Origin: Felis catus
Taxonomy: Eukaryota
Length of the DNA: 64,000 nucleotides
Assembly: GCF_018350175.1 (NCBI RefSeq)
Contig: NC_058368.1
Span: forward strand, 61,878,001-61,942,000
Reading direction: 5' to 3'
The notes beneath the pieces were generated by a model. It was not told the origin of the DNA. It worked only from the letters and a program-made list of their open reading frames with translations, and did no database searches. Position numbers and translations under genes: made by a program. Of this stretch, positions 1 to 64,000 are shown piece by piece (position 1 is the first letter of the stretch; each line of letters begins with the position of its first letter).

Positions 1-2632
1 TGTATTTTTGGTTTTGTGCTGATTTGAAATTTTTCTGCTTCTGTTTGCTCTACAACATTTTTCCTATGATCCTAGAATGTGAAACTATTGATGCTTTTAT
101 CTTGTTGGTACACCTAGTGTTATATCAATGATTATGCTCATTTTGTATTTTACATACAGTTAGGTTTCCTTTAAACACATTTAACTTCACTTATCAATAA
201 ATGCATATCTTAGATGAAGCAAATTCTGTAGCCATTTTATACTCTCTGGGTTATTTAACCTGTGCTGTCAGGACTACAAAAATCCCAACTGAGCTACAGT
301 GAAGACACTACTTGCCATATCAGCAGGAGTATAACACTGACTCCTGGGAGCTTCCCTTTTCTCCTATTTGAGTAACCTAACCCTGAAACAGCACATATTT
401 TTGCATAAATAGCGTGTAGGCATAGCAGATGCTGTAATGATCGCCTCCTGCAGAAGAAGGAGGATTTACTGCACTGTGAAACTTTTAGGCAAGGCTACTA
501 TGCTAATGAACAAAAAGGCATATACTTACACAGGAAAACATTAGCAAGATCCCTAGACTGCTTTTTAGCTCTATATTACTAAATTTCCTCCCACTGATGA
601 CTCCCTACCGGTAGCCCTGTGCTCCTTATGCGCAGAGGTCATGCTGGACAAAAGAACGAAAGTAAAAACGATACTAAAACCATAAATCCCATGGGAAGAC
701 ATGGAATCCCCACAACTGTACCTTCCCAACCTCACTCAGAGACTAAATAAGCCATCATTTATTATTTTTATTTTCTAATAAATAAAATCAGGATATCGGA
801 AATTAGACTGTATGTTAAATGAATGTTGAGGTTCTATCAAGATGCTACTTTCAGCAAATAAAAAATCAACTCAAAAAAAGATCAGCTGATCACAGCGATT
901 GGTTAAATTCCATATCTATATACCATAAAATAGGAGAAAGTACTGAATGTATGTATACAATGTATGTATGTCAGTTGTTCAAAAAGTATCTTATCAGTAG
1001 TATTACTCAGTTTTTGAGCACTTCTATGAACTATCTTGTACACATTTATGTTTACTGTATTAAAGAAATAGAAGTAATGCTACATATTGGAAATCCAAAC
1101 TGAACCCAGGGAAAGTCATTCACCTTGGATCTTAATCTCATCTAAACCTATTTAGTATGTGGTTTGGGACAGGTCCCAATATTTCTAGACCTCTTTTTCT
1201 TATAAAGTAAAAGAGATTATTAAAATCACTTTAGTACTTAAGAAGATAATTGATATTTGGAATAAGAACTATTCATGAGGTTAAGTTATTCATAAGGATA
1301 AGTGGAAAGACAATTTCTTGAAACTGTAAAGTTGTACACACTTGGAAAGAAACTATCTGACATTTTTTCCCCCTTCAGATTCATAGAATATGCTTTCTTG
1401 GCTGCCTTATCTAACTATTATGGATCTTCTTACTAGTACGTAGACAATTTCTTCAATGTGGAAAATTATATTGCAACAGAATTATAAGTTGCAGAATGAA
1501 ATTAACATTGAAATTTAACTTACAGTTTACTTAAGGAACATTTTCTATAGCAACTGCCAGTATATTGAAGCACATTTCTGGTGCTGTTCTAATGTTAACT
1601 ACCTTAAATCACTAGGATCTGCTGATTGAGATGTACATGAAATCTTTGATCTGGATCAGGAGACTTATCTCATTTAAAACGCTGTAACTTATTATTTTCA
1701 GTATCTACCCCTAGACTTCTGTGTTCCATGTCTTGGACTGTGAGTGTGTTACAGCTCAACGATTGGAGGTTTTAGTTGGAGATCTAAGTGACTACACTAC
1801 ACTAAGTATATGAGCTATGGGAGCAGAGAAAGTGGAGGATGCACTCAGCAAATGTTTTGGAAATACTGTCAGATGAGGTTATATCAGAGCCTCAGGTAGT
1901 TCACCAGGGGATCAGGGCCACGAATGTCATTCTAGGCTGAGGAGAGTTAAGTGCAAATCCTCAGATACATAAACATGGAGTGTTCAGAGAACTACAAAGA
2001 GTTCTGAAGCCTTTCAGGAAGTGAGTCCGCCACTAGGTTATGAAATGCATTCTCACTTACCGTTCATCTTTATCCTTGCAATCCATGCAGTAAAGTCCTT
2101 TTCCAAATGGCAGGGTGGTAGTGGTTGTCACATACTAACCATGGGACTCAGGCTAGTGTTCAACCTGGTGGGAAAAGATAGAGCCAAGTAGAATATTATG
2201 TATGAAAGGATAATTTTCACACAAAAATATTTTGTATAAAATATCAACCCAGAAAAGACAAAAAGAGAAATAAGAAATTTCAAGCAAAGGCAATTATTCT
2301 GTATTCATAAAATTCATTTCTGGGAATCTTGTATTGAAAACAAATTCTAAAACGATTTTCTCCTGAGAATGATCTTTACTCAAAGATAAGAGCTAAATTT
2401 TTTTTTGATTTCTTAGATATTTTAATTCAGTGATAAGTGAATAATCAGCAAGACAAAATCACTTGCTATGGAACTGTTTTATTTTATATTTTTGTTACAA
2501 TTTTGTTAGGCTTTTTAATGTCTCAAATGTGTAGGAAAGTTTAAAACCATGAACATTTTATGTTCCTATATTAATGAAAGTAGTTGGAAGATAAATATTT
2601 ATTACTTAATCCTATATTTTACACTGTATATA

Positions 2633-2638
2633 TGTGTG

Positions 2639-2670
<32 letters not shown>

Positions 2671-2868
2671 ATAAGTTTACTTATTTAATTTTGAGAGCAC
2701 GTGAGAGAGACTGAGGGAGGGGCAGAGAGAGAAGGAAAGAGAATCTTAAGCAGATTTCACACTGTCAATGCAGAGCTGAAATGCGGCTCGACCTCATGAA
2801 CCATGAGATCACGTCCTGAGCCAAAAACAAGAGCTAGACCCTTAACCAACTGAGCCACCCAAACCCCC
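2633..2868 (-). mobile_element. CAN-SINE (SINEC), older diverged copy; tail converted to (TA)n
   Basis: Reverse-strand SINEC body (..catgagatcacgtcctgagcc..ttaaccaactgagccaccc); direct repeat TACACTGTATATA at 2620-2632 and 2869-2881. Confidence 0.9.
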
Positions 2869-3039
2869 TACACTGTATATACATATATATTTTTTATACT
2901 AGAAATATTTATTTTTACTTTGTTTTAATCATACTATCTCTAGTCTCAGAAAAACACACGTGGAGTGAAGCAATGCATTTGGAGTATTCAAAAAAGAACT
3001 GAAGTAAAAAGCTTAACTTTAAGGAGAATAGATTTGGCT

Positions 3040-3448
3040 ATGTTAGGCAGAGTAGAATAGGCTGCAGTGACAAATAGACCTAAATAGCATAAACCCTAAG
3101 CATGGTGCAATACATTCGCACTCCATCGATAATCCTGTGAAATAGTGTACCTGGTAGATGTTCTTCGTGGTTGGGGAGGGGGTCAGATACTGAAGCTCTT
3201 TCCATTTTATGATTCTGCCAACTACTATTACCTTGTCCTCAGATTCATCTGCTGGGAGAAAGGAAGAGAAAAAATTAAAGTACAGCTTCTTCAATGCATT
3301 GGCCTTGGATATTTCATACAACATGCGCTACCTTCTCTCGGTTGGGATTTCGTAGTATGGTCAAATACAACTCTAAATGGGACTATGTGCCGAGAAAAAA
3401 AAGAGGAGCAGAGAGATTATGTTGAGTAAATGTCACTATCCACTACAG
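3040..3448 (-). mobile_element. Old MaLR LTR (MLT1-type) relic
   Basis: Starts with the taggctgcagtgacaaat motif typical of reverse-oriented MLT1 LTRs, ends ..ccactaca; heavily diverged. Confidence 0.5.
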
Positions 3449-4599
3449 GCTCCCCATTGTTAGGTATGTGGGACCTAATTCTTACCCTCAAAGTCCAGAT
3501 CAGCAGCAGTACTAAACTGCAGTTTGTACTAAATTACAAACTTAATTTGTAATGATGTCTGAAATGTAAAAATATCTCTGAGGGCAGGATTGTCCCAGAA
3601 ATTATACCAGATGGGACCAGAAGGAAAGTGTCTCACTTTAGAAATTAGCATATAGAGATTGAAATTAATTGTATTTTATTAATATTTACATATAGTTTAT
3701 ATAATATTATGAAGAGATTAGTCTCATGCATAGTTAATACATTTGGAAAAACTAAGGTGCTAAGTTTTTCTCTATTTTCCATTATTTTTCTCATGTTTTC
3801 TTTATATTGGAACATGATGTGATAAAAATAAATTACTGTTCTAATGAATTAGAGAAAATTTACACAAACGAGAAAAACAATATACTTTTAAAATCCATTA
3901 CCACATAGTAACAAGCCTATTTTTATTTGGAGGTTAATCCTCATACTAAATGATTAGACCAGGCTCTGCATCTCTAATTTCCCATGTTTGTGCATTAAGC
4001 TGCCATTTGTTACATCTGCTTGCATTAGTCATTTTGACTCATAATGCATGGTAAAATAAAGAATAACTACAGATAAGCCGGAGAATGTGGTGGCAAAGTG
4101 TGATGAATCATTACGTTATTTTTTATTAGTCCATCTGGAAGGTAATTGTACTGATTTGTGGATTCTTTTTAAGGTGTTAAAATCACAGTACAATAATCTT
4201 CTCATGAGATTAAGTTATTGGTGACACGTTGCTTTAAAAAAATAAATATTTACATGATTCCAAAATGATTTACACATTTCCAAAATGTGAAATCTAATAA
4301 CATCCGTGGCCTTAAAAAGATTCATTATTGACATAAAATTCTAAACAAAAGTGTCAAGATTGCTAAATATAATACATTAGTTTATTGACATAACTGATAG
4401 TTTTTAAGTGAGGCTTCTTTGCCTTGTGGCACAATCAATCACACATCTAGAAAATATCTTGTAGCTAGTAGTATAAAACAAATGGCTGACTGTTATAGCT
4501 TTAGGATTAGAACAATGTAATCTATACATCAGCATTAACTACGGCTCTAGCATCGATTTTATTTGCTAGTATTCATTGACCAGTTAAGTTTTGAGGTAG

Positions 4600-5000
4600 A
4601 GATAGGATAAGTCAATTAAATTCCCTCCAGCATTTGTTCTACAGGATTAGAAGAGCCAGTGTTTAGTTGGGAGCTGGGTAATACACAATGAGTACCTCAT
4701 TCTGCAGACGCTATTGAAGCTTAGTGTGACACTGGCCAATGGAATATTAACAGAAGTGGTAAGCGCAACTTCTAAGAGTTGCCCTTGAAAGGAAAGGGAG
4801 ACTTTCTCCTATTTCTTCTTGCTGGTTGGAAAGCAGATAAGGGAATCTGGAGTTGGAGCAGTCCTCTTGGACCCTGAGGGATTCTGGGAACAGAGCTTAA
4901 GGATGGTGGAGAAACCTACCTCTTCCACTCTGTATGGAAAAGACATTTTATTTAAGTCACTTACATTTCTCATTAACAATTGAAGTTAAGTCCTAATCAC
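4600..5000 (+). mobile_element. MaLR LTR (MLT1J-like)
   Basis: ctggccaatggaatattaacagaagtg, ggagttggagcagtcctcttggaccctgagg, aaggatggtggaga and terminal tcctaatcaca resemble the MLT1J consensus. Confidence 0.65.
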
Positions 5001-5893
5001 AGAGCATAGCACACCTGGATAAGGCAGAGCTTTTAGAGCCATCAGGAAAGTTGTACCAATTATTTGTTTAATTGCATATGACTCGGTCATTAACACAGCA
5101 TGTGAAAAATGCCTTGAACAATTATTGAAATAGGAGGAAGAAGATGGGGGAAAGAAAAACATACATAAATCAATGATTTTTCTTTCACCACTAGTGACCT
5201 TTGAATAAATTGCAAAATTTCTGAACAGTTAAGCTATTTTTATTAGTAATTAACTACACACCAGGACTCAAACAGATAGGAATATATAAGTTAAAAGCAA
5301 AGTGTTGATTCTGTCCTAGTCTTAACAAAATACATTGGTTTACTTCTGCTGCCATGAGTCTAAACCTATTAAGTAATATTGCCAAACACTATACCCTTTC
5401 CTTATTCCTTGAGGAGTAAAATAATAGTGTTTTTTTTTTTTTCTCGACTCTAGGCTACTTGGACATTGGTATTTACTAAACATATTTTGGAGTCACAGTA
5501 TATGCACAGGAAGGTAAATTTTATAAAACTTCAAGTTAAGAAATAAAAATAAAGATTCAGGCTTGCCCCATCATTTTTTTTGACATTTAATACCATGCCT
5601 TATAAGTTTTGAAATCCAATACGGTAATCACTGGCTCACAGTGATTTGTAAATGTGCATATTTTCAATACTTAACTATCAAAATAATACTTTCTGATGAA
5701 ACAAGTGATTAAGAAAGTATTGAAAGAAAAAGCTCTACTCATAAATTTAAAACCTGAAGAAGAATCTAGAAGAATTGCCGTAGAATGCCAAAGGAGAGGA
5801 AATTATTGATTATGATGCATTTAAGTTTTCTAATTATAAATATTATCATTCATTATGGTCCAGCAATAATTTAGCAGGTCTAGAAAGGCAAAG

Positions 5894-5895
<2 letters not shown>

Positions 5896-5938
<43 letters not shown>
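5896..5938. repeat. (TA)n microsatellite
   Basis: Perfect TA dinucleotide run. Confidence 0.95.
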
Positions 5939-5941
<3 letters not shown>

Positions 5942-7027
5942 CACATGTACAAATATGTGTGCATCCCTAGTATCACAAAGTTTTGGACCACCTTACAACA
6001 AGAATGTGTGAGACCAATTATTGTTAAAATATGCATAAGAAACATGGCACAAGACCTGGGAAAATGGTGATTAGTGTAAGAAAGCAAGTAAAGGTTTGAA
6101 AAATATATACTCTATCTCTACTTCTTTTTGATACATAAGTATGTATCAAAAATTTGATACATAAATACAATTTATAGTGTTAATTGATAAAATATTGATA
6201 TATTAATATTTTGACTATAATAGTATAAAATCTTCTGCCTCACTTTCCAACCATGGGCAGATTTGTGGAACCTGCTTTCATCTGACACATACTAGATGGT
6301 GTCATAAAATGTAAGAGTCTGAAAAACTACTTGATGGAGATGGTATAGATACAAGGAAAATACCAATAGTAAAGAATATTTATGCATTTGTGGAATGCAT
6401 TACAAAGTAGCACAAAAGGGCAAGCAGGAAATATCAAAAACCCAGAATGAATTGCAATCAGCCATTACAGAACAGAAGAAGAGTCAGGGTTTCTAATTAT
6501 AAAATTCTCTAATAGAAGAAAACTTTTGATAACATTTTCAACCTTTTTTCCAACTAAATTCCTTCTGTCTTTTCATCCATTTACTGTGTCTTTCCGCGAA
6601 GTAAAAGGTTAGCTGCTACCTTTTTCAGATGAGCATCACAGGCTTTTCAAAACAGAATTGCCGATTAACCTCCAGGCGCCTTGGTTTCCCTATATGGAAA
6701 AATAGATAATGATACATAGCTCCAGAATTTGTTGTGACTGCCAACGACCGATATGGTGTTTACTAAAATAACTAGAATGTGCTTACAGTAGGGACTCAGT
6801 TACTATTAGAGTCCCTGTTCTTCCCTTGATATAAAAATATATATGGTTTAAATTTACCTAAGGATAAGGTGTCCAGATAAGGTGCCTTACACTTGATACT
6901 ATCAACTTTTTGAACTCTAAGGTTTGAATTTTATGTGTAGGAAACAATAGAATATACTGATAAATAACAAAAGCTCTAAATTCAGACAACAAGTCCAAGT
7001 CTGGGCTTGATCATAGGCTAGCATTTT

Positions 7028-7255
7028 TTTAAGTATATTATTTATTTGTTATTTATTTATTTATTTATTTACTTATTTATTTATAGCAAGCTGGAAAGGG
7101 GCAGAGAGAGAGAGGGAGAAGAGAGAGAATCCCCTGCAGACCCCACATTGTCAGCACAGAGCCGGATGCGGGTCTTGAACTCACAAAACCGTGAGATCAT
7201 GACCTGAGCCAAAAATGAGTCAGACACTTAACCGACAGAGCCACTCAGGTGCCGC
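7028..7255 (-). mobile_element. CAN-SINE (SINEC)
   Basis: SINEC body on minus strand; TSD AGGCTA(G/A)CATTTT at 7015 and 7256. Confidence 0.93.
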
Positions 7256-7283
7256 AGGCTAACATTTTGATGTTTAAAAAATA

Positions 7284-7615
7284 CAGTTGACCCTCGAATC
7301 ACAGGGGTTTGAACTCTGTGGGTCCACTTATATGCAGATTTTTTTTTGATAAATTCAATGGACTATTGTCAATGTATTTTCTCTTCTTCATGATTTTCTT
7401 AAAAACATGTTCTTTTTGTTACCTTATGTTATTAAAATAATATATAATGCATACAACTTACAAAATATGTGTTGATCAACTGTTTATGTTACTGTTAAGG
7501 CTTTTAGTCAACAGGAGGCTATTAGTAGTTAAATTCTTGTGGGGACAAAAGTCATATGTGGAATTTTGGTTGTGTTGTTGGAAGTCAGCACCCTGCATTG
7601 TTCAGAGGTCAACTG
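7284..7615 (+). mobile_element. Tigger2a-like non-autonomous DNA transposon (MITE)
   Basis: TA|CAGTTGACCCTCGAA..ggtccacttatatgcagattttt ... TTGTTCAGAGGTCAACTG|TA: terminal inverted repeats and TA target duplication; start matches Tigger2 consensus. Confidence 0.9.
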
Positions 7616-7737
7616 TATTGCTTAGTCTCTCCAACCAACCCATTTCCTTACCTAGAATTGGTAATAATGATAATTTCACTGATATATGACTAAGAATTAA
7701 AGAAGATGCCTCCTAAAAAGGGGTTAGAATAGTTCTA

Positions 7738-7739
<2 letters not shown>

Positions 7740-7776
<37 letters not shown>
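7740..7776. repeat. (TA)n microsatellite
   Basis: Perfect TA run. Confidence 0.95.
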
Positions 7777-7778
<2 letters not shown>

Positions 7779-8363
7779 CATTAGTATTAATTAGTAAATT
7801 AGTAGTAGTAGTAATCACAAGGCATTATTAGCAAATATTATTAGTAATAAATGTAACATAAGAAAATACTATCTGTTGAAACAAAGACAATCAAGTTTAT
7901 CCTCATGATAACTTAAGAACTACCGGATATGGGAAGAAGGAACAATAAAATGTCAGTATTATGATTAATTTTGATGCTCAGGTCAGCATCCATTCTAGAA
8001 TATCTCTTGCTTGAAAAGAAGAACAGAGAACCATTCTTGTAGAATCAAAGAACCCTGTATTATACTACTTTAAATTGCATGGCTTTTTTTTTTTTCAATT
8101 AAGGTCTGAAAGTCTTCTGGATTGTGTGCTGTTATGTAATGACAGAGCCAGCATTTACATAGTGATTTGAGAAGTCTCCTCTAATGTGTCCCTATAACAG
8201 GGTTGTCAGTCAGAAAGCCAACAATAAATGAGAATCACAGAGTTTAAGAAAGTTTTTTAACCAGGTATTTGTAGTAACGTATTTCCTATTGAAACACATT
8301 ATCTGTTTACAATAAACCACCTTTCAGACACGCACACGTCAGCTTAGCAAAGCCAGTTCTTTT

Positions 8364-8586
8364 TTTTTTTTTAATTTTTTTTTCAACATTTATTTATTTT
8401 TGGGACAGAGAGAGACAGAGCATGAACGGGGGAGGAGCAGAGAGAGAGGGAGACACAGAATCGGAAACAGGCTCCAGGCTCTGAGCCATCAGCCCAGAGC
8501 CCGACGCGGGGCTCGAACTCACAGACCGCGAGATGGTGACCTGGCTGAAGTCGGACGCTTAACCGACTGCACCACCCAGGCGCCCC
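8364..8586 (-). mobile_element. Young feline SINE (SINEC_Fc-type)
   Basis: Near-consensus, CpG-rich body; perfect 15-bp TSD AAAGCCAGTTCTTTT at 8349 and 8587. Confidence 0.97.
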
Positions 8587-8925
8587 AAAGCCAGTTCTTT
8601 TGAAGACAAAAAATGGAAATATATCTGGAAGATGAAAATATGTAACATTTTTCTGTGATTTGAAGAATAGCAGCGTGCATTATAATTAAGGGTGAGAAGT
8701 AGCGATTTGATAGGATTTTTTTTGCTTCATGTCAAAACCTTGACCTAGAATGCTCAGTCCAGAAAGCCTTACTTCAACCCTTTGCATGTATATGTCAGCT
8801 CCCTTAGATGCTAATTTATTGGACTTAGTAACTTTGCATTGTACTTCGATTCTTTGGATTTAGTAAACTCGCTCAACAGTAATCACTATTACATGCACAC
8901 CTTCCTTTAAAAATTTAGAATGCTC

Positions 8926-9082
8926 GGGGAGCCTGTGTGGCTCAGTTGGGTAAGTGTCCGACTTTGGCTCAGGTCGTGATCCCCCAGTTCGGGGGTTCGA
9001 GCCCTGCGTCGGGCTCTGTGCTGACAGCTCAGAGCCTGGAGCCGGCTTCAGATTCTGTGCCTCCCTCTCTCTCTGCCCCTCC

Positions 9083-9121
<39 letters not shown>

Positions 9122-9148
9122 ATAAATAAACATAAAAATTTAAAAAAA
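8926..9148 (+). mobile_element. CAN-SINE (SINEC)
   Basis: ggggagcctgtgtggctcagttgg head, B-box-like ggttcgagccc, (CT)n, A tail; degenerate TSD AAAATTTAGAATGCTC / AAAATTAGAACCCTC. Confidence 0.95.
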
Positions 9149-9845
9149 ATTAGAACCCTCGAGTACCAGAAGGGAGGTCAGAAGTCAGACCTCAGCATCA
9201 GAAGAGTGAAGCCAAAGAGAGGATATGGTGATGAAGAGAATGATGAGAACAGAAATTTTTGAGAAATAGACTGCAAGATATAAAGTAGAATATTTCTGGG
9301 GGGTGGGGGTAAGTCAGCATGGAACCACTGAATTTACATGTATCGTGATAGTCACCATCACCAGAGTAGTTTGGTGGGGAGATGAGCAATGACTATGTGT
9401 CTCGAAAACATAACCATGCATGCGGTCTAGAATGCATGGCCTTGTCCTTAAATTGTGTACCTCAGGAGACTTTTTAAAAATAGTATGGTTTTAGTACAAT
9501 CAAAACAATACACTTAAAGCCCGTTTATGCCTGGTCTTTTTGTTTCCTCTTTCCCCCTCTTGTACCAGAAATTCAAATATTAAATCATTCCCTGTTCTAC
9601 ATATGCACCAAATAGGATCGTCCTGGGTCCTGGACTATTTCACCTGAGACAAGAATAAGAGGTTGAAGCCAGAGACTAGGAGATCAAAGTGTTCCTTCTC
9701 TCAAACTCATGAGAAAAAAAAAGCAAAAAATATGAAAAAAGTAGGATTGCAGAAAAACATAAGTTAGAAAACATAGTATGGCTGAGCACTATAGGCTTAC
9801 CAAAAGTTTGAAGAACAGAGAGACATTGGGAGAGATATTCAAATC

Positions 9846-11106
9846 CAGTAAAACCTAGGTTTGTGAGCATAATTTGTTCCAGAAACATGCTAATAACCCA
9901 AGGCACTTGTATATCAAAGCAAATTTCCCCATAAGAAATAATGGAAACTCAGATGATTCGTTCCGCCACCCAAAAATATTCATATAAAATGATTTCAATA
10001 CTCTAATTGAACACAAAATAATAAAGAAAATATAAAGGAAAATGAACCAAGTAACCTGCACTTACCTTTGAAAACCTTCATGGCTGGTGTAAGGAAGATA
10101 AGAGAGAGAGGAAGGTTATGGTGTAGGATGATTTTCACTATCACAAAATCACTACTATTGGCTCAAGGGAATCTTTTTCTTTTCATGCAACCTTAACAAA
10201 GAACCTATCCAATGACACTTACCTCCTTTTGAGTATTTCATAGAAATGTGGCCTTGCGTCATCTTTAAACAGATTCATTGTGCACACTGTTGCAGCTTTA
10301 TTCGGGTGGTGATTTTCCACAAAATTTTGTACTGTTTCCCATATTTTGCACATGTCCCTAATCTCATTTGAAGTGAGGAATTCTTCTACCTTTTCTCCTC
10401 CTCCTCTGCAGACAAAATGTAGAAGCAGACTTCTTATAAAGTCTTGCAGTTTCGGCCACTCACATACCTCGTTCATACTTTTCAATTATTTCATTCTTGA
10501 CTTCCACTGTAATATCTCCTTCTTCTTACTGCCTTTCTTTTCAACCTTTTTCTGCATGGGGGCCATTGTATACACTCACACCACTGTTAATTACAGTACA
10601 CTATTAATAAACTCTTGTCATATACTGTATTGAATGGAACCAACAATAAGGCAGAGAGAAAAGGGTCTATATCTGCAAGCAGCCTTACCTAGAATGAAGC
10701 AAAGACTGCCTAAGCTTACTCTTGTATGGAAAAGCAAAGAACTGTCCATAGGTGCTTTGAAGTAACAAAAACAAAAACAAAAACAAAAACAAAAACAAAA
10801 ACTAGTGCCAGTGGTGGGCATCTTCCAACATTCTAAAAAATCACTGATTTCCGCCAAACACTGCAGCCTGAAACCAAGCATCTGAGCATGAGAAACAATC
10901 ACCCACTTTCCTGCAACAAGGGAGAGAGACAGAAAGAGAGAGAGAGAAGAACCCTTGGCTCACTTGTGATCATGTTACGTTTGGCATCACGTACTACTCA
11001 TGTTGCAAGACATCACTCCTTTATCAAGTTAAAATGTATTAGAAATGTTTCCTGGTCTTTCAGAACATTCGCAGAACAAGTTACTCCACAATCCGTCGTT
11101 TTACTG
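9846..11106 (-). mobile_element. pogo/Tigger DNA transposon, internal-deletion derivative with both TIRs
   Basis: Both ends read CAGTAAAAC.. inward (9846 plus; 11106 minus, flanked by TA at 11107-11108); minus strand has transposase start (ATG at 10566, MAPMQKKVEKKGS..) joined at about 10412 to a C-terminal segment (LTSNEIRDMCKIWETVQNFVENHHPNKA..HFYEILKRR); 5' part aligns with 58240-58900. Confidence 0.88.
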
Positions 11107-11868
11107 TATCTGCTAAAGAGCTGAACAAATCTGTGGATTCCTCACAGACCTCTCTCCCCTGAGCTCCCCAGCCTGGGTGAGGTGGTCTTTTGCCTCCAAG
11201 CCACCCAATCCTTCCTCTTGTATCTTCTGATTCCTTCCCAGGCTGAAGTGCCTTGTTCGATACCACTGCTAAGAAAACTATCAGGGGATAGGATTCTTTT
11301 ACAGAATCACGAAGGACACAGAAAAACCCATAATCTTAGCCACAGTGCATGTTCTTCTCTGCAGCTCCCTCTGCTTGTGGCTCCAAGGCTGCTCAATCCA
11401 GTCTCTCACCTTTTGTCATTCAGATGAGGCTCAGACACCCACATCTGTGTCTTCTAAGTGGCACAGTCAAACTAACCACTTATCTTTTAACACCATCCCT
11501 GGGTTTGAGGTGAGAGAGCTTCTGTGCATTATAGTGAAGGTGAGCGATTTACCCAACATTTTGACAATAGTTTTTGGAGAAATTCTTATACTAGAATCTC
11601 TTATTAAATCCACTTTAATGCCCTTCTACTTACTTGGGCAAGTTCTGTGTGCTTCCTTTCATTAGAGTACATGGTCAGTTAACACTTCCAGAGTTGGAAT
11701 TACAGGGGTGTTTATTTTATTTTTTGCTACGGTTTTCCAGTTTGAAATATTCTCTACCCCAAGTGACTGTGATAATCATATTAAAGAAAGGAAGGGAAGA
11801 AAGTATAGAGAGAGGGAAGAAGAAAGGGAAGTAAAATAAACATAATTAGATAAGACCTAACTATGGCA

Positions 11869-11995
11869 CCAGCACTGACCACACAATTTACAAGGCACAG
11901 CGCACAATGCGTATATAAGTCCTTGTTCAAAATTAAGAACTGAAAGATGGCAATAACAGAGATTTGAATTCTATGTGACTCAGTAAGTCACATAT
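11869..11995. mobile_element. MER91-like hAT relic
   Basis: cacaattt..cagcgcacaatg..ccttgttcaaaattaagaactgaaagatggcaataacagag resembles MER91A. Confidence 0.45.
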
Positions 11996-13703
11996 AGTTT
12001 TACCTGGAATAATAGAAAAAAATAAATTATCTTAATGTATCCAAAAATCAGAGAGGAAAATAATATATATACTTACTTTAACTACAAAATATATTCTGAT
12101 TTTAATTTAATTGGAGTGACTTTAATATATATCCTAATACAATGATTGCAATATAATGAACAGGTCTGAAACTAACAATTTTTTTTCTTTTATTGCCGTA
12201 TGCCTCAGTAATTTACAAGTCTTCCATGAATCCTACACATAGTATAATTCACTTTTGAACATTCTCTGTTGGAGTTTTTGGCTGTGGAAAGCATGCAGAT
12301 ACCAATAAAGGAAACAGGTAAATCTCTCAGGAAAACTTTGATTACTAAGTATATATAGTATTCTTAGTTTCTAATACCTTTTCTTGAAACTCCACAAGCT
12401 CAATTTAGAAAAAATTATATTTTGCTGTGAATATGACAGTGCCTTCCCTCCTATGAATACATTGGTCTTCTCTCCTCTCAGAAATTTTCTCCCTCTCATT
12501 TTTTTTTTCCCTTATGTGATTATTGCTTTTGTTCTACGTGTTCTACTCTTTTTCAAGAAAACTAGTTTTGGATTTATTGGTTCTTTATTAGCTGCCATCT
12601 CTATTAATATCTCACATCTAATATTTTTTATTCTTTTGCCTTTTCCAAAGATTAATCAAATCTGCTGTCTCTTTTGCCGAATCCATGTTACAGAGCATAA
12701 ATTTAGTTCTCTTGCAACCGTGCCACAGCTTATCCATTTCCTTTATTTCTTATTTTAAACTTTGTTCTCTGTTTCTATTATCCGATTTTGTTACCTGAAG
12801 ATTGTTGTTAGGGCTATATATTCTTGTTTCATGGGGACCAATTGTTCTCTCATTCTATGGTTGAAGCTAAAGATCTGTGGAATTTTCTTACACACTGGTC
12901 AATAAATCTTTTTAGATGTATGTTATTTTTGTTTGCCTTCGTGTGACTTTCTTTATTTGCCTTTATTTTGTTTGAATTGAGTTGGATTCAACAAGCCTAT
13001 GTCTCATGTTTGATTTGTCTCCTTAACTAACATCTTTGAATATTCAATATTAGTCCAATTTTAAAGTTGTCTAATGATTTGCCTGAATGGATTGCCCTGC
13101 CCTGACACTGTGTATGGTTTTGTATTTAACTATCTCTATTGAACCAGACAGAGGATTGATGTCTAAAACTTCCATTCACACTCTTACTTTACAGACTCAT
13201 TTACCCAGTGTACTTCCTCACATAAAAAGATAATGGCTTCTCAGACTCTCGCTAGATTGTATCAAACGATTTGAACTGATGGAGATCATGAGCAAAAGTC
13301 TACAGTATGCTCTGCTGAAAAGTTTGTGCCTTTTTTTCCTCATTAGTACTTCTATTTTTTTTTTTAATGGAGACTCCATCTTCCAAGGTAGAAATCACAA
13401 GTAACATAACTGGCTTGATATTTCCTTTACTGTTTTCTTGGAATGTTTTGGGAGGGACTGGGGTCTAATTTTCTGATTTGGACTCAGTCTCTGAGAGATT
13501 GAGTAGAGAAGCTATGACAAGTCTTTCTCGGTTTACCCTGCTGTGTGCTTTTTGAGTTGTAATTTTATTCTAGCATTAGAGCAAATAAATTTTACTTTCT
13601 TTATTTTGTATTGCTTTGATCTCTATTATTTCTGTTTAATATATGCAAAAGATACTAAAGTTTTCTCTCATTTTCTTATCTTAGTTTATGATCTAATTTA
13701 GTA

Positions 13704-13716
13704 TGTGTGTGTGTGT

Positions 13717-13751
<35 letters not shown>
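13704..13751. repeat. (GT)n microsatellite, interrupted
   Basis: GT run with one ttc interruption. Confidence 0.95.
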
Positions 13752-13753
<2 letters not shown>

Positions 13754-14344
13754 CTGTCATCTTGGCATTTTTAGGAGATAGTGGGATTTGCTTAAATTTC
13801 CTATATCGACTTCATTACGACTGGCTGTCGTCTCCAGTTTATAATCCAAACAATTTTAATGCAGGTGGCATTCACTTGAATGAACATGTAAGGGTAGTTT
13901 CTAACATGACATTCCCCAGAAGAGTATATGCATTAGCGGTAGTGAATCATTTGAATCAATTTGATTGTTGCTAGTGGCTACTGTTCAAATTAAAATCTTT
14001 GGAGACTTTCAAGTATGAACATGACTTAATCACAGTAAACTTTAAGAAATATTATAGTGGCAAAAGTGTATAGATAGAGGAGTAGAAACAACACAGGTGG
14101 GAAGTTCTGTTAGGCCATATTGGATGAACCCAGATGATAAGGGCCTGGACCAAGAGATTGGCTGTGAGCAACAGAAGGAGAAAATACGTAAAATATTAGT
14201 AGATTTTGTGATTCATTGAATGCAGGAAGTGGAAGATAAGTTGATAATAACATAATTTTTAAAAATAGAATTCTAAATGATTTGTAGGGTTATATAACAG
14301 AAGCCCATATAATTCAGTATTTTATTATTGAAACTTTTGTCATT

Positions 14345-14693
14345 ATATCTCAGTATGAACTGTTATAACAAAGTACAAAAGGTGGCTTATAAACAGCAGA
14401 AATCTATTTCTTACAGTTCTAGAGGCTGGAGGTCCAAATTACAGTGTCAGCATGGTCAGGTTCCAGGGAGAGCCCTCTTCATAGTTGCAGACTACAGACT
14501 TCTTGCTGTGTCATCACGTGATGGAGGCAAGATCTCTTATAAAGGCACTGATCCCACTCATGATGGTTCTTTTCTCAAGACCTTATCTATCTTGATTACA
14601 TCTGAAGGCCCCACCTACTAATACCATTGCATTGGGAGATAGGGTTTTAAACATATGAATGTGGTGGGGGACACAAACATTTAGTCCATAATA
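14345..14693 (-). mobile_element. MaLR solo LTR (MLT1A/MLT1A0-like)
   Basis: ggtggcttataaacagcagaaatctatttcttacagttctagaggctggaggtccaa ... ggggacacaaacatttagtccata matches reverse MLT1A consensus. Confidence 0.88.
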
Positions 14694-15241
14694 TATTACT
14701 TTTACAAGAACAAGTATTCAAGAGTATAATTCCAAAAACATCTTTGGAGAGCTATGAAATTATATCAAGAGAAAGAACAGTCTGTGGACATATAAAATGC
14801 CTGAGTTGAGTCATGGTTCCCTTTGGTAATGGCTATATAAACTAAAAGATCTAGAAGCTAGAAAACACACTGAATTTTGGTAACAGATTCTTCAATTATT
14901 CTTATAAAGCTACAGGTTATTTTGAAAGTTTGATAATTAATCATTGACTAATGAACTGGTCAGTGATTAAAAGAAATTTGGGGCTGTATATTATTTAGAT
15001 AATAAAATATTTTATTTCAAACTTTATTTGTAACGTATTTTAGAATCAGTCCATGATATATTTGTTTGGAATGTTTTTCAACTTAAAATAACAATATTAG
15101 ATATTTAGCGATAATTTTTCTTTTGAAAAGTTCTTAATTGCTATTACTTAACGAATTCTTCGTTGATATTGTGAGATTTTTATCTATGGCTTAATACCAT
15201 CATGTCTGAAATAAATCCCATGTTTGGTGATGGGAGATGCG

Positions 15242-15244
<3 letters not shown>

Positions 15245-15277
<33 letters not shown>
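15245..15277. repeat. (GT)n microsatellite
   Basis: Perfect GT run. Confidence 0.95.
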
Positions 15278-15278
<1 letters not shown>

Positions 15279-17269
15279 GTGTGATATGGTTATTTTTCTT
15301 TACTTTCAATTTTCTAGCGTAACAGTTTTTCAGAATCTAGAGGTAGAGAAGTTGTATTTCCAATATGTTCATATCATAGCTACAGTCATGCCTGATTCAG
15401 TATTGTTGGGATTTAAGAAAGCTCAGTTAAAAGCACGATCTTTTTCACACTCTCCGGTATGTTTGTTGGGACATTTCTTCTCTGCTCCTCACTTTTGCAT
15501 GGAGAGGAGCTTCCACTGCAGTATTATCCTGGACATTGTCATGTGTCTTCACTCACTTCCAGTGGGGAAGATATAAATTATCTAGTGCATGAATTTGGTA
15601 AGGTAGACAGAGAATTAATGTTCAGACCCTTCTGATTCTCTTTGGGATCTTTGCTTTGCAAACAATTCTGCAATCCCAAGCTGACGTTGCAATTCCAATG
15701 TGGGTTAGTCAATGCCTAGACACATAATTTTAATGTGAATTTTTCCATAGACCTAAGCCACATTTCCAAATATTTTTATTATCATAAAGTGATATTTTCA
15801 TTTCCAACTATTCTTCCTATTTGCCATTGGATTTCAAACTGGGTAAGGAGAAAAAAGGAGGGAAGTATTAGCTATTAAACCCTAAAACTCCAGCACGTGG
15901 CATTTAATTTTAGAACCGGAAAACTGTTCTTTTTTTCTTGTAGTCCCTTCTACTATAAAAATATACAACTGTTCAGTATAGTCATATTAGAAAACAGTGA
16001 AAGGAGTAGCACTCCACTGAGAAAGGGAAATGTCAAGGATTTAAATCACTGTAGTAATACTGCTTGACACATATTATTTATGTTCTCTGATTATTGTATC
16101 TCTGATGAGTTTATTTGTAAGCTGATGGGTTAGTCCTGATGACCCTAGTGTTTTTTGAAGTCTGAAGTCTTTTATAAATCTCAATAAAGTTCTTTCTTGA
16201 AACAAAAATCAAATAACACCCTCCCACACACACACTGCAAACAAAAGTGAATAAATCAACAAATAATTATTTCAAATTTTAAAAGGCCTATAGTTTAACA
16301 GATAATACCACCAAAGTTCTTGAAGTCCAAAATTATACTTTTAAAATGATAATTTTTTAAATGATGCCCAAATTATTTTTTTAAATGTGATATATGCATT
16401 TAACCATCTGATATAAACTCATTTTCAGAACATGGTAGTATCTATTTGTGATTTGAACATTAGCAACGTGAGATTACATTTCTAACAACTAAAAGGAGTG
16501 TATTCGAGAGCCAAGTAAATGATCCTGAAAATAGCTTTACACCAATGGCTTCTAAATGAAATTTAGGACAGTAACCTTAATTTCACCAGCTGTTCTTACT
16601 GGAATAGAAAGTCTCATGAAAAACACAAAGCTGCAAACAGGGATTTACAAACACATGTTGTAGGTGGTCAAGCACGATCTTAAAACAACAAACTTTCTAA
16701 ACTGAAGCCAGAGTTTTGTTTTTTTTTAATCTGAGTACATATCACCACTTTTCCAAGTAAGAAGAAATTGTTTTATGCACACAAAGACTTATAAACTAAT
16801 ATTGGGGAATCATTAAATATGATTTATAGTTCAAAGTACCATGTTGTATATATTTTTCTATTGATACTCTTTATGAACCATCAATCAGATGCTGCAATAA
16901 TCTTCAACAAGAAACAATTTTTTTAAAAATCTGCATTTAGATATTTTGCTACTTAACTTGTATTTGTTCCAAACATATAAAAATGTAACTATGTTTGAAC
17001 ATTTAAATAAGGAAACTACCTAATATTTTCTGATCTCTTTTTACATAGAATTCCTTAAGCAAGAAAGAGCCAAGATATATACTATAAGCTTAAAATATAC
17101 AAAAAGCTATAAGTACAAGATTGACTTCTACTTTGTCACGTACTTAACACCTCCAATTAATACATTCTCTTGTGCATTTTAACCTCTCCTTTTATGCTGT
17201 ATCATTTTCATTAACAAGAACACATTAAACTATTTTTAAAACAAACCAGAATGCCTTAAAAACCCACCT

Positions 17270-17970
17270 GTCCTCATTCTAGCTATTATCTCATTGTGTA
17301 CTCCCCTTCTCACATGATAATGTGGAGAGTGGTCTCCATAGGATGCACGCACTTCATCATTTGTCTTTCACTCTCTGAGTAACCCCTCATTGCATCCACT
17401 CAAGATAATCAAACAGAATAATTTCTTTCCAAAATAAATAGTGATTTATATGCTGCCAAATCCAGTGACCATATTTTCAATATTCATATCATTAACCTCT
17501 ATTTGTCATTCATTGTAACAGAATTCACTCTCTTCTTTTGACTTGTAGACTTCGACAATGTCCACTCCCCATCCACAATTTCATTGATTTTAATTTGTGT
17601 CTTTGATTGGTTCTTCCCATACTGCCTATTGTCTTGATTTTGACTTTTGCCAAGGCAATTTTCTGGGCCCACTGTTTTCCTATCTCGATGATCTGCCTCT
17701 AATGTATTTTTCATGTTTAAAATTTTCCTTTCCCATGTTTTCAGTGGAGCCCATATGCTGACATAATGAAATATTTTAAATCCAGATAAACTTCTCTCTG
17801 AACATCAGACCTATAAGAGAATCATAGGTATATAATACATATCCAATAATAAACACTTGATTCTCCTACATACTTAATCTTCCTTCAAGTTCATTTCAGT
17901 AAGTGGTTCCGCCATATACCACATTACTCAATATTATGCCATGGGAATATTTCTGGATATCTCTAATTTC
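17270..17970 (+). mobile_element. L2 LINE relic (RT/3' region)
   Basis: tgctgccaaatccagtgaccatattttc..aacctct, atgctgac..aaatatttt..tccagataaacttctctctgaacatcagacc follow L2 consensus order. Confidence 0.65.
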
Positions 17971-18582
17971 ACTCATAATAAAAACCAAATGCTTTAACAC
18001 AGAATGTGATGTTCTGAATGTTGTGTCCACCACCTAACTCAGAGAATTTTGCCTCCACAAAAGTAGAGGAGACAAGCTATTTCTTAGTATGTTTGCTAAA
18101 TACAACTACAACCCCTGGAAATTGTATATATAAAAAAATAAATAAAAGACAACTTGATAAGATGGAAGGAAGTCACCAGGAAGCTTAGACCCAAAGTAGA
18201 ACACAGTGGTGAACTCCTTGTTTTCTTTTTGCCTCATATATCTCAGGCTTGGATATGAAGGAGTCAGCCACCCAACGACACCAATGGATGCAGACAAAGA
18301 GAAAAAAAGGAAAGAAAAGGGAAAAAAAAGCCTCAACAAGAACTTGCTCTCTCTAGTCAAAGGACCAGGGAAAAAGAAGCTTAACAAGACAGAAAACACT
18401 TAGGCAAGAAATGCTCTCTCCCAGTCAAATGCCATAGAAAGATGTATGGCCCAGCTCCTACCTATGACAGAAAATGCCAAGTGAGGAGCCTCAGAATTCC
18501 CTCTTCTGAAACTGTAACAAGGTACTCCAACACTCCCGTCATATTGGTGTCGAGAAGGCCCAGCGGGAGTCAGGACGGTTGA

Positions 18583-19539
18583 GTGCATGTGTCTCGTTGA
18601 ATCAGTATTTTTGTATCCTTTGGGTAAATACCTAGTAGTGCACTGCTGGAACATAGGGTAGTTCTATTTTTAACTTTTGGAGGAATCTCCATACTGTTTT
18701 CCACAGTGGCTGCACCAGTTTGCATTCCCACCAACAGTGTAAGGGGGTTCCCCTTTTTCTGCATCCTCACCAACACTCGTTTCCTGTGTTGTTAATTTCA
18801 CCCCAATGTTTATGGCAACATTATCAACAATAGGCAAATTATGGAAAAAGCCCAAATGTCCATAGACCGATGAATTCATAAAGAAGTGGTATGCGTATGT
18901 ATATATAGAAATGTATATATAGACATGAGTATGACTCAGCCATTTGCAATGATGTGGATGGAACAAGAGTATAATGCTACTTGGAGTCAGTCAGTCAGCG
19001 AAAGACAAATACCATATGATTTCACTCATATGTGGAATTCCAAAAACAAAAGAGATGAACATGGGGGAAAAAGACAGGTAAACCATCAAACAGACTGTTA
19101 ACTATAGAGAAAAAGATGAGAGTTGATGGAGGGAGGTTGGTGTGAGAATGAGCTAAGTGGGTGATGGTTACTAAGGAGGGCACTTGTGATGAGCACTGGG
19201 TGCTGTATGTAAGTGATGAATCAGAACATTCTACTACTGAAACCAGTATTACATTATATGTTAACTAACTGGAATTTAAATAAAAACTTAAAAAAAAGAA
19301 GAGGCGCTTGAGTGGCTCAGTTGGCTGAGTGTCCGACTTCAGTTGAGGTCATGATCTCACAGCTTGTGAGTTCAAGCCCTGCATCAGGCTCTGTGTAGAC
19401 AACTCAGAGCCTGAAGCCTGCTTCAGATTCTGTGTCTCCCTCTCTCTCTCTGCCCCTCTCCCACTCATGCTCTGCCTCTCTCTCTCTCGCAAAAATAGAG
19501 AACTATTACAAAAATTAAAAAAAAAACTTAAAGAAAAAA
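18583..19539 (+). mobile_element. 5'-truncated, 5'-inverted carnivore L1 (twin priming)
   Basis: 18583-18798 is antisense ORF2 C-terminal sequence, 18799-19300 is sense ORF2 end, 3' UTR and A tail; TSD GGAGTCAGGA(C/T)G at 18566 and 19540. Confidence 0.9.
19301..19521 (+). mobile_element. CAN-SINE inserted in the L1 poly(A) tail
   Basis: SINEC body; flanking AAAAACTTAAA.. duplicated at 19282 and 19522. Confidence 0.93.
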
Positions 19540-21598
19540 GGAGTCAGGATGCTGATCTTCACTGACTACGAATGGCCCTACTCTTTCACAGTGTCACGGG
19601 AAAGCACAAAAGTAGCCTGGGCTTATTACATCCCTCCGACAATAATGAGGTGCCTCTGTATGCCACTTGTCATACCAAGATCTCAAACCAAGTGAAAACG
19701 AGAATGAATGGATTCAAAACCTGAGATGACAGAGATGTTAGAATTAAAGCAGTCATAATAAAATGCTTCATTGAGAATTGTGCACACACATGAAACAGCA
19801 AAAATCAGAAAAAAATCAGAAAAGAAATGTAGGGTGTAAAGAAGTACCAACAACAAAGTTTCCAACTGAAAAATACAGTTACCAAAATAATATTAATAAT
19901 AAAAATTTAAAAACCTTCATAAATGGAATAAACAGGATATTGGAAGGACCAGAAGAAAGACTGGATGAATGAATAAATAAACCAAGAGAACTTACCCAAT
20001 ATGAACAACGGGGTGAGAAAAGAAGGAAAATAAATGAATAAAGCCTTAGAAACCTATGAAAATAGAATGAAAGACCTAATATTCATGTTATTGGAGTCCC
20101 AGGACAAAAGGTGAAACAGGACACATTTTAAAAGTACTCAAAGAAATCATGTATTCCAGTTTGGAAATGCTAAAAACCTACAGATTCACAAAGCTAAACA
20201 TCAAAACATATATTAGTCAAATCTTGAAATCTGAAGGCAAACAGGAAGTAATCTGGAAAGCAACAAGAGAAAAATGACACCTTACCTACAAGAAAAAAAA
20301 TTTTTGAATGACAGCAGATTTCTCATCAAAAATCAAGAAAGTCAAGAAGAATAGGATAAAAACTTTTTTTCAGAGCTGAAGAATACGTACTATTCACTCA
20401 AAATCTTATATTCAGCAAAAATGTACTCTAGAAATGAAGGGGAAATCAATATATCTATGGATGAAGGGTTTGTCACCAGTTTATCTATCCTGAAAGAATG
20501 ACCTAAGGAAGGAGTTCTGTAAAAAGAAATAAAATGATCTTTTTTTTAAAGGAAAGGTACATTGGAATGTAAAAATTGAAGAAAGAACATAGTAAGCAAA
20601 AATATGGGTAAATGCAATATAATTCTCTTTTGTTGAGGTTCTAAATTATGTTGGATGTTGAAGTAAAATTGTAACACTGTGTGATATAGTTCTGATATAT
20701 GTACAAGAAATATTAAAATAATTATATTCTAAATGTAGGAAGATGAGCAAAAGGATGCAAAGCGAGATAATATTTCTATACTTTACTCACACTGTTAAAA
20801 TGATGACACCAACAGATAAGTTATGTGTATAATGTAATACCTAGAACAGCCACAAAAATCACTATAGATAAGTAAAAATGGAATCCCCAAATGTATGGGT
20901 AGCTTAAAAGAAGGCAGGGAAATAAAAACAGAAAAAATATATATATGTAAAATGAACAAACAGAAAATAGAAAAATAAAATGGCAGACAAAAGCATTAAC
21001 AAATCATTAAATGCAGATGGTCTACATAGAACAATTAAAAGACAGAAATTGACAAAAGGGATTAGAAATCATAACCCAACCATATGCTATCTACAAGAAA
21101 CTCACTTCAAAGATAATGATATGGGCAGCTTGAAAGCAAACACATGAAAAAAGACATATCATAAAAATATTAATGAAAACAAAGTAGAAATGGCTATATT
21201 ATAGCAGATATAGTTAAAAATATGTTGGATTGCCTTTTCTTTTCCAAATAAAGACAAAAATTCCAGGATGCAAGAAATAAAATTACTAAATTGAAAAGAA
21301 AGTCTCCCAGAGTTTATTTGGGCAACACTGTGCAACTTCCCACACACCAAGGGAAGAACTGTATCTCCAGAGCTTCAGGAAAGAGTGGGGGGAGGTTTGT
21401 TTAACTATAATGTTCCAAATTACCATTTTCATGTGAAGAACACTGGAAGTCATTTGTAGCTATCGAAAAATTTTAAAAGTATTACTATCCTTATATATTT
21501 ACTAAATAATCTGTGCAACTTTGATCTTCAAACCCTATTTGATTATGTCCTATTAAAAAAATAAAATTTCTTACAGCCCTACAAAAATATATTTTCTT

Positions 21599-21811
21599 GG
21601 GGCGCCTGGGTGGCGCAGTCGGTTAAGCGTCCGACTTCAGCCAGGTCACGATATCGCGGTCCGTGGGTTCGAGCCCCGCATCAGGCTCTGGGCTGATGGC
21701 TCAGAGCCTGGAGCCTGTTTCCGATTCTGTCTCCCTCTCTCTCTGCCCCTCCCCCGTTCATGCTCTGTCTCTCTCTGTCCCAAAAATAAATAAATGTTGA
21801 AAAAAAAATTA
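21599..21811 (+). mobile_element. Young feline SINE (SINEC_Fc-type)
   Basis: ggggcgcctgggtggcgcagtcggttaagcgtccgac near-consensus; TSD AAAAATATATTTTCTT, right copy with TA expansion. Confidence 0.97.
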
Positions 21812-21835
21812 AAAAATATATATATATTTTCTTAA

Positions 21836-22040
21836 GGGACACCTGGGTGGCTCAGTAAGTTAAGTGTCCAACTTTGGCTCATGTCTTGATCTCATGGTTT
21901 GTGAATTCAAGCACCACATCAGACTCTGTGCTGACAGTGTGGACCTGCCTGGGATTCTTTCTCTCCCTCTCTCTGCCCCTCCCCAATTGTGTTCTCTGTC
22001 TCTCTCTCTCTCTCTCTCTCAAAATAAATAAACTTAAAAA
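21836..22040 (+). mobile_element. CAN-SINE (older), in tandem with previous SINE
   Basis: gggacacctgggtggctcag head, CpG-depleted body, (CT)n, A tail. Confidence 0.93.
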
Positions 22041-22574
22041 AAAATCTTTACTTAAAATTACACATGCATATATTTTGCATAGATGCATACATATACTGTA
22101 CATATAGATTATGCACATTATAGATGCACATATATAGTCACTATAGATTATGCATGGTATAAATCAGCAGAATACAGTGGACAATGTAGATAAACATATC
22201 TGGGTATTGAAGAATATTTATAATTCCACAGGTGTCAGTGATCTCCAGTAAGTTAGTTCTTATTTTCCCTAACCAAGAAAAAACGAAAACACAAAATACA
22301 AACAAACAAACAAACCCCAAACAATTGCATCTTTTATCCTAAGTAAATTCAGGCACATGGTGGAATTCTTTTCATTGTAACTTATGTTACATTTTTCAAA
22401 TTCTGCCCTTTTCTATCTTCATTTTATCACTTTGTTTGAAGGTATGTTTATATCTGAATCGACCTCCTATCAGTCTAGGCCTCACAAAATATGTTAGTGG
22501 ACAAGTTTTCCTGTGTCCCTACCGAGACTTTCCATCTCCCCAGTTTGCAGGCAAATAATCAGATCCCACTAACC

Positions 22575-22912
22575 TTCTTTTTATTCAAATTTCAGTATAA
22601 TTAACATACAGTGTTATATTATTTTCAGATATACAATACAGTGACTCAACAATTCTATGTATTACTCAGAGCTCATCATAAGTGTGCTCTTTAATCCTCA
22701 TCACTTATTTCACCCTTCCCCCCATCCCCTCTGGTAGTCATCGGTTTGTTCTCAATAGTTAAAAGTCCATTTCTTGGTTTGTCTGTCTCTTTCTCTTTCC
22801 CCATGCCCCTGCCCTTTGCTCATTTGTTGTGCTTCCTAAATGCTACATCTGAGTGAAATCATATGGCATTTGTCCTTCTCTGACTGACTAACTCTGCTTA
22901 GCATTATGCTCT
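22575..22912 (-). mobile_element. Carnivore L1 3' end (ORF2 end and 3' UTR), fused to U6
   Basis: Minus strand reads agagcataatgctaagcagagttagtcagtcagagaaggacaaatgccatatgatttcactc ... acactgtatgttaattatactg and A-rich tail. Confidence 0.9.
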
Positions 22913-23018
22913 AAAAGTATGGGACGCTTCACAAATTTGGGTGTCATCCTCACAAGGGATCCTGCTAATCTTGTGTATATCATTCCAATTTTAGTATATG
23001 TGCTACCAAAGTGAGCAC
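22913..23018 (-). pseudogene. RNU6: Full-length U6 snRNA retropseudogene (5' part of a U6-L1 chimera)
   Basis: Minus strand GTGCTCACTTTGGTAGCACATATACTAAAATTGGAATGATATACACAAGATTAGCAGGATCCCTTGTGAGGATGACACCCAAATTTGTGAAGCGTCCCATACTTTT aligns end to end with U6; ACAGAGA box mutated. Confidence 0.96.
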
Positions 23019-24058
23019 TGTAATTGGTTTTTAAAAAAGCATTATTTAAATTATGCATTATAATGTGCAGTCCAAGTAAACAACAATGAAAGATCATACA
23101 CTTAGTCACACATCTTCATACATCTAGATTCATTCTTGTTCTATAAAGGTGTCCTTCTGGCTAACACATATCTAGAGTCACTCTTGTTGCAACGATCTCC
23201 CTATGGCTATTTTTTTTTTTTTTTGCAGTCAATTTACATTGAAGTAACTCCTCAGCACTTCCTTATATTAGAAATACAAATCCTCTCATGCTTTGAAAGT
23301 TCTTTCCTCCTACGTGATGTAGCAGCTGTTTGGAGAGATTCTTAGAGCATGTTGCATCTTGGAGGGGAAAGGAATAATCCTGGGCACTGTTTTCTCAATT
23401 TTCCTGGCAATGAACAAGTGGTTTTGGCCTCCACTGTTTTTTGTACGCTTCTATTTTCCTTGACATGATCTCCTCACCTGTCACAAGATCTCTGCCTCTG
23501 ACATGCAGTATCTAGTGAACATGAGGTGACAAGGAAACTCAGAATGTTTTCAATTTTGGCTGTCAGCAACCACATTAAGGAAAGAAAACAGTGACAGCAC
23601 AGCAAACAGTCTGGCATTTTATTTGTCCTTTTTTTCTTATGTTCCCATATGAAGTCATTAAATCTTTGTCAGGGGAAATGTCATCACTACTCACACAAGA
23701 AGGTCATGTCAAAAGGGTGGGAAAATATTAAATAATTATTTCTGAGAACAGGTGCATCACTCTCAACCATAGTGTTAAAATTTAACTGTGTGTTGCATAT
23801 ATTTAGGTATATCAATGGTTAATAATATTTTTTTCTCTGGAAAAAAGTCATTCATGAGAATGTTTTATTCCTTTATTTTCTGAATACTGGACATGTATTC
23901 TCTGAAGCTCCTCATTTAATACCGCAGACTCAGGCTATGGCATAGGGAAGACATCCACTCTTATAGTCCTATTTGGATTTTTATTCATTACAGGCTTCTC
24001 TATGAGAATGGAAAACGCTGAGTTGAATAGATTGATAAAAGGAGAAGTGGGCTTTTCT

Positions 24059-25203
24059 TTTTTATGTTTGTTTGCTTATTTATTTATTTATTTATTTTGA
24101 GTGAAGGAAATAGTGTCAAAGCAGGGGAGGGGCAGAGAAAGAGGGAGGGAGAGAGAACCCCAAGCAGTATCCATGCTATCAGCACAGAGCCCAACACGGG
24201 ACTTGGCTTGATCTCACAAACCGTGAGATCATGACCTGATCTGAAATTAGGAGTCTGCATTCAAAATCTATAAAGAACTCACCAAACTCCACACCCAAAA
24301 AACAATCAAGTGAAGAAATGGGCAGAAGACATGAAGAGACACTTCTCTAAAGAAGACATCCAGATGGCCAACAGGCACATGAAAAGATGTTCAACATCAC
24401 TCCTCATCAGGGAAATACAAATCAAAACCACATTGAGATATCACCTCATGCTAGTTGGAGAAGCTAAAATGAACAAATCAGGAGACTATAGATGCTGGAG
24501 AGAATGTGGAGAAACGGGAACCCTCTTGCACTGTTGGTGGAAATGCAAACCGGTGTGGCCGCTCTGGAAAACAGTGTGGAGGTTCCTCAAAAAATTAAAA
24601 ATAGATATACCCTATGACCCAGCAATAGCACTGCTAGGAATTTACCCAAGGGATACAGGAGTACTGATGCATAGGGGAACTTGTACCCCAATGTTTATAG
24701 CAGCACTTTCAACAATAGTCAAATTATGGAAAGAGTCTAAATGTCCATCAGTTGACGAATGGATAAAGAAGTTGTGGTTTATATATACAATGAATACTAC
24801 TTGGCAATGAGAAATAATGAAACCTGGCCTTTTGTAGCAACATGGTTGGAACTGGAGAGTGTTATACTAAGTGAAATAAGTCATACATAGAAAGACAGAT
24901 ACCATATGTTTTCACCCTTATGTGGATCCTGAGAAACTTACCAGAAGACCATGGAGGAGGGGAAGGGGGAAAAAAGTTAGAAAAGGAGGGAGCCAAACCA
25001 TAAGAGACTCTTAAAAAACTGAGAATAAACTGAGGGTTGATGGGGGGTGGGATGGAGGGGAGGGTGTGTGGTGGGTATTGAGGAGGGCACCTGTTGGGAT
25101 GAGCACTGGGTGTTTTATGGAAACCAATTTGACAATAAATTTCATATTAAAAAAATGAAATTTGGAGTCTGATGCTTCACCGATTGAACCACCCAGGCAT
25201 CCC
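24059..25203 (-). mobile_element. CAN-SINE split by an L1 insertion (pieces 24059-24257 and 25172-25203)
   Basis: SINE body stops at gaaattaggagtctg and resumes atgcttcaccgattgaaccacccaggcatccc; perfect 16-bp TSD AGAAGTGGGCTTTTCT at 24043 and 25205. Confidence 0.93.
24258..25155 (+). mobile_element. 5'-truncated feline L1 (ORF2 C-terminus and 3' UTR)
   Basis: ORF 24310-24810 is L1 ORF2 C-terminus with the CCHC motif ([18 protein letters not shown]); feline-type 3' UTR ending aaccaatttgacaataaatttcatatt(A)n; TSD TGAAATT(A/T)GGAGTCTG at 24242 and 25156. Confidence 0.96.
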
Positions 25204-25921
25204 AAGAAGTGGGCTTTTCTACTCCTAGATTAAGTGAGTACCCCGAGTGGTGCTTCTCCCCAGTGACTCCACCACCATGCACTACACCCTTGTGTTGAAT
25301 GAGACCGGTGAATGAGAAAAGCAATTTTAAAGAATATTGTTCATTAGTAAATGTAATCCACATCATGAAAATGAGCTGTCTTTGAGATTTAATTTTATAA
25401 CCCTCTTCTTGTCAAGGTTTAAATAACACTGAAATTCTCAACCTAATTTTAAGAAGGTGATTTCTTGTAGCAATTGTGTATTCATAGAATTCGGAAGCAT
25501 ATATTAATATATATGTGTATATATTTTAATATTTAATTATAATAAAGTGCTTATCCATTCTTCTATTTTTTAAGGGAGCGATCAATATCTTGCCCAGAAA
25601 AATATTAACCTACTATACTGAAGTGATTGATCCCACTACATTGTCTACAAAATTAGATATACCTCCTTCTACATTCATCATCAGAAACTGTGATCCCAAC
25701 AGTCTCCCCCTTCTCTTCTTTCAATACTCTTCTACATTTCTAACATTTCTACAAAGGTGGACAATTTGTTATTCCTTAAATGTGTCCTGTATTTTCAATC
25801 TCATTTGAAACTTTTCTTAGGCTCTTTCCTCTGGCAACAGTATGTTTCCTGTCTCCTTTATTTTACCTCAGTTCTGAAGCTTACTTAAAATATGTTTTCC
25901 AAATATCTTTGGGATAGATCA

Positions 25922-26840
25922 CTTCTGGAATTATGCCTTAGGAGAGCTCTGTGGACCCTGGCCCTAGTGAAATAACTGTAACAGGTGAAAATTGGAAAAA
26001 TACATAAATAAATAAATAAATAAATAAATAAATAGGCAAAGGAATCATTTAAAGTCTCTGATAATTGGCCAAAGGGCATACAACAAATGCAGAAGCATAT
26101 ATTGAAGAAAATCTACTTAATCTCATATAACTGAGACTATGGCATTTGAGCCATGCCCCCACCCCACTCCCACCAACAAGATGGAAACTACATTCTAAGT
26201 AGGTGACCAAGATCTTTTCCCACAGATTCCAGTCTAGGGCTGCAGTGTCTCCCAGGGGAGGCAGGAGATAGTATTTTTCATCTCCCAACTTTGTGTTTCA
26301 GAGATTCCCTCCATGCAGCCTTCACTCATAGGATAAAACCTGTATAGGAGACATAGAAATCCAAGAAAACAGAGACCCCAGTCACCCTCCTTTCAGCTTA
26401 CTTGTAGAATGGAGTTTCCACACCTAGAGAAGCAAGCTTTGGACAGAGACTACTGCTCCTGACCAACTCATTGCTCACAGGGCAAGGGCATCACTCTGAC
26501 AGGAGAGGACCCTTGTCCCAGCACCCAACTCTGGAGTAGGTACTCAGAGATTTTTTTCCCAGAGGAAAGACAGGTCACGACCACAGAGATATCTGAAGCT
26601 CTCCCCAAGTTCCCTGACTTTATAGGGCACAGTGTTTGGGGGGGGGGGGGTTATACTCTAAGGATGCTCTCAGAATCGTGGACAATTTGGTGGCAAGCAA
26701 TTAAGAGGCTGGTAGCTCCATGTTAGCAAAGCAAAAATGAGGCCCACTACTTTAGTAGGGAGAACCAGGGAGAAAAACAGAAAAAATGTTCCTCCTGGAT
26801 TCAGAACAATTCTGAAAGACTGCCCTCAAAAACTACCAGT
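25922..26840 (+). mobile_element. Ancient L1 5' end (L1M4-type)
   Basis: cttctggaat..gagctctgtggaccc..catttaaagtctctgataattg..gggcatacaacaaatg..gaagaaaatctacttaatctc..tggcatttgagcca resembles L1M4 5'-end consensus as I recall it. Confidence 0.65.
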
Positions 26841-27957
26841 TCTGCAAATACTGGTAATGAATAACTCACGTTAACATGACTTTGGGAAATAACTAAATAT
26901 CTAACTAAATATCTCACTAAGTATCTTCATCAATTTAGTAATACTTTTCTCTATTTCCCTAAAATTATAATTGCACAATTGCTGTTTCCTTAAAAATCTT
27001 TAGACCTTTAACTTAGAAGACAGTATAATACAGATTTTATGTCTCCTAAAATAAACCAACAGAAGAAAATGCTTTCGCAGGCACATTAGACATGATAAAA
27101 AACAATAAAAATTATCTAGGATATATGGGGAGAACATTAGAAGAAAAGAAAAGCTATAAATCTAAAATAAAAAATATTTGAAACACAGACATGAAGTATG
27201 ATAAAATAATGTAAGTTGAAATAACTTGTGTAAATTATATTTACTGTATGTAATTAAATTATAGTTGTTTTTATGTTATATAAATGAAATAGGTGACTTA
27301 CTATTTCTACTTTAAGGTTTATACATTGAAATCATGACTCACAGATGTTTTAGTTTTCTGGTTTGTTTATATTTTTAACACTGAAGGAAATATTTTCCAA
27401 GAGAAGTGATGATAATCACATGGGTGTGCTATATTTAGCAAGGCATTATATAATGGTTTCGTCTGACATAAAACATCTGGAGGCATAAATCAGCAAAGCT
27501 TTCTGTTTCTTACTTTAGATAATTATGTATAAATCTTCATTCATATAGCTTCTGCTTAATATGGGATAGAAAAAGTAAATCAAATTGTGTGGGGAATGAG
27601 ATGTGCATCTGGAAAAGAGATAGTAAAATAAGAATATTTTAAGGGCCCTTTGAAAATATTCAGAAATGCACTAACTATACCACTTTTTATATTGAACCAC
27701 TCTTATCACTCATGAGACACATTAAATATGAAAAAATGGAAATATGTGGACTTATAACACAAGGTCCCCAGGCACAGGGTAACTCACTTTGCCAGGCTGG
27801 TATCATAAATAGCTGGCACACCAATTCTCCACAACCAAGCAGCCCGGACCTTCCCACAGACAAGGCTTATCCTGTTGAAAGGAGACACAAAGAGGAAAGG
27901 GGCCCAGTACAGAAATTCAAACCTCTACTAGCCCAACAAACACCTGAATGCACCATC

Positions 27958-28525
27958 GTAGTATTGGTTTTCTCTGCTGCACAGATTCAGAGACCTAATG
28001 TCTTAAAACAGCATCCATGCGTGATGTTACAGTTTTATTTGTCCGAAGACTAGACACTGCTTAGCTGTGTTTTCTGCTTAAGATCTTCCAAGTCTCCTAG
28101 CAAGATGTCCATGGGGCTACATTCTCACTTGGAGCCTTACTCATGGAAAAATCCACTTCTAGTCTCTCTCAGGTTGTTGGCACAATTCATTTCCTTGTGA
28201 CTCAACTCCTAAAGAATGGGCCTCTCCATAGGCAGTTTAAAAGAGCATGCCGTTTGCTTCTTCAGAGCCTCTTTAAAAAGGCTTTCACCTAATTAAGTCA
28301 GGTCCACTCCAGACTGCCTTTTGATTAATTCAAAATCAACTAAGTGAGGACCTTAATTGCATCTAAAAATCCTGTCATGTTTTTCACAGAACATAGAACC
28401 TTATCACTGGCGTAACATTTTATTATAATCACAGGCTGCACCCAAACTGAAGTGGAGGGGATTGTACAGGGTGTGAACACAGACATGCCAGGAATCTGGG
28501 TTTATCTTAAAAGTCTGCCTACTTC
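27958..28525 (-). mobile_element. MaLR LTR (MLT1E-like)
   Basis: cttaaaacagcatcc, gcttagctgtgttttctgctta, caggttgttggcacaattcatttccttgtg, ttttgattaattcaaaatcaact, gaggggattgtacagggtgtg, tctgcctac. Confidence 0.8.
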
Positions 28526-28924
28526 TGTGCTTTTCTGTAGTGTGGTGGGCAGATTACAGGCATCCATGCCTTCTCTTTCTTGCTGACTTTTGGTTCATGT
28601 AAGTGTCTCCTTCCTGCAATAAAACCTATTTATTAACTTATTCATTATGGAATTCAAACAGAATCTGGTGTATCCATGCTAAATTGAAAGTCATGTGGGA
28701 TCCATATTGTATGGCAAGTCGACAGCTTGTCTAACTGGATAGTTTACAGTATCTTCCTATTTAGTTTAAAGATGTGTATATTTGCACACACGTGTGTGTG
28801 CATGCATGTGTGTGCATGTGTGTGTGTACTGAGAAAAATAATGTTTACAATATTTTTCTCAACTCAACTCTTATCTTCCCATAGATTGAAAAAGTATTAC
28901 GGTATAGCAATATACATTGTAATC

Positions 28925-29090
28925 ACTTGAATCTGACTGCTTGCAAGGCCACTCCGCTACTTACTAGTGGGCAATATAGGATAATTTTCTGACCTTCTCT
29001 CTGTTTTTATTTTCAATGAAAAATGGAGAAACATAGTGCATTGCTCATATGGTGGTAGTGATGCAAAATAAGTTAGTGTAAAAGTGAATG
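28925..29090 (+). mobile_element. MIR relic
   Basis: ctccgctacttactagtg..accttctctctgt..aaaatggaga..atagtgc..ctcatatggtggtagtga. Confidence 0.55.
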
Positions 29091-29528
29091 GTGATATATT
29101 TCCATGTTTCCTGAAGTAGTATTCAAAAAGGAAAGAATACCTCTAGGAGGACTATCTCCCTGGCTAATCAGATCATTTCAAACAAGCACTTGGAAATTAA
29201 GTGAACAGGTAATAAATATGGCTTCCTGGAATAGAACTGAAAGAACAATCAATCTGGATTGATTTCTACGCTGGTAACAAATCAACGTGAACCTAAGATA
29301 CACTAGAGGCAGATGTTTTTATTATTTGGCTCACAGATATTTTTAAAAAGTTATAAATATTATACATTTTCAATAAATTCATCAAAGAAACAGTTACTTT
29401 AACTTAGACAGTTTCTAAGTGTTTAAAATTGGTTATAAGGGACATGAAAGACGTCAACCTTATTCTAATAAGAATTGGAGTCATAAGCACATATTCAGTG
29501 GAGGTGCAACCTAGGATCTAGAATTTTA

Positions 29529-29564
29529 TTTTTTTAAATACTTTTTTAACATTTGTTTATTATC

Positions 29565-29604
<40 letters not shown>

Positions 29605-29754
29605 ATGAGCATGGGAGGGACAAAGAGAGGGGGAAACACAGAATCTGAAGCAGGTTCCAGGCTCTGAGCTGTCAGCACAGAGCCTGATACAGGGCTCGAA
29701 TTCAGACCTGAGCCAAAGTCAGACACTTAAATGACTGAGCCACCCAGGCGCCCC
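29529..29754 (-). mobile_element. CAN-SINE with small internal deletion
   Basis: SINEC body; TSD TAGGATCT(A/G)GAATTTTA at 29512 and 29755. Confidence 0.95.
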
Positions 29755-30585
29755 TAGGATCTGGAATTTTAAATATATAATTAACAGCCGTTAGGAGTAA
29801 CATTGTACTAGTAATAGGAAATATTGGGCAGTTACTCTATGATCTATATCGTGTTTTTGACATACATCTGTATCTAATCATACTCCATAATATTTAAGTA
29901 ATAGAATGACGTTATGTCACTTTTGCAAATGAACACATTCAACCTCAGTCATGTTTCAAAATATTCAGAAGTAATAAAGGCATTCTAGTTGCCACCAGAA
30001 CCATGTCCTATGACTAGAAAATAATTTAGATTACCCTCTACCACACTGCCTATCATATTCTACCGAGTGAAAGAGTCACACTGATTCCTTAATTCAAATA
30101 AGATATTGATGTTCATAATGGTTTAACACACTACTCTCCACAGAAATGTTTGATATTTAGTAGAAGTTATATCACCAAAGAGCAAACACTAATAATAGTG
30201 CATACTCTAGTATATTATGTGCTTTCCTTTTTTAGAAATATGAAACATAAAGATCCAAAACATTTTAGCAAAATTAAAATGGTCACAAAGGCAGTTCTGT
30301 GCTTTATTTCCATGCAGCAGAATATGTGTTTATCCAGACTTTGATCTTGATTCAAGTTGATTCTTTACTCCTCATGACTAAATTTTACCTAATTTATAAT
30401 TATTTTATTAAATAAAGGATGCTTCTTTTTTTTCTGGTGATAATAGTCTGTTTAGGAAAAACAAACTGCAGCTGTACAAGCATCTTTAATCACAGAGCCT
30501 CATGTATTCATGTTTAGTGCAGTTTTATGATATGGAAGACAGTTCCATTTGAGATTACCAGCAATATATCTTCATTAAAGATTGT

Positions 30586-30803
30586 GGTTTTTTTTTACTT
30601 TTTTAATAGTTTTTTCATTTTTGAGAGAGACATAGCATGAGCAGAGGAAGAGTAGAGAGAGAGGGAGACACAGAACCCAAAGCAGGCTCCAGGCTCTGAG
30701 CTGTCAGCACAGAGCCCGACGCGGGGCTCGAACCCACAGACAGTGAAAGCTATGACCTGTGTGGAAGTCAGACACTTAACCGACTGAGCCACCCAGGCAC
30801 CCC
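30586..30803 (-). mobile_element. CAN-SINE
   Basis: SINEC body; perfect 20-bp TSD ATATCTTCATTAAAGATTGT at 30566 and 30804. Confidence 0.97.
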
Positions 30804-31699
30804 ATATCTTCATTAAAGATTGTTAAGGAACGTACAATGATTTCAAATTTGTAAGCCTATCATTAGACTAGAAAAAAGAGCAGTAAATCATATTAACTTG
30901 CTTTGTTACGGGTATATGAAACTTTTGTAATTAGAAGAGGAAAATAATGCTTGGCTTCTTTTAAACAGTTAATAGAGTTAAATACAAAAGTGATTTTTCT
31001 ATCTCTTGTGTTTTAATTAGGGTTTGAGCTATTACTAGAGAATTTTAATAATGTTTTTAAAATTTTGGGTTTTCCATTAGGAGTGACTTTAATTAACTAC
31101 TTTTCATAAAAATTACTCAATGTGTCTTTCAAAATGTTATCACAGTTTCTTTCAAATCTTTTGAATTTTATGTGACAGGCCAGCCACATCTGCTAATCAG
31201 ATAGCAGTCATATATCAACCCAGAAGTGTTCATATATTTCACAGTCATTTTTAAGCCATATTTTTTTTCATGCACATATTCACGGTCTCAGTCCTTAGTT
31301 CTCTGAAGACTAAAATTGTCTTAAACCTGCAATAATGTAATATAATACTGTACTGGTACTACTACTAATGCGAATTTTATTAAAATTTATTTAATTTATT
31401 AAAAAATTATTAAAATTATTAAAATTAGTATTGTTATTACTAACTACAAATAATAATGGCAATCATAGCAATAGTAACAGATATCTCCACTCTTTCTCTG
31501 GCCGTGATATATGCCCATATACATTTCACAGAAAATAATGTATTTCATATTTATAATATGGTGTGTATTAGTCATAATCACATTAATCATTTTTATGTAT
31601 GAGGAATTATAATTACATCCATACAGACAATAAGTAGTTGAATTTATTTATGCAGTCTTTCATAGATTTTAGATTTTTTAGTGCAGAGTTAGGAAGGTG

Positions 31700-32070
31700 T
31701 TTCTTAGTCCTGGAATATTATGATAGAAATCACCTGTTTTGTGATTGTATGTTCTTAATTTTTAGTATTTGCATAATTCCTTTTTCAGAATTGAGATTCC
31801 TGATCTACTTGAGATTTAGTTTTGTATACAGTGTGACATGTGCATCAAATTTTATCTTTTTTCCCAAATAATTATCCGGTTAGCTCTACATCATATATTT
31901 TTAATTCATCATTTTGCCACAAATTTGAGATGCCACTTTTCACCCATGTTAAATTTCTGTATGAAAGAGTCCATATCTAAATTTTCTACTATGTTCCAAT
32001 GTCTGCTCATATCCCAGCAAATCATTTTTTTTAAATATAGAAGTTTTATAATAAAATTTATTAGGTGGTA
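31700..32070 (-). mobile_element. Ancient L1 ORF2 fragment
   Basis: tgatctacttgagatttagttttgtatacagtgtga..tcaaattttatctttttt is typical antisense L1M ORF2. Confidence 0.6.
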
Positions 32071-32074
32071 AACC

Positions 32075-32633
32075 TGTATATGAATTGAGGTTCAATCAGG
32101 GAGGCAGACTTCATCTGCTCTGTTATAGAAATTTCTATGTTACTGGAGGAGATGAATGAAAAGAAACTCTGTCTTTGCCTTTTGATTTGAAGCAGTCAAG
32201 AAGAGAACGTAGATGTAAAGGAGGGTAAGATCCATTGCAACACACAGCCGATAAGTGGAAACTGTTCGTTTTTCACCACCTCCCAATTTGACAATGTTGG
32301 TTTCCTGCAGGAAACTTGGCAAACTTCGTCAGGAACCTAAATATGTATCTAACTCCACAGTTGGGGAAGGTGCAACAGCTTCTGGTGAACGGCTGTCCCA
32401 TGCCAGTGAGATGAGCCAGCAAATAAGTACCAACATGTGTGAGCTGAAATAGCACCTGCACTTCTTCACCAGCCTTCTGCTAGGAAAGGATGTGGAGGCT
32501 CCTTCGGGTTCACCTTCCAGATCACACACAACATATCTCATGGCCTACCCTAACCAGAATATATGAGGGAGAAAATTTTAGGAAGCACGATTTAGCAGAG
32601 TCATGTGTTTGTATCATAAAGCCATGGTGGTAC
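32075..32633 (-). mobile_element. Ancient ERVL-class LTR
   Basis: tgt..ggttcaatcagggaggcaga start and tggcctaccctaaccagaa..aattttaggaa..aca end are typical of old reverse-oriented ERVL LTRs; subfamily not identified. Confidence 0.5.
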
Positions 32634-32936
32634 AACTCATAAACCCAGCACCCAAACAGGATTTGTAAAACCAAATATAGCTTCCAAATAAAGCTTTAAT
32701 GGAGTCACATTCCACCGACCCTGATACAAGTGCTACTGAAAACAAGCTTGCTGTTTTCCCTACAAAATATACTAAAACTATTTTCTACCTTTAGTTGATG
32801 TTCATTATTTTTCTACTGGGGTCTCACTATCCTGCTTACAACGTGAATACTGAGATGTAAAGTTAACTACTATTAACATACTTTATCGTTATTGATAAGG
32901 TAAGGTTAAGGGGGAGATTCTTATATATACACATAC

Positions 32937-33489
32937 TGTGGGGAGTTTAGCTAAGCTACATCATGGTATTGCTGCCTCAGTATCCATTTTGTTTGGCCAA
33001 GCAACTCGTGGAGGCCTCAGACTAACTCTAGTCCATCACGCAAGCACATATTCTAGGTGGCAGCCTGCAGACTCACAAGCAAATATAAGTCCTGAAATGA
33101 CTTTCCCAACAGCTGTTGTGATAAACAGTCTCTTCCACCTCCCATGGCCCCTTAGATAAGAGCCCTTGGAGATTGCCAAAACCCCACTATTTTTTGTTTG
33201 TTTGTTTGTTTGTTTCAACTGACCAATCTGGTCTTAGCCTGGGAATCCCAAAGCACTCTAACCATAAACCTTAATAAAGGCATTTGACTCAAGCTCTCTT
33301 GCTCTGCCTGCACCCTGCCTTGACCTCCCCTTATGGCCCCTCAAGGTGTCCCGTGAACTTCCTCTAGGACCTATGTGGAACAAATCTCTCCATTTCAATT
33401 TCTCTTGTGGTCTTTTATTAAACCTTGGTTCACCATCCAACACCTGGAGGCTTTACTTGAATGTTAATTTAACAAAACCATGGCACACA
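32937..33489 (+). mobile_element. Solo LTR (likely carnivore ERV type) inserted in ERVL internal sequence
   Basis: TG start at 32937, AATAAA at about 33273, CA end; CATAC on both sides if the end is 33489. Confidence 0.6.
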
Positions 33490-33499
33490 CATACACAAA

Positions 33500-34150
33500 C
33501 ATATCTATTCGTATGAAAATAAGAAAGAACTGCTGGTAACTATTGTAGTTTTTGTTTCTACCCCTCTTCACTTAGTTATAGCTGATATTTATAATTACCT
33601 TCTCTCCCTATTCATTCTATATGTTTTGCTCTTAGAAAGCACCTCAGCAGGTTGTGGTTTTTTGCCAGCTGGAATTACCCAAACTTAATCCTTGCAGCTT
33701 GAAACCACACTTGGGTCATTTTAGTTTTCTACTGACTTCAATCATAAGACATGGAAGTACTAAATAACATGCCTAGAAGATTTCCTATATTTTGGACATA
33801 TTCCTCACTTCTCCTTCTCCATTGTAGCATCCCCAAGTCTGCCTCAGTTACCAAAATCAATCACCCATACAATACCCGCCTTCTTTGTCAGTTGATTCAT
33901 TGACATGGGAATGTTTGTGTGGCAGTCTCAACTTCTCCAATGAATGAAACCGTTGTTTCTGTGCTGTAGCAGAAGTATCCCTGATTTGGATTTAAGCACT
34001 CTACATTACCAGAGCCCAACATTGTAGGCAGGGGAAACAAATACATTGCCAGTTGATTACTATATGGTTTATCTCCATAAATATATTTATGCCACTGCAT
34101 GCCCCATTATTACTAGAAACAGGGTCAAATAACACCTTTAAATCTAATCA
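33500..34150 (-). mobile_element. ERVL internal (pol 3' region) relic
   Basis: Minus-strand peptide LAMYLFPLPTMLGSGNVECLNPNQG resembles the ERVL post-integrase motif FLLPVPTTLGSAGLEVLVP. Confidence 0.5.
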
Positions 34151-34405
34151 GATTAGAAAAACAACTCCAGATAACTAAGAATCAATTCACAGAATATATC
34201 CATTAAGGTTCTGTTTTCTGGAAAAATTTTTAGTAGACTATTGTCTGTCAGTTCATGTTCAATCAGAAAATCAGAACCATTGGAAGGGAGATAAAGGCTG
34301 TTTTTAAGGCTCTTGCCAGGCATCTGACACTGGAGCTTGAAATCCATAGTGTATGTAGTCAGGAATACAAAGTTTTTATATTTTCTTTAAAAAAAAACAT
34401 AATTT

Positions 34406-34580
34406 GGGGGGAATGCCTGGGTGGTTCAGTAGGTTAAGCCTACGGCTTCAGCTCAGTTCATGGTCTCATGGTTCAGGAGTTTGAGACACTTGTCAGGCTC
34501 GAGCCTGCTTCCGAGTCTGTGTCTCTCTCTCTAACCCTCTCCGGGTTTCACTCTCTCCCCAAAATAAATAAACATTAAAA
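34406..34580 (+). mobile_element. CAN-SINE with internal deletion
   Basis: SINEC head and tail; CATAATTT(G) repeated on both flanks. Confidence 0.9.
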
Positions 34581-35584
34581 AATCCATAATTTGGAAATAG
34601 ATCATTGCTTCTCCCTTTATATTTGCAAATATTATACATGCAATTATTTTATACTCATTTTGTAAATTATTACTTTATTTTCATTTCATCTGCAATAAAG
34701 CCCATCTCAAGATGAATTTATTTAATTTTTTAATTTACATTTTATTTAATTTTTAATTTTTCTTTCTCTCTATATATTTTTTTCATTTGATAAGCTTACT
34801 TTGCCTTGAGTTCTTCTTTGGCCACCTCTGTCTCTTTCCACATGTCATGTTTAGTGGTTTTCGAAATTGTCTCCATGCTGATCATATGCTCTGAAATCCT
34901 GAAGAAATTACTTTATTTGTAACTCAAGATTCCGGCCCTGTGGTAACATGGAAGACAGCACAGATTCAAACATCAACCCAACAGATCGACCCATGTGGTT
35001 TTCTTACCTCCCTCCAGGATTGTTTTTTGTTATTGTTGTTGTGGTTTTGCATTTTATTTTGTTTTTTAGGAGGTGGAAGAGTTTCCTCTTTATGTGAACA
35101 TCCTCAGATAGGCAGTACATGTTACGGTTTTTCAAGTGAAATCTTAAATGACATTTCACTTCATAGGCAGGGGAGCTCAACCATCTCCATTTCTGAAAGG
35201 AAGTCAACCTTCCAGCTTGCCCTCCCATCATGCACTTTTATCTGGCTTTAGGTTAAGTCAGTGGTACCATGTTTCTGTAAGTGTTAGGTAAAATACCTTA
35301 TCAAACATATCAAAGATTTTGTCAAATTTCATTGGAACTTAGCAAGTCATAGATGAATTTTCAAGAGAGTTACATGTGTTGAAACCACCTTGAAATTGTG
35401 TATGTGGAATATTCAGAGTTTAAAAGGTAGAATGTAGAATTTTAGTTCAGGATGTTTGCTTATTAGGGAAGTAGAAAGCTAGGATGTTGGTGTCAGGAGG
35501 AAGAAAGGATAGAAAATACAGTTTAGAAGACAGGATGGACATAGTGATACCTTAAGCAGAGAAAAATGATGTAGTAAATATAAT

Positions 35585-36060
35585 AATGTGGCATTTCTTG
35601 AGCACTAATCATGTGTCAGAATTTTAAGATAAATTATTAAGGTGAATTATTAATCCAATCTTCATCTTATTAATTAGCTGATAGTACTATTTTCTTTTTT
35701 TTTAATTTTGTTTTTTTTTCAACGTTTATTTATTTTTGGGACAGAGAGAGACAGAGCATGAACGGGGGAGGGGCAGAGAGAGAGGGAGACACAGAATCGG
35801 AAACAGGCTCCAGGCTCTGAGCCATCAGCCCAGAGCCCGACGCGGGGCTCGAACTCCCGGACCGCGAGATCGTGACCTGGCTGAAGTCCGACGCTTAACC
35901 GACTGCACCACCCAGGCGCCCCAATGATAGTACTATTTTCATTGCTATTATTTGGAAATTATAAACTTGGTAAATTTGAGAAAATAAGACATTAAGTCAT
36001 TTATCTAGGATCATACAGCTAATAATTTAATACAAATAGAGTGAGTCCTGAGTACCCAAA
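35585..36060 (-). mobile_element. MIR relic interrupted by a young SINE
   Basis: catttcttgagcactaatcatgtgtcaga ... ttaagtcatttatctaggatcatacagctaataa. Confidence 0.6.
35695..35922 (-). mobile_element. Young feline SINE (SINEC_Fc-type)
   Basis: Near-consensus CpG-rich body; perfect 16-bp TSD TGATAGTACTATTTTC at 35679 and 35925, with 2 extra bases at the 5' junction. Confidence 0.97.
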
Positions 36061-36319
36061 ATCTTAGCAAATTTATCCTGTGAAGGAGAGTGATGAATGA
36101 AATATCATTTGCTTGATAGAGACACTCATTTTTCTCAGTCATATACGTATCACATACATAATGAGCAGGCTGATCAAATATTGAGATCAACTCAAGTAGC
36201 AAGAGTGTGCAACCAAAGTTGAAGCAAAGTTAGTACAGAAGCCTAGCATCCAAAAGCGAAAGACATCAGTTTCATTCTTTTCCTACTTTGATCCTCTATT
36301 ATAACCTCCATAAAAAATA

Positions 36320-36805
36320 TTTAAAGAAGGAGCCAAGTGCAAAGCAAAAATAACAAGTAAACTGATATAATTGAAAATGGTCATGGATAAAATGGCAGAC
36401 CAAATCTCTCTTGCTTTGTTGGAGGAGGTAACAGAGAAGACATGACCACAAGTTGCCCCAAGAACTGGACTCTGCAATCGGAGGCACCTCACCTTCTCTC
36501 CTATGCTTGAAATGTACACAGTCCTCACCTTCCCCACATTGGGAGCTGTTTCAAAGATGCAGACTTGAGAGAGCAATATATTGTTGAGACCATCTGGGTA
36601 ATATACTGTGGCTGAACCCAGTTAGGACCTCTATATAATTGTTTATATTATGGCAGGTGGGTGTAGACATCTACTCATCTTGTGGCTGTCCAAGACAAGT
36701 AAGTTCTTTGCTTCTTCAACCTGCCACCTAACAATCTGGAACAGCTGCTTCTTTTCTCAGTCTCCCCTTGCCTTCTGTGTAGAGGGGGCAGCTTGTGAAC
36801 CAACA
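36320..36805 (+). mobile_element. Old ERV1-type solo LTR
   Basis: TATA-like ctctatataa, then atctactcatcttgtggctgtccaagacaag..aacctgccacctaacaatctgga and terminal ccaaca; subfamily not identified. Confidence 0.5.
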
Positions 36806-37294
36806 TGCTTTCATTATATTCCCTTGAGGACATACATCAAAATCCCAAAGTTTTTATGAAAGAGTTATACTACTGCTAATTTCCTTACTAATAAAAGAAT
36901 GTGAAGGACTACCTCCAGATTGCTTTCTGTCTTACTCAATCCACTGCTATCAAAGACACACTTGAAATAGTGGAGCTGGCTTGAGTGTGGGGAAAGACTG
37001 GGTAATAGTACAAAACCACAGAAAGATGAAAGGAGATTGATGCAAGCAAGGAGCTTGAAGAATAGTACGGAGGACTCAGTGAAGCACAGCAGGAAACAAT
37101 ATAACAGAACTTCCTACTGATGAGAAGTGAGACCTTCCAACATTCCATGCAGTCGTGCTGGTGTGTGAGACGGAGAAACTCAATATGAGCAAAAATCTCA
37201 TGCTGTGAGTGAGGAAAAGGAGTGTGGCTGAAAAGGTAATGTGCGCCATAATCACAGTGGTTATTAAGCTGTCTCTCATACACTCTCTCTATCT

Positions 37295-37445
37295 TTATAT
37301 ATATATATATATTCATTCAAGATATATATGTATATATTCATTCAAAATATATACATATATATTCATTCAAAAATATATAATGCATACAGTGGATATAGAA
37401 TGTATATAAAATGTGTATATGTATATATATTCAAAATGTATATAA
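37295..37445. repeat. TA-rich minisatellite (about 24-bp unit containing ATATATTCATTCAA, three copies)
   Basis: atatattcattcaa recurs three times separated by TA-rich spacers. Confidence 0.8.
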
Positions 37446-38908
37446 AGAGTGAGAATAGAATTTCATAATACACTGAAGATTTTACATACAGTTAAGAACT
37501 GATACTTGTTAAGAACAGCAAATAATGAAAATAGGAAAAGAGGTAATGGCTTATGTTTTTAAAAATGTATTATTTTTTTCCTATATTCTCATATGCCTTC
37601 CTGATTACAACTTCTGCCATTTTTTTCAGTAGCAAAAATACTGTTTAAATGTATAGATCCATTTATGGTAGTTCATTTCGTCACTTGAAATATATACTCT
37701 TGACACTTATAAATATATCAAGAATGAAGTCAGATCCAACTTCACTTTTCCCTAATTCATTTTCTTTATGACTGCATTTCCCCCACTTGTTCTTATCTCT
37801 CTCCACCTGCCCCCTCATTCTCATCTTCTCACCTATAAAAAGATTTTTATTTATTTATTTAAATTTTGATGATGTATTTATGTGACAGAATATTCCCTGA
37901 ACACTAAGTAGTACAAAAGATGACTTTTTAAAAAGTAATAGATGATAACAAATGTTAATCCCATGCCACACTAGAGCAATGATAGAGTCACCCTCTGCCT
38001 CTTCTCTTCTCCCACACTTGGAGTTTTGTCTCCTTCTCTTCACACAGTGTGGCTATGGATAACCAAATCCTCACTCTCATCTCTCTCGCCCGGTGAAAAT
38101 ACTTCCTATTGCTGGGCATGGACATGATCTCCCTCTAAAGCCACATAAATGTCTCTTGTGCATATTTTGTATTCCTGGTATTATCTTGTTTATCTTTTCT
38201 GAAGATGACCATTGTCTGACTGTATCGCAGAGTCAGGGTTCAATGGGTTGCTCCTCTGAGTCAAGCAGCCTTTCCCACAGAAGGGGACCTTTTGTTTGGG
38301 TACAAACTATATGAAATGCTGCTCTTCTTCCGTGTACTGGGCCTCAGATAAGAGGCTGAGGATTTACCTGACATTCCTTCCACATCTGTCACCTCTTCCC
38401 ATTTCCCTTTCTTGCATCAGTAAGAGTTGAAGTCCCTTGTAGAAACGTGGACCCCCTGAGGCCTTGGTGCTCAGACCCATTGTCCCAAGCTTATTTCTTG
38501 GTGGTTTGGTTCTCCTTCTCTTCTTTTATCTGGACACTGATCACGTTTCTTCTTGTAACTCCATTTTTAATTTAGTTTAATTTTACTTCATTTAAATTAT
38601 TATATTTAAATTATTTTGTAGAATATTTACTTAATTTATTCAAATTACTGCATACAATACAGTATAAGTTATTACAGTATGCAAATTACTATATACTATA
38701 TGGCTTGAATTTTTACTGAATTGAAAACAATGAGCATAAAGCCATTTTGGTTCATCATCTTTAGTCAAACAGGATCTGTGCATAAATACAGAGTTTTATT
38801 GTTAGGTTCCTATTCTGTTTTTGATATTTTTGATATTATAAAATGTATTAAGTAATCATATATTATAAACAACACTATAAGATAACCAGAAGAGAATGTC
38901 ATTTTTTT

Positions 38909-39120
38909 AACGAAATTTTTTTTTTTTAAGTTTATTCACTTAGAGAAAGGGAAAACAACTCAAGTGCACAGAGTGGGGGGCAGAGCAGAGAGAGAATCCC
39001 AAGCAGGCTCAGCACTGATAGGTGGAGCTCAACTCGGGGCTGGATCCCACAATCCTGAGATCATGACCTGAGCTATAACCAAGAGTTGGACACTTAACTG
39101 ACTGAGTGAACAGGAGTCCT
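38909..39120 (-). mobile_element. CAN-SINE (older)
   Basis: SINEC body; TSD GA(G/A)AATGTCATTTTTTT at 38892 and 39121. Confidence 0.92.
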
Positions 39121-39174
39121 GAAAATGTCATTTTTTTTCTGGATGTTTTTTCATGACACTTTAAAAAATATATA

Positions 39175-39395
39175 TTTTCTTCTACTTTTTTTTTTTACAT
39201 TTATTTATTTATTTTTGAGAGAGACAGAGCACAAGTGGGGGATGGGCAGAGAGACAAAGAGACACAGAATCTGAAGCAGGCTCCAGGCTTCAAGTTGTCA
39301 GCACAGAGCCTGACGTGGGGCTAGAACTCAAAAACCATGAAATCATGACCCGAGCTGAAGTTGGATGCTCAATCCACTGAGCCACCCAGGCACCC
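39175..39395 (-). mobile_element. CAN-SINE
   Basis: SINEC body ending gagccacccaggcaccc; ACTTTAAAA..TATA on both flanks. Confidence 0.93.
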
Positions 39396-39910
39396 TGGGA
39401 CTTTAAAATATAAACAAAAAGGATACAAATGATGAAAAATGGCATAATTTATAATATGTAATTCAAAATATCTGTAGACCAAAGCACTCAAGGAGCCAAA
39501 ATTAAAGCAAATTGAAAATATTAAAATAATTGCAATATGCATTCAGTTGAAATTAATATTCTAAGGTTCTAATATTGCCCTTTTGTTGGTATAAATTGCT
39601 GCCATTTTTTGGAGGACGTTTTTATAATTTAATTTTTTTGACAAAACAATTCCACCTGAATAAATTTAATTAAACAAATAATTTACAATCCTGCAATTTC
39701 ACTGCTATAAATGTATGCTGGGGAAATACCTAAAATGCAATTTATTTATAATTCTTATATATTGTTTAAAATTGCAACAAATTAGAAGCAAAGAAACTGA
39801 ATGTACAATGAAATGGTGTAGGTAAATAAGTTTATTTCATACAACATAACATGGTAATATGTGTGAATTAGTACTATTTAGGAGAATATTTAATTAAGAG
39901 GGATCATAGG

Positions 39911-40504
39911 TGTTGAACTGTAGCAAAAATACTGTTTTTGTTCAGTTGGAGCTTTCTGAGCAAATTTTATTAAAATTTGGGACCTGGGTTAAAAGTTGAG
40001 CCTGGAAGTTAAATTATGACTGTAGCTAGTGTGAGCTGCAGAGAGATTTACCTCCCTTGAAGGTATGTGATTATATTTCAAGGAGGAATAAGACCTGGAA
40101 CTGTTGAAAACATTCCTGAGTTGTAAAACCGAAAAGGGTTTCACTTCATGTAGGAGGAATTTATTTACATTTTAAGGAGAAAAGGGTCTGGACCTTTCTC
40201 CTCGGTATTTCCAAGGAGAAATTGCTCTTGGGAGTGAAAGATCTCCTACCCAGGAGAGGAGAAGAAACAGCTATCTGTTTTCCGCATAACCACCCGGCTT
40301 CATTTTCTGTGGGCTCCTCACCTGCAGTAGACTCAGTTATGTGTACGATGACATCTGGGTCTCATCACGTTAGACCAGGGGTTAGAATTGGGGCCGCTGT
40401 GGTGATCACTTTATGCAAGTCATAATAATCTGCTCTGCTCCAGAAACCTCATGTTAACATTTCGGATAATATTAGTAAGTCTAGACATTAAAACCCAGAA
40501 TACA
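39911..40504 (+). mobile_element. Probable ERV1-type solo LTR
   Basis: TGTTGA start, ..aataca end, about 590 bp, GC-richer than flanks, internal atttatttacatttt motif common in ERV1 LTRs; no clean TSD. Confidence 0.45.
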
Positions 40505-40666
40505 CTAGTCAATGGAAACCTCCATCTTATAGACAGTGTGATCCTAGTTTTGAGCTTTGGCTTATTACTTGTGCTTGTCTATCCACAATTAATTTAGTTA
40601 GCATATATGGGTCAAAAGCTAAAATATTTAAGAATATAGTAATATGCAGTGGAAGTTTAAGGAAAA

Positions 40667-40760
40667 CAACGATTTTTTAATATTTAAGTAAACTTGGTTA
40701 CCAAGATTTTTTAATCCAGCAACGACTTTTTAATATTTAAGTAAACTTGGTTACCAAGAT
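40667..40760. repeat. 41-bp direct duplication with 12-bp spacer
   Basis: CAACGA(T/C)TTTTTAATATTTAAGTAAACTTGGTTACCAAGAT at 40667-40707 and 40720-40760. Confidence 0.97.
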
Positions 40761-40799
40761 GTAATTTATATATAAAAATGTATCCATTTAACTCTAAAA

Positions 40800-41580
40800 T
40801 ATTATATAAATGTAGTTATACAAAACAAAGTCTTTCATGGCTGGCTTTTATCGCTTCTCAGAATGCTTTTAACAGTCATCCATTTTTTTGGTTTGGTTTG
40901 TTTTTTGTGTATCTGACATTGCTGAGAGGTATTGCACTGCATGAATATACCATAATTTAGTTATCCATTCATTTGTTAATTGACATTTGGCTTGTTTCCA
41001 GTTTTGGTTCTGGAAGAAATAACTATGAGCATCCTTTGCAGAAGTCTCTACGTGAACATACACCTGCTTTTTCTTCAGTAAATACATAGGAGTGGAATTG
41101 CTGGGTCATCTGTCAAATTTATTTCTCATGTTATTAGAAACTGACAAATTATTTTCCAAAGGTCATAAGGATGTTTTACTATGCTTTCTCTAAGAAGTTA
41201 TATAGTTTTTATATATGTATAGATATATGATCCATCCACATATGATCCTTTTCTAGGTCGCTTTCTTGTAGAGTTTGAAGTAAGGTTAGAGATTCACATT
41301 TTTCCTAATTGTTTCAGCATTATTTCTTGAAGACATTATTCCTTCTGCAGTGAGTTACCTTTTCATCTATGCCAAGTATTAATTGACCATAAAAGTGTAG
41401 GTCCGTTTGGGACCCTCCACTCTGTTCTATCATTCTATGTGTTTGATAACTGTGGGTTTATACTAAGTCTTGAAACCAGGTAGTATAATCCTCTAATGTT
41501 TTTCTTTTTCAGACCTGTTTTGTGTATCTGAGATCCTTTGTGTTTTTATATATATTTTATTATCAGCTTATCAATTTCAT
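40800..41580 (-). mobile_element. Ancient L1 (L1MB/MC-type) ORF2 fragments
   Basis: Minus-strand peptide NWKQAKCQLTNEWITKLWYIH; aggagtggaattgctgggtcat; aagtcttgaaaccaggtagtataatcctcta. Confidence 0.85.
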
Positions 41581-41854
41581 TAATAAATGAATTAGACTAT
41601 TGATAAGCTTAAAGTTATTTGAAACTAAAAATCACCCAAAAGAAGGTATATACAAATGTATGTTCACAATTGTCTTTTACAATTCGGAGTGTAGTTCTAA
41701 GACTAGATTTTGATTATCAAGCACTGTATTTAATAATGTATAGTGTAAGCAGTATGGCCCCACATACCTCATTTATATCTGCATATGTATTACTTTAAAA
41801 ACATGCTTATACCAATTGCAGTTGAATATATTTTACTTTAAAAATGCTTTTTTA

Positions 41855-42133
41855 GGGGCGAATGGGTTGCTTAGTTGGTTAAGCACCACTCTTGATTTCG
41901 ACTCAGGTCATGATCTCGCAGTTTGTGAGTTCAAGCCCCGTGTCGGGTTCTGCACTGACAGTGTGGAGCCTGCCTGGGATTCTCTCTCTTTCCCTCTTTT
42001 TCTGTCCCTCCCCTGCTCGTGCTCTCCTCTGTGTCTCTCTTTCAAAATATATAAACTTTAAAATAAAATAAAATAAAATAAAATAAAATAAAATAAAATA
42101 AAATAAAATAAATAAAATAAAATAAAATAAAAT
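41855..42133 (+). mobile_element. CAN-SINE with long (TAAAA)n tail
   Basis: SINEC body; TSD AAAAATGCTTTTTTA at 41840 and 42134. Confidence 0.95.
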
Positions 42134-42654
42134 AAAAATGCTTTTTTAGAGAACTTTTATCCAAAATCTTTCTTTTCTTTTTGTGGGGAGAGGGAAAGCA
42201 GGTAATTCGATTATATTTCCCAAACAGCTAAAATGTGAAATGTATTGAAACTTTTATGTATTTAAAGCAAGATTTTGAACAAAAATGCTGTTTAATATCT
42301 TTTAATGAGGAGGAATAAAAAATAAGGGACTGAATATACTGCACTTGTTAGTCATTTTGCAAAGGAGAAAGCATTTTGTAGTTATGCAGTTTTGTATTAA
42401 GAAAAATGTATTCTCATGCACAGAAATCTCAGATTCAGTTTGGATTTCTATGACATTGAAATGTATCTTCATAATTTCATATAATTAATTTTCAAAAATT
42501 ATGCTTTCACATTATTTGTATCTACTGGAAATTTTATAGATGTCTGAGTTTATGACCACCTAGTATAAAAATAATCTTTAAAGAAAGATTTGTACAAATC
42601 CTTTTTATACTCTACTTGTAGCGTTTCTAATTTCTCGTAACTCTTATCTCTTTC

Positions 42655-42810
42655 AGGGCACTTGTGTGGCTCAGTTGGTTAAGCATCTGACTCTTGATTA
42701 TGGCTCAGGTCATGGTCTCATCGTTGGTGAGTTCAAGCCCCACATTGTCAACACAGAGCCTGCTTAGAATTCTCTCTCTCCCTCTCTCTCTCTACCCCTC
42801 CCCTGCTCAT

Positions 42811-42844
<34 letters not shown>

Positions 42845-42880
42845 AATCTCTCTCAAAATAAATCAATTAATTAAAAATAA
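42655..42880 (+). mobile_element. CAN-SINE with internal deletion
   Basis: gggcacttgtgtggctcagttggttaagc head, (CT)n, A-rich tail. Confidence 0.92.
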
Positions 42881-43455
42881 AACCCTGAAACCCTTACTTC
42901 TCTTAACTCTCCTCTAACTTGTAATCATTATTAATAAATATTATATGCCAAAATTTTGAATGTGATGTATTTACTTTAAAGGATATTTATACAAACAAGC
43001 GCCAGTAGTTAGTTTATTTACTTAATTGGTACTAAAATTAATAAATGCATTCTTGACTTTTCTGAGTGCCATGAACTCCAGGTTCTTTTAAACACACTTT
43101 TGAATGATGATATAGAAACAGATTATGTAACTGAATGTCAAATTAATGTTTAACAAAATTGATGTTTATTAATGAAATCACTGTCAATTGAAATTAGTTG
43201 AGAATGGTGTATGAAAAAGGTTTGTTGGTTGATACTTGGATAAATAAATGATAAAGAGGTAAAGAAGAATGAGGGCAAATCTAGTTATTAAACATTTGAA
43301 CCAAAGTACTGGGAAACAAAGTCTTTCTACCATGTATTTACCTAATGACATTCACTGAGTACAAACTGGCATCTGTTGTGTGTTCTTATGCTATGGAACA
43401 AAAATAAGGAACAAAAAAACATCTTCCTGCCTTCATGGAGCTTATAGTCTAGAAC

Positions 43456-44159
43456 CAGGGCTCAGCTAATTTGATAAAGGACCAGATAGTCAATAGTGTG
43501 AGCTTGTGGACCAAAAGGCAATGCCAAGGATATTATACATGTACTTAACTAACAAGATAGAAAATAAATATCTATAATGTTTTACAGATGAAATTTAAAA
43601 TAAGATAATAATAATTAAGATGAATAAAATCAATGAATATAGTTGGGCTGAAGTAGGTAGGAGTCAGAGGGCAGACAGCAAGGGTGTGGCCGGCAGAAAA
43701 CAGCAAAGTCGAGATGACCATTTTGGGAGAGAAAAGAATGCACTCATGTCTCCAGTGGAAAGGATTCTTGAGTGTTCAGTTATGCTCAAAGACCAAAAGG
43801 AGATCAAAAATACCTGGAGTCAGTGGATGTGGAATGTAAAGGCATCTACATAAGAGTAAAACACATAAGTTAGAGAGCACGAGTAAAGCATATGAAGGCA
43901 CATTCTGATCTCTGATGCAATTACTCTGCAACTGTAGCTTGAAAGCAGCCATAGACAGTATGTAAAAGAATAGATATGGTTCTGTTCCAATGAAATTTTA
44001 TTTATGGGCACTGATATTTGAATCCTAGATCGTTCTAAAATGTGAAACAAAATCTTTTTTTATTTATTTACCCATTTAAAATGTAAAAACCATTCTAGCT
44101 CATATACAAATGGGCAGTGGGGTACAATTGGCTCACAGGCCATGATTTGTTGGCCTCTG
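43456..44159. mobile_element. hAT-Charlie MER58/Cheshire-type DNA transposon relic, inserted at the end of an L2 fragment
   Basis: Left end cagggctcagctaa..taaaggaccagatagtcaata; right part aaagcagccatagacagtatgtaaa..tgttccaatgaaattttattt..aggccatgatttgttggcctctg; preceded by GTCTAGAA, a Charlie-type target. Confidence 0.75.
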
Positions 44160-44236
44160 GTTGGAAGCAGTCTATGACGGCATAAAAAATGATATGCACT
44201 TTGCCTTTGTTTTTCAAACTAACTAGCTAGCTAACT

Positions 44237-44309
44237 ATATATATGTATATATATATATATATATATTTATATGTGTATATATATATATATGTATGTATAT
44301 ACATATATA
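44237..44309. repeat. (TA)n-rich compound microsatellite
   Basis: TA run with tg interruptions. Confidence 0.9.
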
Positions 44310-45872
44310 GTTAATTAAGAGGCCAATTAAGGTGTATTTTATGCACATGCTTTCTACCAATTTTAAAATAAAACTTGTGAAAACCCATCAACCTATAAAC
44401 TAAATAAGTCCATAATAACATAAAGCTTAAATCTTTAAAAATCAATAAATAACTAATAACATCATATAATAGAAAATAAATATATTGATTGCAATTGGTC
44501 AGTAAGGAATCTATACCTAACTGAATGAAGTATCAAAAAGTTTGTGTTTCATATACATTTTTAAAAATTTGTTCTTTGTTCATGCCAAATTAATAATCCT
44601 AACTCCCATTATCGTGTTCAGTCTGACCATTTGGGAAATCAATAACCATATCAACACTAAATAACTGCAGGGTTGAATGCATCAGTCTGGGAGATATTAG
44701 TGAGCAGATTACAATTCTCTTCTCAAGTACAAGGCGTGAAGTTCTCAGCAGGACAAGCAGTGAGACGTTCCTGAAATCTGGAGTTCGGGGCGGGGAGGAA
44801 CATTTCATTTACTCTAACAAGTAGTTTGTTATTCATCCCATTACTTGGAAAGGTAGATGGGGTTCTGTGGTAAGAGTGTACCAGCTGAAGGCTTCAGAGA
44901 GAGCACCGTTCCGTAATAAATTGAAGTTGCTCTGAGTACCTTCCGATTCCTGTTTTATTCACAGAGAATTTTTGCAGGAAATAATATACCACTGATTTTG
45001 ATTGGAAGCAGGGAAAAAAATATATATGCTGTGTTCTGATTCATATATCCCAGCATTAAACTTCGTAACTACAGCAGTGCTGATTATAGGCCCAGATTTT
45101 TCTGACTTATTTTTTAAAACCAATCTTACTCCATCTCTTCAATGACACCCTCAGGAAACACAGACTTAAGATTCTCATTACATCATTTTTTTTTTCACTC
45201 CTGTATGTACAGACATATACCCTGCTAAAGCAGAAATGTGAATTTAATCAGATGCAATACAGCATCTTTAAAAAGATAGCACATATCTAACACCTGTCAG
45301 CTCATCAATGTTTGGTCTACTACTCTACAAATTACTACATATATCATTCCTGACACTTAAACTGATGTGGAGAATAAAACACAGCTTATAAATTTTGTAA
45401 GACACATGCAGCAGAGTATATGTTCTCAAGTTTGGTCTTAGATGCTTAAAAAGTAATGGAAACCTAAAACCATTTTTGTTTATCTGGGTTGTGTTATGCA
45501 TGTGCATAACAAGTAAATTAAAACGGCAAAGTTTAAAAATACACAGAGAGACAGGACATGAATGATAGTAACATAAGCAGGGAACAATAGATCAGCCAAT
45601 TAAATAAGACAGTTGTCTAGGACAGATACATTGAATATGCACCCTGGAGCTTCTTCTGTGCTTCTCAGCATAGAAGCCAAGGAAATCTAAAGGCACTTTA
45701 AAAACCAGAGACACAAACTGAACACTCCAGACACCCAGGAAAGATTTTGTCATGCCAGCAGCGATTTTAGTTGTGGTTGTTCTATTGTATTTTAAGATGT
45801 TGGATTATGTCAATTGAGAATCTTTTGGAACTTCCATGATGACATCTTGAAAAGTTGACCATAAACTATTTT

Positions 45873-46087
45873 TTTTAATTTTTTTAACGTTTATTTATTT
45901 TTGAGACAGAGAGAGACAGAGCATGAACAGGGGAGGGGCAGAGAGAGAGGGAGACACAGAATCTGAAACAGGCTCCAGGCTCTGAGCTGTCAGCACAGAG
46001 CCCGACGCGGGGCTCGAACTCACGGACCGTGAGATCATGACCTGAGCCGAAGTCAGACGCTTAACCGACCAAGCCACCCAGGCGCCC
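45873..46087 (-). mobile_element. Feline SINE, low divergence
   Basis: CpG-retaining body; perfect 17-bp TSD TGACCATAAACTATTTT at 45856 and 46088. Confidence 0.97.
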
Positions 46088-46591
46088 TGACCATAAACTA
46101 TTTTAAACACTTGAAAATTTTCAGCTCTAAAAATGAGAACATCTAAAGGAAACATAACATTTCTCCCAATTAGTTGTCAGATGCTATCTGTCTCACATAT
46201 TTGGCCTACCATCCTTGAATATTTGTTTATTTTACTTGATTCTATTTTTATGTAAATCTCAGGCACTTAAATATCAGAGTGTTTATGCTAAAATATTATT
46301 TTAAAGCAACATTTATTGAATTTCAATATTTATTTCCTATATTATTTTTCAGATCATTAAGATTAAATGAAAAGTGTAAAACATAAGGTATTTATTAGAA
46401 TGAAATAAACCAAAATAAACTGTGATGTGATTCCATTTATCCAAAATATGAAAAATGGACAACTCTTTTGGTGATTAAATATATAAGAATAAAATCAAAC
46501 AATGCCATTAAAGCATTATTTTTAAAATTTAGATTGTTGTAAATAGAGTTAATCATTCAATTAATAAATTCCTATTCTCTTTAAGAAACAC

Positions 46592-46886
46592 TACTGTCAG
46601 CCTGTCAGCATAGAGCCTGCTTTGGATCCTCTGTCCTCCTCTCTCAGTCCCTCCCTTTCTTATGCTCTCCCTAAAATAAATAAATACAATCTAAAAAATT
46701 TTAAAAAGAACTACCCTAGGACCCAGCAATTGTTCTACTATGTATTTACTAAAAGCATACAACAAATGCTGATTCTAAGGGGTACATGCACTCCAATGTT
46801 TATAACAGCATTATCAACAATAGTCAAATTATGGAAAGAGCCCAAATGTCCATCGACTGATGAATGGATAAAGATGTGTGTGTGTG

Positions 46887-46918
<32 letters not shown>

Positions 46919-46945
46919 ATGAAATATTAATCAACCATAAAAAAG
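46592..46945 (+). mobile_element. 3' half of a CAN-SINE followed directly by an internal L1 ORF2 fragment
   Basis: ctgtcagcatagagcctgc..(CT)..aaaataaataaa then gaactaccctaggacccagcaattg; peptide [35 protein letters not shown]. Confidence 0.85.
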
Positions 46946-47756
46946 AGAGTGTGTTTTTATTTTTTACTGCTTCAAATATTTAATCCTATTTCCTCGCTCT
47001 CAAATATTTACCAGTTTCTTTCGCTATCTTAATTTCTTGTCTTTAAATATGTCTAAATATGTTGCTTCCGGATATAGTAGAGTAGTAAAGTCAACTTACT
47101 AGTCTTTATTTACATTCTTATCCTGGTTGCTTTTGTTTACTCCATTTGTCTGCCACATGTTTGAAATTTTAATACCTTTAGTTTCCTTCCTTACTCTGTA
47201 CCCACAATTTAATATGACCTAAATTGTAGTACCATACCCAATAATTATTTTGTAAATTATTTTCCATGTCCAGGCATATGTATATATATATACATAGATA
47301 GTCACTTCTTTGAAAATGCATCAGATATAAAAGACTACCATTTTTATATAGAGTATCCATTTTATCCCTTTCTCTGCTGCATTCTATAATCTTACAAAAA
47401 GATCAACTTAATTGAAGATAATACTGATGAGTGCATATTTTAATAAACTCTTCTATCAAGAAGAAATATTCTAGAGTTTTTTATACATTTTCCATTTACT
47501 TAGGTCTGAGAATGTTATCCTAAAGGCAATACTATTTAAGAAACAAACAAATCAAACAAATGAAAAAATTAATAAAAATTCAGATGTTAACATTTAAAAT
47601 TCTTCATACTTATTTAATTTAGTAAGAAAATTTCGAACTTTAGAATACATAAGGACTGTTTTAGCATTTTTATGCATAATGCCCTGTATATGAAATGTTT
47701 TTCCAAATTGTTTATAATTTAGGGCCTTAAGTCATACTATCTCTGAAACTAATAGA

Positions 47757-47962
47757 TGTAATACATATATGTGTACATATATATATTATATATATGTATA
47801 TATATGTACATATATATACATATATATGTATACATACATACATATATGTATACATATATATGTATATATATGTATATACATATATACATATATACGTATA
47901 TATATATATACATGTATATGTATATATATATATATATATACATGTATATGTATATATATATA
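47757..47962. repeat. About 200-bp (TA)/(TG)/(CA) compound microsatellite
   Basis: Almost uninterrupted purine-pyrimidine alternation. Confidence 0.97.
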
Positions 47963-48699
47963 ATCTGACTATTCACTTTTCAAGACCAGGTAGACTAAAT
48001 GTGAATAGGGAGGTTTATAATGGGATATCACTTTGACAGTAATGAAAAATAACAGCTGACACACTGATTGCACAGAGAGAGAGAATGACAAACAACACCC
48101 TCAAAAATGCACAAAGCTTAGACATCAAGAAAATTTAGCAGAGTGAGTTATTTATATATTTACTTGGGTTCTGTGGATGTGTTGTATTATAAGAGGATGT
48201 AAAATAGACATTCTCAACAGTCACCTGAAATCATTAAGATAACTTAAATCTATTTTGAATATTTGTCTTATATCAGTGGGGAATATTGCCCTTGCCTATT
48301 TCATCCTTGCGTCAGCTATTGCCAATGAGCAGTTGTAATAAAAAAATGTAGAGTCTTTGTATTAAAAGACACCACTTCCTGAAAGTATTCATTCAATTAA
48401 ATAATAAAAATAAAATAATAATAATAATAATAATAGAATGTGCATTTAATGAAATTCAATTGCCTTCTTTTCCTTAACTCCTAGGTGTAGATCTCATGAA
48501 ATTATTAGGGTTATTTAGGCATGTTGTCTTATGCAAGAAGTCTGAAACACAGCCCACTAAGTTCATATTTATATTTACACAATTGGATAAATTAAAAAGG
48601 ACTGATAAGTTTACAAATGTATTTGATAACATGTTATAGTCACAAATTCTTTCTAAAAATGAACCTACCTACTAGTGAGTGCTACTAGACATTAAGGGT

Positions 48700-48741
48700 T
48701 TGGTTTTTTTTTTCATTTTTTAAATGTTTATTTATTTTTGA

Positions 48742-48796
<55 letters not shown>

Positions 48797-48966
48797 GCAA
48801 ACAGAGTGTGAGCTGTGAGCAGGGCAGGGGCACAGAGAGGAAGACATAAAATAAAATCCAAAGTAGGCTTCGGTCTCTGAGCTGTTACAACAGAGTCCAT
48901 GGCAGGGATCGAAATCACGAACTGTGAGATCATGATCTGAGCCTAAGTTTGACGCTTAACAGACTC
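48700..48966 (-). mobile_element. CAN-SINE with (GAAA)n expansion and deleted 5' head
   Basis: SINEC body ends gacgcttaacagact|cc, lacking gagccacccaggcg; CTAGACATTA at 48685 and 48967. Confidence 0.9.
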
Positions 48967-49629
48967 CTAGACATTATTTTTTAAAAATAAACAGCATAAA
49001 TATTTATGTCTAGCAGATCAAATATACTTGAAAACATTTCATCCTATACCAAAATGGTGTAATACTGTTCAAAACCAGATATTGTAAGTAGAAATCTTTA
49101 ATGGCTAACACTATAGTTGGTACTATCACTATTTACTCTTTCCATGTCAAATTTAATTGCAAGTATCAAATGAGTATTATGTCTTCAGCAGATACACATA
49201 TCTTTTCATTGTCTTTTAAAGAAATATTTGGTTTATATACCAGAGAAGATACATTGAGTGTTCACCAAAACAAATACATGTCAGCATTCTTAGCTTTCAA
49301 TAGAAGAATGAAACCTTAAGCCTTGATCATTTATTTCTTAAGCATATATAAATTTGTCAGCATACAGTAAAGAATATTTATACCTCAGACACTTCTCTGT
49401 TTAACATATCTTCTTAAATATATATTTTAGGAAGGTCTGTCAAATATTTTTTATGATAGGTCAAATTGTATAGTTGAAACCAATATAATTGTATTATCTT
49501 TAGAACTACTAAAGAACTTTGATAGCCAATAAGATCAAATCTATTCTATAAAAAGCAAGAAGGTAAGATATGTGTAAGATAACTGTATAAGAGATGGAAT
49601 TATCAGGGACTAGCATATTATTCTATTTA

Positions 49630-49655
49630 AAAAATAATTGTGTTTATTTATTTTG

Positions 49656-49690
<35 letters not shown>

Positions 49691-49840
49691 AGGGGAGAAA
49701 CAAAGAGAGAGAGGGAGGGAGAGAGAGAATCCCAAGCAGGCTCTGTGCCAATGTGGGGCTCAAACCCATGAACCATGAGATCATGACCTGATCAAAATGA
49801 AAAGTAGGATGAATAACTGGCTGAGTCACCCAGGCATCCT
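49630..49840 (-). mobile_element. CAN-SINE (older)
   Basis: (GA)n, gaatcccaagcaggctc, catgagatcatgacctga, ctgagtcacccaggcatcc. Confidence 0.9.
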
Positions 49841-49919
49841 CCTATTTTTTTTTTTTTAGTATTTTTTAGCCTATTATTCTTGATTTGCCCATTGCCTATG
49901 AATAAATTGACCTATTTTA

Positions 49920-50130
49920 GGGGCACCTGGGTGGCTCAAACGGTTAAGCATCTGACTTCGGCTCAGGTCATGATCCACAGTTTATGTGTTCGAGCCTCAT
50001 GTTGGGCTCTGTGCGGACAGCTCGGAGCCTGGAGCCTGCTTCAATTCTGTGTCTCCCTCCCTCTCTGCTCCTCCCTGGCTCACACTCTCTTTCTCTCCCT
50101 CAAAAATAAATAAACATTAAAAAATAATAA
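49920..50130 (+). mobile_element. CAN-SINE
   Basis: SINEC body; 19-bp TSD AATAAAT(T/G)GACCTATTTTA at 49901 and 50131. Confidence 0.96.
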
Positions 50131-50642
50131 AATAAATGGACCTATTTTATTTCCTGGTGAGACATTGTAAAAAGGATTCATAGGAGTCAATAAATGATTT
50201 AATAACAGTAAAACACTATGCATATATTGACAACTATTTCCATTCTAAAAGTGACATGAATAGAACATACAAATATAGGCGCCCATGGCCCAGGATGGGA
50301 ATATAAGGAGCAGGAACTATGGTAAATATCTATTTTTCCTTTTAATTTTTTCCATGCTGTTATTAAAGTGACATGATAAACATGATTAACCTATGCAAAT
50401 ACATAAGGTAGAACTAAAATTGCATTGTTACAACTCTTAAATCTACTTAAAAGCTATCTGCAAGACATAAGAGATCATACAAGGGACACGTTTAGATTTT
50501 TTAATGTTTTTAGCTATTATATATCTATCAAGTTAAAATCTCCTAAAACTACATTTGGTTTACAACTCTCTGGCTTCCTATAGTAACCTGTTGGCATGGC
50601 TCCAATTCCATATAATATTCATTTGAATTGATGGAATTTATT

Positions 50643-51394
50643 TTTTTCTTTTTTTTTCCAATTTTATTTTTTTAATTTACATCCAAATTAGTTAGCATAC
50701 AGCGCAACAGTGAGTTCAGGAATAGATTCCTTAATGCCCCTTAGCCATTTAGCCCATCCCCCATCCTGCAAATCCTCCTCTAACTCTGTGTTTGTTCTCC
50801 ATATTTAAGAGTATCTTCTGTTTTGTTCCCCTCCCTGTTTTTATGTTATTTTTGCTTCTCTTCCCTTTTGTTCATCTGTTCTGTGTCTTAAAGTTCTCAT
50901 ATGAGTGAAGTCATATGATGTTTGTCTTTCTCTGACTAATTTCGCTTAGCATAATACCCTCTAGTTCCATCCATGTAGTTGCGAATGGCAAGATTTCATT
51001 CTTTTTGATTGAGTAGCAATTTACATATTCAATGCAATCCCTATCAAAATAACACCAGCATTCTTCACAGAGCTAGAACAAACAATCCTAAAATTTGTAC
51101 AGAACCAGAAAAGACCCCGAATAGCCAAAGCAATCTTGAAAAAGAGAACCAAAGCAGGAGGCATCACAATCCTGGGCTTCAAGCTATACTACAAAGCTGT
51201 AACCATCAAGACAGTATGGTACTGGCACAAAAACAGACACTCAGATCAATGGAACAGAATAGAGAACCCAGAAATGGACCCACAAACATGCGGCCAACTA
51301 ATCTCTGACAAAGCAGGAAAGAATATCCAATGGAATAAAGACAGGCTCTTCAGCAAGTGCTGTTGGGAAAACTGGACAGTGGCATGCAGAAGGA
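50643..51394 (-). mobile_element. Feline L1, 5'-inverted with internal deletion
   Basis: 50643-51011 is antisense poly(A), 3' UTR and ORF2 end; about 51015-51394 is sense ORF2 ([51 protein letters not shown]); TSD TGAT(G/T)GAATT(T/C)ATT at 50629 and 51395. Confidence 0.92.
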
Positions 51395-52445
51395 TGATTG
51401 AATTCATTATAAGGCATGTCTATTTTATGCACACTTTGCAGAAATAAAATTCAGAATAATGCTTATTATGTTACTTTATTATTTTTATAAAGTGACCCAT
51501 GTGCTACATTTTTATTTGAATTCAATGCTAGGAAAAAATTTTATCTTTACAGAAAAATAAAACAAATCACTACAAGTAAAACACTAAACAAGTAAAAACA
51601 AGAAAAACTTAAACAGTTTTATTTGTGACACAATGAGAACTGAACATCTTTTCAAGGTTTTTTTTTTTTTTTAAATGACTTGCTTCCAGAAAGCTAACAA
51701 CAACATAAATCTTTTAACCTGATTAGTTTTGCCAAATGTTGCCTGTTAAGTAATTTGCTTGTATAATCATGATGCTCTGTTTAATATTTATTAAATATAT
51801 ACATACATTTGTGTATTTTATATGACTTTACCTAATATTCTATATGCCAGAGAAATTTGATTTATAAAGATATAATCTGTATTTCAGTAAAAATATGGAT
51901 TGTTTTGCCAAACAACAAAACCCTTATTAGCTATTAAAGCCATATTGTGTATTGTTGGATCTTATATGGCTTGATAGGTTATGTAATGGTACAAAAGTAT
52001 TTTCTAATACTTTTCTTCCCTCTTGGCCAGTCCATTTTTTTAATGATTTATTGTTTCTAGGAATACAATTTGAAGATATTTAATTTTTTCACATTTTAAA
52101 AATATATTGATTCATTAATACACTTAAGAAATATTTAAATAATATTTAAGAATTTATTCATTTTTCTAAATATTATAATTCATTCCATATATGAAATGAT
52201 ACTTAAAAATTATGACTTTATTAACTCTGAAAATTTTGCTTTATGTTTATTTAGATAACTTAGAGGCAAATTAATTAACTTTTTATTATAGTCTAATAGA
52301 GCGCCATCCAAACTTGTGCACAAGCACAAACATACAAAGTTTAATTTTTGCAAAAATGGTGCAGTTATTTACCCCTTAAATAAGAAAACTCACGTACATT
52401 AAATTCATGTATTCCACGGCTAACTTTAAAAAATTATTTGACTGA

Positions 52446-52670
52446 TGGAGTGCCTCCATGGTTCAGTCAGTTGAGCATCTGATTTGATTTCAGCTCAAGT
52501 CATGATCTCAGGTTTAGTGAGATTGAGCCCCTCATTGGGCTCTGTGCTGACAGTGCAGAGCCTGCTTGGGATTTTCTCTCTCCCTCTCTCTGCCCTTTCC
52601 TTACTCATGCTCTCTCTCTTCTTTCTCTCTCCAAATAAATGAACAAATAAACAAACTATCTAACTAACTA
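52446..52670 (+). mobile_element. CAN-SINE (older)
   Basis: Diverged SINEC; degenerate TSD AAAAATTATTTGACTGA / AAAAATAACTTGATTGA. Confidence 0.9.
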
Positions 52671-54439
52671 AAAAATAACTTGATTGAAACATAGTAAATT
52701 GTCAAATTTGTTTTTTAAAAATAGTTTAACTTCATAAATTTCACTTGACTCAGTCTAAACCAGAATCTTTGTAAAAATATACTTTATCAGCTTGGTTATT
52801 GCTATTCTTTCTAATAAAGGTTATATACCTGAGAGATTAAACAAAAGTTTATAGTTAATCTGAAAAATATAAAGAGCTCAACTGTAATCAGAAAGAGAGC
52901 ATTTAAGTATTTAATCTTACATAACCTGAGTGGTCTCTTCCTTCACATTCTTCCTATGGCCACTGGAATATAAATAGGTCTTAACTTTCTGTATTTCATA
53001 TTTGAGGATATTTTCAATGCAGCACTTGATTATTTTGTCAAAAACATCATTGTAGGTTTTTGATAAAATACAATTGTAATAAATTGTTTAACTCAGATCA
53101 AAGAGATTATTGATTTGTAGTAATCATTTCCATACTTGCCAGAAAATCATATATATCAGGTACAATTTCCAAAATTACATTGCTTTTCTTCAACATAGGC
53201 CAGTACATACACTGATGACTACAATGAAGAAATAAAATCATTACTAGAATTCCTTCATTCACAAATATTTCATCAACACAGTAGCAGTTATTAATATTTC
53301 CATTTAAACAAGGAGGTAATTGCACACCAAGAATTTCAGACAAAAGAAGATCTGTTAGTTTGTTTAGCTCTCATAACTCAGGTGTTCAGGGCAGGTGCAA
53401 ATTGTTCTAGTTATAAGACCAGAGTCTATTATTTAACTCTGTGCCCTGTAAATTGGCTTTACACCAAGAGTCTACACTGAGATCTCCACAAGGCTGATGA
53501 GTCTCATTTTCTTCAACAGTCTTTTGCCTCATAATCTCATACTATCACTATACATATTCTCATAATTAAGTGATGCAAGTTTTTGGAAGCTATAAAAACC
53601 CATGATGAAATAATTGATGTTTTCTCTGTTTGTATTATATACCACACTACCCTATTTGTGGGCCTAATTGACATTAACATATGATAAATGTTCAATAAAT
53701 ATGTAAATAGGCTTCAGTATTACTAAAACTACTCTTTTTTAATTGTTAAAAGTAGACCCCGAATATATATATGGATGTATATGCACACACACACATATAT
53801 ATGGATATATATACATACAGACATATATAAATTACTGCATCTAGAAACTGTGTTCCCCATCTAAATATTTGTAAACCCTGGTTTATTTTGGTTACATGGG
53901 ACCATTAGAGTGCTTTGCTCTGTATTTGGGGCATGTTCACAACTCAGGAAAGTGATGTCCTCCTATGTTCAGAATGTTTATCAAAGAAAATTCACCTTGA
54001 TCACAGACTTGCTTTGGTGTGACATCTAATTTCTTTCCATCTGAAGCCCAGCTGACTCTAAGCTGACACAAACTATTTCTAAGTGAGAAATTTCTAGTTT
54101 CACGTTAGCCCCTGTTGCCTCCTACATGGTGCCTCTGATGGTGAAAAGTGCTTTCCATGATGTGAGAATGCAGATGGGAAATTCCTGCCACACCTGGAAA
54201 TTTTGCTTGGTGTAGCTTTATCGGGTCTCTTAGGTCCAGTGACACAGCAATGAATGCTGTTGACATGTAGCACCATAATTGGATCCAATTTAAATTATCC
54301 CCATCTTTCCAGGAGCCTTCTCTTTAACTCCAAATTACAGAAGTTTACTGTGCTTTTTCAGGATTCCCCCAATTTTTTTCATAGCATTGTATTAATTTTT
54401 GTGATGGGAAATGAGTCAGACATCGATGCTTTCTGTCAA

Positions 54440-54905
54440 TATGATTCTACACCTAGATTAAAACTCCAAATCCTTCTCAAAGCTTAAAGGTGCCATAAAA
54501 TCTGACCCGTTGTTATGGCACTGGCTTCATTTCTTTCTGCCCGTCCTCTTGAGCCATACAAGCCATCTATTATACCAAGCATGTTCCCATCTCAGGGCAT
54601 GTTCTCTCAGGTAAATTCATCCATCAGTTGTTCCCAAAGATTACTGCTTCACTTTATTCAAGTCTTATCAAGACTTCTCCCTATATTATTTTGTTTTTTC
54701 TTCATATCACTCAACACTATCCAGCATTTCGTATATGTATATATGTGTATGAATACTTGTGTGTGTGTGTTTCAAATAGAATGTAAAATTCATCCAGGTA
54801 GGACTTTCAGTCTTATCGGTCTTGTCCATCACTTTATGCTCACTGTACAGAACAGTAACCGGGCCATAATGAGACTTCAATAAATATTGCTTGAAAAAAT
54901 GAACT
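54440..54905 (+). mobile_element. L2 3' end relic
   Basis: aaactccaaatcctt, ccaagcatgttcccatctcagggc, tagaatgtaaaattcatccaggtaggact, tcaataaatattgcttgaaaaaatgaa. Confidence 0.8.
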
Positions 54906-55328
54906 GTAGAGTAAATGAATCTGTACCTAAGAAATACTACTGAAAAATTATAAATTGTGCTTGAAACCATCCTCATATTTTAAATATGATGTATATTGCC
55001 TGATCATATGTATTTAATAAACTGGTAGTTCATTTCTGGATGTTTGTTCTACCATCATTTTTTTAGAAGTCTTATGACATATGAAGTACCAATCAGTATT
55101 AATAACATTTCTGTGGCTTATGTTTGGATACATAGACTCCTTATATATTTAATTAGATTTAACTTTACTTAATATAATTTATATTAGTGTTCAAATTTTT
55201 TTAGACTATGGGCCATAATATAAATAATATACCCACTTTTTGTTGCTAAAATGAAGTTTTAATGATTTCCTCCCATTTGATAGTGTGACATATGTATGGT
55301 CTTTCCAGCCCCAAACTTGGTTAATCTT

Positions 55329-55330
<2 letters not shown>

Positions 55331-55362
<32 letters not shown>
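55331..55362. repeat. (GT)n microsatellite
   Basis: Perfect GT run. Confidence 0.95.
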
Positions 55363-55363
<1 letters not shown>

Positions 55364-55879
55364 ATTGTAGGTATAGTATATTCATGTATATACATCTGAA
55401 ATGTAAAATCATATTTATTGTTAGGAATAATAAAAGCACTGTTTTTCAAGAATGTAAGTTACATTCAATCATCATTACACCATTTCTCTGATTAGAGTTC
55501 TACTAAAGCTACCTTACTGCTTTGTTGCCTAATAAATTCTAATGGCTTAATCTGAAATAGTCATTTAAAGAGAACTCTAAGTCTCTATCACTCTACTTTT
55601 TATAGACTTTTTTAACCAAAAAGCAAAAAATATTATATTTTGAATTGTATAGCAGGAAATATATATGAATATGAATCTTTTGAGTGGTATTTAACATTCA
55701 ATCCATATAAAATAAATTGAAGGCAATAGGCTAAAGTTGATGACAAACAGAGCTTACAAAATATTGTAATATTTTTATGACCAAACAAAACTAGTGAGAA
55801 TAATAATGATAATAGCAACCAACTGTGCTTTCTATGTGATATTTACTGTGCCAAGTTTTGTATTTATTAAAAAGTTTTT

Positions 55880-56098
55880 GGGGGCGCCTGGGTGGCGCAG
55901 TCGGTTAAGCGTCCGACTTCAACCAGGTCACGATCTCACGGTCGTGAGTTCGAGCCCCGTGTCAGGCTCTGGGCTGATGGCTCAGAGCCTGGAGCCTGTT
56001 TCCGATTCTGTGTCTCCCTCTCTCTCTGCCCCTCCCCCGTTCATGCTCTGGCTCTCTCTGTCCCAAAAATAAATAAACGTTGAAAAAAAAATTAAAAA
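55880..56098 (+). mobile_element. Young feline SINE (SINEC_Fc-type) inside a reverse MIR relic
   Basis: Near-consensus body; TSD AAAAAGTTTTT(G) at 55869 and 56099; MIR-like flanks 55800-56230. Confidence 0.97.
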
Positions 56099-58239
56099 AA
56101 AAAGTTTTTGGTTCTCATAATCATAATGAATATGAGGCTAATTACTTCACTTTTATGGACAGAGAATATGACTCAGTGAGTCCAATATCAGCCCAGTAAG
56201 TGATGTAGCTGTGCTCTTATCCAAGTTTATAGTACCTGAAAACATAAGGTTTTCACAAACACACTATAATTTTCTAAATAATAGATTTCAGTTCCATTCT
56301 GATAAACATTGTTTGACTTTTGTAATGAAGCCTAATTTGAGACAGTAAGATCTTAAAATTAGTTTTTTTTTTCTGATGTGTTCTATTTATAAATTACTAC
56401 CATGGTTGTTTCTTTCAATTGTTTATGTGTTTCTAATTGAATAGTTTAGGTAATTTTCTATATACATTATTCGTGGTGTTTTACTTGGTTTTATATTTCT
56501 TTTACTTGTTTTTATTCCTTTAAATTTTCCTGCTATCTTACGGGTAAAACTAAACATGTTTTGTCTTAATATCTGGATTTAGCAACATACTGGTAGATCT
56601 TATAGCTATTTCCAAGCTTTGCTCTATATTCCAAGAAATACTGAGATATTAATACATTTTTTGGGGGGGTGGGGATAACCATCATCTCTTTTTCTACCAG
56701 TTACAATTTGATAGGTATTTCTTCTCCATGCCCCAGGACCTTGAATCTTTTTTCCTTTTTTGCTTGAAACAATAATGTTGCCAGTTCCTACAAAAACCAT
56801 CTTTTCAAAGCTTTTGTCTTGCAGAGCTATGGACAAATGAGTAGGGTAGGGATTCATACAGGCAGCTACTGCAAAAAATCTCTGGCTTGCTTGTCTCTAC
56901 TGGCAATTTTTATCTTTAATCATAATAATTTTAACCTTACTTCTGCCTTTTCAGGACATCTCTGAATCTGACAAAATAGGATTCTAACCAACAGTATATT
57001 ATCTCCTTCCTTACTCTGTCCAGAGGTAAAGTTGCTGGTAATGATCCATTTGGTTGCAAAATTAAAATTGAAAAGAGCCAAAGATCAGTATTACTGTACA
57101 GAAGGGAATAACACACCCGAGCTATCTAATTGTTCACAGGTAGAGTATAGAAACCATGTATTTCTGTATGATATATCTTCTGAGTTATGGATAGCTTTAT
57201 ATTTAGACAAGACTCTAAGTGAGAAAACCAACACAAGGAAAGTAAGATTGACTTCATATATCATACTTTAAGTAGGTGTGGTATACATTTCAACCCTGTC
57301 TATGCATCACCAAAGTATCCTCTGATACTTTGAAGATTAGAAACATGAAAATCAGGGCACTTTCCTTTCTCATAGATGTAAACTGATGCCTGGAGATGTG
57401 CTGTTCAAGGTGATTATTTTGCTGTGCTAGAAGGCACCCAGAAGTTTTCTAATAGGTGTCATAATTCAAGCTAAAGTCAACATATTTCAAAGCTCCAAAA
57501 ATATCTGTCACATATAAATGCATAAAATAAAATGGGTGTTAAGGCAGATAGCTATATGTGTCTTATTTTAGAGGAATATGAAATAATATGTCTTTTTAAA
57601 AATTTAAGCCTTGGACTATCTTAACACGATGCACAGTGTATGTATTATGGTATAAGATAGTATAAGTGTAATTCACTGGCCTAGTGGGTGAAGTGGATTG
57701 CCATAATATCAAGAAGCAGTCTTCAATTCCAGAGAATGATTTACTTAGTATGTATACTTTCTATTGCATCTATGTTATATATTAGTTAACCAATTATGTA
57801 GTTCGATGATTGATACATAGCATAAATACAGTGCTTTTACATCTAATGTAGGATACTGTTTACTATATCTTACGGTGTGTTTTCTCAATATAGTTTTCTG
57901 AATGTAGTATAGAAATGCCTTAACTGCCTTTTGTAAAGTTTTGCAATACAACAAATATTTTCTTTTCACTAGAATAACCAGTTGCTATTAGTAAAGTCCA
58001 ACATCATGAGAGTTCTAAGTTCTTAAAGCAAAGATACTCACCCAAGAAAAACATATATAAATTTTATTAATAAAAATAAAAGTATCTTTATAAAAGGTGT
58101 AAACATTGTGTTTTACACCTTCATAAGTGTATACTCTTGTTTTCCATATCTGGAGATTACATTCTAGTTCTGCAATTACATTTTGTCACCATTTAATTAC
58201 TCTGACATTTTAACTTTTATATGGACAGAAAACAAAATA

Positions 58240-59582
58240 CAGTAAAACCTTGGATTGCAAGTAAACTTGTTCTGCGAGTGTTCCACAAGAGGAACAAACA
58301 TTTCTAATAAACTTTAACTTAATAAACAAGCGATGTCTTGCAATAAGAGTACTACATGATGCCAAACATCACATGATCACAACTGAGCCAATGGTTCTTC
58401 TGTGTGTGTGTGTGTGTGTGTGTGTGCATGTGTGTGTGTGTGGGATTGTGCTTGATCATCTTCCATGCTCAGATATTCTGTCTCAGGCCACGGTATTTGG
58501 CAGAAATCGGGGATTTTTCAGAATGTTGGAAGAAGCACACAATTGGCAGTAGTGTATTTTTTGTCACTTCAAAGCATCTATGGACAGTCCTTTGCTTTCC
58601 ATACAAGAGTAAACTTAGGTAGGTTTTGCTTCATTCTAGGTCAGGCTGCCTGCCTCTGTTGCCTTATTGCCAGTTCCACTGAATACAGTATATGACAAGA
58701 GTTTATTAATATCGTACTGTACTGTAGTCAACACTTGTGGGAGTGTATACAATGGCCCCCATGCAGAAAAAATGGTTGAAAAAAAAAGGCAGTCAGAGGA
58801 AGGAGATGATTACGGTGGAAGTTAAGAAGGGAATTATCAAGAAGTACAAATGAGGTATGCGAGTGGCTGAAACTGCAAAATTTTGTAAGAAGTCTAAACC
58901 GACCATTTGCATAATATTAAAGAAGAAATAAGGGGGCTATATGTAGCAAAAGGAGTCATGATAATATCAAAGCAATGGCCATTTGTTCTGGAAGATGTAG
59001 AAAAGTTGCTTCTGGTTTAGATAAACGAGAGAACTGTATCTGGAAGAAGGCAAAGGCATTGTATACCAACCTGTAAGTAAACTGCCTGATACATCAACAG
59101 AAAAGGAGGGAGCCTTCAAGGAAAGAAGGGCATGGTTTGATAATTTTAAGAGGAGAAGTGGCATCCATGGTATTGTGAGGCACAGAGAGCCTGCACTAAG
59201 GCAGCCAAAGAGTTCACTACTGAGTTCCAGAAGCTCATGGTTTCTGAGTGTTACCTGCCAGGGCAAGATTTAAATGCAATGAGTCAGATTTTATGGAAAA
59301 AAGATACCAAAGGAGACCTACATTAGAGAAGAAAATGCAATGCCCAGTCATAATTCTATGAAAGACCATCTCACCCTCTTGTTTTGTGCTAATGGAAGCA
59401 GGATTTCAAAGTCAAGCCCCTGCTTGTGTATCATTCTGAGAATCCACGAACCTTCAAGAAATGCAAGGTGCGGAAGAGCCAGTTAAAAGTCATGTGGAGG
59501 TCCAACAACAAGGCTTGGGTCACCCATATCTTCTTCATTGACTGCATCAAAGAGGCCTTTGATCCTGCAGTGACAAAATACT
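58240..59582 (+). mobile_element. pogo/Tigger DNA transposon, 5' half with pseudogenised transposase
   Basis: TA|CAGTAAAACC TIR; ATG at 58752; frameshifted blocks KEMITVEVKKGII (HTH), LEDVEKLLLV, FKERRAWFDNFKRRSGIH (CENP-B-type HTH), MKDHLTLLFCAN and KVKPLLVYHSENPRTFKK..VMWRSNNKAWVT (DDE_1-type domain). Confidence 0.93.
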
Positions 59583-59587
59583 TTGTG

Positions 59588-59598
59588 TTCCTTCCTTC

Positions 59599-59645
<47 letters not shown>

Positions 59646-59648
59646 TCA
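59588..59648. repeat. (CTTT)n/(CCTT)n microsatellite, probably a decayed L1 poly(A) tail
   Basis: Tetranucleotide run abutting an antisense L1 3' end. Confidence 0.9.
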
Positions 59649-59748
59649 TTCTTCACTATATTTGACAAAAAATTACATTACTATCAGGTGTACAACATAG
59701 TGATTCAAAAGTTTATACATTATGCTCTGCTCCCCACAAGAGTAGCTA
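59649..59748 (-). mobile_element. Short carnivore L1 3'-end fragment
   Basis: ttacattactatcaggtgtacaacatagtgattcaaaagtttatacattatgctctgctccccacaagagtagcta. Confidence 0.75.
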
Positions 59749-61055
59749 ACTAGGTGTTTATTTTTCAACCAATTTCATTAAAAGATTTGACACAGTCAGT
59801 CACACTAAAACATGAACAAAATAAGTGCAACACATAGACACTTTAAATGTTTGTGGAAGCTTTAAGATTCTGCTACCAAAAGTATTAAGTATTTGTAATA
59901 TTGGCATTTCTTCTACAAAATGAGTTTTCTTCAAAGAATTTGGAAGCTCAAGAAATTAATTAAGGAACACCTTTGCTCTTGCCTAGTTTGATAGTAGTTA
60001 GAATAAAATTTCAGTCTTCAACTAACAAAAGTCAGGATTCTTGCTGCAGGTAGATAAAGAAGCTATTACCCTCTAAAGACAGCAGCTTTGGTTGAATGGT
60101 TTAGTGCTTCGTTTATCATAACAATGGGTGATAAGGCTAATAAGAAGTTGTGTTCCTCTAATGGTAGAGATAAGAAAAGACAGGACATTACTCTTGGGTA
60201 AATCTAGATAGGATCAAATTCTGGACTGGCTCCATGTTGCCTGGTAAACTGTCTAGCCAAAGAAAAAGAAAAACAGCAAAAGAAGAAAGAAAGGAAAAAA
60301 AAAACTTTAATATAGAACATCTTTAGGAAAAGTAACTTGGGAATCTGAAAATCTATACTTCCTCAGCTACTTTTCTACACTAAACCATTATTATCATAAT
60401 ATGGTTTTTGATAGTATAAGTGTTTCTTGTGAACATGACAGCATTTCTTGAGCATCTTATATTTATGTGAAAACATAAAGAACTTAGCCTAGAAGGATAG
60501 ACGTTTGAAATTATAGAGCAATAAAATGTTATTTAAGGAATATTCTAGCAATATAAAGTATTGTATGAGTGCAAAGAATCACGATTCATCTTAAAGCAGG
60601 TGACTTTTGAGTTGGTGTTGAAGACTGAGTAGGCTCACCAGATAAGTAAGGTAAGAGTATTCCAGTAAAGAGAACATAAAGGTCAAAAGCAGATGTGAGA
60701 AGGAATGGTGTGTGAGTGAACTTCAAATAGTAATAGGTTACATAATGGAAAGGCTGGAAATGGGACCAGAAACGGTAACTTGTTTACAGATTGCATTTGA
60801 CTCAAGTGGATGTCTTTAATCTCAGAATGTCATAGCCTGTGGTCCAGAGACCACCTACATCAAAACCACCTGAAGGGCTTGTGCTCAATAAACTTAATCT
60901 TATTCTCAATAATCTTAAGCTTACTTTTTTGTGAATGGAAACCAATGTAAAATGTGCATACCCCATGCATTGCCCAAGATGATATAGTGATAAATGAGAT
61001 GATACAAGAATATTAAACTTCTGTTTAGGTTTTAAGGGGAGAGAGAGAAAGAAAC

Positions 61056-61099
61056 TGTGTGTGTGTGTGCGTGTGTGTGTGACAGAGAGAGAGAGAGAC

Positions 61100-61130
<31 letters not shown>

Positions 61131-61135
61131 CAGAA
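61056..61135. repeat. (GT)n-(GA)n compound microsatellite
   Basis: Direct inspection. Confidence 0.95.
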
Positions 61136-61525
61136 AGGGGAAATGAGGGAGGGAGAAAAAGGAAGATACTTTATTATTATTTCTTATGTACACGTTGATA
61201 AAGCATCTTTCATTTTGCCTGTATATTACAGTATAGTATGTAGTATATCCTCATAGAAGAGATTGCCCTCCCATATCCATTTCCTTTCAGCATGTTGGGA
61301 TGTATTGCAGTTTAGACATGATGCATTAAGTTTTTTTATATATTATTTTATCTTGTTTTAACTGAGCTTATGCTCAAGTCTACAGTGAAGACTGCCATTT
61401 GAAACCACATGTTTTCTGAGTTGTTTCATCCATGAAAACCATTAAAATAAGTATTAAAAAACTGACTTTAGAACTTCTTCAAACTGTTAAAAAATAATTT
61501 TTGAGAAGGTATGTTTATACTATAA

Positions 61526-61526
<1 letters not shown>

Positions 61527-61588
<62 letters not shown>
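61527..61588. repeat. (TA)n-(GA)n compound microsatellite
   Basis: Direct inspection. Confidence 0.95.
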
Positions 61589-62137
61589 CATTAAACTCCC
61601 AGAACTAGATCTTATTATTAAGCCAGAAGATATTTTGGGTTGATAGATCTTTCTTTTATAAAGGAAACATTGTGGTGAACAAAATGACAGAATAAGAAAG
61701 ACTGTGAAATTGGAAAATTCTAAAATTCAAATTATTATCTTGCTTAAGAATTTTAATATTTCCCATTCTCTGTGACAGTGACCTTCAAAATTTTTGTGAT
61801 CACAGAACCCTCATGAATAATTGTGAGCACAAATGCAATGGTTGTCTGTTTATATTTCTATACTGTTCCATCCTATATTGTCCACAAATATTTCAAAAGT
61901 AGAAATAAAATGAAGAAATAACAGTAAAAAATCAGTATTGAAAAACTAAATGCTGATAGTACCAATTCCCTAAGTATTAAATAGAAACATGGAAAATCAG
62001 GGCAACATGGTAGGTATATAATATAGATTAGGTCATAGTATCATCACTGCTATTGGTGTTGATGTTCTTACTGGCTTGAGTGTCCCTTTGGTATAATTGC
62101 ATAGCCCGTCAAATTTCCTTTTTCATTCTCTTCATTT

Positions 62138-62167
62138 TGTTTTTTTAATGTTTATTTACTTTTGAGA

Positions 62168-62202
<35 letters not shown>

Positions 62203-62367
62203 GCATGAGTTGGGGAGGGGCAGAGAGAGAGGGAGACACAGAATCCAAAGCAGTCTCCAGGCTCTGAGCTGTCAGCACAGAGCCCTATGCAGGGCTCAAA
62301 CTCACAGACTGTGAGATCATGACCTGAGCTGATGTCGGATGAGTAATCTGAGCCACCCGGGTGCCCC
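62138..62367 (-). mobile_element. CAN-SINE
   Basis: SINEC body; TSD TCTCTTCATTT at 62127 and 62368. Confidence 0.95.
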
Positions 62368-62455
62368 TCTCTTCATTTCTTAACCCTTGGCTTCTGATTT
62401 TGTGAACATATATATGATAGTACAAAATAATTTCTCACTTTAAATAGTATATTTA

Positions 62456-62994
62456 GATCTTTTTCTTTTTGGATTCTTGAAATTTGGTTGCCATCATGAA
62501 CAATCTGGACAGTAACTGTCACACTAGGAAGTTCATGATCAACAGACTATTTGAGCAGAAACAATAGTCATAAACGTCCTTCACTCTGGGAAGGTGACAG
62601 TACCTAAGACAGAAATTTGGGGAAAACTTTCCAGAATGTACAAGACCACATCAGATGTCATCTTCATATTTGGATTCAGAACCCATTTTGGTGGTGGTGA
62701 GAAAACTGACTCTGGCATGATTTATGATTCCTGGGACGAGGCAAAGAAAAATGAACCCAGACATAGGCTCTCAAGATATAGCCTGTATGAGAAGAAAAAG
62801 ACCTCAAGAAAACAACAAAAGGAACACAAGAACAGAATGAAGAAAACCAGAGGGAGTATAAAAGCCAATGTTCGTACAGCAGAATGTTAGCTGGAGATAG
62901 GACAACAGAGTGAAGATCTGCATTGACTTTATCTGTGGTGATTTACAGATCTGTCATGAGAGGATTAATAGGCTAAGAACTTGGAGGTGGAAAA
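62456..62994 (+). pseudogene. RPS24: Processed pseudogene of 40S ribosomal protein S24 (eS24)
   Basis: gccatcATG at 62496; intronless; peptide [68 protein letters not shown] matches RPS24; N-terminal indels; 5' pyrimidine tract, 3' UTR, short A tail; perfect 14-bp TSD AAATAGTATATTTA at 62442 and 62995. Confidence 0.97.
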
Positions 62995-63492
62995 AAATAG
63001 TATATTTAATGTGTGTTCTAAATGGATTTATTTAGTGAAAGTCAATGGTACAGATGAATAGGTATAAGATTGCTTTAGATATTCTAGGTTGATTTTGTTA
63101 TCATACACTTTGCATCAGAAAGCAGTTTTCCATACCTCAGCACTTCATTTCCAAATATAAAAGAAAGTTCTGATTCTGTCAAGTTCATTATACATGAATT
63201 CAGGGCTTAGAGCCACAAAGTAGTTTAAGCTGTACTTGTCATTTTTTCTGTATTTAATGGAAAAAAAAAAGTTATGTTGTGTTTTGCTTTTTACCCAGAG
63301 GTTGCATTTAATGTCAGTGATATTCAAAAAGTTTTCATTCAAAAAATGCACAGATAGTTTTCTATTTTCTTTGATAGTATTAAAACATGTATTTGAATAG
63401 ATAGTGAACAATAATGATGTTACAAGCACATTTTTACAATAAAATATATATGTGGCATGTCTGTCTAATATACTAGATAAGTATAAGGTATT

Positions 63493-63737
63493 TTATTTTT
63501 TTAAGTTCATCATATTTATTTTGGGAAAGAAGGCTGTGCACCTGTGTGGGAGTGGGGGAGGAGCAGAGAGAGAGAGACAGAGATGGAGAGACAGAGAGAG
63601 AGAGAGAAAATCCCAACCAGGCTCCATGCTGTCAGTGCAGAGCCCGCTGAGGGGTTCAATCTCACGAACCGTGAGATCAAGACCTCAGCCAAAATCAAGA
63701 GTTAGATGCTTAACCAACTGAGCCACCCAGGCACCCC
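63493..63737 (-). mobile_element. CAN-SINE
   Basis: SINEC body ending gagccacccaggcacccc; AGTATA(AG/CA)GTATT at 63480 and 63738. Confidence 0.94.
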
Positions 63738-64000
63738 AGTATACAGTATTATAAAAATAGCAATTGATTTATGAAAAACACCTAAAACATCATTCTCAAT
63801 ATCATACTCTATAGATGGCTTTTATTAATCCCTAACCCACAGACAATCTACCAATAAATTCTGTTTTAGGGTCATCCTTCAAAATACATTCAGAATCAGA
63901 GCACCTTAACACTGCTTCTTGTAAATTGGAAATAAAATCCTAAATTAGACAAGGTCACACTCTTACTCAAAACACCATGGTTTCATTTTTGCATAAAGAT

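What the first reader, a model, noticed from the sequence alone, without database searches (positions are those of the whole stretch)
58240..59582. Fossil pogo/Tigger transposase family, reconstructable from two copies; candidate lineage-specific horizontal invasion
Seen: TA-flanked TIR CAGTAAAACC, about 510 bp of leader, then a frameshifted but readable transposase: N-terminal HTH, CENP-B-type HTH (WFDNFKRRSGIH), and DDE_1-type motifs (KDHLTLLFCAN, KPLLVYHSENPR, MWRSNNKAWVT). The first about 160 bp align with the reverse complement of the 11106 end at roughly 80-85 percent by eye. This copy gives the N-terminal half and the 9846-11106 copy gives the C-terminus and 3' TIR; only the middle is missing. 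The termini do not match the pan-eutherian Tigger consensus ends I recall. Inference: a younger family, possibly restricted to feliforms or carnivores and acquired by horizontal transfer. It may already be in repeat libraries under a name I cannot recall.
Basis: partly seen in the sequence, partly recalled or inferred. Interest (0 to 1): 0.75.

Follow-up and report, generated by a model that had tools for sequence, protein, structure and literature searches.

The report
Dead Tigger transposons in a cat
These are two broken copies of an ancient jumping gene that entered the ancestor of cats, hyenas and mongooses from another animal lineage, an invasion that was already published in 2022.

Summary
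Copy A (58240-59587) is a 3'-truncated Tigger/pogo element. Copy B (9846-11106, minus) is an internally deleted copy with both ends. They align over 701 columns at 75%. They do not rebuild the transposase: 190 residues, including two of the three catalytic aspartates, are missing from both. Near-complete natural proteins already exist, such as Hipposideros P0005. Diaby et al. 2022 (PMC9219625) list this TIR type in 16 of 17 feliforms, 0 of 23 caniforms and 0 of 3 pangolins, and in Hipposideros, hystricognath rodents and a lamprey; they call the lamprey-mammal link horizontal transfer. My tree adds Varanus, Phrynocephalus and Nanorana as nearer relatives than lampreys. Reads indicate about 900 copies, mostly non-autonomous deletion forms. 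A-B divergence suggests roughly 37-61 My (recalled rates). The scan had no earlier look-alike note. The best lead lies outside the window: the paper's 'intact' feliform copy behaves like one orthologous gene under selection, with its catalytic triad kept.

The parts
58238..58239 (+). TA target site, 5' side of copy A
   Evidence: sequence
58240..58261 (+). 5' terminal inverted repeat of copy A; 20 of 21 letters match the lamprey TIR listed by Diaby et al.
58262..58751 (+). 5' leader of copy A, with a (GT)n run near 58398-58443 where copy B has a CT-rich run; the part read (from 58450) is the most abundant part of the family
58752..59587 (+). Decayed transposase, aa 3-299 of P0005 (alignment starts at 58743): two HTH regions and the start of DDE_1; 7 frameshifts, 2 stops, first catalytic Asp position reads Asn
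   Evidence: reads show letters missing from A at 58918, 59274 and 59400
59588..59647 (+). (CCTT/CTTT)n microsatellite at the point where copy A breaks off
   Evidence: no 3' half downstream
11085..11106 (-). 5' TIR of copy B (more decayed), TA at 11107-11108
10410..11084 (-). Copy B leader and transposase N-terminus (aa 3-58)
10404..10410 (-). Internal deletion joint of copy B (aa 59-489 absent)
10156..10404 (-). Copy B transposase C-terminus (aa 490-576), with stops
9846..10155 (-). Copy B 3' trailer and 3' TIR (9846-9867), flanked by TC instead of TA

Best explanation
A and B are dead, neutrally decaying copies of a Tigger (pogo superfamily) cut-and-paste transposon of about 2.5 kb, the family in Diaby et al.'s cluster B. 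An autonomous element entered the germ line of the feliform stem lineage by horizontal transfer, after the split from caniforms and before cats, hyenas and mongooses separated (inferred). Its transposase bound the roughly 22-bp TIRs through its N-terminal HTH domains, cut with a DD36D centre and inserted at TA (established pogo mechanism; not tested here). It also mobilised, in trans, many internally deleted copies that kept both ends, and these now dominate the family (shown by read depth and junction reads). The family then died out. B is such a deletion copy; A is a once-coding copy that lost its 3' half. The same element also reached a hipposiderid bat, hystricognath rodents, two lizards and a frog, apparently by separate transfers (inferred from patchiness and the tree).
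For: Anatomy and breaks. P0005 is 85% identical to Petromyzon, Polypterus and Monopterus proteins, 88% to Nanorana, 87% to lion and 90% to Erethizon, but only 60-62% to other bats' Tiggers. A starred 11-row clade (98/95) joins Hipposideros, 3 feliform, 3 rodent, 3 lizard and 1 frog rows. The AU test rejects one clade for the 10 mammal rows, p 2.5e-113. Published distribution and distances. In the listed rows of two searches with P0005 (120 of 550 and 120 of 963 hits), the only named mammals at 75% identity or more are Hipposideros, feliforms and hystricognaths. In 3 of 3 raw WGS runs, leader depth peaks at 660-711 against 2-45 in the coding part beyond 58906. At 58771, 117-154 reads per run continue straight into the element's 3' part (18 of 19 letters match B 10173-10155). 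A-B K2P is 0.184, or 0.164 without CpG columns.
Against: Absence from caniforms rests on a survey of long or ORF-bearing copies and on protein searches; truncated copies and empty orthologous sites were not examined. With A added, A groups with the hystricognath rodents (95/81) rather than with the feliform proteins, on a long branch with 47% of columns filled, and the 11-row group drops to 87/92. The AU grouping was named after I saw the tree and includes 3 distant bat rows, so it does not test the 7 close mammal rows. Branching inside the tetrapod clade is unresolved, so donor and direction are unknown. One feliform in the survey (Paradoxurus) lacks an entry. Some host-gene distances in the paper look erroneous (for example RPL3 0.76-0.91 for some carnivore pairs). 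Dates use recalled rates.
Confidence: 0.88

Rival explanations
1. The family is an old boreoeutherian or tetrapod Tigger inherited vertically and lost, or missed, in most lineages.
For: It occurs in three mammalian orders spanning Laurasiatheria and Euarchontoglires. Copy A groups with rodent proteins in one tree. Surveys miss truncated copies (PMC7386202 passage).
Against: A lamprey-cat nucleotide distance of 0.074 is smaller than the distance between two neighbouring copies in one genome (0.16-0.18). About 900 copies could not be lost cleanly from all 23 caniforms surveyed (inference). Other bats hold only 60-62% relatives.
Confidence: 0.06
2. One mammalian entry followed by mammal-to-mammal spread (for example rodent to feliform through predation), rather than separate entries from a shared non-mammalian or parasite reservoir. 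This is a variant of the route, not of the identity.
For: Mammal rows are each other's nearest proteins: P0005-Erethizon 90%. A is 72-74% to Hipposideros, Erethizon and Lynx against 67% to lamprey and bichir. A is sister to the rodents.
Against: Varanus, Phrynocephalus and Nanorana rows sit in the same unresolved clade. A's link to rodents may come from parallel CpG decay: the first Asp codon follows a CpG in all 4 metagenome loci, and that site has changed in A, Hipposideros and the rodents.
Confidence: 0.3
3. Copy A itself is functional, as an exapted DNA-binding fragment or a still active element.
For: The motifs remain readable.
Against: A stop at residue 38 and a frameshift at residue 66 come before the CENP-B-type HTH. 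There are 9 breaks in 297 codons, and no second or third Asp and no 3' TIR. Its DNA-binding region is 93/120 identical to P0005, against 125/133 for the lion protein (Fisher p 2e-4).
Confidence: 0.02

Closest known systems
Cluster B Tigger of Diaby et al. 2022 (PMC9219625): Feca_1, Acju_1, Crcr, Hepa_2, Hiar_2, Hegl, Leca
   Same: TIR beginning CAGTAAAACCTTGG (A matches the lamprey TIR at 20 of 21 letters), TA target, and the same transposase (A is 72% to the 591-aa Hipposideros protein, the ORF length listed for Hiar_2). Feliform-only among carnivores; HT already inferred there.
   Different: The window's copies are broken members, not the listed representatives. The abundant short deletion forms fall below the paper's 1-kb count (231 copies in F. 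catus, against about 900 from reads). In the parts I saw, the paper does not link Varanus, Phrynocephalus or this Nanorana element to the group (its Nanorana entry has another TIR; I saw only the first rows of its reptile list).
Tigger1 / TIGD1 (pan-eutherian, CAGGCATACC ends, 593-aa ORF in Diaby Table S1)
   Same: Tigger family, TA target, HTH + CENP-B HTH + DDE_1 layout; NCBI labels the relatives 'TIGD1-like'.
   Different: Different TIR, and listed as a separate element in the same felid genomes. No Tigger1 protein was in hand, so I made no direct comparison.
Myotis/Miniopterus/Molossus Tigger (CAGTGG ends listed for Myotis)
   Same: Related Tigger transposases in bats.
   Different: Only 60-62% identical to P0005 and on a separate branch.
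Domesticated pogo genes TIGD2-7, JRK, JRKL, CENPB, CENPBD1, POGK, POGZ (Gao et al. 2020, PMC7386202)
   Same: Model for the ORF-keeping feliform and rodent loci noticed outside the window.
   Different: The window's copies are dead. Gao et al. set TIGD1-like sequences aside as pseudogene-like, so these loci appear not to have been assessed there.

Membership tests
pogo superfamily, Tigger family | Transposase with N-terminal HTH/CENP-B domains and a DDE_1 domain | tested here: met
   DDE_1 E 8e-11; HTH pieces below cut-off; 203/282 identity to P0005, which carries PF04218, PF03221 and PF03184
pogo superfamily, Tigger family | DD29-36D catalytic spacing | tested here: inconclusive
   The second and third Asp lie in the part missing from both copies; P0005 has 36 residues between D312 and D349 (range)
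pogo superfamily, Tigger family | Short TIRs starting CAG | tested here: met
   Both ends of B and the 5' end of A
pogo superfamily, Tigger family | TA target-site duplication | tested here: inconclusive
   TA at 2 of 3 ends present; TC at B's 3' end; A lacks its 3' end
Diaby 2022 cluster B feliform/Hipposideros/rodent/lamprey element | TIR motif of Table S1 | tested here: met
Diaby 2022 cluster B feliform/Hipposideros/rodent/lamprey element | Transposase falls in the same clade | tested here: met
   A lies inside the group of Hipposideros, feliform and rodent proteins (group support 87/92 with A included; 98/95 for the like clade in the larger tree without A)
Diaby 2022 cluster B feliform/Hipposideros/rodent/lamprey element | Over 80% nucleotide identity to the published representative | not testable with these tools
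   No vertebrate genome or published element could be loaded; about 137-147 of 1133 places differ in a quarter or more of family reads
Pan-eutherian Tigger1 | CAGGCATACC-type TIR | tested here: not met
Pan-eutherian Tigger1 | Orthologous insertions in human, cow or dog | not testable with these tools
   All 24 runs returned were organism A; no other genomes are held
Named Dfam/Repbase family | Match to a library consensus | not testable with these tools
   No repeat library; six names guessed from recall found 0 papers; one search listed no naming paper
Horizontally transferred element | Patchy distribution, closer than host genes, tree unlike the host tree | tested here: met
   Patchiness, published distances, tree and AU test; caveats under Best explanation

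The most novel reading that the evidence does not exclude
The family left an undescribed domesticated gene in feliforms. Diaby's 'intact' element would be one orthologous locus, kept for 30 My or more in cats, hyenas and mongooses as a 548-553-aa protein with all three catalytic aspartates. A second feliform locus (lion P0043 / meerkat P0041) and a hystricognath locus would be further independent domestications. All would descend from one transfer wave that also reached a bat, varanid and agamid lizards and a frog. The window's dead copies serve as the neutral control: they predict about 17 breaks per 548 codons.
Probability: 0.5. Interest if true: 0.55.

Novelty: already known. Interest (0 to 1): 0.25.

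Why it matters
The two copies are ordinary fossils, and both the family and its horizontal transfer are in print. What remains useful is modest. About 900 insertions dating to the feliform stem are potential presence/absence markers for feliform phylogeny. The closest relatives are a mixed set of tetrapods rather than lampreys, which changes the likely route of transfer. If the ORF-keeping feliform locus is a domesticated gene with an intact catalytic triad, it would be a relatively recent case of a horizontally acquired transposase becoming a host gene, and the felid-to-felid 'transfers' in the 2022 tables would be plain vertical descent.

Tried and rejected
No whole genome is held, so no genome-wide consensus, Kimura profile or orthologous-site test was possible. 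Cluster membership of the lion protein (23 members) could not be listed, so its species spread is unknown. The run search on the A junction returned one organism only (20 holders, 10 studies); holders are picked for holding the stretch, so this shows the junction is real, not that it is fixed. A metagenome scan gave 4 loci from 57 candidate stretches, 71-82% identical to A or B in local matches, 2 of them with terminal matches; their hosts are unnamed, so they were not used for distribution. Whether B's own deletion joint is multi-copy is unresolved: depth falls from about 130-145 to about 40 across 58868-58943, but no loose-end row at 58895 was among those shown (398 rows hidden), and A has a 7-bp gap at 58918. 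The 58721 junction is mixed: two runs lead towards the 3' part, one does not. Literature: (five terms) gave 0 papers; one search gave 0; (domestication terms) gave only Gao 2020. Main-text searches for 'Tigger' found 0 hits in PMC10162687 and PMC7070016, 1 passing mention in the Zoonomia preprint, and 3 in PMC9549598 (the passage shown concerns Miniopterus elements). Their supplementary element lists were not seen and may name this family. Rejected: reconstruction from A plus B, a new family, carnivore-only distribution, current activity of A or B.

Full report
Setting. The window is AT-rich mammalian DNA with many SINE-like repeats that I recognise from recall as carnivore SINEs. Earlier scan notes on the same genome call it cat-family (unchecked). 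The host is therefore taken to be a felid by inference. No whole genome is held.

Observation. Copy A starts after TA at 58240 and has its ATG at 58752, a 512-bp leader. It aligns to the minus strand of 11109-10427 at 529/701 columns, E 6e-142, so the shared part is about 660 bp, not 160. A TIR pattern hits 58240 and 9846, with 0 matches expected by chance; B's 11106 end is too decayed to pass 3 mismatches. Of 8 pieces scanned, one passes a Pfam cut-off (DDE_1, E 8e-11) and two give weak HTH hits. Against the Hipposideros armiger protein P0005, A covers aa 3-299 at 203/282 identity, with 7 frameshifts, 2 stops and 4 deletions. B covers aa 3-58 and 490-576 at 104/141. Residues 300-489 are in neither copy, and they include D312 and D349, so the two copies cannot rebuild the catalytic core. 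A ends at a pyrimidine microsatellite, and no 3' half follows in the window. B has TA on one side and TC on the other.

Relatives. The 63-aa DDE piece found 32 proteins among 33 candidates, led by unnamed records and by Hipposideros, Lynx, Nanorana, Geotrypetes and Polypterus. With P0005 as query, 120 of 550 hits were listed: 90% Erethizon, 88% Nanorana, 87% lion, 85% Petromyzon, Polypterus, Monopterus and Lynx, 84% Fukomys and Varanus, 80% Cavia and Phrynocephalus, 76% Suricata, but 60-62% for Myotis, Miniopterus and Molossus. A search of shorter proteins (120 of 963 listed) added only Chinchilla and Lynx pardinus among mammals at 75% or more. No caniform, primate or ungulate name appeared in the listed rows; many rows are unnamed and most hits were not listed.

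Tree. I used 36 named proteins chosen, leaving out unnamed records and most rows under 65%. A starred clade (98/95) of 11 rows joins Hipposideros, three feliform, three rodent, three lizard and one frog protein, unresolved inside; lamprey and bichir lie outside it. Forcing the 10 mammal rows together is rejected (p-AU 2.5e-113), but that group was named after seeing the tree and includes the three distant bat rows. In a 23-row tree with A added, A falls in this group (87/92) as sister to the rodents (95/81), on a long branch with 47% of columns. That goes against a tidy feliform grouping. Parallel CpG decay is a likely cause: the first catalytic codon follows a CpG in 4 of 4 metagenome loci and has changed in A, Hipposideros and the rodent proteins. 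This is inference.

Copy number and structure. Three raw WGS runs of the host species, about 1938 million letters each, were laid on 58450-59582 at 80% likeness. Summed depth peaks at 660-711 in the leader and is about 2-45 beyond 58906. At an assumed 2.5-Gb genome this is about 850-920 copies for the leader and about 45-55 for the best-covered coding bins; these are lower bounds, because A is itself decayed. At 58771, 117, 154 and 128 reads leave A and continue with letters matching the element's 3' part (B 10173-10155), which shows a multi-copy deletion subfamily. The reads restore letters at 58918, 59274 and 59400, so those frameshifts belong to A and not to the family. A and B differ by K2P 0.184, or 0.164 without CpG columns, over 539 columns. 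On recalled rates of 1.5-2.2e-9 per year this is 37-61 My, which brackets the feliform stem (recalled dates).

What is in print. For Diaby et al. 2022 (PMC9219625) I read parts 1-4 of 7 of the text (the whole main text, no figures), Table S1 parts 5-6, searched rows of S1-S3 and passages of the trimmed protein alignment; I did not see Data S2. Table S1 gives this TIR type for 16 of 17 feliform species (132-402 long copies), none of 23 caniforms or 3 pangolins, plus Hipposideros armiger 2, hystricognath rodents and Lethenteron camtschaticum. The text reports HT between that lamprey and 26 eutherians in cluster B. The lamprey-cat distance is 0.074, against 0.276 and 0.353 for RPL3 and RPL4. For Gao 2020 (PMC7386202), Paulat 2023 (PMC10162687), PMC9549598, Zhang 2020 (PMC7070016) and the Zoonomia preprint (10.1101/2022.12.28.522108) I saw passages only; their supplements were not seen and may name the family. 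I did not find a Dfam/Repbase name.

Mechanism. Shown: TIRs, TA flanks at two of three ends, a Tigger-type transposase remnant, a large excess of deletion copies, neutral decay. From established pogo biology: TIR binding by HTH domains, DDD-catalysed cut-and-paste into TA, mobilisation of non-autonomous copies in trans. Inferred: entry by horizontal transfer into the feliform stem, with separate entries into a bat, hystricognaths, lizards and a frog; donor and vector unknown.

Side lead, outside the window. The paper's representative feliform element has a 548-553-aa ORF in all 16 species and an odd CAAGT end in 15 of them, whereas the three ends in the window read CAGTA. Its distances follow the host tree: cat to black-footed cat 0.003, lynx 0.004, jaguar 0.010, hyena 0.050, mongoose 0.054. 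In the trimmed alignment of about 153 columns, the cat protein differs from mongoose at 1 and from hyena at 3 positions, against 13 for Hipposideros and 10 for lamprey, at nucleotide distances of about 0.07 (my count by eye). All three aspartates are present. The window's copies predict about 17 breaks in 548 codons, so survival by chance among 400 copies is about 1e-5 to 2e-5. This points to one orthologous locus under selection. The alternative is that these entries are per-species consensus sequences, which the paper's methods allow. Separately, lion P0043 and meerkat P0041 share 125/133 residues in the DNA-binding region but 31/64 near the C-terminus; annotated proteins are a selected set, which weakens this. 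One search for such domestication found only Gao 2020, which set TIGD1-like sequences aside. Synteny, dN/dS and expression were not tested.

Verdict. Real fossils of a published, horizontally transferred Tigger family: already known, interest 0.25. The most novel reading, a domesticated feliform gene from this family, has probability about 0.5 and would merit about 0.55.

Noticed in passing
outside the window: Diaby 2022 Table S1 entries Feca_1, Crcr, Hepa_2 and kin; protein P0007: The 'intact' feliform element looks like a single orthologous locus under purifying selection with the DDD triad kept; the Lynx RefSeq model P0007 shares several of its marks.
   Followed up: partly
proteins P0043 (lion, 23 cluster members) and P0041 (meerkat): Possible second retained feliform locus: DNA-binding region 125/133 identical, C-terminal part 31/64; the meerkat protein has lost two catalytic Asp.
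   Followed up: partly
proteins P0018, P0023, P0040, P0140: Hystricognath rodents have 1-15 copies, most with 560-586-aa ORFs, and have lost the first Asp; candidate rodent domestication.
   Followed up: partly
protein P0033 (Petromyzon marinus, 1004 aa): A transposase of this family is fused in the gene model to a C2H2 zinc-finger array.
   Followed up: no
proteins P0091, P0094 (Myotis): More distant bat Tigger proteins carry an extra PF02946 domain in their gene models.
   Followed up: no
window 58771 and 58721: Break points of multi-copy deletion (MITE-like) subfamilies seen in reads; the 58771 type has 117-154 reads per run.
   Followed up: partly
window 59277-59280: The first catalytic Asp codon follows a CpG, which may explain its repeated change in unrelated hosts.
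   Followed up: partly
window 58398-58443 and 10920-10950: The same leader site holds a (GT)n run in A and a CT-rich run in B, so different microsatellites arose at one site.
   Followed up: no
window 59650-59750: A short stretch after A's break resembles a reversed L1 3' end (recalled resemblance only; no second copy in the window).
   Followed up: partly
window 18601-18798, 24467-24668, 46695-46773: Three related fragments at about 80% identity, probably L1 pieces by recall.
   Followed up: no
L001-L004: CpG-rich relatives (observed/expected 0.44-0.77, against 0.20-0.28 in A and B) in unnamed metagenome contigs; L003 and L004 include terminal sequence matching the window copies.
   Followed up: partly
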